64,000 nucleotides of DNA from Pseudomonadota bacterium. GTDB lineage: Bacteria; Pseudomonadota; Gammaproteobacteria; Steroidobacterales; JBCCMA01. The notes under the pieces were generated by a model, which made no database searches, was not told where the DNA came from, and saw only the letters and a list, made by a program, of their open reading frames with translations. The stretch covers positions 1,047 to 65,046 of the forward strand of contig JBCCMA010000002.1 in the NCBI GenBank assembly GCA_039026595.1, in the 5' to 3' direction. Of this stretch, positions 1 through 64,000 are shown in pieces. A program made the translations under genes and the position numbers. Numbering within the stretch: the stretch's first letter is position 1; each line of letters starts with the position of its first letter.

Positions 1-1249
1 GTTTGAAAATTCGTGCCGGCTTGAAATTGGCCAATACGAACGCCGGGTACAGACCGGACAGCAACACCACCACGATCACAAGGGCAATGAATGCGGCCAG
101 TGCGGCCGGCTGTAGCAGCACGCCGAGCGACAGCGTGCGCCCCACGAAGTCACCGACGGGGCCAGCACCAATCTCCACAAGTACCAGCGCCGCAACGGTA
201 GAGACCAGCACCAAAAGCGCCGACTCGCCGAGGAACTGTATGACTAACTGAGCGCGACTCGCCCCGAGCACCTTACGCAACCCCACTTCGTGGGCGCGGT
301 CTGCACTGCGCGCGGTCGCGATGTTGATGCTGTTGATGCACGCGATCAACAGAACCAGCAGCGCGATCATGGCCGTGATACCCAGTGCCGTGGTGTTCCC
401 CACCACGTTGGTAGGACGCTGAAAGTAGGTCTTCCCGTTCAGATGCAGAGCCGTTACCGGCTCAAGCGACAGATCCAGAGTTTGCTCGATATCCAACCCA
501 CCTGCGGCGGGGATATTTTTGTACGCAATCTGCTCGATGGCGTCACCCACCGTGCCCGGATCAACACCGGGCGCCAGCCGCAGATAGCTGTACATGCTCA
601 TGCTGTTCCAATTCACGTCCACCTGTATTCGGCGATCGGTCACCGACGGGGCGTTGGAGGCGATGATGAACTGAGCGTCCAGATGACTGGTCAGCGGAAG
701 GTCTGCGAACACCGCGGCGATTTCCACATCGCGGTTTTTATCCAGCGTCACCTTCTGTCCGAGATACGGGCCATCACCAAACAGTCGACGCGCCATGGAC
801 TCCGAAACCAGTACCGCGCTCGGGTTGGCCAACCCCCGCCCGTCGCCCTCAACAATTTCAAAGCCCATAAACTCGGCAAAGTTGGCGTCGGCCGCCAGAA
901 TGCGCGCGTTGAATTGCAGACGTTTGTTCACCGAAAGGGTGTACCAGGACAGCAGCGCGCGCGTGCTGTCTTCGATACCCGCTACGCTCTCGGCCGCCGT
1001 CCCGACCAGCGGTCCCGGCACCGTAATCAGAAGTTGGTCACTGCGTCCCGGCGTCGAACGCACCATCTCGATCAGATGGACGCGCTCGGCGTCAGGAATA
1101 AAGCGATCGAAGTGGGTTTCCTGCCAGACATGCAGGAAAGCGAGCGTGGCCACGGCGAGGCCGAGCGTCAGACCAGCCAGCGAGATAAATGTGTAACCAC
1201 TTTGGCGCAGGTGATTACGCAGCGCCGTCAGAAGGTAGTTGCGGAACAT
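1..1249 (-). CDS. ABC transporter permease, FtsX/MacB type (N-terminal ~416 aa; 3' end runs off the left edge)
   Basis: Absent from the ORF track because it has no in-window stop. My own translation from ATG 1249-1247 reads MFRNYLLTALRNHLRQSGYTFISLAGLTLGLAVATLAFLHVWQETHFDRFIPDAERVHLIE. I translated only the two ends, not the interior. In the same frame at bases 58-1 it reads SGLYPAFVLANFKPARIFK, the typical end of an FtsX domain. It lies 13 nt downstream of the ABC ATPase gene on the same strand. Confidence 0.8.
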   Translation of the reverse strand, partial: MFRNYLLTALRNHLRQSGYTFISLAGLTLGLAVATLAFLHVWQETHFDRFIPDAERVHLIEMVRSTPGRSDQLLITVPGPLVGTAAESVAGIEDSTRALLSWYTLSVNKRLQFNARILAADANFAEFMGFEIVEGDGRGLANPSAVLVSESMARRLFGDGPYLGQKVTLDKNRDVEIAAVFADLPLTSHLDAQFIIASNAPSVTDRRIQVDVNWNSMSMYSYLRLAPGVDPGTVGDAIEQIAYKNIPAAGGLDIEQTLDLSLEPVTALHLNGKTYFQRPTNVVGNTTALGITAMIALLVLLIACINSINIATARSADRAHEVGLRKVLGASRAQLVIQFLGESALLVLVSTVAALVLVEIGAGPVGDFVGRTLSLGVLLQPAALAAFIALVIVVVLLSGLYPAFVLANFKPARIFK

Positions 1250-1262
1250 CGTTCGTCTCCCC

Positions 1263-1961
1263 TCAGATCGCCTGACGAATGTCGTGCGCGACCACACGAC
1301 CATCGAGAAGATTGACGGTGCGTCTGGCCCAGTCCGCGTGCGACGGTGAATGCGTCACCATCACAATGGTGGCACCCTGTTCATTGAGACTGCGGAGCAT
1401 GCCCATGACCTCTTCGCCATGCGCGCTATCGAGGTTGCCGGTCGGCTCGTCGGCGAGGATCAATGCGGGCTTGGCAATCAGCGCCCGCGCCACCGCCACA
1501 CGCTGTTGCTGCCCACCCGATAACTGTCCCGGTCTGTGGCCGGCGCGGTGCGCAATGCCCACCTGATCCATCACCTCGTCGGCGCGGGCTCGGCGCTGAC
1601 GCGCATCCACGTTCTGATAGAGCAACGCCAGTTCGATGTTCTCCCGCACGCTCAGCTCATCGATCAGATGGAAGTCCTGAAAGATGATGCCGATGTTCTC
1701 TTTGCGCAGCCGGGCAAGCTGGGTTTCGCCGAACGCGGCCACGTCCTGTCCCTGAAAGCGATACTCTCCGTCGGTGGGCGAATCGAGCATGCCCAGGATG
1801 TTCAGCAGCGTGGATTTGCCGCATCCAGACGGCCCCATGATGGCCACGAATTCGCCGACGTCGATGGCCAGATCAATACCCGCGAGCGCCGCCGTTTCCA
1901 CTTCCTCCGTGCGGAACGTTCGGGTCACGCCGTGCAGGCTCAATAGTTCAGACGTTGTCAT
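1263..1961 (-). CDS. ABC transporter ATP-binding protein (MacB/LolD-like)
   Basis: 232-aa ORF with Walker A GPSGCGKSTLLN, ABC signature LSGGQQQRVAVARAL and Walker B LILADEPTGNLD. Confidence 0.95.
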   Translation of the reverse strand: MTTSELLSLHGVTRTFRTEEVETAALAGIDLAIDVGEFVAIMGPSGCGKSTLLNILGMLDSPTDGEYRFQGQDVAAFGETQLARLRKENIGIIFQDFHLIDELSVRENIELALLYQNVDARQRRARADEVMDQVGIAHRAGHRPGQLSGGQQQRVAVARALIAKPALILADEPTGNLDSAHGEEVMGMLRSLNEQGATIVMVTHSPSHADWARRTVNLLDGRVVAHDIRQAI

Positions 1962-1981
1962 GATGTTCTCTCGTTTCAGGA

Positions 1982-3238
1982 TTATTGATCGGTCAGGACA
2001 ATGCGGTCGAGGTCAACGAAATCAGTGTACGGGCTGATCACCAGCCGCTCGCCCTCTTCCATGCCCTCGAGCACTTCGATGAAGCGCGCGTTACGCCGGC
2101 CGAGGCGTACATCACGCCGGGTGGCCGAACGGCCATCGGCCGACACGACAAACACCCAGTTGCCCCCTGTGTCCTGGTAGTACGCGCCGTTCGGAATCAT
2201 CAGCGCGTCGGACGGGTCGCCCAGCGACAAGCGCACTTGCAATGTCTGTCCTCGGCGCATGTTTCCGGGATGGTCACCGTCAAACGCCATGTCCACCTCG
2301 AACTGGCCGTTGTTCACATCCGGATAGATTTTCACGATGCGAAGCGTGTGAGATTGGCCGTCGAGCTCCACAGAGGCCGACAGCCCGAGATCCACGCGCG
2401 GAAGGTAAAACTCATCGATCAACGCTGTGAGTTTGAATCGACCGGGATCGTCCACCTGACCGAGGCGCTCGCCACGCCCCAGCGACTGTCCGATTTCCAC
2501 ATCAAACGCCGTCACCTGACCGGCGACCGGCGCGGTGACATCAAGACTGGACAGGTTCTCACGCGCGACGGTCAGGTTGGCCTGTAATTGAGCAGACGCG
2601 TCCCGGAGTTGATCCATCTGCGCACGCTGCAAGCGTTCGTCCGTCGCCTGTGCTTCCAGCGTCACCTCACGCAGGGCGGTTTGATACGCGAGTTCGTCAC
2701 GCGCATTGTCCACCTCGCGTTTGCCGATCAGCCCGCCCGCGATCAGCTTGTCGGCCCCCTCGACGATGCGGCCAAGCCGCTTGAGCTGGTAATCGATGTC
2801 GACCAGCGTGCGGCGATGCGACAGCCGGTTTTGTTCCAGTTGCAGTCGCAGCGTGTTCAGGTTGTTCAGTTGCTGAGTGACCTCCGCCTCGCGGGCGATG
2901 ACGTCAAGCTGCAACTGCGTGTTGCTTAACCGAACCAGCAGCGCGCCGGCCTCCACAACCGCGCCGTCTTCCACGAACAGCTCTTCCACGCGTCCGCCCT
3001 CCACGGCGTCGAGAAACACCGTGCGTCGCGGCGCGACGCGTCCGCGAATCGGAATGAAGTCCTCAAACACACCGCGCTCGACGCTGGCGATATTCAGTCG
3101 ACTGGCGCCGATGCTCAGACTGCGCCCGCCCTCCGGCAGGCCCACCAGCCAAACGGCCGCGACGGCCGCGGCACACATCGCCGCGCCGGAAACCGGCCAA
3201 AGCCAACGCCGGCGACGGCGCTCAATCGGCTTGTCCAT
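1982..3238 (-). CDS. HlyD-family periplasmic adaptor (membrane fusion protein)
   Basis: The ORF track gives 1982..3289. The protein has an N-terminal TM (WLWPVSGAAMCAAAVAAVWLV), a long coiled-coil stretch (TQLQLDVIAREAEVTQQLNNLNTLRLQLEQNRL...) and a beta-rich C-terminus, which is the MFP architecture. I moved the start to Met18 (ATG at 3238) because the sigma-54 promoter at 3301-3316 predicts a transcript start near 3290. A start at 3289 remains possible. Confidence 0.85.
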   Translation of the reverse strand: MDKPIERRRRRWLWPVSGAAMCAAAVAAVWLVGLPEGGRSLSIGASRLNIASVERGVFEDFIPIRGRVAPRRTVFLDAVEGGRVEELFVEDGAVVEAGALLVRLSNTQLQLDVIAREAEVTQQLNNLNTLRLQLEQNRLSHRRTLVDIDYQLKRLGRIVEGADKLIAGGLIGKREVDNARDELAYQTALREVTLEAQATDERLQRAQMDQLRDASAQLQANLTVARENLSSLDVTAPVAGQVTAFDVEIGQSLGRGERLGQVDDPGRFKLTALIDEFYLPRVDLGLSASVELDGQSHTLRIVKIYPDVNNGQFEVDMAFDGDHPGNMRRGQTLQVRLSLGDPSDALMIPNGAYYQDTGGNWVFVVSADGRSATRRDVRLGRRNARFIEVLEGMEEGERLVISPYTDFVDLDRIVLTDQ

Positions 3239-3300
3239 GGACGCCCCGCTCTTTGGGGTCTCGATCGAAAGTAGGGTTGCGCTGTTCATGTGCGGGACTT

Positions 3301-3316
3301 TGCAAAGCGTGTGCCA
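3301..3316 (-). promoter_or_regulatory. sigma-54 (RpoN) -24/-12 promoter for the HlyD-ABC-FtsX operon
   Basis: The minus strand reads TGGCAC-ACGCT-TTGCA, an exact match to the TGGCAC-N5-TTGCW consensus. It sits 12-60 nt upstream of the candidate HlyD start codons. It also lies in the divergent intergenic region next to a sigma-54-dependent activator gene. Confidence 0.65.
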
Positions 3317-3413
3317 ACACCAGAAAGCCCGTGCCTATGGGCTTTTCCGGACGCGTGAAGCCGCGAAGCTGTGCGATACTGAACAGCAACTGTACGAATT
3401 CGGACACTTGCGG

Positions 3414-4811
3414 ATGACCGGGGACGCTTCCAAAAGCGCAATCGATATTTTTCTGGTCGACGATGACCAGGACGTCCTGAAAGCCGGGCGCATGCTTCTG
3501 GAACGCGAGTACGACGCCGTGCATCCTGTCTCCCATCCTGAAGCCCTCCCGCCCCCCGGCGAGCGGCCCCGGGTGGTGCTTCTGGACATGAACTTCGGGC
3601 CGGGACAGACCAGCGGCGAAGAAGGCCTGCGCTGGCTGAGCAGGCTGTTGCGCACCACACCGGAAGAGGTGGTCATCATGGTGACCGCCCATGGTGATCT
3701 TGGGACCGCCGTACAGGCCATGAAGCGCGGGGCTGCGGACTTCGTCACCAAGCCGTGGCAGAACGAACGACTGCTGGCCACCGTTCGCGCCGGCGTCACG
3801 CTTGCCAGCACGCGCGCCGAGGCGCAGACGTTGCGCGGACAAAACACGGCGCTCAGTGCCGCAAGTGCGGGGGCACCGCAACCCATGATCGGTCAGTCGC
3901 CCGCCATGCGCGGTGTGCTGGATGTGATCGATCGCGCCGCCCCCGTGGACGCCAATGTTCTGGTTCTCGGCGAAAACGGTACGGGAAAAGATCTGGTGGC
4001 CCGCGCGGTGCACCGCGCCTCGCGCCGCGCCGATGCCCCGTTCGTTGCGGTGGACCTTGGTGCCGTGCCCGAATCGCTGTTTGAAAGCGAATTGTTCGGG
4101 CACAAGAAAGGGGCGTTCACTGATGCTCATCAGGACCGCACGGGCCATATGGTGGCCGCGTCGGGCGGAACCTTGTTCCTAGATGAAATCGGCAACGTGC
4201 CACTGCACCTTCAGGCCAAACTGCTGGGCGCACTGGAGCAACGTCGCATCACGCCGGTCGGGTCGACCAAGTCCGAAGCATTTGATGTGCGGCTGATCGC
4301 CGCCACCAATCTTGCGCCGGACAAGCTCGCCGACCCTGAGTGCTTTCGTCAGGATCTGCTGTTTCGACTGAACACTGTGGAGATACAACTCCCACCGCTA
4401 CGTGAACGCTCCGCTGATATCCGGCCGCTACTGGAGCATTACTTGCCCCACTATGAGCAGCGCTACGGCAAACCGTCCCGCGCCATCGATAGCGATGTGG
4501 TCAGCGCGCTGACCGCGCACGACTGGCCGGGCAATATTCGCGCGCTGCGACACGCCGTGGAGCGCGCCGTGATCATGGCGCGCGGCGCAGCGTACACACT
4601 CGAGGATTTTTCGTTACCTGTGACGGCGAAACCCGCGCTGGATACAAGCGCCGAGCTTGCGCTAACCGATAGCCTGAATCTTGAGGCGTTGGAAAAACGC
4701 GCTGTGTCCACAGCTCTGAAAAAGCACGGTTTCAACATCAGTCGCGCCGCCAAGGAGCTGGGCCTCACGCGCGCCGCCCTGTACCGGCGGATGGAAAAAC
4801 ATGGTTTGTAG
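3414..4811 (+). CDS. sigma-54-dependent response regulator (NtrC/Fis family enhancer-binding protein)
   Basis: In-frame ATG at 3414 within ORF 2877..4811; the upstream part is antisense to the HlyD gene. It has a receiver domain (IDIFLVDDDQDVL, VLLDMNF), an AAA+ sigma-54 interaction domain (GENGTGKDLVARAVH, ESELFGHKKGAFTDA, GTLFLDEIG) and a C-terminal Fis-type HTH (NISRAAKELGLTRAALYRRMEKHGL). Confidence 0.92.
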   Translation: MTGDASKSAIDIFLVDDDQDVLKAGRMLLEREYDAVHPVSHPEALPPPGERPRVVLLDMNFGPGQTSGEEGLRWLSRLLRTTPEEVVIMVTAHGDLGTAVQAMKRGAADFVTKPWQNERLLATVRAGVTLASTRAEAQTLRGQNTALSAASAGAPQPMIGQSPAMRGVLDVIDRAAPVDANVLVLGENGTGKDLVARAVHRASRRADAPFVAVDLGAVPESLFESELFGHKKGAFTDAHQDRTGHMVAASGGTLFLDEIGNVPLHLQAKLLGALEQRRITPVGSTKSEAFDVRLIAATNLAPDKLADPECFRQDLLFRLNTVEIQLPPLRERSADIRPLLEHYLPHYEQRYGKPSRAIDSDVVSALTAHDWPGNIRALRHAVERAVIMARGAAYTLEDFSLPVTAKPALDTSAELALTDSLNLEALEKRAVSTALKKHGFNISRAAKELGLTRAALYRRMEKHGL

Positions 4812-4823
4812 AGACGCACTGAC

Positions 4824-6155
4824 GTGAATCTGGGCCGTCAGTTCGGTGTGCAGGCGCTAATGCGTGCGCTGCTTTTGGTCGGTGCGATCGTCACCTTATC
4901 GTTCGTTCTATTTCGCACCGAATTTATTCTGACACCCATTGTGGTCACCGCACTGTGTGTCGGTTTGCTGATTGAGTTCGTGTTCTTCGTACAACGCACA
5001 AATCGCGAAGTGACCCGCTTTTTCGACAGCATCCGCTACGCCGATTTTTCCCATCGCATTGATCCCGCGTTGCACGGCGCGGGCTTTGAGGACATGGCCC
5101 GTAGCATGCGTGACGTGGTCTCACGACTGCAGGACCTGAGACGAACCGGAGAAGAAGATCGACTCCAGCTCCGGGCGATCGTCGACCATGTGCCTGTACC
5201 CATGTTCGGACTGGTGGATCGCGAACGCATCGTGCTGCACAACCACGCAGCGCGACGATTTTTTGCCGCCTACCCGGTGCACACCGTGGATGACCTGGAG
5301 CGATACGGTCGGGAATTCACGCAAGCGGTACGCCAACAGTCTCCCGGTGAGCGCCGCGTCATTTCGCTCAGCAGTGACGGCGCCACCACATTACGCATGA
5401 TGCTGTCGCTCACAGAGATCGTTGTCGGCCAAACCCACCAACGCCTGGTGACGCTGCAAAATATCAGCGACGAACTGGCGGCCAGCGAGCTGGAAGCGTG
5501 GCAACAGATGGCACAGGTGCTCGCCCACGAGATCATGAACTCCCTGACGCCGGTGTCGTCCCTGGCGGATACGGCGCGCACGCTGCTGTCCTCAGGCGAT
5601 CACGATGACCGCAACAAAGCGCAGGACGCCATTAACACAGTGGCGCAGCGCGCCGACGCCTTGATGGATTTTGTTCAGAGCTACCGCCAGTTTTCGCGGC
5701 TACCGGAGCCGCAGAAAGCGGCTGTTGATCTCGAGCCCCTGTTTGGTCACGCGGTCGCGTTCACGGCCGACGACATGCGGGCCGCGGGGATAGAAACTTT
5801 CCAGTCGGTGACACCTGCCTCGCTTCAGGTCCACGCCGACCGCAATCAGCTGGAGCAGGTCCTGATCAACCTTCTGCGGAACGCCAGGTCGGCCCTGCGC
5901 GACACGGCTCAGCCGCAAATCCGAATGGTCGCGCGAACAAACAGCAACGGCCGCACGGTGATCGAGGTAAGCGATAACGGTCCGGGTATTCGTGAGGCAG
6001 ACCGAGAGCGGGTGTTCGTGCCCTACTTCTCAACCACACCGGGGGGCTCCGGGGTGGGTCTGGCCCTGACCCGACAGGTCATGCTGGGGCATGGCGGTAC
6101 CGCGAGTGTCGGGGCGTCGGACACAGGTGGCGCGCGGGTGACGTTGGTTTTCTGA
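4824..6155 (+). CDS. sensor histidine kinase (NtrB/AtoS-like partner of the preceding regulator)
   Basis: GTG start 12 nt after the regulator stop. It has N-terminal TM helices, an H-box AHEIMNSLTPVSS, an N-box LINLLRNA and G-boxes DNGPGI and GSGVGLAL. Confidence 0.9.
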   Translation: MNLGRQFGVQALMRALLLVGAIVTLSFVLFRTEFILTPIVVTALCVGLLIEFVFFVQRTNREVTRFFDSIRYADFSHRIDPALHGAGFEDMARSMRDVVSRLQDLRRTGEEDRLQLRAIVDHVPVPMFGLVDRERIVLHNHAARRFFAAYPVHTVDDLERYGREFTQAVRQQSPGERRVISLSSDGATTLRMMLSLTEIVVGQTHQRLVTLQNISDELAASELEAWQQMAQVLAHEIMNSLTPVSSLADTARTLLSSGDHDDRNKAQDAINTVAQRADALMDFVQSYRQFSRLPEPQKAAVDLEPLFGHAVAFTADDMRAAGIETFQSVTPASLQVHADRNQLEQVLINLLRNARSALRDTAQPQIRMVARTNSNGRTVIEVSDNGPGIREADRERVFVPYFSTTPGGSGVGLALTRQVMLGHGGTASVGASDTGGARVTLVF

Positions 6156-6171
6156 GCGCCCCCAGGCGCTG

Positions 6172-8223
6172 TTAACCCGCGGCTGCGGACGAGTGGTTAT
6201 CGGCAACGGTCGGTGACGCCCCCTCTGACCAGGGCCGACTTGGAGAACGACGTTCCTGACCAACTCTATGCGCACCTGCGGCGGGCACGACAGTGAAAAA
6301 ATCAACCTGTTCCTGCAAGCTGTCGGCCTGGTCGCCGAGCACGCGGCTTGACGCCGTCGCTTCCTCGACCATCGCCGCGTTCTGCTGCGTAACCTCATCC
6401 ATTTTTGCAATCGCCACGTTGACGTCCTGAATACCGTTGGACTGTTCGCGACTGGCCGTTGCGATTTCCTCAACCACCGACGTTACGCTGCGCACGCGCT
6501 CCGCAATGCGCCCAAGAACCTCGCCGGACTCGTTTACCAACCGCGACCCATCGGTCACTTTCTGGACGCTGTCTTCGATGAGTTCCTTGATTTCCTTCGC
6601 CGAGCTCGCACTGCGACCGGCCAGATTGCGGACCTCGTTTGCCACGACAGCAAATCCGCGTCCCTGCTCACCGGCGCGTGCCGCTTCGACCGCCGCATTC
6701 AGGGCCAGCAAGTTGGTTTGAAAGGCGATTTCGTCGATCACGCCCACGATGTCAGCAATCTTCTTGCTTGATTCATCAATCTGCGACACGGCAGACACCG
6801 CGTGCCCCACCACTTTCTGTCCTTCATTGGCTTCGTTGCGCGCCTCTCTCGCCATCGTGCTGGCATCGCTGGCGCTTTCGGCGTTTTGCCGGACGATTTT
6901 CGTCAGTTGATCCATGCTCGCGACGGTGTTCTCAAGGCTGCTCGCCTGCTGCTCAGTACGCCGGCTCAGATTTTCGTTACCGGCTGCAATTTCCTGGGCA
7001 CTGGACCTCAGTGGCGTCACCGCACCGGAAATATTCTGGATCACGTCAAGCAGTCTTTCGACTGTTTTATTGGCATCGTGCTTCAACTGCTCAAAGTCGC
7101 CGGCGTACTCGCCTCTCACCGTCTCGGATAAATCGCCCTGCGCCAGTGCGGCAAACACCCGCATCGTCTCACCGAGTACGCTTTGCGCTACATCCAAAAG
7201 TTCGTTCACCGCACCGGAGATGCGCAGCATGGCCCCGGATTTGTCGTCGAGGCGAATACGACCCTCAAGCTGACCGACGCTGGCCTGGCCGACAATGGCC
7301 TCAACCTCTTTCTCGGTGCGGGTTTCTTCGGTCAGGTCTGCCCAGTCGACAACGGTGCCGAGTCGCTCGCCCTCTTCACTCACGACCGGCGTCGCGACTA
7401 TATTCACCGTACGGCCGCCGATCTCGATGACCGTGTCGTGCGTCCCTTTCAATGCGCGCAGCATGCTCTGCTGGTGCGCAGGATTTTTGTGGAACACATC
7501 GATCTTCGAGCCCATGAGTTTCGCGGCACTGAAGGCGGGTAGCTCCTTGCGTAGATCCGACTCCATGTTGCGAAACAGCTTGTCCGCCGACGTGTTCATG
7601 TAGACGATATTGAAATCGGTGTCGGCCATCATGACATTGGCCGTTGAGCAGTCGAGTGCGTGCCGCACCATCGCGTTATCACGCAGCAACTCGCGCTGAC
7701 GAGTAATGTCGGTCGCCAGTTTCACCACTTTGTACACGCGGCCGTCGCGTCCTCGAATCGCGTTGTAGGACGCACTGATCCAGACCTCCTTGCCGCCTTT
7801 GCCAACGCGCTCGTACTGAGCGGTGTACGAATCTCCGCTGCGCAGGCGCGCCCAGAAGTCGCGATATTCGTTACTCTCGCGATAGTCCGGTTTGACGAAC
7901 ATGCCATGGTGCTTGCCCTGTATCTCCGGCAGCGTGTACCCCATGGTCTGCAGGAAATTATCGTTCGCATTCAGGATGGTGCCGTCGGGCGTGAATTCGA
8001 TGATCGCCAGGGATTTGTTGATCTCGTCGACTTCGAGGATGTCGTGCATGAGACCCTTCTGCATGAGCGACAGCGCAACCACGGCCACCAATGTCACGAC
8101 GATCACCAGAACCGTCAGTGCTGTCGATGCGCCACCCACCCAGAGCAACGCCAGAACGGACGGAACGGCCGGCAATGCGTAAGCAGCGAGCGTCTTCGGG
8201 CGCAATTGAAATGGTAGATTCAT
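6172..8223 (-). CDS. methyl-accepting chemotaxis protein with two PAS domains and HAMP
   Basis: The ORF track gives 6172..8304; Met28 ([13 protein letters not shown] at 8223) precedes the TM segment. It has two PAS modules ([23 protein letters not shown]...; [22 protein letters not shown]...). The MCP signalling domain shows the conserved hairpin [40 protein letters not shown]. Confidence 0.9.
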
Positions 8224-8469
8224 GAAAAACCTGACGTACTTTTGAGGGAGAAGGGCGTTAGCCGCCGCGGCTTTGGTTGGGGCGGTCGATAGGAGCACGC
8301 TCATATCGGCACGCGCCTCGTCCTCCCGTTAGCGACAACCAGTACGATTTCTTGAACCTTCGGTATCGCGCTGCAGCCGCACTCAGAACCGCAAGCCACG
8401 CACTTGCGCTGCGCGTCTTCGCCTCGTGGTGTATTTTTCAAGTGCACGCGCGCTGATTCAGAGGAGAAC

Positions 8470-9195
8470 ATGATGATCCGAGCGACACTGGCCCTGAGTA
8501 CTTTCCTTTTTGTTTGCGGGTGCGCCTCGTACACCACGCCGGGCGGTGGCGTCAGCGTGTCGACGCTGGGCGATTCAGACATTCAAGCGATCATGTCGCG
8601 CGAGCAGGCCGCGAACTTTCCAGCCAATATCTCCGTCGCGCGGGTACAGGCAGCGGGCTACCGATCGCACACAAACGACAGCTTCGGGACCGGTCGGTAC
8701 AGCGTCGTCACCACGCGGGACGTGGAGTCCGATGCGGATTTTGAGCGGCTCGGTTCGATGACAGCCGTTCGCGGCGTCGCACCCATCAACCGCATCTTGC
8801 TTCCGACCGACCTCGACAGCATCAAGGCACTTCGTGAGGCGTCGGCCCGCCTGAAAGCCGATGTTCTTCTGATCTATACGTTTGACACGTCGTTCCAAGC
8901 CGGTGGGCAGCGCATCGGGCCGCTGGACGTCGTGACGCTCGGCTTCCTGAGAAAACAAGATGTGAACGTGACGACCACAGTGACCGCCGCACTGTTCGAT
9001 GTGCGGACGGAATATCTCTATGGACTATCAGAAGCGACCGCCAAGGAGACCGGCCGGTCCAACGCATGGAGTACAGCGCTTGCGGTGGATGACCTGCGCG
9101 TGTCCACAGAAAAGAGCGCGTTCGCGAAACTCATCCCGGAGATTGAGAAGACGTGGTCAGGCGTTATCAGTGAGTACCACCCGGCTGGGGACTGA
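8470..9195 (+). CDS. hypothetical lipoprotein
   Basis: ATG at 8470 is preceded by GAGGAG. The signal peptide and lipobox read MMIRATLALSTFLFVCGC. I recognised no family. Confidence 0.6.
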   Translation: MMIRATLALSTFLFVCGCASYTTPGGGVSVSTLGDSDIQAIMSREQAANFPANISVARVQAAGYRSHTNDSFGTGRYSVVTTRDVESDADFERLGSMTAVRGVAPINRILLPTDLDSIKALREASARLKADVLLIYTFDTSFQAGGQRIGPLDVVTLGFLRKQDVNVTTTVTAALFDVRTEYLYGLSEATAKETGRSNAWSTALAVDDLRVSTEKSAFAKLIPEIEKTWSGVISEYHPAGD

Positions 9196-9265
9196 GTCCT
9201 GCCAGAGGAGCGTCGGCCAACCGACCCACGGATAAATCAGCGCTTCCGCCGCCAGAAATCTCCGC

Positions 9266-10207
9266 TCACGAAACGTTGCACGACGTGGGGCCGGGACCCG
9301 GCGGCTGGAAGAAAGACTGCCTGAAAATACCGAGATCGAGCACGTTTACGACACCGTCGCCGTTGAAATCGGCATGCGGTCATCCGTGAAGAACACCTGC
9401 CGGAACAGTCCCAGATCGATCACATTGACCACGCAATCGTTGTTCAGGTCCGCATCGCAGGCGTTGCCAAAACCGTCCCCGTCGGTGTCGCGCTGATCGG
9501 TGTTGGGGACCTCGCTGCAGTTGTCGAGTGCGTAGTCCACCTCGTCCTGGTCGGTATCAAGCCGGCCCTGCTCCAGTAGCAGGTTCCAGATGGCGTAGTC
9601 GCCACCCTCAGGCCCATCGCCGACCTCCTCGCCCGGAATCCCGATGGCGAGGTTATCGTGACCGTCGCGGTCAAAGTCGCCCACAGCCAGCGCGCTGCCG
9701 AAAAAAATCGCCGCTTTCCACTTCACGCTGCAAATCGGTCGTGTCCTGCGTAGACGACTCGGAGTTTCCGGACTGAAGCCCACTGGATGATCCGTTCAGC
9801 ACGTTGATCATGCCGGCGTCCAGCGTCGGAAAAATGAAGCCCTAGATGTTCTCGCCGGGCACGCCAAACACGGCATCCGCGTAGCCGTCGTCGTCAAAGT
9901 CACCGACGGCCAGCGCCTGAGCAAAGAAATCGTTTTTCTCGGAGACACCCGACACGCCGCTGCTGTCCTGGTGCCAATATTACTCACCGGCGAACGAGAT
10001 GTCCGTGCCGTCGCTGTAGGCCACAAAGGCCGCACCCTGATCGTTGTCGGTGACGATATTTCCGTCGACCAGCTTGCCCGGTACGCCGATCAGAAGATCC
10101 GAATAACCGTCTCCGTTGAAATCGGAAATGACGTTTGACTGGGCGTGGGCCTGTTGTGGCGCAACAAATAAAAGGCCGGCCATCACCGCTGTCACTGTCG
10201 CTCGCAC
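9266..10207 (-). pseudogene. disrupted FG-GAP / thrombospondin-type-3 / dockerin-like repeat protein gene
   Basis: The signal peptide and first FG-GAP repeat sit in ORF 9980..10207. Reading on in the same frame shows in-frame TAA (9980-9982) and TAG (9842-9844) inside otherwise good FG-GAP sequence (FFAQALAVGDFDDDGYADAVFGVPGENI*). There is a frameshift at an A7 run (9701-9707) that joins ...ESGDFF to GSALAVGDFDRDGHDNLAIGIPGE. A second frameshift near 9377-9395 is followed by HADFNGDGVVNVLDLGIFRQSFFQPPGPGP, which continues to TGA at 9266-9268. Confidence 0.7.
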
Positions 10208-10618
10208 TGCGTACCTCCCTGTCGCGCGCCACGTGAGTGTTACGTGTGATCACGCGTTGACTGCGTCGTTTTGATTTTTATTTCAGTGGACTTTGAATCC
10301 ACGCTGACTACGTGACAAATTATCACAATCCCGACAGTCCAATGATCCTCCTTGGGCTGTTCGCAATCAGATGATGTTCGTACGAAATGGCTCAGATTCG
10401 ACCCTGTGTTCTGTTTTGCGCAGTTAGATGAGATGCCTGAGACAAATGACACTCATCAAACACAACACCACCGCGCGACCGACGACTGATTGGTCTGTTT
10501 GCAGGGAGACGCCACCGCGCAGAAAAACGGAAGGACCGACCAGCCTGAACTCGCGTGTCAGCAGAGGCAATTTGCCGGCTCAATGTCCAACTTCAAATCA
10601 CCCTAAGCAGGAAATCCC

Positions 10619-10915
10619 ATGACCCAAACTATTTTCGACTGTCCTGAACAAGTAACAGGTCTCGTACTGATCGCCGCCGGCACATCCCCCACCATCCGGG
10701 GCGTGCTACAAATATCGATCCCGCGGTGTTTCGAACTACTTGGTTTCGACAGCACAAATGTGGCCAGCCTAGGCGGCGCGACACAGCTACCTTCGAATGA
10801 GGAACTCGTCCGAATCGGGCATGCCATTCTCAGCTACTACATCGCAGACCCCAACTACACTCAGAATGGACCCCAAGCGTCCGAATTCTTCCGTGCGAAC
10901 GGCTTCACCGACTGA
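10619..10915 (+). CDS. hypothetical protein (orphan, in a lower-GC patch)
   Basis: 98-aa ORF with AGGAAA upstream of the ATG. I recognised no motif, so the coding status is uncertain. Confidence 0.3.
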   Translation: MTQTIFDCPEQVTGLVLIAAGTSPTIRGVLQISIPRCFELLGFDSTNVASLGGATQLPSNEELVRIGHAILSYYIADPNYTQNGPQASEFFRANGFTD

Positions 10916-10977
10916 CCTCAATAACCAAGTGCAACGAGTAGAGCCCGTCGGCTCAAACACGCGGTGTCGCCACGACA

Positions 10978-11439
10978 TCAAAATGGCCGGCAGCGTTTGA
11001 TCACCCTCTGCAGACCCCCAGAAATACGACGCTCGCGCAGAGAAATTGTCTGCGCGAGCACTCTCTGTTGGCTGACACCTTGCAGCTTCACGTGCAATAC
11101 GTCATACCCGTCCGGGGGGGCGCAGATCGACACTTCGAGTCCAAGCGCCTGCTGAGCCAGTTCGAGCTGACTGTCGGCACGTATTACCGCACTACCTAAG
11201 AGCATTGGATTAATGTCTGCGTGGCGCGTAGGCGTTGCAATCAGATCAACAAAGACCACGCGGTATCCCAGCGGATCGTCCGGCGCCACCGGCATCTCGA
11301 CATCCACCAGGGCAATGCTGTCTTCCATTCGAATCCGGACCCGAGCCTCATAGGTCTCCACATACCAGCACGGTGCACACAGGCACAACGTGACCAGATA
11401 GATCGCTGTACGGGCAATCCTTGCCAGACGACGGATCAC
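10978..11439 (-). CDS. hypothetical membrane-anchored protein, co-transcribed with the ECF sigma factor (possible anti-sigma or partner)
   Basis: GTG start 6 nt after the sigma-factor stop. It has an N-terminal TM (TAIYLVTLCLCAPCWYV). I recognised no anti-sigma (ZAS/RskA) motif. Confidence 0.5.
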   Translation of the reverse strand: MIRRLARIARTAIYLVTLCLCAPCWYVETYEARVRIRMEDSIALVDVEMPVAPDDPLGYRVVFVDLIATPTRHADINPMLLGSAVIRADSQLELAQQALGLEVSICAPPDGYDVLHVKLQGVSQQRVLAQTISLRERRISGGLQRVIKRCRPF

Positions 11440-11445
11440 ACGTGA

Positions 11446-12093
11446 TCACTCGACCGCCAGAGACATCTCACCAACTTGCCTCTGCAGGCGCTGCAGGCTC
11501 CGGAATTTGACGCGGTCAAAGTGGCGGGATGACAGCTTCAGTTCCGCCGCCACGTCGCACTTGTCTCTCTCCTCGAGGAATAAGAGTTGCAGCAGGGTAC
11601 GGTCGCGCGGGGTATGGAGTTGGTCCACGCAGGACCGTACGCTCCTGACCAGTTCGCACTGAAGCAACAGTCTTTCGGGATTGGGCGGTGTGTCAAGTTC
11701 CTCATGTTCCAGAACAGTGCACAGGTTGCGATAGCGTTTTCGCTTTCTCACCGCATCGATGAAGCAAAACTTCACCGTCCGGCTGATGTACGGGTCCAGA
11801 CGGGACGGTTCCTTCAGGGCGCCAATCCGGACTTTTGTGAGTACAGAGACGAAGGCGTCCTGAAAAACGTCTTCCTGCAATTCCACTTCGAAGGTCAGGT
11901 TGCGCAGCACGGGTCGGGCAATCTTGCAGAAGCGCCTCGCCAGTTCCTCCTCGGATCCGGGTCGGCCAGCACGGATGGCCGCAACCAGTTGCGCGGGATC
12001 GCGCGCCACACCGGAGCCTGCTGCTTTGGTGACCGGAGCGCTCCCCGGATGCTGCGATGCGAATGGCGGTGCGGTCGTTTCTTGATGCGTCAT
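11446..12093 (-). CDS. RNA polymerase sigma factor, sigma-70/ECF family
   Basis: A region-2-like segment reads LQEDVFQDAFVSVLTKVRIGAL...YISRTVKFCFIDAVRKRKR. A region-4 HTH reads PRDRTLLQLLFLEERDKCDVAAELKLSSRHFDRVKFRSLQRLQ. The first ~45 aa form a non-conserved N-terminal extension. Confidence 0.85.
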   Translation of the reverse strand: MTHQETTAPPFASQHPGSAPVTKAAGSGVARDPAQLVAAIRAGRPGSEEELARRFCKIARPVLRNLTFEVELQEDVFQDAFVSVLTKVRIGALKEPSRLDPYISRTVKFCFIDAVRKRKRYRNLCTVLEHEELDTPPNPERLLLQCELVRSVRSCVDQLHTPRDRTLLQLLFLEERDKCDVAAELKLSSRHFDRVKFRSLQRLQRQVGEMSLAVE

Positions 12094-12323
12094 GGCTTGC
12101 CCCCTTATGGATCAGATCGGTTCTGCACGTTGATTCGTGTCTTTCCGATGCCGTTTCATGGTCGGGTGGCGAACGGGGGCAAGTACTGTTTTTATTGGGA
12201 AAATTTCCTTAAAAAATCTAACGCGAGCTGATTTGTGCTACTTTCCGGTGTCCCCAACAAGACCTCGGGCCCTGCCGCGACACGCCGAGACGTCGGAAAG
12301 AAAAACGCGAAGAGGAATGCGTC

Positions 12324-14669
12324 GTGACGGACGGATCGCCTCCTGATCTTCAGGATTTCCAGCTTGGTGAATTCACGGTCCGGCCGCTGGAGCGCCTGAT
12401 CGTCGGTCCCGACGGCGTTGAGCACGAACTCACCGGCAAGAAGATGGATGTGCTGGTGTATCTGGCTCGGCGCGCCGGCCAGGTTGTCACGCGCAAGGCG
12501 TTGATGGACGACGTCTGGCAGGGGCGAGCCGTCGGCGACGATGTGCTCAACAACGCCACCAGCGTTCTGCGACGCGTTCTCGGCGACAAACCGTCTAATC
12601 CGGAATACCTGCGAACCGTGCATGGCGTGGGCTACCAGATCATTGCAACGGTAAGCGATGTGCAGACGTCACCAACTCGCGAGCCACGATCCGTGCCATG
12701 GATCGCTGTGGTTCTGGTGACCGCGGCGGTGCTGGTCGGTACAGCCCTCTGGTTGCGGTCGCCAAAAGACACGGTGGACGTTTTCCTGCCCGGTCAAAGC
12801 CCCGTGATTCTGGTTGGCAGTTCGGCAACCGATTCCACCGCAGCCGCGCCCACCTACATGGAAATTCTGGCGCAACTCCTGAGCCAGTCCCCCGCAATCA
12901 ACTTCAGCGGCCAGGACTACGTGCAAGTCGTGACTGAGCGCACACTGGGCGCGCAGCGCAGATGGCTCAGTCTGGACGAAGGGCTCAAAGTGGCGCGTGA
13001 GGGTGGCGCCGCCATTCTGGTTCACACCGCGTTCATGCAAGCCGACGATGGATTTTCGGTGCGTGCCGACATCGTCGACATGAGCGATAACGACCGACGC
13101 ACCACCATCCGCTTCACATCCGATTCTGCACTGGACTTTATCGATGGCCTCGAAGTCTTTGGCCAGCGGCTGAGAGAACGATTGGGCGAGGACGATGAGA
13201 CCATCCTCGCGTACTCACGCGCACCCAAAGACGCGATCAGCCGCGAGTTCCAGGTGCTCGATCTCTATTCCAAGGCACTTCAGGCAAGGCGCGATCATCA
13301 GTTTGAGCTCGCGATTCGGTTTTGCAGCGAAGCCATCGCCATCGATCCGAATGCTGCCTTGGTTTACCTGCTGCGCGGACGTCTTTACTACGGCCAGCAC
13401 AATCAGCGTGAGGAGGCAGAGCGTGACTGGGAGCAGGCCAGCACACTGGCAGGACGCCTCTCACACAAAGACCGGCTGCATTTGAATGCACTCAAAACCA
13501 AATTCATGAACCGTCGGGATATGGAAAGAGAGTGGCGGCTCCTTAAGAGCTCCTACCCGCTGATGCCACGCGCCCACTACGAGTACGGTAATGCGCTGTG
13601 GTACTACTTCGACGACCACATCAATGCGGCACTCGCGTACGAGAAAGCCCATGAACTTGCACCAGAGGCTTATTACAACGGCTATTACGGCGCGTACGCC
13701 GTTCTCGGGCAGAACCGCTTCGACGATGCGATCCGCGCCTTTTCCAACATCCAGAAGAAGTTCCAGTCCTACCACAATTTCGGACTTTCCGATGCGCTGG
13801 TGGCCGCTGGGCAGCACGATGACGCAGAGGCGATTCTTTTCACAGATCAGGGTCGGCGCCCAGAACTCACCGCTCCGCATCAGAAAGTGATCGCGCTCTA
13901 CATCGATCAGGGGCGTCTCAAGGATGTCGCCAACGAACTGCTCACGTTCAAGGCCAGATCCGACCGTTTTGATTGGGGAGAACTGGCCATCCATATCCCC
14001 TATCTTGCCGTTGCCCGGCTCGATCAGCCGCCGCAACAGTGGTCCGAGCAGGTTGCTCTTCGCGTCGAAAACGCCATCAGGACGCTCGATACGAGCGAAC
14101 CCTCAGACCTCGTACCGTTTGTGCAGGTGGCCATTCTGATTAAGTGGGCTGCCCGCTCGGGCCATCTCGATCTGGCCGAGCGTCTCTACGCAGCGACAAC
14201 GGCACACGGCGACTTCAAAGCCCGACGCGGTACGGTTTACCAGATGACGCTCGCCGAAGCGGAAATCGCTCGGGCACGCGGCGACCTTCAGGCGTCGAAA
14301 AAACTGCTGATCCAGCTGATCGCGGATACGGATACGTTGCAAGCACGCGAAAGCCTCGCGGCGCTGTACGTGGCGCAGCAGGATATGGATGACGCCACCG
14401 ATATGTATCAGTGGATTGTGGACCATCGCGGCTGGGCGTTTTCGCAGGGCAAGTTTACTTACGGACGCTCTGACGCCATCGCCATCTGGGCGGAGGCGCA
14501 TCGCCACCTGGGTTCGCTTCACGCTCAGGCCGGCAACCCGGATCAAGCTGAGGCTGTCTGGCGTTCTTTATGGTCGCACTGGAAATCCGGTGATCGAACC
14601 TTCCATCAAAAGCAGTCGCTCAAAAACGATTTGTGCGCCCTGACGTCCGAAGCGGACTACTGCAGTTAA
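12324..14669 (+). CDS. membrane-bound transcriptional regulator: OmpR/CadC-type winged helix, one TM helix and a periplasmic TPR region
   Basis: The N-terminus reads FQLGEFTVRPLERLIVGPDGVEHELTGKKMDVLVYLARRAGQVVTRKALMDDVWQGRAVGDDVLNNATSVLRRVLGD...LRTVHGVGYQI, a trans_reg_C-type wHTH. A TM helix (WIAVVLVTAAVLVGTALWL) follows. The C-terminal ~450 aa carry TPR-like repeats. Confidence 0.85.
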   Translation: MTDGSPPDLQDFQLGEFTVRPLERLIVGPDGVEHELTGKKMDVLVYLARRAGQVVTRKALMDDVWQGRAVGDDVLNNATSVLRRVLGDKPSNPEYLRTVHGVGYQIIATVSDVQTSPTREPRSVPWIAVVLVTAAVLVGTALWLRSPKDTVDVFLPGQSPVILVGSSATDSTAAAPTYMEILAQLLSQSPAINFSGQDYVQVVTERTLGAQRRWLSLDEGLKVAREGGAAILVHTAFMQADDGFSVRADIVDMSDNDRRTTIRFTSDSALDFIDGLEVFGQRLRERLGEDDETILAYSRAPKDAISREFQVLDLYSKALQARRDHQFELAIRFCSEAIAIDPNAALVYLLRGRLYYGQHNQREEAERDWEQASTLAGRLSHKDRLHLNALKTKFMNRRDMEREWRLLKSSYPLMPRAHYEYGNALWYYFDDHINAALAYEKAHELAPEAYYNGYYGAYAVLGQNRFDDAIRAFSNIQKKFQSYHNFGLSDALVAAGQHDDAEAILFTDQGRRPELTAPHQKVIALYIDQGRLKDVANELLTFKARSDRFDWGELAIHIPYLAVARLDQPPQQWSEQVALRVENAIRTLDTSEPSDLVPFVQVAILIKWAARSGHLDLAERLYAATTAHGDFKARRGTVYQMTLAEAEIARARGDLQASKKLLIQLIADTDTLQARESLAALYVAQQDMDDATDMYQWIVDHRGWAFSQGKFTYGRSDAIAIWAEAHRHLGSLHAQAGNPDQAEAVWRSLWSHWKSGDRTFHQKQSLKNDLCALTSEADYCS

Positions 14670-14729
14670 AGACCGAGCAGATCCGCATAAGGCAGGTGCG
14701 GCCCCGAAAAGCCGCACCTGCGCCCTCAG

Positions 14730-16082
14730 TTACCTGAACCGGAATCGCTTTCGACGCAATCCGATGCCCAGCATCAATAAGACGAACAGGAGGTCGGCGC
14801 TCCCGCCGCCACCGCCTCCAACGCCAGGCGTAATGATCGGAAATGGAACCGGCGCCGGCGCGGCATTCAACATGCCTTCAAAGTTGACCGATCCGACGAT
14901 GGACCAACCCGTGCCTGTGAACTCGCTCACTGTTAGTGTGACGAAATAGTCGCCCGACGCGGGTCGGTTGTAGACAAGGGAGCGATCGATATCGGTATAT
15001 CGGAAACCGCCCTCCAGTGGATCAAGAACGGCCTGCGCAAAGACGGTGCCCGTAATGGTCCCGAAGCCCGGATACGCCTGGCGCGTCGCCCACAATTCGA
15101 GGCGCAGGGAACCTGAGCGCGTACTGCGAGTGTTGGTCAGCTCATCCACTTCCAGATCAACAAAATCGCCACTGACTCGGTAAGTACAAGGACATCCCAG
15201 ATCAATACTCCCTGACGGAGGAGGAGGCGGAGGCGGAGGCGGAGGCGGCGCGCCGCCCCCAACCGTGTGGGTGTTACTGAAGGACACCCAATCAACCGTC
15301 CGGTCCTCCCCATCAAACTCTGTTAGCGTCAGCGCCACAAAATACGTACCGTTCGGAGGACGCCTGTACGACACCTGCTGATCGATCGGTCCCCGGAAGA
15401 ATCCACCCGCAAGCTGGCCGAGATTGACCTCGCCCATCACGTAACCGGTGATCGTCCCGCCGGTATACGGCGTTTCAGTTGCCCACAACTTGAGTTTTAA
15501 TGTGCCCGACAATCCGCCGCTGCGATTGTTGATCACTCGCTCTGCTGCGATCGACAGAACGCCCCCGTTCAGCGACCAGCTGCAGAGACAGTCAAGCTCC
15601 AAGTTGTTCGAACCCCCTCCACCGGTGTTACCCGGCGTGCCGCCCAGCTGGTGCGGGTTGTTCACCGCCGGAGCGCTGTCAAGAAACGAGTTCAGGTTCG
15701 GAAACTCGAATACCACCAGAAATACGTGATAACTACCCTGCGGTGGCGCCGTGTACGGCGCACTGAACGTGATGTTCTCAAACGCGGCGTTGGGGCGGAG
15801 CGTGCCATTGCCAAGACCCGTGAAGCCGCTGAGATTCAGCGCGGGCGTGAGCTCGTATCCACTGCCAGCCGGGTCATTGTCCGGGCTCGCCCAGAGCTGC
15901 AGGTAGAGTGTTCCTGACGTGGTGTTTTGATCGAAGTTCTGCAGCCGCGAAAAGGTGACCTCAACCTGCGCCCCCGAAATATTGAATGTGCCCTGGCCCA
16001 CGAAGCGCACGTCGGTCGCGAGCACGTGCGGCGCCAGGATGATGGCGACCAGGATTGCACCCAGTGCGCGCACGACCATCAT
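14730..16082 (-). CDS. secreted protein with three ~135-aa tandem domains, a Pro11 linker and a GlyGly-CTERM-like sorting tail
   Basis: Signal peptide MMVVRALGAILVAIILAPHVLA. The three repeats each contain G(S/T)L.L.LWA...G.Y.V.L...EF: TSGTLYLQLWASPDN..GSYHVFLVVFEF, LSGTLKLKLWATETP..GTYFVALTLTEF and RSGSLRLELWATRQA..GDYFVTLTVSEF. The C-terminus reads GVGGGGGGSADLLFVLLMLGIGLRRKRFRFR. Confidence 0.8.
   Translation of the reverse strand: MMVVRALGAILVAIILAPHVLATDVRFVGQGTFNISGAQVEVTFSRLQNFDQNTTSGTLYLQLWASPDNDPAGSGYELTPALNLSGFTGLGNGTLRPNAAFENITFSAPYTAPPQGSYHVFLVVFEFPNLNSFLDSAPAVNNPHQLGGTPGNTGGGGSNNLELDCLCSWSLNGGVLSIAAERVINNRSGGLSGTLKLKLWATETPYTGGTITGYVMGEVNLGQLAGGFFRGPIDQQVSYRRPPNGTYFVALTLTEFDGEDRTVDWVSFSNTHTVGGGAPPPPPPPPPPPSGSIDLGCPCTYRVSGDFVDLEVDELTNTRSTRSGSLRLELWATRQAYPGFGTITGTVFAQAVLDPLEGGFRYTDIDRSLVYNRPASGDYFVTLTVSEFTGTGWSIVGSVNFEGMLNAAPAPVPFPIITPGVGGGGGGSADLLFVLLMLGIGLRRKRFRFR
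15216..15248 (-). repeat. simple-sequence tract (CCG/CCT)11 with a (CCGCCT)4 core, encoding Pro11
   Basis: The plus strand reads cggaggaggaggcggaggcggaggcggaggcgg. It is in frame in the 14730..16082 CDS, between repeats 2 and 3. Confidence 0.9.
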
Positions 16083-16468
16083 TTCAAGGCCCTTTTGATC
16101 AGGACCAGATCACCGCACAACGGCGCCTCAAAAACAGACACCTTGCCGGCGTCTTCCGCTTCAATCTCCAGATAGCCCGCAGCTTCGCTCCCCTCACACG
16201 GCACGCTGAAAACATCCCCCTTGCGAATGCCAGCAACCGGCCCCGAATAGGTCACAAAGCGAACAGGCGTATCCGTCTGGTTGTGGAATGTGGTCTTGCT
16301 GGTGTCGTACTGGCCGAAGTACGAGATCGACAAGTCGGCCTCATCAACTTGTAGTTCGATGCGCTTGTGCAAGCTCGGGTCAAAGTCAGTGGCCAAAGCG
16401 GCCGGACTCAGGAACATCGCCCCCGCGATGCCCTTCAGCAGCAGAAATGAAATGCATTTTTGGGACAT
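16079..16468 (-). CDS. small secreted hypothetical protein, translationally coupled to the triple-repeat protein gene
   Basis: The ORF track gives 16079..16507. Met14 (ATG at 16468) is preceded by GGAGAGAGG and starts a signal peptide MSQKCISFLLLKGIAGAMFLSPAALA. Its stop overlaps the downstream start (ATGA at 16079-16082). Confidence 0.6.
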   Translation of the reverse strand: MSQKCISFLLLKGIAGAMFLSPAALATDFDPSLHKRIELQVDEADLSISYFGQYDTSKTTFHNQTDTPVRFVTYSGPVAGIRKGDVFSVPCEGSEAAGYLEIEAEDAGKVSVFEAPLCGDLVLIKRALK

Positions 16469-16726
16469 AGCCTCTCTCCGGTACATGGCGAGTTGCCGTG
16501 ACATCACGGCGACTCAATGCCCGGCTTGTGGAGGGTCATGCAGCGTTGTCCCACCCGAAAGCACCGCGCGATCGCTGCACCTTATCGAGGTGAGACATCC
16601 GCAACTTGCCCACACAGACCCACCGGTAGCGCGCTGCAGTCAGGCCGTTCAAAAGCAAAACACTGATCAGCTTGTCGTGCGATGCCCGCAGCCATCGCTG
16701 CCGTGTTTTTTTGTTCGGAGTAAAAA

Positions 16727-17713
16727 ATGAAACACAGAAGATTTCACCTATGTCACCGCCGCACAGATGCGGATCTATGGACGCCTGCCATCAGCGCTCT
16801 GATTGCAACGACCATTGCGCTTGCCGGATGCGGCACAACACTGCCAAACCGAACAATCGACACCGTGCAATTTGCGGGCGATGTTGAACCCCGCGTAGCG
16901 ACCTCATCAGCCTTTCAGGGCCAGTTCGACAACCTCGCTCAGAACGAATCGCTCATCGTCGCGCGAGCGAGCGATGGTGGTGGTGCCTTGTCCAGTCCCG
17001 AGCCGGCGTGGCTGATCGTGACGGAGCCGCAGCTCGAAGAACGCACCCGCGATTACCAGTACTGGCTGAGTCGTTGCGACTTTGATGGCGACGGCATGCT
17101 TGACCGCGACTGTCCGGAGCTGTTTCTTGCCCTGCAGCAGCAGGGGGACCTGGCGCTGGAGCAGGGAAACGGTTCGTTGGTTTCACAAAAAATCGTTTCC
17201 ATTAAATCGTGGTACACGATCAACCAGGATCCCGACGTCGACCGCGACAACTGGGGCGTCCGGCAGGTTCTCAATACCACCGACGCGGTGGACGCGAGAA
17301 TGCCCGTGACACTGAAGCTGTTGGCCGTGAATACGGGGAACAAGGCGTTCGACGGTGATCTTGATGTGCTGATCAACATCCCGGCCCGCGTCAGCCTCGG
17401 AAATTTGCGCGAGGCATCCAAGGTGAAAAGCAGGGCAAAGGCAAAAGGCTGGCTTGCAACGGGCATCGGTACCGGCCTCGCCGCCGCGGCAATGATGTCT
17501 GGCGTCCCGGTCGCCCCTGGCATTTTTGACGCCGGCGCTGCGCTTTCCGATACCGTTTTCGACGATTTCGAACGCATCGATTCCGAAGCCCGCTTCACTG
17601 TCGAGGATCAGTCGGACACGCGGATCGCGATCTCCGTGGAGAACATCCAGATCGGGGAGAATGAGGGCATCACCATCGAGTACGACGCGCTCTACGAGGT
17701 GATCGATGAATAA
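16727..17713 (+). CDS. hypothetical lipoprotein
   Basis: 328-aa ORF with GGAG upstream and a lipobox IALAGC. I recognised no family. Confidence 0.6.
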   Translation: MKHRRFHLCHRRTDADLWTPAISALIATTIALAGCGTTLPNRTIDTVQFAGDVEPRVATSSAFQGQFDNLAQNESLIVARASDGGGALSSPEPAWLIVTEPQLEERTRDYQYWLSRCDFDGDGMLDRDCPELFLALQQQGDLALEQGNGSLVSQKIVSIKSWYTINQDPDVDRDNWGVRQVLNTTDAVDARMPVTLKLLAVNTGNKAFDGDLDVLINIPARVSLGNLREASKVKSRAKAKGWLATGIGTGLAAAAMMSGVPVAPGIFDAGAALSDTVFDDFERIDSEARFTVEDQSDTRIAISVENIQIGENEGITIEYDALYEVIDE

Positions 17714-18071
17714 TCGCATCAATCTGCGAATCTGCCTGCCCCTTATGGGGCTGGCGATCGCCCTCACGCAAAGCGGCTGCGCCAGCGCTCCTTTGAGCGT
17801 GTGCGAAACCATGCTGAAAGACTCGCGCGCCAAGATTAAACGAATGCACAAGAGTACCGAGCGCGCCGATTTTGAACGTCACCTTGTCCTTCTGGAGACC
17901 GGCACGGTCATGTCGAGTCAGTGTCGAAGTTACTTTATTGATGCTGAGGACTACGCCAATCTTCCAGGGTCCTTGCGCGATAAGTGCGTCGGTCAATCGA
18001 CGTCCGATGAGGGCGGGTATTGCACGTTGTTTTATCTGGATGGTGAGACGCCGCGCATTCGAGTTTACTGA
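17706..18071 (+). CDS. small Cys-rich hypothetical exported protein or lipoprotein
   Basis: Overlaps the previous gene by 8 nt. The signal peptide MNNRINLRICLPLMGLAIALTQSGC has a borderline lipobox. The mature part carries 5 further Cys. Confidence 0.55.
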   Translation: MNNRINLRICLPLMGLAIALTQSGCASAPLSVCETMLKDSRAKIKRMHKSTERADFERHLVLLETGTVMSSQCRSYFIDAEDYANLPGSLRDKCVGQSTSDEGGYCTLFYLDGETPRIRVY

Positions 18072-18075
18072 CGCA

Positions 18076-18112
18076 ATACTAGGAATGACACGAACAACGC
18101 AATTCCTAGTAT
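18076..18112 (+). repeat. perfect 11-bp inverted repeat (hairpin) just after the 17706..18071 stop
   Basis: atactaggaat-N15-attcctagtat. No T-tract follows, so terminator function is uncertain. It coincides with the left edge of the low-GC islet. Confidence 0.5.
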
Positions 18113-18479
18113 GTTGAGCGGACAGCCTGCTTTGCGCAATGCGGAATTTACGCTTCGCTCAGAAATTTCAGCCCCACGTCATAGAGACACGTGTCGGTAC
18201 AGTCCTTCACCAAGTTGCAGATGCGGAGCATGGCTAGCGCGCCATCAAAGGAGCGATTGGCATTAGAAGCGCTGCAAACACAAGAGGTTCTTGTGGTGGC
18301 CGAGCAAGAGCAGGTGATAGACTTCGGTCTTAGCGGGCCCAGCTGCCGTGCTCCTTGAAACGATGATCGACTTGTTGAACAACACGAGACACCCTACTGC
18401 GGCTATTGGTGAGACATCTGGACAGAAAGCGTCACAGGTGTAGAAAGTAACCCAAAGAAATCGAAATGGAGCGCGCTTG

Positions 18480-36268: not shown

Positions 36269-36454
36269 TCAGCCTACTCGTTCGTCGGGAGGACCTGGCC
36301 GCTCACGCTCATCGGGCGGTCCCGGACGGTCGCGCTCGTCGGGCGGCCCGGGACGTTCACGCTCGTCCGGCGGGCCGGGCTGGAGGGGTTGCAGCTCGTC
36401 GTCTTCACGCGGATCGGGCGTGGCTGAGGTGACCTGGGACGGGATATTTGTCAT
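36269..36454 (-). CDS. 61-aa acidic Pro-rich peptide with 4 tandem PGPPDER(E/D)R repeats
   Basis: The sequence is MTNIPSQVTSATPDPREDDELQPLQ-PGPPDERER-PGPPDERDR-PGPPDERER-PGPPDERVG. Differences between the repeats fall almost only at third codon positions of this frame (details in the findings). The SD is weak (AGGG). Confidence 0.6.
   Translation of the reverse strand: MTNIPSQVTSATPDPREDDELQPLQPGPPDERERPGPPDERDRPGPPDERERPGPPDERVG
36272..36379 (-). repeat. 4 x 27-nt tandem repeat (coding)
   Basis: The units read on the minus strand are CCCGGCCCGCCGGACGAGCGTGAACGT, CCCGGGCCGCCCGACGAGCGCGACCGT, CCGGGACCGCCCGATGAGCGTGAGCGG and CCAGGTCCTCCCGACGAACGAGTAGGC. Confidence 0.9.
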
Positions 36455-36551
36455 GGGTTGCCCTGTGTTGTGGGTTATTCTTCACAATAAAGCTTAGTCC
36501 CAGTCGGTACGGATTGCGAGAATTCGGCCGCTAGAAGAGACCGTTCGAGTC

Positions 36552-38552
36552 ATGACCCCGTTCTTTCGACAACTTGCGAACGAGATTCGTCGACGCAAAG
36601 TGCTCCGTGTGCTTGCGTTCTATGCGGTGAGTGCATGGCTTGTGCTGCAGATCGGCGAGGTCACGTTTGAACCGCTTGGTCTGCCGGACTGGAGCATGCG
36701 AACACTGATCTTCACCGTGATCATGGGGTTTCCGGTGTCGCTGGTTCTGGCGTGGGTGATCGACATCCGATCAGACGGACTGATCTTCGATCTGCCGCTG
36801 TGGGTGGGTGATACCGACGCGCCGCGAACCGCCCGTAAATCCGATCTGATCTATCTGCTCGTACCGGCGATGCTGCTGATCGGCGGCACGTACAAAGGCA
36901 TTGAACTGTTCACGGAGCGAGTGGGCGGCGGTGACCCGTTCCCCATCAGTGCCGACGGGCCGTCACGGGCCAGCATCGGCGTGCTCGCCTTCGAGAGCTT
37001 TGACGACAGCAGCGACAGCCAGTTTTTTGCCAATGGACTGGCCGAAGAGATCCTGTTCCTTCTGAACGGCGTACCGTCGCTCGACGTTGCGGCCCGCTCG
37101 TCGTCGTTCCAACTCAGCAACGCCGGACTCAGTGCCACCGAAGTCGCCGAGCGACTAAACGTCGGGTTCCTGCTCGAAGGCAGCGCGCGCCGCAGTGGCG
37201 ACCAGATTCGCGTGACCGCGCAGCTGGTCGATGGCGAAAAAGGTCTTTATCAGTGGAGCCAGGTCTTTGATCGGCAGCTTTCAGATGTGTTCACTATTCA
37301 GCAGGAAATTGCCCACGCGGTGGTGCGTGAACTGAAAGTGGCCATGTCACTTGACGACGAAGCGCGGCTGGATCAAACCCCGACCAAAGACATCGATGCG
37401 TACCTTCTTTTTTTGCAGGGACGCGAGCAGCTTCGCAGCTCGATCGATGCAGATATCATGCGCCGGGCGATTGCCTCGTTTGAGCAGGCACTCTTGAAAG
37501 ACGCGTCGTTTGCACGGGCGCACGCCGGCATCTGCGAGGCGCGTTTGCGAATATATGAGATCACCAACGCCATCAGCGATTTCGAGCAAGCAGAAGACGC
37601 CTGCAATAACGCCGCATCCGTCGACCCGGAACAGCTGACCGATACACGCATGGCGATGGCGCAATTAAATCGCGCGCGGGGTCGCCTTACGATAGCCGCG
37701 GATTTAATCGAACAGGTGATCGTCAATGCCCCGGACGATGCCGCAGCCTACATCGCGCTCGGTGAGATTCGTTCGGACCAGAAGCGCGAGGCCGAGGCCA
37801 GATCAGCGTTTGCGAATGCCATTGAACTCAAGCCCAGCGACTGGCGTGCGCATGAGGCCCTCGCGAGCTTTCTGTATCGCAACGAGTTCTACGAGGAAGC
37901 GGCCGGCGTCTACGAGGAAGTGACTCGGCTCGCGCCGGAAGTGGCATCGGGTCACGCGGGCAAGGGCGCCGCGTACTGGATGCTGGACGAGCTTGAAACC
38001 GCTGAGGCGGCCTATCGGCGTTCGCTGGCGCTCAAACCGTCCCGACAGGGCTACACGAACATGGGCTTGCGCTTTTACTACGCCGGTCGTTTTGACGATG
38101 CGGCAGACATGCAGCGCGAGGCACTGAAATACGCACCCGACGATCATCGTGTCTGGGGCCGCCTCGCCGAATCCCTACGTCTGGCCGGCGCCGCCGGTAG
38201 TGAGTCCGCGGAGGCCTACGTGCGCGCGCGCGACCTGGCGTCAGGGAATTTGCAGATCAACCCGTCTGACTGGTCCACGCGCGGGCTTCTGGCGTTGTAT
38301 TCCGCCCATCTTGGGCAAGACGATGCGCTGGCCGAGGCAGCGCGGGCGGTGGCCGACTCTGAGGAAAACGCGGAGGCACTTTATTATGAGGCGCTGTGTC
38401 TGCTGGAGTTTGGCAGCGAAGCCGAAGCAGTGGACAGGTTGCACCGCGCGGTCGAGGGCAATGCCGGTTACCGCCGCTTTATTCGAGACGACCCTGACCT
38501 TGCGGTGTTGGCGGAGCGCGCTGATTTTCAGGCGCTGGTCAGTGAACCGTAA
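36552..38552 (+). CDS. membrane-anchored TPR repeat protein (TolB-N-like periplasmic module plus TPRs)
   Basis: The N-terminus (EIRRRKVLRVLAFYAVSAWLVLQIGEVTF) and a second TM form the conserved membrane module seen in many TPR/cyclase proteins. Next comes SIGVLAFESFDDSSDSQFFANGLAEEILFLLNGVPSLDV, then more than 8 TPR-like repeats. It is divergent from the repeat-peptide/caspase/CHAT operon across a 97-bp spacer. Confidence 0.85.
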   Translation: MTPFFRQLANEIRRRKVLRVLAFYAVSAWLVLQIGEVTFEPLGLPDWSMRTLIFTVIMGFPVSLVLAWVIDIRSDGLIFDLPLWVGDTDAPRTARKSDLIYLLVPAMLLIGGTYKGIELFTERVGGGDPFPISADGPSRASIGVLAFESFDDSSDSQFFANGLAEEILFLLNGVPSLDVAARSSSFQLSNAGLSATEVAERLNVGFLLEGSARRSGDQIRVTAQLVDGEKGLYQWSQVFDRQLSDVFTIQQEIAHAVVRELKVAMSLDDEARLDQTPTKDIDAYLLFLQGREQLRSSIDADIMRRAIASFEQALLKDASFARAHAGICEARLRIYEITNAISDFEQAEDACNNAASVDPEQLTDTRMAMAQLNRARGRLTIAADLIEQVIVNAPDDAAAYIALGEIRSDQKREAEARSAFANAIELKPSDWRAHEALASFLYRNEFYEEAAGVYEEVTRLAPEVASGHAGKGAAYWMLDELETAEAAYRRSLALKPSRQGYTNMGLRFYYAGRFDDAADMQREALKYAPDDHRVWGRLAESLRLAGAAGSESAEAYVRARDLASGNLQINPSDWSTRGLLALYSAHLGQDDALAEAARAVADSEENAEALYYEALCLLEFGSEAEAVDRLHRAVEGNAGYRRFIRDDPDLAVLAERADFQALVSEP

Positions 38553-38593
38553 AGGCGGTGAAAAACCGCTTCCGCGGAACACACTCGCTTTCT

Positions 38594-39190
38594 TCAGGCC
38601 TGCGCGGTCGCGGCAACGCTCCGTTCTTTTTCAAGATGATGGTGCGCGTCATCGATTTTCATATAGTTCACCAACGCGTTGCCATTGGTCGGCGCAAAAA
38701 GAATGCGCCGCGGGTGCACACCCCCGCAGTCGTCCGACAGAACCTTGATGCCCTGCTCGCGGGCAAACCGCCGAATAAACTCCGTATTTTTGCTGCCAAT
38801 TCCGCCCTGTGAGGCCACAAGATCAGCACCGCCGAAGACTTTCATCTGAAGATCACCACGGCGAGCGCCGTTCACGATTAGCGCGTCAATCAGTGCTTCC
38901 ATGGCCGCAACACCGTAGCGTTGCTCCTCGATACATGGCTGGGAAGACGCTTGCTTTGCCGCCCCTGGCAACAGGAAATGATTCATGCCGCCGATGCAGG
39001 TAACCGGATCGTGGATGCAGGCGCTGATGCACGATCCGAGCACCGTACAGATCAGTTCCTCATGCCGTGTGGCGTAGGCTTCACCGACCGATATTCTCGC
39101 CACCACGATACCAAGGCGGGGGTGAAAGGAGCGTGAGACACCCTCGAACCCTGCGAAACAGGGCTGCGGCGTTTCAGGCCACGCACTCAT
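38594..39190 (-). CDS. cheD: chemoreceptor glutamine deamidase CheD
   Basis: Motif TVLGSCISACIHDPVTCIGGMNHFLLPG, plus MKVFGGA. The start abuts the stop of the upstream MCP gene. Confidence 0.9.
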   Translation of the reverse strand: MSAWPETPQPCFAGFEGVSRSFHPRLGIVVARISVGEAYATRHEELICTVLGSCISACIHDPVTCIGGMNHFLLPGAAKQASSQPCIEEQRYGVAAMEALIDALIVNGARRGDLQMKVFGGADLVASQGGIGSKNTEFIRRFAREQGIKVLSDDCGGVHPRRILFAPTNGNALVNYMKIDDAHHHLEKERSVAATAQA

Positions 39191-41956
39191 CTAGAAGCAC
39201 GCCCAATCCACGTCTTCATCAGCGTCCGCCTGCTTGTTCAACGGTGACTGCACGTCGCTCCCCGTATCTGTTTCGACAAGCGACGATGCACCGCTTTGCG
39301 AGGCATCGCTCCACGGACGATCGGCACGACGACGATCGGTCTGCTTCGCACTTGGCGCCCGGCTGCCGTCCACTGAGAAAAAGGACATCAGCTCATCAAG
39401 CTCCTGAGCCTGACCGCCCAGCTCTTCGCTCGCAGCAGCGGCTTCCTGAACCAGCGCCGCGTTCTGCTGCGTGAATGCGTCTATCTCGATGACCGTACTA
39501 TTGACCTGGCCGATGCCGGTCGACTGCTCCTGACTCGCCGTCGCAATCTCGCCCACGGTTTCGGTCAGTCGATTTACCTCATCGACAATCTCGACCAGCG
39601 TCTGACCCGATTCATTGACCAGACGCGACCCCTCATCCACTTTCCTGCCGCTGTCCTCGATCAGATCCTTGATTTCTTTGGCCGCGCTGGCACTTCGGCC
39701 CGCAAGATTGCGTACTTCATTTGCTACCACGGCAAAACCGCGACCCTGTTCACCGGCACGCGCCGCCTCAACGGCCGCATTCAGAGCGAGCAGATTGGTT
39801 TGAAACGCGATCTCGTCAATCACGCCAATGATGTCTGAAATCCGCTGGCTGGAGGTGTTGATCTCGCCCATGGCGCGAATCGCATCACCAACGACTTCGC
39901 CGCCGCGCTCAGCTTTGCTGCGCGTGGCCTGCGCCAGTTCATCTGCGCGGGCCGCGTTCTGTGCATTCTGCTGCACCGTCCCTGTCAGCTCTTCCATACT
40001 GGCCGCCGCCTTTTCCAGACTGGCTGCCTGCTCTTCCGTGCGTACCCGCAGGTTGTTGTTGCCGTTGGCAATCTCACCGGAGCCGCCCTTGACAGACGCC
40101 GCCGCCTCCTTGATGCCGTTGACGACTTCCGTCAGGCGAACAACTGTGGCGTTAGCGTCCTGTTTGAGGCGCTCGAAGCTCCCTTCGTACTCGCGATCAA
40201 CGGTCTGAGTCAGGTCACCCTTGGCCATGGCGCTAAAGACCCGCACGGTATCGGTGTTGATTTGTTCCGTAACGCTGAGCAGCTTGTTCATATTGTTGGA
40301 CAACGCAGCAAAGAAACCGCTTTTGCCCTGCATATCCACACGTCGCGTCAAATCACCGGCCTGCGCCGCCTGCACCACCGACTGGACTTCAGACTCGACA
40401 CCGACCTCTTCGGTTCGGTCCTCGAAAATCAGAACGACGCCGATGCGTTTTCCCTGTTCATCTCGCACCGGGTTACTCTTGACGCGGACCGAGAACTGCT
40501 CAACCTGTAAATCGGTCGTGTGTGAATCATGGACCCGCTGCAACACATTCCCGCTTTGATCCAGAGGCGAGATCAGCGTCTCAACCGGCACACCAACCAG
40601 TTTGGTCGAATCGATGCTCCCGAGCTGCGGCACGTGCGATCCGAGCTTTGTCACAAGCGCCCGCAGTGCGCGATTGGCAAAGACAATATTGAGATCCTGA
40701 TCAGCGATGACCACCATGCCGTCGATGTTATTCAACGCCACCTGAATTCGGTTGGACTCATCCAGCTTGCGCTGATCGTCTATCGCGCGCTCTTGCATTA
40801 CCCGCTGCATCGATTGTGTTGCGGCCATGACGCCGGTCGCTTCCCGGCGCGTTGTGAGGTCCATAGAGAAGTCGCCGTTCGCAAGACGCTCAAGACCCTC
40901 GATCAGAACATCAACGTTCGCACCCAGGTTTCGGTTCAGCACGCGGAACCGGAATACAAAGAACGCATTGGCCAGAAGAATTGCCACGCCGGCCAGCACC
41001 CCAACCAGGACCGCACTTTGCAGCGACTGGCCTGCCTCGTCAGCGGCCGCAAGACCCAGTGCCTCCAAATCCGACAAGAGGCGATCCTCGACCGCTTTCA
41101 GTGCATCAAGGCGTCCACTCTGAGCGCGGAACCAGTCCTGAGGTTTGATACCGAAACGTCCACGTGACGCGGTGTCGAAGGCCACTTCGCGCATCCGGTT
41201 GGATTCGAGGACGCTGGCGGCGTTCTGCTGAGCGGTCAGAAAAGCCGCCTGGTCCGGTGACAACCCTCGTTTCACCGCCTGCAACAGAGCGTCCTGTCCA
41301 GCCACAAGCTGTGCGAATCGATCTGCCGCTCCGGGCGCAAACTTGCCGTTGGTGAACGCCACACTCAGCGCGGAGCGCTCATGACCGGCCATCTCCTTGG
41401 CCTGCGCAAGGCTGGCATACGCTGTGCCCAGACGAGCCACACCCGCGTTGTCGGCCAGTTTGGGGATCGCGGCGATGACCTCCAGATAGGCTGTGGTGAC
41501 ACGGGAGTATTCCTTCAGGGAGGCGTCCGGTGTCGTTCCAAGCGCATCGACTCTGGCGCGCTCAGCGCGGATCACATTCGTCATTCCGGTAGCGTCAGAG
41601 AGCGCCGCTGTGAATGTCTCCGGCAAGACCGTAAGGTCAACCTGATCGATGACGCTCTTGAGTTCACCCAGCAAGCGATCGCGCTCGGCACGCTGCGCCT
41701 GCAAGTCAGCTCCGAAGTTTTTGCCGCCGCTGCTCAAGAAGCCCGAGGACAAGCCTCGTTCCTTCTGCGTCGCATGGAGCAGTGCACCCATCTCGGTGCC
41801 AAGCCGAGCAAAACCAACCTGCTTTGCACTGGCTTCCTTCATCGCCAGCGAACTGCCCATGTCGTGGACGGTGAACCAGACCAGACCCAGGAGCGGGACG
41901 GTCAGGACCAGAATTGACTGGACAGCGAGTGGGAGGCGTCGGAGCCGGTTAACCAT
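39191..41956 (-). CDS. methyl-accepting chemotaxis protein with periplasmic NIT-like sensor, HAMP, PAS and MA domains
   Basis: 921 aa. TM1 is [19 protein letters not shown]. The NIT-type motif is [22 protein letters not shown]2 is followed by HAMP and PAS ([21 protein letters not shown]). The signalling hairpin is [40 protein letters not shown]. Confidence 0.9.
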
Positions 41957-42053
41957 GATTCATCCTTGAATACTTAGCGTTCGGGGGTATAGCGACAGAA
42001 ACCGGTATGTAATAACGTTACGTCTCTGAAATTCTGCGAAAAGTTGAGCCGGT

Positions 42054-43148
42054 TCACGCATTCAGAGCCGCACGACCCACCATGGGCCGGCGTGACACAC
42101 TCGATATCAGACTGGCGATTCCAGACAACGTATCCACAGTGTCTGCGCCGCCCGCCTCCACTGCGGAGCCGGGCATCCCCCAGACCACGCTGCTGGCTTC
42201 ATCCTGGGCTACAGTCGCGCCGCCCGCCCTGCGCACCGCGCACATTCCCTGAGCGCCGTCGTGGCCCATGCCCGTCAGCAACACACCCAGAGCTGAGGCG
42301 CCTACCGCCTCGGCCACAGAGTTGAACATCACATCCACCGACGGCCGATGGTCGTGGACCCTGGGACCATCACTCGTGAACGCCACAATCTCACGACCCT
42401 TTCGCCGCACTACCAGATGCTGATTGCCGGGGGCCACATACACGGTACCGGGGCGCAAACAATCGCCATCCCTGGCGAGCGTGACGCGCACGCTGCCAAC
42501 CGTGTTTAGTCTGTTCGCGAAGGCCTCCATAAAATGAGCGGGCATGTGCTGGCTCAGAACCATGCAGGAGTCATGTAACTGCAGCGACTTGAAGATCTCT
42601 GTGATGGCCGCAGGGCCTCCCGTCGAGGCACCGAGCGCGATAACACGGTGCACATCGGGTGAAGCGGATTTCACATCCATCGAGCGTCCGATTATTGCGT
42701 TGTGATCGCCAGTCTCGGCTTGGGAGCTCACGGATCTGTGCGCGGACAACGCAGCGTTGCGCACTCGCATGACGATGTCACTCGCGTACGCCACCATCTC
42801 CTGATTGTCGGCAGGCTGCTGCTTGACCGCAAAATCCACCGCACCTATCTGCAGGGCATCCAGTGTCACCTCCGCACCGGCTGCGGTAAGCGAAGACAAC
42901 ATGACAACGGGCATCGGTCTCAAACGCATCAGATTCCTGAGAAACGTAATGCCATCCATGCGCGGCATCTCCACATCGAGGGTCAGGACATCCGGGTTGA
43001 GTCGCTTTATCAGATCGCGCGCTTCGAACGGGTCAAGCGCATGACCGACGACTTCAAGCTGCGGGTCGCGGTTGATCACCATTGTCAGGAATTTACCCAT
43101 CGATCGAGAATCATCGACGATGAGTACTTTTTTCTTGGCCAGTGCCAT
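42054..43148 (-). CDS. cheB: protein-glutamate methylesterase/deamidase CheB (receiver plus methylesterase)
   Basis: Receiver domain KKVLIVDDSRSM...DVLTLDVEMPRMDG. The methylesterase domain carries VIALGASTGGP, GMGHDG and VVWGMPG. Confidence 0.95.
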   Translation of the reverse strand: MALAKKKVLIVDDSRSMGKFLTMVINRDPQLEVVGHALDPFEARDLIKRLNPDVLTLDVEMPRMDGITFLRNLMRLRPMPVVMLSSLTAAGAEVTLDALQIGAVDFAVKQQPADNQEMVAYASDIVMRVRNAALSAHRSVSSQAETGDHNAIIGRSMDVKSASPDVHRVIALGASTGGPAAITEIFKSLQLHDSCMVLSQHMPAHFMEAFANRLNTVGSVRVTLARDGDCLRPGTVYVAPGNQHLVVRRKGREIVAFTSDGPRVHDHRPSVDVMFNSVAEAVGASALGVLLTGMGHDGAQGMCAVRRAGGATVAQDEASSVVWGMPGSAVEAGGADTVDTLSGIASLISSVSRRPMVGRAALNA

Positions 43149-43220
43149 TTGTGCCCCTTTCCTTGTAACGCCCGTGACCGATCTGGCTCAGTGCGCGCCG
43201 TCTGGCGGCGTCTCGACGGG

Positions 43221-43499
43221 CTATTCGTCCTCAGCTGCCTCGACGGTCAGCCCGGTGTCGTTCATCGCCGCCGACAGCGTGTCGCTGGGTGCCGTGACAA
43301 GGCACGCCCGGTTTGCCTCTTGTCGGGCACGTCGAAACACGGCGAGTAGCTGCAGACCCGCGAAATCAACGGCCTCGACGGCGGCCCCATTCACCTCAAC
43401 GGCTTCTTCGCTCTCGAATACATCGGCCAACTGCGCTGCCACGTCCGCCACAGCATCAATTTTGAACGATGTGGGCAGTTTGACCTCAGTGGCAGGCAC
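43221..43499 (-). CDS. STAS-domain protein (anti-sigma-antagonist fold) within the che operon
   Basis: The ORF track gives 43221..43553. The in-frame GTG at 43499 overlaps the cheW stop and avoids a 68-nt overlap. The STAS-like pattern is KLPTSFKIDAVADVAAQL...VEVNGAAVEAVDFAGLQLLAVFRRA...CLVTAPSDTL. Confidence 0.6.
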   Translation of the reverse strand: MPATEVKLPTSFKIDAVADVAAQLADVFESEEAVEVNGAAVEAVDFAGLQLLAVFRRARQEANRACLVTAPSDTLSAAMNDTGLTVEAAEDE

Positions 43500-44028
43500 G
43501 ATCTTCTCGCTGCATATCGTCGACCAACTCCAAAGAGCGGCGCAGGATTTCATCGAGGTTCAGCAGGATGACCAGCTTCTCGTCCGTCCGCGTCAGACCA
43601 GATATGAAGTCCGCGTTGATCGTCGCGGCGATATCGTCGCTTTTCTGGATGTTGGCGTTTTCGAAGTGGTACACCTCGGCGACCTGATCGACAACGAAGC
43701 CCGCCACATGGGCGCGATCTTCCTTTTCAGCATGCGCGATAATAACGGCCGTGGTGGAATCGAACTCACGGACCGGCAGTCCGAAGCGCCGTCGCAGATC
43801 AAAGATCGGCACGATCGCGCCGCGCAAATTCAACACGCCAAGCATATAGTCCGGTGTACACGGCACATCGGTCACGTCCGTCCAGCTCTTGATCTCCTGC
43901 ACCTTGAGAATGGGCAGCGCGTACTCTTCTTTTCCGAGCATGAACGTCAGGTATTGCTCACCTGCCGCCTGAATTGTGACGTCCTGTCCCTGCTCTTCGT
44001 TTGCCTGAATCACCTGTGTGTTCTCCAA
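43486..44028 (-). CDS. cheW: chemotaxis coupling protein CheW
   Basis: 180 aa; YLTFMLGKEEYALPILKVQEI...VLNLRGAIVPIFDLRRRFGL. Confidence 0.95.
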   Translation of the reverse strand: MENTQVIQANEEQGQDVTIQAAGEQYLTFMLGKEEYALPILKVQEIKSWTDVTDVPCTPDYMLGVLNLRGAIVPIFDLRRRFGLPVREFDSTTAVIIAHAEKEDRAHVAGFVVDQVAEVYHFENANIQKSDDIAATINADFISGLTRTDEKLVILLNLDEILRRSLELVDDMQREDRACH

Positions 44029-44034
44029 AGTGTA

Positions 44035-46086
44035 TTAAGCCGCTTTCGACACGCGCACCGAGGGACTCAGTGACGGCGGGTCGAGAATGAGCGCGACGCT
44101 TCCGTCGCTCATGATGGTGGCACCCGAGATACCGGGTACGGATCGATAGTTATCCTCGAGGGCCTTGATCACGACCTGCTGCTGGCCTCGCACCTCGTCG
44201 ATGAGCAGGCCAAACCGTTTGCCGTGAACATCAACGATCATCGCGAGCTTTCCAGCCGACTCTTCGCCCATCCGGAATCGCTCGTTTAAGTCGATCAGAG
44301 GCACGTACTCGCCGCGGAACCAGCACACGTCGTCACAGCCCGGAATAGCCGCGGCCTCACTGCTGCTCACTTCCACAGTCTCAACAATGCTAAGGAGCGG
44401 CATGACCAGAGTCTGACGACCCACGCGAACCAGTTGGCCGTCGAGGATGGCCAGCGTGAGCGGAAGAGCGATGGTGATACAGGTGCCTTGTCCCGGTTGC
44501 GACGTAATGTCCACACGCCCACCGAGATCGACGATATTGCGTCGCACGACATCCATACCAACGCCACGACCCGATACGTCGCTCACCGTTTCCGCCGTGG
44601 AAAACCCTGGTCGGAAAATGAGCCGATCAATCTGCTCGTCGGTCAGCTCTTCGTCAGAGTCGACCACGCCGCGCTCTTGAGCGATGGACAGAACGCGCGG
44701 CCGGTTGATCCCTGCGCCGTCATCCTTGATCTCAATGATCACAGAGCCGCTCTGATGGTAAGCGTTCAGCATCAACGTACCGGTTTCGGGCTTGCCCGCC
44801 GCCGCGCGCTTTTCGGGCGTCTCAAGGCCGTGGTCCAGCGCGTTGCGCACAAGATGAATCAGAGGATCCATCATGCGCTCCAGTACGGTCTTGTCTATTT
44901 CGGTATGCCCGCCCTCAACGACCAGCTCGACTTTTTTCTCGAGTTTTCGGGATAGATCCCGTACCAGTCGCGGCAGCCGGCTGAAGCCGGATGCAAGGGG
45001 AAGCATGCGAACTCGCATGACGCTGTCCTGCAATTCCCTGGTGTTCCGCTCGAGTTCGTCCAGACGATCGCGCAACGCCTCAACATCGATACGGTCCTCG
45101 TCGCTGCCGATTCGATTCAGCATGGACTGGTTGATGACAAGCTCACCCACAAGGTTGATCAACTGATCGATCTTGTCGGTAGCGATCCGCATGGTGGTGC
45201 CCTCGCCACCGCCGGAAGCACGTTTTTTCGCAACCGGAGCAGGGTTTTCGGACGGGTCTTTGTTGTCGGCCGGCGCTTTGACCGAATCGGCGGACGGCGT
45301 GCGTATTGCCGCTGGTGCGGTTTGCTCTTCAGGTGCGGTGGCATCGGATGACGACGTTTCCACCTGTGTTATCTCGACATCGCAGTCGAACTCAACCCAC
45401 TCGAAAATTTCGGCGATGGCGTCCCGATCAACGTCTGCGGTGACCACGGCATTCCAGCCCACATAACAGGTGCGCGGATCGTAGTCTGGCCATCCTGGCA
45501 CGTCGGAGAAATCAGGCTCGACCGAGACAGGCCCGAGCCGCAGCAGTTCGCGAATCAGAAGCAGCGGGTCGTTGCCGCGGGTCATCAGTTCGGGTTTTGG
45601 CTTGAACGTGACCGACCATTGACCCGATCCGCCGGACGCTTGTATGTCGGAAGATCCGGAAGCGACTACGGCAGCATCAGCACCACCTCCGTCGGCATCA
45701 CCGCCATTTTCGACGGACGCGGACAGCTTCTTCTGCATGTCCTCGCGCAGGTCATGGTCTGACTCCGGATCAGCGTCGAGCATGTCGCGCACGATGTCGA
45801 CCGATTGCAGAAGCAACTCAACATCGGGCTCGTTCACTTCGCGATTTCCGGAACGCATCTCATCGAGAAGCGTTTCCATGTAGTGCGTCAACTCGGAAAG
45901 CGGTACGAAACCGAACGTCGCGCCGCCGCCTTTGATTGAATGCGCCGCTCGGAAAATTTCGTTCAGCTTATCCGGATCAACGTCATCGCCGCCGAGCGCC
46001 AGCAGCCCAGCCTCCAGAACGTCAACGTTTTCGCGACACTCCTCAAGAAACATGTCCCTGAGTTCGCTTAGATCAAGATCGTCCAT
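44035..46086 (-). CDS. cheA: chemotaxis histidine kinase CheA
   Basis: Hpt domain with FRAAHSIKGGGATFG. The kinase core carries HLVRNALDHG, DDGAGI and GRGVGMDVV, followed by a C-terminal CheW-like domain. Confidence 0.95.
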   Translation of the reverse strand: MDDLDLSELRDMFLEECRENVDVLEAGLLALGGDDVDPDKLNEIFRAAHSIKGGGATFGFVPLSELTHYMETLLDEMRSGNREVNEPDVELLLQSVDIVRDMLDADPESDHDLREDMQKKLSASVENGGDADGGGADAAVVASGSSDIQASGGSGQWSVTFKPKPELMTRGNDPLLLIRELLRLGPVSVEPDFSDVPGWPDYDPRTCYVGWNAVVTADVDRDAIAEIFEWVEFDCDVEITQVETSSSDATAPEEQTAPAAIRTPSADSVKAPADNKDPSENPAPVAKKRASGGGEGTTMRIATDKIDQLINLVGELVINQSMLNRIGSDEDRIDVEALRDRLDELERNTRELQDSVMRVRMLPLASGFSRLPRLVRDLSRKLEKKVELVVEGGHTEIDKTVLERMMDPLIHLVRNALDHGLETPEKRAAAGKPETGTLMLNAYHQSGSVIIEIKDDGAGINRPRVLSIAQERGVVDSDEELTDEQIDRLIFRPGFSTAETVSDVSGRGVGMDVVRRNIVDLGGRVDITSQPGQGTCITIALPLTLAILDGQLVRVGRQTLVMPLLSIVETVEVSSSEAAAIPGCDDVCWFRGEYVPLIDLNERFRMGEESAGKLAMIVDVHGKRFGLLIDEVRGQQQVVIKALEDNYRSVPGISGATIMSDGSVALILDPPSLSPSVRVSKAA

Positions 46087-46173
46087 GTTGATCCTTTTCT
46101 GCTCGCCGCCCCTCGGACATCAACCCTGCGACAAGCTCCATTGGTCTTAAGTGGTGCGTATCGGGCGGAACGC

Positions 46174-46632
46174 CTACTGCACGGTGAAGCTGAGCTTGCC
46201 GCCGGCGTATTTGCCGCCGTTCAGCGTAAAGGTCACGGTCTTGGTGTCGCCGCCCATCTCCTCGGCGCTCGCCGCCTCAACCACCTCGACCAGTTTCAGG
46301 TGGTCGCTGTTGTCGTCCATGAACAGGCTTGAAAACATGTTCATGACTTCATAGAGATTCTGTCGGGCCATGTCGGTCAGATCGCCCGACTTGGCCATAT
46401 CACTGGCCGTATTGGGCGGGATCATGGACAACGCGCAGCCAACGGATGCGGCAAGCTCAAAGTCGCATGCGCACTGCGCGACAACGGCCCCGGCCGCGTC
46501 CTGGAACACGCCAACGTGGCTGGCCTTGATGTCCTCGGGCGCTTCATGCTGCTCGGACTCGGCATCTTCATCGATGATCATGGCGACCATGGCGTTCAAC
46601 GACGATTCGTTGGGTAGACGGTAATTCGGCAT
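46174..46632 (-). CDS. hypothetical che-operon protein, possibly a CheC/CheX-type phosphatase
   Basis: 152 aa between cheY and cheA. The segment LTDMARQNLYEVMNMFSSLF contains an E-x2-N element like the CheC/CheX active-site motif, but the fit is partial. Confidence 0.55.
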   Translation of the reverse strand: MPNYRLPNESSLNAMVAMIIDEDAESEQHEAPEDIKASHVGVFQDAAGAVVAQCACDFELAASVGCALSMIPPNTASDMAKSGDLTDMARQNLYEVMNMFSSLFMDDNSDHLKLVEVVEAASAEEMGGDTKTVTFTLNGGKYAGGKLSFTVQ

Positions 46633-46635
46633 GAT

Positions 46636-46998
46636 CTACCCCAGCACCGGACGAAGAGCCTTCTCGAACGACTCCGCAGTAAACGGCTTGGCGATCAGAA
46701 ACTGTGCACCGGCTTCGCGTGCGCGGCTTCGCATCTCGGCCGTCGATTCCGTCGTGACAAAGCCGAACTTCGTCGTGCTGCCCTGCTCACGGAGCGCAGT
46801 CAGGAACTCGATTCCATTCATGTTGGGCATGTTCCAATCGCACAAAATAAGGCCGGGATTGACGTCATCCACCTTTTCCAGTGCCTGCTGCCCGTCCTCA
46901 GCCTCCGTAATTTTGAGCCCGGTGAAGCCGGCCTGGCGCAGCGTGCGCTTCACGATCATCCGCATTGCGGAGCTGTCGTCGACGATCATTACGTTCAT
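46636..46998 (-). CDS. cheY: chemotaxis response regulator CheY
   Basis: 120-aa single receiver domain: MNVMIVDDSSAMR, ILCDWNMPNMNG and FLIAKPF. GAGGA lies upstream. Confidence 0.95.
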   Translation of the reverse strand: MNVMIVDDSSAMRMIVKRTLRQAGFTGLKITEAEDGQQALEKVDDVNPGLILCDWNMPNMNGIEFLTALREQGSTTKFGFVTTESTAEMRSRAREAGAQFLIAKPFTAESFEKALRPVLG

Positions 46999-47183
46999 GG
47001 GTGGGAGTCCTCATCAATGCCTCACAATAATGTCGGCGGAACTCCGACGTTCTTGAGTTAACGAACACAATGAGTAAGAAAGTGAGCACCGGTTGGCACT
47101 CGCGGCTTATGTGAAGCCGATACATACGTTGACAGCCGATAAGCGTTGGCAGACAGTCCGGCCCACAACCCCTCGAGCGTAAG

Positions 47184-47873
47184 ATGAACAGACTTCCGCA
47201 CCGGTTTATGTTGCTTCTGATGGCGCCTGTTGCGGTCGCCGTGCCCGCGCTCGCCCACGATGTCAGCGCGACAGACGCCGCGCGCATCGTCGGCGCATCC
47301 GGGCCGCAGTTTGCGCTTTATGTCGAATTAGGCGCCAAGCACATGATCACCGGCCTCGATCACGTGCTGTTCCTGCTCGGAGTGATGTTCTACGCGGACC
47401 GCATGCGGACCGTGCTCACGCTGGCATCGCTCTTCGCCGCGGGCCATACCATTACCCTGCTCACAGGGGTGGTATGGGCCCTGGATGTGCACCCTTATCT
47501 CGTGGATGCCATCATCGGGCTGTCTGTGGCCTACAAGGGCTTCGATAATCTTGGTGGGTTCGAACGGATTTTGGGCCACCGACCCAGCGCGGGACTGGTG
47601 GTATTCGTATTTGGCCTGTTCCACGGACTCGGTCTGGCGACCAAGATTCAGGATGTGGGTCTGCCAGAGCAAGGACTCATCACCAACCTGATCGGGTTCA
47701 ACGTGGGTGTTGAACTTGGCCAGATTGGGGCGCTCACGGGCATTCTGGTTGTGCTTGCATTGATCCGACGTGCCGGTCAGGCCGTCCGGCTTGGTCTGAT
47801 TGTGAATACGGCGCTGATCACCGCCGGCGTGGCGCTTTTTATCGACCAGTTCGGTCGCTTCATGGGGTACTGA
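47184..47873 (+). CDS. HupE/UreJ family metal (Ni/Co) transport protein
   Basis: A signal peptide is followed by the family motif GAKHMITGLDHVLFLLGVMF and about 6 TM helices. Confidence 0.85.
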   Translation: MNRLPHRFMLLLMAPVAVAVPALAHDVSATDAARIVGASGPQFALYVELGAKHMITGLDHVLFLLGVMFYADRMRTVLTLASLFAAGHTITLLTGVVWALDVHPYLVDAIIGLSVAYKGFDNLGGFERILGHRPSAGLVVFVFGLFHGLGLATKIQDVGLPEQGLITNLIGFNVGVELGQIGALTGILVVLALIRRAGQAVRLGLIVNTALITAGVALFIDQFGRFMGY

Positions 47874-47874
47874 A

Positions 47875-48483
47875 ATGACCATGCCATTACCGCGGCTGAG
47901 TAACGCAACCCTTCTGTTCGCGACCTTGAGCGCGATCACTCTCGGCGTGCTGATCGGATCGGCCGTCATTAAAAAGCGCAACGACTTCAAGCCCGCCGAG
48001 CGCGGCCGCCTGGTCGACGTGCCGGTCGGTACAACGATGCCGGATCAACTCCTGACATTTCGGCTCTTTGATGGAGCCACGGCCGCCCCAAATCAGGACG
48101 GCGACGGTAATCCTCTGCCGTCGGCTGCTGGAGAGAACATCGTTCGCGCGACCGCGCCGCTGAAACAGGACGTGGTCACGATAGACGTACCCGCGCGCGG
48201 GCAACTCGAATACAAAGCGATCATGCAGCGGGGCGCTTCGCTGGTGTATCACTGGCGCGCTGACGGCCCGATCTATTTCGATTTCCACGCGCATACCGAC
48301 GACAACACAAGCGGTTTCTATACGCGCTATGCGAACGGCGAGAGTATCGCCGATGGCGGCAGCATCGTGGCCGCTTACGCGGGACAGCACGGCTGGTACT
48401 TCGAGAACGCAGGTCGCTCGGGCGTGACGGTTACGCTGACCGTAGCCGGCTTCTACGATGAACTGATTCCCGTTGAACTGTAG
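47875..48483 (+). CDS. hypothetical membrane-anchored protein downstream of hupE
   Basis: The start is 1 nt after the hupE stop. It has an N-terminal TM (LLFATLSAITLGVLIGSAVI), and I recognised no family. Confidence 0.6.
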   Translation: MTMPLPRLSNATLLFATLSAITLGVLIGSAVIKKRNDFKPAERGRLVDVPVGTTMPDQLLTFRLFDGATAAPNQDGDGNPLPSAAGENIVRATAPLKQDVVTIDVPARGQLEYKAIMQRGASLVYHWRADGPIYFDFHAHTDDNTSGFYTRYANGESIADGGSIVAAYAGQHGWYFENAGRSGVTVTLTVAGFYDELIPVEL

Positions 48484-48501
48484 GGGGCCATCGTCTGAGT
48501 C

Positions 48502-49290
48502 CTAGTTGTCTCCAAACAAATCGCCCAGCCCGCCCAGAACTGACCCTTCGCCTTTGGAGCCCGAATAACGCGCCGCCTGCAGCACCCGCCCGGCAAGCCG
48601 CGAAAACGGCAAGCTCTGCAGATACACCGTACCCGTGCCACGCAGCGTAGCGAGGAACAATCCTTCTCCACCAAACACCATGGATTTCAGGGACCCGGCG
48701 CGCTCAATATCGTAATCAATGCCCGGTGTGAACGCGGCCAGACAGCCCGTGTCGACCCGCAGCGTTTCACCGCGTAATTCGCGTTTGATCACCGTACCGC
48801 CGATGTGAACAAACGCCATACCGTCGCCCTGAAGACGCTGCAAAATAAATCCCTCGCCACCAAAGAACCCAGTGCCGAGCTTGCGCTGCAAGGCAATGCC
48901 GACGCTGGTGCCGTACGCGGCGCACAGGAAGGCGTCTTTCTGGCAGATGAGCTCGCCGCCCATTTTTGCCATATCGATGGCCATGATCTTGCCGGGGTAG
49001 GGCGCGGCAAACGCCACCCGCTTCTTCCCGTGACCGGAGTTGGTGAAGTGGGTCATGAAAATTGACTCACCGGTCAGGACACGCTTGCCCACGTTAAGCA
49101 ACGAATCCATCAGTCCACCGCTGGGCTTGGATCCGTCGCCCATCTTGGCCTCGAACGTGATGCCCTCTTCCATGTAATTCATGGCGCCGGCTTCGGCGAC
49201 CACCACTTCGCCCGGATCGAGTTCAACCTCAACCACCTGCAGGTCATCACCAAAAATCTCGTAGTCCACTTCGTGACACTGCATGGCCAC
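48502..49290 (-). CDS. AIM24 / TIGR00266 family protein
   Basis: The N-terminus reads [48 protein letters not shown], and a later segment [21 protein letters not shown] is typical of the family. Confidence 0.85.
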
Positions 49291-49310
49291 TCCTTAGCTG
49301 TCGGGGGAAC

Positions 49311-49919
49311 GTGAGCTTACAAAAGGCCTCGCACGCCGACCAGCCCATGGGTCGCTGCGTTACACTCTGGCACGTGAACAAAACGAGCCCATCCGTTGCC
49401 ATACGCAAAGCGGTCGGCGGTGACGCCGAGGCGCTCAGTGCCCTCGCAATTCGCACTTTTACGGACGCATTTGGCGCGAGCAACAATCCGGCCGACGTCG
49501 CACTGTACCTCGATACACACTATCGCGTGGAGGCCATCGCGCGGGATTTGGCGGACGTGAGTATCGTTACGCTGCTGGCGGGCGATGCTCCGTTCGCCGG
49601 GTTTGCGCAGCTCAAGCCGAGCGACGCCGGCGGTTTTGATGCCGCAGGTTTTGGCGTGCAGCGTCCCGCCAAGCTGTCCCGCCTGTATGTTGACGAGCCG
49701 TGGCATGGGCGCGGTGTCGCGCCGCAACTGCTTGGCGCGCTTGAGGACGCCGCGCGCGCATCAGAGTGCGACGCGATGTGGCTGACGGTGTGGGAACACA
49801 ACGCGCGCGCGATTGCGTTCTATAGCAAATGCGGTTTCAAGGTGTGCGGTAAAACCGACTTTCTTCTCGGGACCGATCCGCAGCGCGATTTTGTGATGGC
49901 GATACGTCTTGCGACCTGA
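49311..49919 (+). CDS. GNAT family N-acetyltransferase
   Basis: Acetyl-CoA motif LSRLYVDEPWHGRGVAPQLLGALEDAA, plus NARAIAFYSKCGFKVCG. The true start may be an internal Met/Val near 49347-49375. Confidence 0.85.
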   Translation: MSLQKASHADQPMGRCVTLWHVNKTSPSVAIRKAVGGDAEALSALAIRTFTDAFGASNNPADVALYLDTHYRVEAIARDLADVSIVTLLAGDAPFAGFAQLKPSDAGGFDAAGFGVQRPAKLSRLYVDEPWHGRGVAPQLLGALEDAARASECDAMWLTVWEHNARAIAFYSKCGFKVCGKTDFLLGTDPQRDFVMAIRLAT

Positions 49920-49921
49920 CC

Positions 49922-50617
49922 TCAGCCGCGCATGTTCTCTATGAACGCATTTGCTTCATCGATAGCCGCTTGCATGTCCCGGATCAGTGCATTGACGTCG
50001 GCATCAATGGCACTGGCCTGACCGCGCAACGCGCTGAGCGCCTGCGCGTTAAGGCTGTGCTTTAGGAACAGTCGATTGTCCTGCAGCACCGACATGACCG
50101 GGTCGACGCGATCCCGAGCGGCCTGCATGCGCTGACGCATCGCGGCGTACTGGCGCCGCGCTGCGGCCAGCTTTCCGGCCTGGTCCTGACGCAGCGAATC
50201 GCTTGAATAAAGCGCAAGCTCTTCCTGCCATTCATCAAACAGATCGCCGCTGACGCGGTCAATCGACTCAAGCCGATCGTCCAGATCGTCTCGCGCGTCC
50301 TCCGATCGGTCCACCGCCTTGTCCAGCGCCTTGTAGCGTTTTTCAAGCTCGCCGCCGTCGTGCCCGATCAACTCGCTCAATGCCTCGTACGCGCTGATGA
50401 GCTCCTCCCGTGTCTCGTCCTGGGCATCGCGCGCGTCTTCAACGCGGTCCACAAGAATGTCCCGTTTCTCGATCCCGATCTTCTCCAGCGCGGAGTACTG
50501 CACGGTGGCACACGCCCCAAGCGAAAGCGCTGCGCACGCAATCAAAAGACGACATAAGACGGTTTGCAGGCGGGAATAGGCTTGACCATACTCAGCCCGA
50601 GTGTTGTTGTTGTGCAT
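49922..50617 (-). CDS. DUF2959-like lipoprotein (paralogue A)
   Basis: This is the C-terminal 232 codons of track ORF 49922..51403, starting at ATG 50617. The lipobox is AALSLGAC. The conserved block is KRDILVDRVEDARDAQDE. The family name is from memory. Confidence 0.75.
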   Translation of the reverse strand: MHNNNTRAEYGQAYSRLQTVLCRLLIACAALSLGACATVQYSALEKIGIEKRDILVDRVEDARDAQDETREELISAYEALSELIGHDGGELEKRYKALDKAVDRSEDARDDLDDRLESIDRVSGDLFDEWQEELALYSSDSLRQDQAGKLAAARRQYAAMRQRMQAARDRVDPVMSVLQDNRLFLKHSLNAQALSALRGQASAIDADVNALIRDMQAAIDEANAFIENMRG

Positions 50618-50660
50618 GTCGGGAGTGCTCGTGTCCGCGTTGTTCCGCCAAATCTTACCT

Positions 50661-51332
50661 ATGCTCCCCGGGCTGCTCAAAAAAAAGCGCTCGTGGGCCG
50701 CGATTGCTTCTCTGGTTCTGGCCGTTGGCACGGCGCAGGGGGTCATTAGTAGCGACCTCGACCGGTTCTGGAAAGCGCCTCGGGACGTACTGGTTGATCG
50801 CGTGGAAGATGCGCGCGATGCACAGCAGGACGCCGCGGCGGAATTCAAGGATGCGCTTACCGAGTTCAAGGCCGTGGTGGGCATGCCGGAATCCGAACTC
50901 GAGCGGCAACATAGTCGCCTGAACAAGGCGTTTGAGCGTTCGGAGCAGGCCGCCGAACAAATCAGCAGCCGGATCGATCGCGTCGTGAAAGCAAGCAACC
51001 GATTGCTTGAGGAATGGCGCGATGAACTCGCGCAATACAACGACGCAAGCCTGAAGCGGCTGGCCGAGAGCCAGTTCGACCAGACACGCGAGCAGGCCAC
51101 GCACCTGATCGCCACGATGCGCGAGAGTGAAGCCCGGATGCAGCCGGTCCTCGACACCTTCCGCGACCAGGTCCTGTATCTCAAACACAATCTCAACTTG
51201 TCCGCGATCGCGTCGCTCGAAGGCGAGGCCGTGGTCATTGAGGGCAATGTGGATGCGCTGATCGACGATATGAACCGATCCATCGCCGAGGCCGACGCGT
51301 TTCTGAGCCAGATGCTCGACAGCCGCGGCTGA
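50661..51332 (+). CDS. DUF2959-like exported protein (paralogue B)
   Basis: ATG at 50661 within track ORF 50601..51332. The signal peptide is MLPGLLKKKRSWAAIASLVLAVGTAQG. It shares PRDVLVDRVEDARDAQQD with paralogue A and is co-linear with it throughout, at about 40% identity by eye. Confidence 0.75.
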   Translation: MLPGLLKKKRSWAAIASLVLAVGTAQGVISSDLDRFWKAPRDVLVDRVEDARDAQQDAAAEFKDALTEFKAVVGMPESELERQHSRLNKAFERSEQAAEQISSRIDRVVKASNRLLEEWRDELAQYNDASLKRLAESQFDQTREQATHLIATMRESEARMQPVLDTFRDQVLYLKHNLNLSAIASLEGEAVVIEGNVDALIDDMNRSIAEADAFLSQMLDSRG

Positions 51333-51337
51333 TCAGC

Positions 51338-52510
51338 TTGCTCCATACCCTCGCGATTGCGAACTATCGCTCGGTCCGCCGCGCCCATCTGCGTCTGGAA
51401 CAACTCAACCTGATCACGGGTGCTAACGGCAGTGGCAAATCCAATTTATACCGTGCACTCCGGTTTCTGACAGAGGTCGCGCGCGGCCGTGCCACACTGG
51501 CGCTGGCGCGGGAGGGCGGGCTGCCATCGGTCCTTTGGGCAGGACCGGAAACGGTATCGCGTGGCATTAAACAGGGTCGGATTCCGATACAGGGCGGGCC
51601 GCGCCGCAACGAAGTGGCGTTACGCCTCGGTTTTGCGAGCGACACGTTTGGCTATGCGATCGATTTCGGTCTGCCCGCACCCGTCCCCGGAACCATGTTC
51701 ACGCAGGATCCCGAAATCAAGCGCGAAAGCCTGTGGCATGGAGACAAATGGCATCCGCGGCGTGCGCTGGTTGACCGCATCGGGCCTGTGGTCCGCGGGC
51801 GCGACGAGGACGGCCACTGGCAGGTCCTTAAACAGCATCTGCCGGCCTACGACAGCATGCTGACGGAGGTCGCCGATCCGGTACGCGCGCCGGAAGTCCT
51901 GATGGCTCGGGACACCCTCCGGGCCTGGCGCTTCTATGACCACTTTCGCTGTGACGCGGACGCGCCGGCACGGGCGCCCCACGTGGGCGTGCGCACGCCG
52001 GTTCTCAGTAATGACGGACACGACCTGGCGGCGGCGTGGCGCACGGTCATGGAAATTGGTGATGCTCAGGGCCTCGCCGACGCGGTCGATGACGCTTTTC
52101 CCGGCGCCACGGTGCACGTGCATGCAGCCGACGGGCGCTTCGAGCTTTTGTTTGAGCAGCCTGGGTTGCTAAGACCGCTGCGGCAGTCGGAATGGTCCGA
52201 CGGCACCTTACGCTACCTGCTGCTGGTCACCGCGCTGAAAACACCGCGACCGCCGCCGCTGATGGTGTTCAATGAACCCGAAATGAGCCTGCATCCCGAC
52301 CTGTTGCCGGCACTCGGTCGGCTGATGTGTCGCTACGCGGAAGACCACCCGCTCTGGGTGGTCTCCCACGCCCGTGAACTGACCGAAGCATTATTGGCCG
52401 ATGAGCGCACGCATGACATCAGGCTGGAGAAGACCTTTAGCGAAACGTGCGTCGTTGGTCAGACTCCCCTCTCTGAGGCCCCGTGGGCGTGGCCTGCCCG
52501 GGGAAAGTAG
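51338..52510 (+). CDS. ABC/SMC-like AAA family ATPase (RecF/SMC N-terminal type, standalone)
   Basis: The N-terminus is IANYRSVRRAHLRLEQLNLITGANGSGKSNLYRAL (Walker A). The C-terminus has LSDGTLRYLLLV and a Walker B-like MVFNEPEMSLHPDLL. Confidence 0.8.
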   Translation: MLHTLAIANYRSVRRAHLRLEQLNLITGANGSGKSNLYRALRFLTEVARGRATLALAREGGLPSVLWAGPETVSRGIKQGRIPIQGGPRRNEVALRLGFASDTFGYAIDFGLPAPVPGTMFTQDPEIKRESLWHGDKWHPRRALVDRIGPVVRGRDEDGHWQVLKQHLPAYDSMLTEVADPVRAPEVLMARDTLRAWRFYDHFRCDADAPARAPHVGVRTPVLSNDGHDLAAAWRTVMEIGDAQGLADAVDDAFPGATVHVHAADGRFELLFEQPGLLRPLRQSEWSDGTLRYLLLVTALKTPRPPPLMVFNEPEMSLHPDLLPALGRLMCRYAEDHPLWVVSHARELTEALLADERTHDIRLEKTFSETCVVGQTPLSEAPWAWPARGK

Positions 52511-54248
52511 AGGTTGCTGGTGTCAGGGGTCCGCGACGCGTGATGCGGATGGGCGTGCCGTCGAACCGTGTCAATGTGAACCCGGCCGTGGGCTCGATGC
52601 ACGCATCCGCGTAGTCCTGAAGCAATGCGATGGCCTGCTGCTCTCCGGTCTCAATGCCGTAGGTGCCGTCGGATCGATAATGGACGCCCGCCGCATCACG
52701 TCCGATGGCCACGTTGTACGCCAGCTTGTTGACTTCGCCACCCAGCGTCAACGCGGACCCGGTGTAGGGAATCAACGCCGTTCCGTCCGCATTGGACTGC
52801 ACCGTATCCGGCAAGATAAACGACTCGTCGAAGAACGCTTTCAAGATGGTGCAGCACGCGCCCGCAATGGTGGCGTGCCCAGCCGGATACGCCGGGTGGG
52901 TAGGCGAACCTTCCGGATAGCCCATGGGCAGAAGACCGGTGCCATAGCGCGACATGGTGTCCGCCACGGCGCGCGAGTTCACCAGATCCGGGTGGATGTC
53001 GTACTCACGCCCCTCGGTCATCAGGAAATGGACACGCAACCCGTACGCCTCGGGCCGAAGTCGGCGATGCACGCACCATTTTTGATACCACGCCCCGTTC
53101 AACGACAGGTTCGACGCAAACGTCAGAAGCTGGAACAGGAACGGCCCACCAAACGATGTAAACGGCCCCTGCGTGTCAATGAAGCGATAGGGGTGATCCG
53201 GGTCCCAGGCGTCGGGTCCGTAACGCAGCAGAATCATGGCCGCGTTGAAGTAGGCCTGAAAGAGCACATCGTTATGCACGTACTCGCCCAGCGCGCGGTT
53301 ATTGTTGAGATAACGCAACGTGGGGTCGAACACGGCGGGAGCGGCCGGACTCTCTCCACGCTGAATTGATACACAGCTGGGCACGTCGGTCATGAAATCC
53401 GACACCGGCACAGGGTAGCGCTGGACGATCGTTGACGGCCCGTAGGGCACATCCTGATACAGCAGCTGACTGATGTAGGGCCCGTTCAGATCGCCAGGTG
53501 TTGAACCTCGGAACAATGTCCCAGGTGTCACCAGACCACCCACATTGGGCCCCACCGTCGCGGAAAACTGGTTCAGGTCATCAATCGCGTTGGCAATGTC
53601 TGCATTGGTGTCGTACTCGAGAAAGGGCACGTCCCGCGTGAGCGCCTGCCAGTACACCTCGCCCATCTCGGCCGCCGTGGTTGCGGAGCGAAACGAGGGC
53701 GCGGCTGGCATGCGCGTGGCGTGACCGTCGAGGCCGGTCAGCTGAAGGGCAAACGCGCCCTGGGGATTGGCCAGGCCACGGTCCGCCGTCGGCGCGGTCT
53801 CGATGAGTTCGAAGTCGCGCTGGGCACCGGATTCGCAGGCGGCTACCAGCTTGCGGTAGGCCGTCGGGTCCACTTCACCGTAATCGTTTTGCGGCAGCGT
53901 CTTGAAGAAGCTCGCGTAGAAGTCCTGACTCTCATAACGCAACTCGTCATCGTTGACGGTCTGCTGGGTCAGCGCCAGCGTTTCCCGCTGAAGCCGACGC
54001 GCAGCGGTCACCTTGAGATCCGCCGCCAGCGCCGCGCGCTTTGCAATGTTGTCGTCAACCGGGATGACACGCGCATTGCGCGAAGGCCGGAACCCGGCAT
54101 TCGAGGCCGCTCCGACAGAAGAGACGGCGCCCAGCGCCGACAGGCCTGCAGCGGCCTGTAAAAACGTACGGCGCGATGCACCGTCTGATTCGAGTTGATC
54201 GTTTCCCTGTGCCGAACTGCGGCGTTCGTTGTCGCTTGTGGAAGCCAC
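52437..54248 (-). CDS. Tat-exported vanadium-haloperoxidase / PAP2-superfamily protein
   Basis: The twin-arginine signal is SRRTFLQAAAGLSALGAVSSVGA. The PAP2/V-HPO motifs are THPAYPAGHATIAGA and GRDAAGVHYRSD. Confidence 0.8.
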   Translation of the reverse strand: MASTSDNERRSSAQGNDQLESDGASRRTFLQAAAGLSALGAVSSVGAASNAGFRPSRNARVIPVDDNIAKRAALAADLKVTAARRLQRETLALTQQTVNDDELRYESQDFYASFFKTLPQNDYGEVDPTAYRKLVAACESGAQRDFELIETAPTADRGLANPQGAFALQLTGLDGHATRMPAAPSFRSATTAAEMGEVYWQALTRDVPFLEYDTNADIANAIDDLNQFSATVGPNVGGLVTPGTLFRGSTPGDLNGPYISQLLYQDVPYGPSTIVQRYPVPVSDFMTDVPSCVSIQRGESPAAPAVFDPTLRYLNNNRALGEYVHNDVLFQAYFNAAMILLRYGPDAWDPDHPYRFIDTQGPFTSFGGPFLFQLLTFASNLSLNGAWYQKWCVHRRLRPEAYGLRVHFLMTEGREYDIHPDLVNSRAVADTMSRYGTGLLPMGYPEGSPTHPAYPAGHATIAGACCTILKAFFDESFILPDTVQSNADGTALIPYTGSALTLGGEVNKLAYNVAIGRDAAGVHYRSDGTYGIETGEQQAIALLQDYADACIEPTAGFTLTRFDGTPIRITRRGPLTPATSTFPGQATPTGPQRGESDQRRTFR

Positions 54249-54498
54249 TGGCCCTACTCCTGAATATGTTGCATGAAACGCGTGTCAGCGGAACACGCAG
54301 GCGTGCTCAAGTCCGGCTGACAACGTTACCCACACCCTCAAAAAATTATGTGCTTGTCCACACAAACTCGCATGGGAACAACGTGCAGATGCGCACGTTT
54401 CGAGGACGCTGGAATGTTATGCAACATGATGGCCACGGCGGGGCAAAACGTCGACCCGAGAAAGTCTCGAATCGCCCGATTTACATCACGTCGGGCGG

Positions 54499-55029
54499 TC
54501 AGGCAGGCAGGCCCTTACGCAACCAGCCGAGGTAGTCCGCCTTGCCCAGCTTGACCGCGTGCATGCGCAGAAGGTCGTAGGTGGTTGTGGCGTGGAAATA
54601 CAGATTGGGCAGCGAGAACGACATCACGAAATTCTCAGCGGTGAACGGAATCTCCACACTGCCCATGCGGAAATGAACCGCCTTGCCAGCAAGGCCGTTG
54701 ATCTCATCCGCGTCGATTGCCTGAAGCTCCGTGTGCGCGTCGTCCAGGAACGCCTGCCAGCCCGCAAAGTCGAGCTCCGCCGGATACCCCGAAGGCGGAC
54801 CGAACTCACCGGCGCGCAGCCCCTTCACCGCTCCGAGCGAGTGGTGCACCACACTGACGATCTGGAACGACATCGGCAGCATGGTGTCGTGGAGCCGTAA
54901 CTGCACGAGCTCGTCAACATCCTGGCCCGCTGCCGCCGCCTGCTCGCCGCCTTTTTTAAGGACTTTGCGGACCGCACCAACCGACTGCAGGTAGCTCGCG
55001 ACACTCAGTTCGTACAAGGTGGTGCTCAT
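54499..55029 (-). CDS. DUF1993 family protein
   Basis: Met19 (ATG at 55029) of track ORF 54499..55083. The sequence runs MSTTLYELSVASYLQSVGAV to the C-terminal LPNLYFHATTTYDLLRMHAVKLGKADYLG, typical of the family. Confidence 0.8.
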   Translation of the reverse strand: MSTTLYELSVASYLQSVGAVRKVLKKGGEQAAAAGQDVDELVQLRLHDTMLPMSFQIVSVVHHSLGAVKGLRAGEFGPPSGYPAELDFAGWQAFLDDAHTELQAIDADEINGLAGKAVHFRMGSVEIPFTAENFVMSFSLPNLYFHATTTYDLLRMHAVKLGKADYLGWLRKGLPA

Positions 55030-55125
55030 GGGATCGTTCTCCGGGTGGTGGCGGGCTTGCCGGGCACGGTGCGCCCGGCGCAATAAAGTGACGGCTGCGA
55101 GAGTAGCATGCGGTAGAGTGGCCGC

Positions 55126-56607
55126 ATGACAACGACAAAAACCCCTTCGCTGATCGATGCCCTGCTGCCGATCGGCGCCCTTATCGTGCTACTTGGCTTG
55201 TCGGTCTATCTTTTTGGCGATAGCTCTTCAAGCGGCCCAAATCAGATCGCATTGACCCTCTGCGCCGGTATCGGCGCCCTGGTTTGCATCAAGAACGGGC
55301 ACGCCTGGGACAACGTACTGGCCGCGATTATCAAAGGCATCAGCACGGCTATGGGTGCCATTCTGATTCTGCTGTCCGTCGGCGGACTGATCGGCACATG
55401 GCTGATGGCGGGCACCGTGCCGTCGCTGATCTACTACGGCCTTGAGATCCTCAATCCGCAGTGGTTTTACGCAGCCGCGTGCTTTATTTGTCTGGTGGCA
55501 TCACTGGCCACGGGCAGTTCGTGGACGGTGGCCGGTACGCTGGGCGTGGCCCTGATTGGCGTCGCCATGGGCCTTGGCCTATCGCCTGCGATCGCAGCCG
55601 GGGCCATCGTTTCCGGCGCTTATTTCGGCGACAAGATGTCCCCGTTGTCCGATTCCACCAATCTGGCACCCGCGGTCGTGGGCACCGATCTGTTCCGCCA
55701 CATTCGCCACATGCTCTGGACCACCGGACCGTCGATTTCCATCGCGCTGGTACTGTTCGCGGCGATCGGGTTGCGGGCCGACATCGACACGGCCGCGCAG
55801 GCCGACACGCTCAATACCCTGTCCAGCACGCTCAGCGCGCAATTCAACATCAGTGCGTGGACGCTGATACCAATGGTGGTTGTCTTTGCGATGGCCTACC
55901 GCAAGTTTCCACCTCTGCCTACCATTCTCCTTGGCGCGTTGCTCGGCGGCGCAGTCGCGGTGCTGTTGCAGCCGGACGTGGTGCTGTCCTTCGCCAACTC
56001 GCCCGATCTGCCGCCCGCGCTTGCGATGCTCAAGGGCGTCTGGATCGCGTTGTCTGACGGCTACGTCGCCAGCACCGGCGTCACCGAGGTGGACGAACTG
56101 CTCAGCAACGGCGGCATGAGCTCCATGCTCGTCACCATCTGGTTGATTCTGACGGCGCTGACCTTCGGTGCCGTGCTCGAGTACGGTGGCATGCTGAAGC
56201 GTCTGATCGAATCGGCGATCCGCGGCGCGCGCTCCACGGGCAGTCTCGTGTTTACGGTGGTGGTCAGCGCCATCGGCATCAACATTGTCGCTGCGGATCA
56301 GTACATCGCCATTGTCCTGCCGGGCCGGATGTTCAAGGCCGAGTTCAAACGTCGCGGGCTGGCACCGCACAATCTGTCGCGCGTGATTGAGGACTCGGGC
56401 ACGCTGACCTCACCGTTGATTCCCTGGAATACGTGCGGCGCGTACATGTCCGCCACCCTCGGCGTGGCCACGCTCGCCTATCTGCCGTTTGCGTTCTTTA
56501 ATCTGATCAACCCATTGATGTCGATTCTCTACGGCTTCACGGGTTTCACGATGGAGCGGCTCGATGACGACGACAGTGCCATCGACCGGCCCGGGCAGCC
56601 CGCCTGA
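55126..56607 (+). CDS. nhaC: Na+/H+ antiporter NhaC family protein
   Basis: 493 aa with about 12 TM helices. Motifs: SGAYFGDKMSPLSDSTNLAP and LTSPLIPWNTCGAYM. Confidence 0.88.
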   Translation: MTTTKTPSLIDALLPIGALIVLLGLSVYLFGDSSSSGPNQIALTLCAGIGALVCIKNGHAWDNVLAAIIKGISTAMGAILILLSVGGLIGTWLMAGTVPSLIYYGLEILNPQWFYAAACFICLVASLATGSSWTVAGTLGVALIGVAMGLGLSPAIAAGAIVSGAYFGDKMSPLSDSTNLAPAVVGTDLFRHIRHMLWTTGPSISIALVLFAAIGLRADIDTAAQADTLNTLSSTLSAQFNISAWTLIPMVVVFAMAYRKFPPLPTILLGALLGGAVAVLLQPDVVLSFANSPDLPPALAMLKGVWIALSDGYVASTGVTEVDELLSNGGMSSMLVTIWLILTALTFGAVLEYGGMLKRLIESAIRGARSTGSLVFTVVVSAIGINIVAADQYIAIVLPGRMFKAEFKRRGLAPHNLSRVIEDSGTLTSPLIPWNTCGAYMSATLGVATLAYLPFAFFNLINPLMSILYGFTGFTMERLDDDDSAIDRPGQPA

Positions 56608-57701
56608 TGCGCTTTCGTTTTGGCCTGATTGCCGCCGCACTGGCGCTGCACGGTACGGGCGCGCTGTCGGTCGCCGCACTGGATGATGAGCAAGCGCTTC
56701 GCTTTGCCCATCTGGCGCTGGACTGCGTCCACCGCCCCTATCCGAACAAGATTGCGCACGTGTTGAACACCGACGATGACGCGAGGACGCCGCGCGAACT
56801 CACGCCTGCGTTCTACGGCTGTTTCGACTGGCACTCGGCGGTGCACGGCCATTGGCTTCTGGTGCGACTGGCGGAACGGCTGGAGGATGACACGCTCGGC
56901 TCGGCGCTGCGCGAAGCGGTCATCAGGAACATTACGGAAGATCACATCACGGCTGAGGCCGACTACTTCAACGCTCCGGGACGCGTTGCGTTTGAACGAC
57001 CCTATGGGCTGGCGTGGTTGCTGCAGCTCGCAGCAGAGCTCGATAGTGCTGGCCATGCTGACCTTAAAAATGCACGCGTCGCCCTTGCACCCCTCGAGAA
57101 GATCGTGGTCGATCGCTTCGTGAACTGGCTGCCAAAACTGTCGCACCCGATTCGCACCGGCGAGCATTCCCAGACCGCGTTCGCCTTCGGACTGGTTCTG
57201 GACTACGCGCGGCAAGTCGGACGCACCGATCTGGCCGCGTTGATCGAAGATCGCGCACTTACATTCTACGGCGATGACATCGCCTGCCCGCTGGGATACG
57301 AGCCGTCCGGCCAGGATTTCCTGTCACCCTGCCTGGCTGAAGCCGATCTGATGCGGCGCGTCATGACGTCGAGCGCATTCTCGCGCTGGTTGTCGGCGTT
57401 TCTGCCGACGCTGCCAGAGGACGGCTCAGCGACGTGGCTCGACGTCGCCGTGGTGACGGACAAGAGCGATGGCAAACTGGCTCATCTTGACGGGCTGAAT
57501 CTCAGCCGCGCCTGGATGCTGCGCGGCATTGCATCCGGTCTGCCGGGTGACGACCCAAGACGCGCAGCGCTGCTGTCCGCAGCGCGTCTGCACGCGACAA
57601 GCGGATTGGCCGCCGTCACCGGTGAGGACTACGCCGGCGGCCACTGGCTGGCCAGTTTCGCAACCTACCTGATGACCGATCGCGGACTGAGTCCGGATTA
57701 G
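56607..57701 (+). CDS. DUF2891 family protein
   Basis: Starts on the last base of the nhaC stop codon (TGATG). A signal peptide is followed by CVHRPYPNKIAHVLNTDDDARTPRELTPAFYGCFDWHSAVHGHWLLVRL. Confidence 0.8.
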   Translation: MRFRFGLIAAALALHGTGALSVAALDDEQALRFAHLALDCVHRPYPNKIAHVLNTDDDARTPRELTPAFYGCFDWHSAVHGHWLLVRLAERLEDDTLGSALREAVIRNITEDHITAEADYFNAPGRVAFERPYGLAWLLQLAAELDSAGHADLKNARVALAPLEKIVVDRFVNWLPKLSHPIRTGEHSQTAFAFGLVLDYARQVGRTDLAALIEDRALTFYGDDIACPLGYEPSGQDFLSPCLAEADLMRRVMTSSAFSRWLSAFLPTLPEDGSATWLDVAVVTDKSDGKLAHLDGLNLSRAWMLRGIASGLPGDDPRRAALLSAARLHATSGLAAVTGEDYAGGHWLASFATYLMTDRGLSPD

Positions 57702-57705
57702 AGGA

Positions 57706-58317
57706 TTACGGCGCCGCCTTCGGCGTGAGTGTGACCGACATGGACTTGTACTCACCCTCACCGTGGTCCTCGTACATTGTCATCGTCTCCACAGCCGCAC
57801 CGGGCAGCGATCCGACCGAACGGGTCTTGTAGGATTCCCCGGTTGCCGGATTGGTGCCGGTGCCTGTGAACTCGAGCGTCTGCCCGTCCGCTGAAACCGT
57901 TCCGTACATGACCAGCACGCCCGTCGAGAAGGTGTCCGTCCAGGTGCTCCAGTAGCGCTTGTTCACATTGTCGTACCCGGTACGGCCCACACCCTCAAAA
58001 GGTTGTCCGAAGGCCATGCCGCGCCAGCGCTCGGTGAGCACGCGCCCGCCGAGGTCCATTTCACGCTGGACAGACATCGAGGATGTGAGCGCTGGCTCGC
58101 CGGGCGCCATCCAGAACTTCATGGCCGCGTTATACGCACCGACGCTGTCGGCCAGGTGGGCGTGCTCGGCTCCAGGGGTCATGGCCGCCGCCGCCGCTTC
58201 CATCATGGCGTCGGGATCGAGTGCACCCGGCGCCTCGTTCTCAGCCGCTTCGTGGTGCCCCGCGGCCACTGACGAGCTCAAGACCAGAAGAAAGCAAAGT
58301 GTAGGTGTGCGCAACAT
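57706..58317 (-). CDS. DUF1579 family exported protein
   Basis: A signal peptide is followed by GQPFEGVGRTGYDNVNKRYWSTWTDTFSTG...MTMYEDHGEGEYKSM. Confidence 0.7.
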   Translation of the reverse strand: MLRTPTLCFLLVLSSSVAAGHHEAAENEAPGALDPDAMMEAAAAAMTPGAEHAHLADSVGAYNAAMKFWMAPGEPALTSSMSVQREMDLGGRVLTERWRGMAFGQPFEGVGRTGYDNVNKRYWSTWTDTFSTGVLVMYGTVSADGQTLEFTGTGTNPATGESYKTRSVGSLPGAAVETMTMYEDHGEGEYKSMSVTLTPKAAP

Positions 58318-58368
58318 GATCGGCTCCTCGCTTAACGAGGGAGCAGTATAGCTGACGCGCTGCAGCGC

Positions 58369-58845
58369 TTACCGGTGGACGATATCCGGCCGCTGGGGCG
58401 CGAGCACCGCGAGAAGCCGGTTCTGCGCAGACAGCGGGATATCATTTTGCGTCATCGCTTTTTGCATTAACTCAACCGACACGTTGAATTCGCCGTGCGT
58501 AATACCGATGCCACGGTGCGCATCCGCCATGCTCTGCCCGTGGTAGTCGCAGCCACCGCCGCTTACATGGCAGATGTAGTCGTGCATGACCGGCCGAAAG
58601 TGTTCCCAGTCGGTGAACGCCACAATTTCGGCGACGCGCTCATCGTGTGCCATCATCCATGTGAAGTCCTCAATGAACCGGCGCACAGCCAGCTCGCCGC
58701 CAAGCTGTTCGTACACGCTTTTTTGTGGCGCGGGTGCGTGCGTACTCGCGCAGCCGCTGGCCAGCAACAGCGCCGAGATCAACGCCATGATCACACCCAC
58801 GCGCATGCGCGGCTTGAACTCAGAACGACGCCGAAAGCGAAACAT
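58369..58845 (-). CDS. group-1 truncated haemoglobin (TrHb) with a lipoprotein-type signal peptide
   Basis: Met19 (ATG at 58845) is preceded by AAAGAGG. The signal peptide and lipobox read MFRFRRRSEFKPRMRVGVIMALISALLLASGC. The globin core reads VYEQLGGELAVRRFIEDF...MADAHRGIGITHGEFNVSVELMQKAM. Confidence 0.8.
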   Translation of the reverse strand: MFRFRRRSEFKPRMRVGVIMALISALLLASGCASTHAPAPQKSVYEQLGGELAVRRFIEDFTWMMAHDERVAEIVAFTDWEHFRPVMHDYICHVSGGGCDYHGQSMADAHRGIGITHGEFNVSVELMQKAMTQNDIPLSAQNRLLAVLAPQRPDIVHR

Positions 58846-59698
58846 ACACACCTCTTTGATTTTCCAATGTGCCAACGTCACCAAGGGACGCGAACGCACC
58901 CACCACGGTCACATTCTTGTTAACAAACCACGCACCGAAGACATCGAACCAATCCTCTTCCTGCGCAAAAGACAGGTTGTCCGGTTTTTGTCGATACTCG
59001 GCACCGAGGGCAAACCTGCGGTTCAGCAAGAGTGCCGCGCTGGCTTCAAAAACGAGTGTGCGCTCACCGAGGTCGCCGCCAAAGCCCATCAGCCCATCCT
59101 GATTGGCGGCGGTGGTGCGCAGTGTGCCGTTCACCAGAAACTGTCGACCGAACGGCCCGTCGAGAAACAGGCGGCTCGCCGCGATATAGAAATCAACACC
59201 CGAATCGTCGAGCGCGCCGGCGACGGACGGCACCAGAAAGTCCAGATGCTGCTTGTATTGCAAACCGAACGACACCTGGGGCAGATCGCCGTAAATGAGA
59301 TCACCCACAACCCGGACCTTCACGCCGAATACGTCCTGTCGGAGGCGCGCATCGGGCTCGAGATTCAGAGGACCGCTAAGCACACTGATGTCGAAATCCT
59401 GCCGAGCGTAGGACACCTCCACGCGGTTGCGCCATGACCAGGCACCGCCCACAACGCTCAACTCATAGTCATCAAAGCTGGCGCGCGTGGCGTAAACTGA
59501 TCCGCCGGTCTCATCTTCCGTGCCGTAGCCTGCGAGGACCGCCCACGGTACGATGCCGCCGCCAGCGGCGCCGCCTGTGGTCATGGCCCCCCCGGTGCCG
59601 AGCAAACGCCCGTCCGCCATCGCCTGCGGAGCGATCAGGAAACACGCTGCGAAAACGCCAATCAGGCGGCGTGTTCGTTCAGATGTTGCTGCAGCCAT
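58820..59698 (-). CDS. exported beta-rich protein resembling DUF3034 (possible outer-membrane protein)
   Basis: A signal peptide is followed by DGRLLGTGGAMTTGGAAGGGIVPWAVLAGYGTEDETGG, and the protein ends in an aromatic residue (...SLSASF). The family name is from memory. Confidence 0.65.
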   Translation of the reverse strand: MAAATSERTRRLIGVFAACFLIAPQAMADGRLLGTGGAMTTGGAAGGGIVPWAVLAGYGTEDETGGSVYATRASFDDYELSVVGGAWSWRNRVEVSYARQDFDISVLSGPLNLEPDARLRQDVFGVKVRVVGDLIYGDLPQVSFGLQYKQHLDFLVPSVAGALDDSGVDFYIAASRLFLDGPFGRQFLVNGTLRTTAANQDGLMGFGGDLGERTLVFEASAALLLNRRFALGAEYRQKPDNLSFAQEEDWFDVFGAWFVNKNVTVVGAFASLGDVGTLENQRGVYVSLSASF

Positions 59699-62007
59699 TG
59701 TTCGTAGTCCGTGGAGGTAAGGGGTTTGGCGTAGAAGTAGCCCTGCAGATATTCGCAGCCGAACTCAATAAGCAGGTCCCGGCTGCGCTCGTTATCAACA
59801 CCTTCGGCCACAACCTTGAGGCCCATGTTGTGTGCGAGCTCAATCGTTGACCGGACGATCACTTCGTCGTCGTGGTTATTCGCCATACTCATAACAAACG
59901 ACTTGTCGATCTTCAGCACCTGCACTGGCAGTTGTTTGAGCTGAGCCAGCGAGGAATGTCCCGTCCCGAAATCATCAATGGACAGCGTCACACCGATATC
60001 ACGCAGGGATTTCAATGTGGACACAGCACGCCCGGCATCGGTCATCACCGCACTTTCGGTCACTTCGAGGTTAAGACGCGACGCCGGCATGCCGTGGCGT
60101 TTGAGGATGTCGGCCACGCGGGCCGGCAGGTCTTCATCGAGGAGATCCAGCGCGGACAGGTTGACCGCCACATCCACTTTCAGATTGCGATCCTGCCATT
60201 CACGCATCTGTCGGACGCTTTCGTTCAACACCCAGTCGGTGAGCAACCCGATGTTGCCCGACTCCTCGGCCAACTCGATGAACTGATCCGGAAAAATCAC
60301 ACCGCGCTCTGGATGCGTCCAGCGCACCAGTGCCTCGACGTACGCGATCTCGTGGTCGTCCGGTCGCACTTTTGGCTGGTAGTTGAGAATCAACGCATCG
60401 TTGGCCACCGCCTCAACCAGGTCATTGACCAGCGCCAGTTTCTGCAGATGCGCCTCGTCCTGACCTTTTTCGTAGAGACGCAGGGGAACCTGCTGTTCTT
60501 TTGCCGCGTACATGGCGATGTCGGCGCGCCGCAGGAGACTCGCGCCATCTTCAGCGTCCTCGGGGAACACCGCGAGGCCCATGCTCATGCTGACGTTGAT
60601 GGTCACATTGTCGATGGACAACGGCGCTGTAAGCTGGTCTTGAATGCGGTGCACGAACGCGCGCGCCTGATCGGCGCTACAGTCATCCAGCAGCAGCAGG
60701 AATTCGTCTCCGCCAAGTCGCGCTACGGTGTCCACTTCGCGGACGAGTTCACGCAAGCGCTGCGCCACGCCCACGAGGACCGCGTCGCCGATCGTGTGGC
60801 CCAGCGTGTCGTTGATTTCTTTGAACCGGTTGAGGTCGACCATCAACGCGCTGAACGGCTGACCAAAGCGGCGTGCACGGGCCATCGCGTGTTCGAGGCG
60901 ATCGTCAACAACCGCGCGGTTCGGCAAATCGGTCAGCGCATCGTGGGAGGCCGCATGGCGAATGCTCTCTTCGCGCTCGGCAATGCCGCGCTGCATGACG
61001 TTAAACGTTTCGGCCAGCTGTCCGAGCTCATCGCCACGCGTCACCTCGATGGGACGCTCGTAGTCCCCGCCACCGATACGACGGGCGGCCGCGAGGAGCC
61101 AGAGCACGGGCCGGGTGATGCTGTCCGAGAGCTTGCTGGCGAACAGCAACGACAGCAGCAGAGCGACAACAAACACCACGGACAGCTGCAATTTAAGCGT
61201 TCGATAGGATTGCAGTGCGCGCGCCAGGGGCACGTGCAGCAGCGCATGCGCCGAGTCGTCGCCCACCAGGGGAAGACTCCGTGTCAGCGTGGTGTCCTCA
61301 CCCAGCTGCGATGTCACGACCTCGGTAAGCGCGTCGTCGTAGTCAATCTGTGCCACGTCAGCGCGTTCGGCCGGTCGCAGCGAACTGCCCGACACCTGCC
61401 CGTTCTCCGACAGGACAAAGGACACGTCGAGCGAGGTCAGATCGCGCATCTGATTGGCCAGCTGATCGCCCAGCTCAAAACCGACCCAGATCCAGCCCAC
61501 CTGCCCCGGCGCGAAAACCGGCTGCGCCACAATCTGGTACGGCACGCCGCCCAGCGCGACCACAACATGACTGGAGTCGTTATCGGAAATAGCGACGTTC
61601 AAAAGGTGGTCGTAGTCGGCACGTTCTGGTTCACGAACCATGCCGGCACTCATAAACTGGTCATCGATGCTCTGGAAGATCATCAAATCCGAGCCGATTC
61701 GCTGCGCCTGATTCACCAGAGCAAGCCGGATGGTCTCCTCGTCACGACTTGCAACCGCGCTTTTGAAACCAAAATCCCGTGCAAGCAGTTGCACGGAGTT
61801 ATCGAGCTGCGCGGCGCGCGTATCAAACACCTCCGCGAAAATGCGTCGGCCCAACTCCACATCGTCGAGCGCACGGGACATCGCGCTGGAACGTGTGGTC
61901 GCGAGGACGGCCACCAGAGCGACAACCTGAGACACGATCAGGAGCCCCACGATCACGAGGAGGACTCGCGCTCGAAGCCCGAGCGATGTTTTGTTGAATG
62001 ACGCCAT
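59662..62007 (-). CDS. periplasmic-sensor HAMP-GGDEF-EAL protein (c-di-GMP synthase/phosphodiesterase)
   Basis: Two TM helices flank a ~250-aa periplasmic region, followed by HAMP. The GGDEF domain has RLGGDEFLLLL. The EAL domain has EALVRW, DDFGTGHSSL and QGYFYAKP. Confidence 0.92.
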   Translation of the reverse strand: MASFNKTSLGLRARVLLVIVGLLIVSQVVALVAVLATTRSSAMSRALDDVELGRRIFAEVFDTRAAQLDNSVQLLARDFGFKSAVASRDEETIRLALVNQAQRIGSDLMIFQSIDDQFMSAGMVREPERADYDHLLNVAISDNDSSHVVVALGGVPYQIVAQPVFAPGQVGWIWVGFELGDQLANQMRDLTSLDVSFVLSENGQVSGSSLRPAERADVAQIDYDDALTEVVTSQLGEDTTLTRSLPLVGDDSAHALLHVPLARALQSYRTLKLQLSVVFVVALLLSLLFASKLSDSITRPVLWLLAAARRIGGGDYERPIEVTRGDELGQLAETFNVMQRGIAEREESIRHAASHDALTDLPNRAVVDDRLEHAMARARRFGQPFSALMVDLNRFKEINDTLGHTIGDAVLVGVAQRLRELVREVDTVARLGGDEFLLLLDDCSADQARAFVHRIQDQLTAPLSIDNVTINVSMSMGLAVFPEDAEDGASLLRRADIAMYAAKEQQVPLRLYEKGQDEAHLQKLALVNDLVEAVANDALILNYQPKVRPDDHEIAYVEALVRWTHPERGVIFPDQFIELAEESGNIGLLTDWVLNESVRQMREWQDRNLKVDVAVNLSALDLLDEDLPARVADILKRHGMPASRLNLEVTESAVMTDAGRAVSTLKSLRDIGVTLSIDDFGTGHSSLAQLKQLPVQVLKIDKSFVMSMANNHDDEVIVRSTIELAHNMGLKVVAEGVDNERSRDLLIEFGCEYLQGYFYAKPLTSTDYEQWLQQHLNEHAA

Positions 62008-62024
62008 GAACCCGATCAGCCGGA

Positions 62025-62669
62025 TCAGCGCTGTCTATGCTTTGGCGGTTTGATCGGGCCGGGGCGCGACGGCCGCGGCGCCGTTGCGCGCAGGTTTAAG
62101 GCCACCGACGTAGCAGTATTGCCAGGCGAGTAGTCCGTCTTGGTGTAACCGTCACCCGCCTGATCCGGGTGCCACACCGTGAGCGCAACCGTCTTGCCGT
62201 CAGGCGCATCCAGGCTCGCCACTCCGCTTTCGTCGGTGATGGCGTAATACGGCGACTCGATGACGTAAACCACACCATACATCCAATCATGCACATTGCA
62301 TCCGATGGTGACGATGCCGGTCTTGTCGAACGTTATGGGCTCTGAGGGCGTGCCTTTGTACAGCTCAATTTCGAAACTGCGAGCCGGGGAGAACGAGTAC
62401 ACATGGTGACGCGCCCGGTCGCGGTTCGGAAAATCGACAGGGGTGCCTCGGCTGACGACAGAGATTGGGGGATCAAACTCGGCGTTCTTCTGACCAATGC
62501 TCGTATTGGCCGCGCCGGCTGGCATCACCGAACCGTCAGATACCATGACGAGTGCGTTCGGCACGGGCTGCTCATACTGGTCGACAACCTGAACGGTCAT
62601 CGGTCCCGCTGCGGCGCTCGCACTGGCCCAAAAAGCAAACACACACACCCAGTCCCTGGGTTGATTCAT
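62025..62669 (-). CDS. exported cupredoxin-like protein (family often annotated 'methylamine utilization protein')
   Basis: Met12 (ATG at 62669) starts the signal peptide MNQPRDWVCVFAFWASASAAAG. Motifs: VDFPNRDRARHHVYSFS and GCNVHDWMYGVVYV. It lies 17 nt upstream of the GGDEF-EAL gene. Confidence 0.6.
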   Translation of the reverse strand: MNQPRDWVCVFAFWASASAAAGPMTVQVVDQYEQPVPNALVMVSDGSVMPAGAANTSIGQKNAEFDPPISVVSRGTPVDFPNRDRARHHVYSFSPARSFEIELYKGTPSEPITFDKTGIVTIGCNVHDWMYGVVYVIESPYYAITDESGVASLDAPDGKTVALTVWHPDQAGDGYTKTDYSPGNTATSVALNLRATAPRPSRPGPIKPPKHRQR

Positions 62670-62898
62670 AAGTTCCCGACACATGGCGGGAAGGTTAAAC
62701 AAGCGGTGGGTAAACGACTGCGGACCAGTTCAAATTATGTGGCCTGTTACATATGACATAACAAGGGCGAACCAACTTGATGAATCTGGACATTGTCTTC
62801 ACAAACTCTGGGTCTTCGGTGCGTACTCGGGGCGTATCTTGAGCAGCGTGGAGACAACGCCCCGGCGCCTCCCCTGAACCCCAGAAAGGAGATTCCCC

Positions 62899-63336
62899 AT
62901 GACCTCAACCCACTTCAATCCACGTACTGTACTGATAAGCGTATTCCTGACCGCCTGGGCCGCGGGTGCCCACGCCGAGCCGGGTCAGCGCAATTTCGAT
63001 CGGCTCGCGAAAAAACTCAATCTGACGACCGAACAGCAGGCCAGCGTTGAGCAGATCCGTGCGGCATACACACCCGACCGCGATGCGCGCCAGGCCCAGC
63101 GCGAGGAAGTCAAAGCGCTGGTTGAAAGCGGTAACGCCGATGCCGCCGCAGACCTCGCGGCCAGCCACGCACGCGAGGCCGTGCTGCGCCGCGCGCAAAT
63201 GCGCAATGAGCTGAGCCAGGTTTTGACCGAAGACCAGATGCAGCAACTCGACGCGATGATGGAAAAACGGCGCGATCGAAGCGGCAAACAGCGCCGGCGC
63301 GGCCAACGGGGTGGTTTTGGCGACAACACCGGCTAA
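62899..63336 (+). CDS. Spy/CpxP-family periplasmic chaperone-like protein
   Basis: AGGAGA lies upstream and a signal peptide is present. The LTxxQ repeats are LTTEQQASVEQI and LTEDQMQQLDAM, followed by a basic C-terminal tail. Confidence 0.8.
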   Translation: MTSTHFNPRTVLISVFLTAWAAGAHAEPGQRNFDRLAKKLNLTTEQQASVEQIRAAYTPDRDARQAQREEVKALVESGNADAAADLAASHAREAVLRRAQMRNELSQVLTEDQMQQLDAMMEKRRDRSGKQRRRGQRGGFGDNTG

Positions 63337-63387
63337 CGGCGATCGATCCCTGGAGCTGTGGTGTCTACCCCGCCACAGCCATTGATG

Positions 63388-63424
63388 GGCCGGACGAGCG
63401 TCATCCTCGTCCGGCCTTTTTTTT
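63388..63424 (+). terminator. rho-independent terminator (possibly bidirectional, between convergent genes)
   Basis: An 11-bp stem ggccggacgag/ctcgtccggcc with a 7-nt loop, followed by T8 (63417-63424). It lies 52 nt after the Spy-like stop. Confidence 0.75.
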
Positions 63425-63434
63425 GGTCTTAGGC

Positions 63435-64000
63435 TTACCAGTGCGCGCGATGGAAGTGCTCCAACCCGGCAAGGAACGTGACGTTTTCAGGGAACAGCGC
63501 GCGATTGGTGCGCGCGTCGGGAATCGCGATCACTTGCATGCCGGCAGCGATGCCCGAATGCGCGCCGGCCGGCGAATCCTCGAACACGAGGCAAGTTGCC
63601 GGTTCCACACCCAGTTTCGACGCCGCCACCAGAAAGACATCCGGCGCAGGTTTGCCTTGGGCAACTTCATCGTCTTCTGCGGATACCACGACGTTGAACA
63701 ACGAAAACCATGACTGATGACGCGTGGTCTTGAGCGCCAACAAAGGCCTTGACGAACCGGTGGCCACCGCAATGGGGATGCCCTGCTTATGGAGCGCACG
63801 CACGAGGGCCTTAGCGCCCGGTTTGGCCTCGGCGTCGACAAATAACTCGCTTAAAACCTCGTCTCGCTCCCGGGAATAGGTTTCGGGGGAGATCGGTAGC
63901 GACAAGGTGTTTACGAGGTAGCGAGCGACCTCCGCGGACGGGCGCCCCATGACCGTCTCCTTGATCGCCCAGTCGTAACGCTTGCCGTAGCGCGCCAGCA
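63435..64000 (-). CDS. HAD-superfamily hydrolase (beta-phosphoglucomutase/phosphatase-like), 5' end off the right edge
   Basis: The track ORF is 63435..63950, but the frame stays open upstream to base 64000 (LLARYGKRYDWAIKETVMGRP...). The HAD motifs are IPIAVATGS and LVFEDSPAGAHSGIAAGMQVIAIPD. The N-terminal DxD motif lies outside the window. Confidence 0.8.
   Translation of the reverse strand, partial: LARYGKRYDWAIKETVMGRPSAEVARYLVNTLSLPISPETYSRERDEVLSELFVDAEAKPGAKALVRALHKQGIPIAVATGSSRPLLALKTTRHQSWFSLFNVVVSAEDDEVAQGKPAPDVFLVAASKLGVEPATCLVFEDSPAGAHSGIAAGMQVIAIPDARTNRALFPENVTFLAGLEHFHRAHW

Follow-up and report, generated by a model that had tools for sequence, protein, structure and literature searches.

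The window, by which we mean the whole stretch of 64,000 nucleotides that was analysed, comes from a Pseudomonadota MAG and contains a small gene flanked by two protease genes on one side and a divergent gene on the other; its 61-aa ORF is annotated merely as a hypothetical protein. The features of the locus are as follows:

32009..34231, minus strand: CHAT-domain protease of 740 aa with a TM segment after the protease domain (Pfam, alignment)
34244..36208, minus strand: metacaspase-like (orthocaspase, C14B-type) protease of 654 aa (Peptidase_C14, Pfam), hereafter the caspase
36241..36267, minus strand: intrinsic-terminator-like hairpin, AAAGCGGCGCC-cga-GGCGCCGCUUU followed by UU, dG -24.8 kcal/mol
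36269..36454, minus strand: small gene of 61 aa with an ATG start and a TGA stop at 36271..36269 (ORF list)
36272..36379, minus strand: four tandem 27-nt (9-codon) units inside the small gene (sequence and Tandem Repeats Finder)
36461..36464, minus strand: Shine-Dalgarno-like AGGG, 7-10 nt upstream of the ATG (sequence)
36491..36519, minus strand: promoter-like TCGCAA-N17-TAAGCT, with a -35-like element at 36519..36514 and a -10-like element at 36496..36491 (putative function)
36552..38552, plus strand: divergent TPR partner of 666 aa with a pair of hydrophobic helices at its N-terminus, then a middle region and finally TPR repeats, the TPR domain covering about residues 300-666 (Pfam and NCBIfam TPR)

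The product of the small gene reads MTNIPSQVTSATPDPREDDELQPLQ-(PGPPDERER)(PGPPDERDR)(PGPPDERER)(PGPPDERVG). The repeat units on the minus strand, from 36379 to 36272, are:

unit 1: CCC GGC CCG CCG GAC GAG CGT GAA CGT, PGPPDERER
unit 2: CCC GGG CCG CCC GAC GAG CGC GAC CGT, PGPPDERDR
unit 3: CCG GGA CCG CCC GAT GAG CGT GAG CGG, PGPPDERER
unit 4: CCA GGT CCT CCC GAC GAA CGA GTA GGC, PGPPDERVG

Tandem Repeats Finder placed the array at 36282..36379, with a period of 27, 3.6 copies and a score of 112. The core R-P-G-P-P-D-E is complete in three of the four units, the first unit presenting Q-P-G-P-P-D-E. An earlier note on this DNA had described four minus-strand 27-nt repeats whose differences are almost all synonymous, and the counts agree with this description: out of 11 variable columns, nine are at third codon positions (hypergeometric P = 1.2e-5). 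The earlier claim that codons 1-7 differ by synonymous third-position changes only holds as well, since third positions account for every variable column there (7/7, P = 8.6e-6). Codon identity between the copies is 11, against 11.4 expected from local codon usage, and the synonymous sites of the window repeats are thus saturated.

The earlier note had also argued from the repeats that the minus frame, rather than the plus-strand ORF at 36149..36427, is the coding one. Its exclusion of that ORF (plus-strand frame 0) stands, since the frame 0 peptide differs from unit to unit. What was overlooked is plus-strand frame 1, which reads QPT-RSSGGPG-(RSRSSGGPG)x3 over the repeats, with zero replacements among units 1-3. 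The third-position variable sites of the minus frame are third positions in plus-strand frame 1 as well, so the pattern in the window alone cannot distinguish the two frames; the minus frame is chosen on the basis of comparative data and of the structure of the gene. In the window sequence, no start codon (ATG, GTG or TTG) precedes the repeats in plus frame 1. Further, substitutions were counted in ca. 30 arrays delimited frame-blind on DNA, which avoids circularity (delimitation by sense-peptide identity gave the same outcome). Where a site is 2-fold degenerate in the sense frame but 4-fold in the antisense frame, there were 140 transitions and only 5 transversions, while at sites that are 4-fold in both frames 464 transitions and 554 transversions were counted. 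Sites that are 2-fold in the antisense frame only varied freely (9 transitions, 22 transversions). Constraint thus acts in the sense (minus) frame only. The idea that there is no gene here, the repeat being non-coding or antisense-coded either in plus frame 1 or in the 92-aa plus-strand ORF that overlaps the repeat region, draws on the window alone, and is refuted by this frame-specific behaviour of the 2-fold sites; with an SD-preceded sense ORF maintained in ca. 35 loci, we give it a vanishingly small chance.

Direct searches with the peptide are defeated by the composition-bias correction of HMMER, and family members were therefore gathered via the neighbouring caspase gene. A single-sequence search returned the query itself as the sole match, a profile made from seven peptide variants retrieved 3 matches among 8000 word-sharing candidates, and comparison of the peptide with PADLOC, Pfam and NCBIfam gave no match. 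By synteny, an ATG/SD-initiated small ORF was found at the equivalent position in ca. 35 related loci from Gammaproteobacteria, Gemmatimonadota and metagenomes, orthologous ORFs occupying this slot in L002, L003 and some 30 further loci. The ORFs begin with a variable N-terminus of 5-27 aa, followed by 2-10 tandem units of 6-14 aa each; single-unit variants occur in L118, L144 and L068. In gammaproteobacterial loci the unit core is R-P-G-P-x-[D/E], with R-P-G-P invariant, while units of the Gemmatimonadota and metagenome variants are made of R, G, D and poly-Pro, and the Arg of non-gammaproteobacterial variants precedes G, T or E.

The period of every array is divisible by 3, and variable columns in the ca. 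30 frame-blind arrays are distributed among the codon phases as 211 vs 48 vs 21, so that the third-position bias holds in the larger sample too. The dN/dS ratio is 0.13-0.23 for the whole ORF; in the repeat part it is 0, with pS of ca. 0.63 and saturated synonymous sites. The open ATG/SD-initiated frame is kept in orthologous loci, where indels are in-frame only, and the number of repeats does vary, as the earlier note had suggested looking for. Its central proposal, an old translated repeat under purifying selection in the minus frame, is therefore upheld by open conserved frames, variation confined largely to one phase and low dN/dS. It follows that the four repeats are part of a genuine gene of 61 codons, which is strongly conserved and codes for a proline-rich peptide with repeats.

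The encoded micro-protein has a short polar N-terminus and, behind it, tandem units of Pro, Gly, Arg and acidic residues, and is almost certainly disordered and extended. Neither a signal peptide nor a TM segment was found in the small-ORF products, and a hydrophobic segment is absent from every product of the family. A literature search for RPGPPD, PGPPDK, PGPPDT, RPGPGD and PGPPDER found none of them in a relevant context, Pro-rich repeat peptides went unmentioned in the conflict-system surveys searched, and the term "CATASP" could be traced to a single mention only. Neither a database family nor a paper was found that describes the repeat peptide, which thus represents a micro-protein family not annotated before.

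The small gene appears to be equipped for its own expression. A purine-rich SD sequence at a matching distance from the ATG is present in 25 out of 25 loci examined, and alignment of upstream regions showed that TCGCAw-N17-TAwGCT is kept in most gammaproteobacterial loci. A scan of 36100..36700 with strict consensus models called no promoter or terminator; the scanner overlooks the hairpin because A-U pairs absorb its U-run. The hairpin begins 1 nt past the small-ORF stop codon, ends 32 nt ahead of the caspase ATG, and is stable in both MFE and centroid folds (spacer z = -2.2). Across loci, strong hairpins are enriched in the spacer between the small ORF and the caspase gene (z < -2 in 11/25) but are not universal: most have no U-run, and some loci have no hairpin. 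A search for an anti-terminator overlapping the leader ORF revealed no alternative pairing, the z-score of the whole leader being -0.63 and only the terminator stem being stable in the centroid fold. An Rfam scan of the window at gathering thresholds matched no RNA family.

The caspase has more than 500 homologues. Its motifs GCvNDA, HfSGHG and DcCHSGT are conserved and align with those of the solved metacaspases Yca1 and AtMC4, and residues C26, D29, H85, D143 and C145 are invariant among 30 homologues. The closest solved folds to its AF2 model are metacaspases, with AtMC4 the best structural match. The His-Cys dyad, two S1 Asp and the modelled fold thus place the protein in the metacaspase/orthocaspase class, as judged from sequence and prediction. 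C-terminal to Peptidase_C14 lie beta-rich domains, including a weak match to DUF4384, and a linker that is disordered in the AF2 model carries A-T-R190-G-P-G-G. Enzymes of the C14B type cleave after a basic P1 residue, the S1 pocket being made by two Asp (PMC6426788). From the conserved pocket residues we infer that the neighbouring protease would cleave after Arg or Lys. The hint in the earlier note that the peptide may be a protease substrate is plausible, and because the protease is metacaspase-like, the P1 residue in the repeats is likely to be Arg and not Asp.

The second protease of the window, the CHAT-domain protein, is found in only some related loci. An association of CHAT with the peptide was considered and rejected: many peptide loci have no CHAT gene, and CHAT also occurs in peptide-free loci. 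The R-L-G-P-D site at residue 558 of the window CHAT protein is a chance match that is not conserved in 12 orthologues. The locus matched no defined defence system, the only matches being to generic caspase, SAVED_CHAT, TIR and kinase models.

The characteristic slot of the small ORF is the one between a TPR scaffold gene and the gene of a metacaspase-like protease. In ca. 30 loci, 42-181 nt separate the stop codon of the small ORF from the start of the caspase gene downstream, and the small ORF nearly always runs in the direction of the caspase gene and directly precedes it. Its presence, however, follows the TPR gene, not the caspase: the small ORF was found in 28 out of 30 loci with an adjacent TPR-bearing gene vs 1 out of 70 without one, a comparison in which the loci are not phylogenetically independent, so that Fisher P values overstate its significance. 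The N-terminus of the TPR partner is swapped among loci, being a 2-TM segment, a TIR domain or a Ser/Thr kinase. In L086 and L087, the caspase gene is inverted and the downstream gene is different, and the small ORF is still found beside the TPR gene. Caspase loci devoid of a TPR gene lack the peptide, even those with a gene for a 155-aa membrane protein, and many loci combining a caspase with this 155-aa gene have no peptide; in L089 the peptide is present and an adjacent TPR gene is not. The conserved module consists of the TPR-bearing partner, the peptide and the metacaspase-like protease, joined in some loci by CHAT and/or the 155-aa membrane protein.

The 155-aa membrane partner contains an invariant Arg (30/30) within T-R-G-G-P-D-x-D of its N-terminal tail, as in ATRGGPDGD, and T-R-G/S occurs inside a disordered segment in 20 out of 30 caspase linkers. 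The peptide unit, T/K/E-R-P-G-P-x-D/E, resembles both. Since the 155-aa partner is absent from the window and from its two closest relatives, the argument from mimicry draws on the linker of the caspase and on other loci. There is a precedent in that small proteins encoded next to caspase-like proteases are cleavage substrates of those proteases (PMC12642450). The peptide appears to be a hitherto unreported partner of the protease, probably one that mimics its cleavage site.

The mechanism that we tentatively favour, with a probability of roughly 0.4, is that each repeat unit mimics the Arg recognition site of the protease, so that the array would be a trans-acting decoy substrate or pseudosubstrate, with the TPR protein as a second binder. 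The peptide gene would head a conserved transcription unit of its own as the first cistron, with the hairpin behind it, and in the window the terminator-like stem with its U-run may cause the peptide to be made in excess over the product of the downstream protease gene. Acting in trans within the TPR/peptide/protease module, the array might fill the active site as a multivalent competitive substrate or pseudosubstrate. The Pro that follows Arg in the gammaproteobacterial form may leave the bond slow or impossible to cut, and the TPR protein, by binding the peptide, might control its availability. We thus picture the repeat peptide as a translated, disordered, presumably multivalent (pseudo)substrate of the adjacent protease that would be coupled to the TPR protein. 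The shared motif is short (R, G, P and an acidic residue), and the resemblance could be a coincidence.

That the peptide follows the TPR gene more than the caspase fits a ligand of the TPR protein at least as well as it fits a mimic. Binding of short, extended peptides is a classic property of TPR domains, and the TPR domain of the divergent partner could be the receptor of an array that tethers or regulates the TPR protein without being a protease substrate, the likeness to cleavage sites then being coincidental. The near-perfect co-occurrence of the two genes, the persistence of the peptide gene by the TPR gene in L086 and L087, and its loss from TPR-less caspase loci irrespective of the 155-aa partner all speak for this. 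Yet it leaves unexplained why the Arg is invariant and why the unit resembles both the T-R-G-G-P-D tail and the linker of the caspase, and accounts poorly for L089 and for the nearly constant placement of the peptide directly upstream of the caspase; we consider it rather doubtful. The array might instead be a multi-copy precursor cut by the Arg-specific protease into identical peptides of 6-14 aa, whose binding to the TPR domain switches on a TM, TIR or kinase output. Equal purifying selection on all of the 2-10 copies is reminiscent of polyprotein precursors, there is one Arg per unit boundary next to a protease predicted to be basic-specific, the co-occurring TPR protein has swappable output domains, and Arg before G, T or E in non-gammaproteobacterial variants should be cleavable. 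However, in gammaproteobacteria the Arg always precedes Pro, a residue that proteases usually tolerate poorly at P1', and single-unit variants exist; we regard processing of this kind as unlikely. Its full form, in which the activated orthocaspase chops the array into peptides that serve as intracellular second messengers and are sensed by the partner (TIR, kinase or membrane type) through its TPR domain, is in our estimate quite unlikely; if true, the precursor would constitute a protease-to-peptide amplification relay in a bacterial death/immunity module, a counterpart of plant metacaspase-PROPEP signalling.

An action in cis can also be envisaged, whereby ribosomes pausing on the Pro-rich units, in an EF-P-dependent manner at PPD/PPE or in a SecM-like manner at R-x-G-P, govern the terminator hairpin and hence transcription or translation of the protease gene. 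PPD motifs are EF-P-dependent pause sites, and in the window the hairpin with its U-run lies directly behind the stop codon, leaving no space for a separate promoter ahead of the caspase ATG. R-A-G-P, R-A-P-P and R-G-P-P are arrest cores upstream of diverse genes (PMC12992588), but R-P-G-P is outside the tested and known cores, which are single C-terminal copies, whereas here strict amino-acid selection extends to all copies, distal ones included. Nor is Pro-Pro conserved: the window has PPD, but PGPGD is found in L141, L094 and L084 and PGPAE in L016 and L040, with units such as RPGPGDK or RPGPAE, and a simple EF-P/polyproline account was therefore rejected as a conserved feature. Since, in addition, the hairpin is neither universal nor usually followed by a U-run, the leader RNA (z = -0.63) offers no alternative anti-terminator pairing, the downstream gene differs in L086 and L087, and presence of the peptide tracks the TPR gene and not the downstream gene, we hold regulation in cis to be very unlikely.

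Bacterial caspase-like proteases are switches of cell-death and anti-phage modules, and the peptide family bears on their restraint and on the wiring of their sensors. The family is conserved in two or more phyla, in tight linkage with a TPR sensor/scaffold and a predicted Arg-specific orthocaspase; it is invisible to profile searches because composition-bias correction strips the matches. Peptide repeats that remain identical while synonymous sites are saturated are an exceptionally clear evolutionary sign of function, and the small gene is a natural instance of a "codon-scrambled" repeat gene. The short, synthesisable motif R-P-G-P-x-D/E and the candidate natural cleavage motif T-R-G-G-P-D make specificity and regulation of the protease testable, and a cultured carrier of the small ORF is available in Pseudomarimonas salicorniae CAU 1642 (L017), where the TPR gene occupies 1677..3590 on the minus strand, the peptide gene 3779..3958, the caspase gene 4001..5932 and the 155-aa gene about 5966..6403.

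Several known systems invite comparison. In plants, the metacaspase AtMC4 cuts PROPEP1 after Arg, releasing the Pep1 danger peptide. The likeness would lie in a metacaspase acting at an Arg of a small dedicated precursor to release a signalling peptide; however, the PROPEP1 precursor carries a single copy and its receptor is extracellular, whereas here a tandem array is found in a bacterial cytoplasmic context. As with RRNPP-type TPR receptors, a small peptide gene is adjacent to and co-inherited with a TPR protein. The pro-peptides of RRNPP systems leave the cell and are taken up again, and the receptors there have HTH or phosphatase outputs, whereas the peptide described here has no signal peptide and the outputs of its partner are 2-TM, TIR or kinase. 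A multi-core RiPP precursor was rejected, the N-terminus being just 5-27 aa long and variable and the neighbours being proteases and a TPR protein only.

RAPP-like and SecM arrest peptides (PMC12992588, PMC10951233, PMC10951299) share with the family a small upstream ORF and a motif of the Arg-x-Gly/Pro-Pro type, R-P-G-P being close to R-A-G-P of SecM. They differ in that their known cores are single, C-terminal and typically part of secretory or membrane mini-proteins, while the present ORFs have 2-10 copies, all under selection, lack signal and TM segments and vary in the gene that follows them; none of the published arrest cores R-A-P-P, R-G-P-P, R-A-G-P and R-A-P-G occurs in the family, whose core is R-P-G-P-x-D/E. 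The Pro-rich N-terminal prodomain of type I metacaspases (PMC6426788) is likewise a Pro-rich, presumably regulatory element associated with an Arg/Lys-specific C14B protease. In the present case, the repeat is a separate gene with its own putative promoter, SD sequence and stop codon, and has no zinc finger; no fusion of the repeat to the caspase N-terminus (a Rosetta-stone protein) was seen among the longer homologues inspected, the ORF being separate in all loci.

Modules with EACC1, Pepco or bacterial gasdermin (PMC12642450) contain folded, autoinhibited pore-formers activated by a single cut, whereas here the small protein is a tandem-repeat peptide, disordered and devoid of any hydrophobic segment, and the window caspase scores 48.8 against the 140-bit cut-off of the caspase_w_EACC1 model. 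The 155-aa membrane protein of related loci looks more like an effector than the peptide does. Still, in those modules as here, a small protein is encoded beside a caspase-like protease, being there the cleavage substrate, and both recombine with varied sensor domains, in our case TPR combined with TIR or kinase.

Four 27-nt repeat units lie on the minus strand within a 61-codon ORF located between the gene of a metacaspase-like protease (hereafter, caspase; 34244..36208, minus strand) and a divergently transcribed gene of a TPR-bearing protein. The features of this region are:

36552..38552, plus strand: TPR partner gene; the N-terminus of the product consists of two hydrophobic helices
36519..36491, minus strand: promoter-like TCGCAA-N17-TAAGCT, kept as TCGCAw-N17-TAwGCT in most gammaproteobacterial loci
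7-10 nt 5′ of the small-ORF ATG, minus strand: Shine-Dalgarno sequence AGGG (window sequence)
36269..36454, minus strand: small ORF, 61 aa, ATG start, enclosing the repeat units
36379..36272, minus strand: four 27-nt units, translated as PGPPDERER, PGPPDERDR, PGPPDERER and PGPPDERVG
36267..36241, minus strand: hairpin AAAGCGGCGCC-cga-GGCGCCGCUUU followed by UU, dG -24.8 kcal/mol, beginning 1 nt past the TGA stop

Tandem Repeats Finder describes the array as 3.6 copies with a period of 27 (score 112). Third codon positions account for 9 of the 11 variable columns (P=1.2e-5) and, in the first seven codons, for all variable columns (7/7; P=8.6e-6). The earlier description of four repeats differing almost only at synonymous sites is correct as stated.

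The earlier note read the repeats as a peptide translated from the minus strand. The tests below decide for that frame, but the original argument ruled out only the plus-strand ORF 36149..36427 (frame 0) and overlooked plus frame 1, where the same variable sites are also third positions and the sequence reads (RSRSSGGPG)x3 with zero replacements. Codons for Pro, Gly, Arg (CGN), Asp/Glu, Thr and Ala are all paired, in antisense, with four-fold families, a general property of the code, and plus frame 1 is therefore equally synonymous in the window. In this frame the stretch 5′ of the repeats has no ATG, GTG or TTG, and the TPR gene is cut off from it by a stop. Phases and substitution types were counted in ~28 arrays whose boundaries were set purely on the DNA level. 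All array periods are multiples of 3, and variable columns are distributed over the three phases as 211/48/21.

Substitution types by degeneracy of the site
2-fold in sense, 4-fold in antisense: 140 transitions, 5 transversions
4-fold in both frames: 464 transitions, 554 transversions
4-fold in sense, 2-fold in antisense: 9 transitions, 22 transversions

The first two classes differ with Fisher P=6e-37 (pairs are not independent), and an earlier version of the count had the same outcome. The sense code alone governs substitution types. Together, the missing start of plus frame 1, the phase bias of the arrays and the sense-specific substitution types settle the choice in favour of the minus frame; a non-coding or antisense repeat is essentially excluded. 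Overlapping ORFs 36149..36427 (plus strand, 92 aa) and 36274..36408 (minus strand, 44 aa) encode "repeat" peptides that differ between units and are by-products of GC-rich Pro/Gly/Arg codon composition.

Searches for relatives with the peptide sequence fail, as composition-bias correction removes the matches; the caspase gene was therefore used as an anchor, which yielded >500 full-length homologues, and 160 loci were fetched. The comparison establishes a gene family. In the two closest loci, L002 and L003 (caspase identities of 63% and 59%, syntenic), the same slot holds the peptides …PGPPDERVR-PGPPGGDDEPL-GPPDERER-PGPPDERVG and …(PGPPDERER)x2-PGPPDERSD, respectively. A small ORF of 38-90 aa, on the strand of the caspase gene and stopping 42-181 nt short of its start, is present in ~30 further loci, so the orthologue check proposed earlier came out in favour of the peptide.

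Repeat units of the small ORFs
Period 6 aa: RPGPAE
Period 7 aa: RPGPPDT/K/R; RPGPPEK/T; RPGPGDK
Period 8 aa: RPGPPGQQ
Period 12 aa: RPGPPDERAPAA; RPGPPDVNAPTT
Period 14 aa: RPGPPDENVKAPAT; RPGPGDTDTAPSDE
Gemmatimonadota and unassigned metagenomes: (GRTGDSPPPAAK)n; RGDGDTPPPAPPPK; REGPPAPPIAGDG; GKGREDPPPPPPP; KGRGGDAAPKAA; DRDPQPKPIEAI

Across the units tabulated with a period, R-P-G-P is invariant and Pro-Pro is variable. Pfam, NCBIfam and PADLOC models gave no match to the peptide, and the unit motif is absent from searchable open-access papers. At L118:~3710-3900, L144:~3420-3590 and L068:~3680-3840, the place of the tandem array is taken by a small ORF whose product begins with an amphipathic or coiled-coil-like helix and ends in one R-G-D/poly-Pro unit (e.g., …GARGDKTPPPPPPGD or …GGRGPGRPPPPPDLGGEA). 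At L058:~3480-3800, a 16-codon tandem repeat 5′ of the caspase can be read through in several frames (REEGRPQEGREEDGPQAH or KKAVRKKAAKKTARKRTA).

Many loci have 40-130 pairwise synonymous differences within the array and 0 replacements. The window copies share 11 identical codons vs 11.4 expected for independent draws from caspase-gene codon usage, and synonymous sites of this array are therefore saturated; recent duplication is visible in the arrays of L007 and L106. Purifying selection at the protein level, as proposed earlier, is borne out by dN/dS of 0.13-0.23 for the whole small ORF (window, L002, L003); values for the neighbouring caspase gene fall in the same range (0.17-0.24). Over their last 17 codons, the ORFs of the window and L002 differ by 9 synonymous and 0 non-synonymous changes. 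In L085:434-628, L115:2586-2759 and L015:3667-3888, copies share fewer identical codons than random local-usage draws (P<=0.008), a hint that identity between repeats on the DNA level is selected against, i.e., that recombination or slippage is avoided.

Presence of the small ORF goes with that of a TPR-bearing gene next to it: 28 of the 30 loci that have such a gene carry the ORF vs 1 of the 70 that lack one (Fisher P=2.5e-21, computed over non-independent loci and ignoring phylogeny). The TPR partner begins with a TIR domain in L016 (1438-3684) and L040, whereas Gemmatimonadota have a Ser/Thr protein kinase there; further examples of the partner are L042:580-3537, L046:759-3608 and L064:254-3145. 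A constant TPR region with swapped N-termini is what modular conflict or signalling systems typically show. A CHAT protein is encoded in only some loci. In that of the window (32009..34231, minus strand), residues ~360-425 form a Pro/Ala-rich linker and then a hydrophobic segment, as in 12/12 orthologues; this segment, probably transmembrane, directly follows the CHAT domain. The protease is probably membrane-anchored. CheD, NIT/PAS/HAMP methyl-accepting chemotaxis protein and CheB genes flank the module (38594..41956, minus strand, and beyond), a synteny retained in L002 and L003. The module sits in a stable chromosomal neighbourhood and is not an obvious mobile island.

A multi-TM protein of ~155 aa is the commonest downstream partner of the caspase family (e.g., L016:8245-8721, plus strand; L086:2584-3054, minus strand). 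In ~30 loci, peptide present or not, its gene comes directly after that of the caspase or the CHAT protein; it is absent in the window, L002 and L003. The protein had no match in Pfam, NCBIfam or PADLOC and is a candidate for a membrane effector activated by a protease.

The caspase model (mean pLDDT 79) best matches metacaspases: AtMC4, AtMC9, GSU0716, Yca1 and MALT1. The GCvNDA, HfSGHG and DcCHSGT motifs align with solved metacaspases, and C26, D29, H85, D143 and C145 are invariant. Gemmatimonadota-type caspases (L042:3974-7480, L116:1601-5158) are ~1170-1185 aa long and carry a C-terminal DUF7379 (E ~1e-55) besides C14 and DUF4384. C14B enzymes cleave after basic residues, the two invariant Asp residues shaping the pocket (PMC6426788), and the P1 residue is therefore likely Arg, not Asp. 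An Arg is invariant (30/30) within T-R-G-G-P-D-x-D in the N-terminal tail of the 155-aa protein; T-R-G/S occurs in 20/30 caspase linkers, inside a predicted disordered segment, which in the window reads A-T-R190-G-P-G-G. The peptide unit T/K/E-R-P-G-P-x-D/E has in common with T-R-G-G-P-D-x-D the Arg, Gly at +2, Pro at +3 and the following acid; Gammaproteobacteria have Pro at +1. The resemblance is short, and the 155-aa partner bearing T-R-G-G-P-D-x-D is missing from the window itself.

The analysis establishes the gene, its reading frame, the family and its gene associations. Beyond these, we infer as our preferred reading that the translated peptide would be disordered and multivalent and would mimic the Arg site of the protease: acting in trans, it would compete as a substrate or pseudosubstrate that the caspase binds and possibly cleaves. 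The TPR protein would be its second partner, and the hairpin past the ORF may favour peptide excess over protease. Alternatively, the peptide may be purely a ligand of the TPR protein, which we consider less likely. In its favour, in L086/L087 the caspase is inverted and the peptide gene, now before the 155-aa gene, is still divergent from the TPR gene. That the array is cleaved as a multi-copy second messenger seems improbable.

We give still less credence to a cis-acting arrest or attenuator peptide. In its favour, the caspase ATG (36208) is 32 nt downstream of the hairpin, a space too short for a separate promoter; the caspase gene has its own Shine-Dalgarno sequence, GGGGGAA. Against it, the structure of the whole leader RNA is not unusual (z=-0.63), and folding of the window sequence revealed no apparent anti-terminator pairing in it.

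A purine-rich Shine-Dalgarno sequence precedes the small ORF in 25/25 loci checked. TCGCAw-N17-TAwGCT lies ~35-45 nt 5′ of the small-ORF start in ~20 loci, between the divergent TPR and peptide genes, and could be a promoter or operator common to both.

Among the nearest known systems are protease-activated small effectors (EACC1, Pepco, gasdermin; PMC12642450), the Pro-rich prodomain of type I metacaspases, RAPP/SecM arrest peptides, PROPEP1 with metacaspase 4, and RRNPP receptor-peptide pairs. For each of them, the peptide lacks a defining feature that was tested, and we rate it as a small protein that partners a caspase-like protease within its module.
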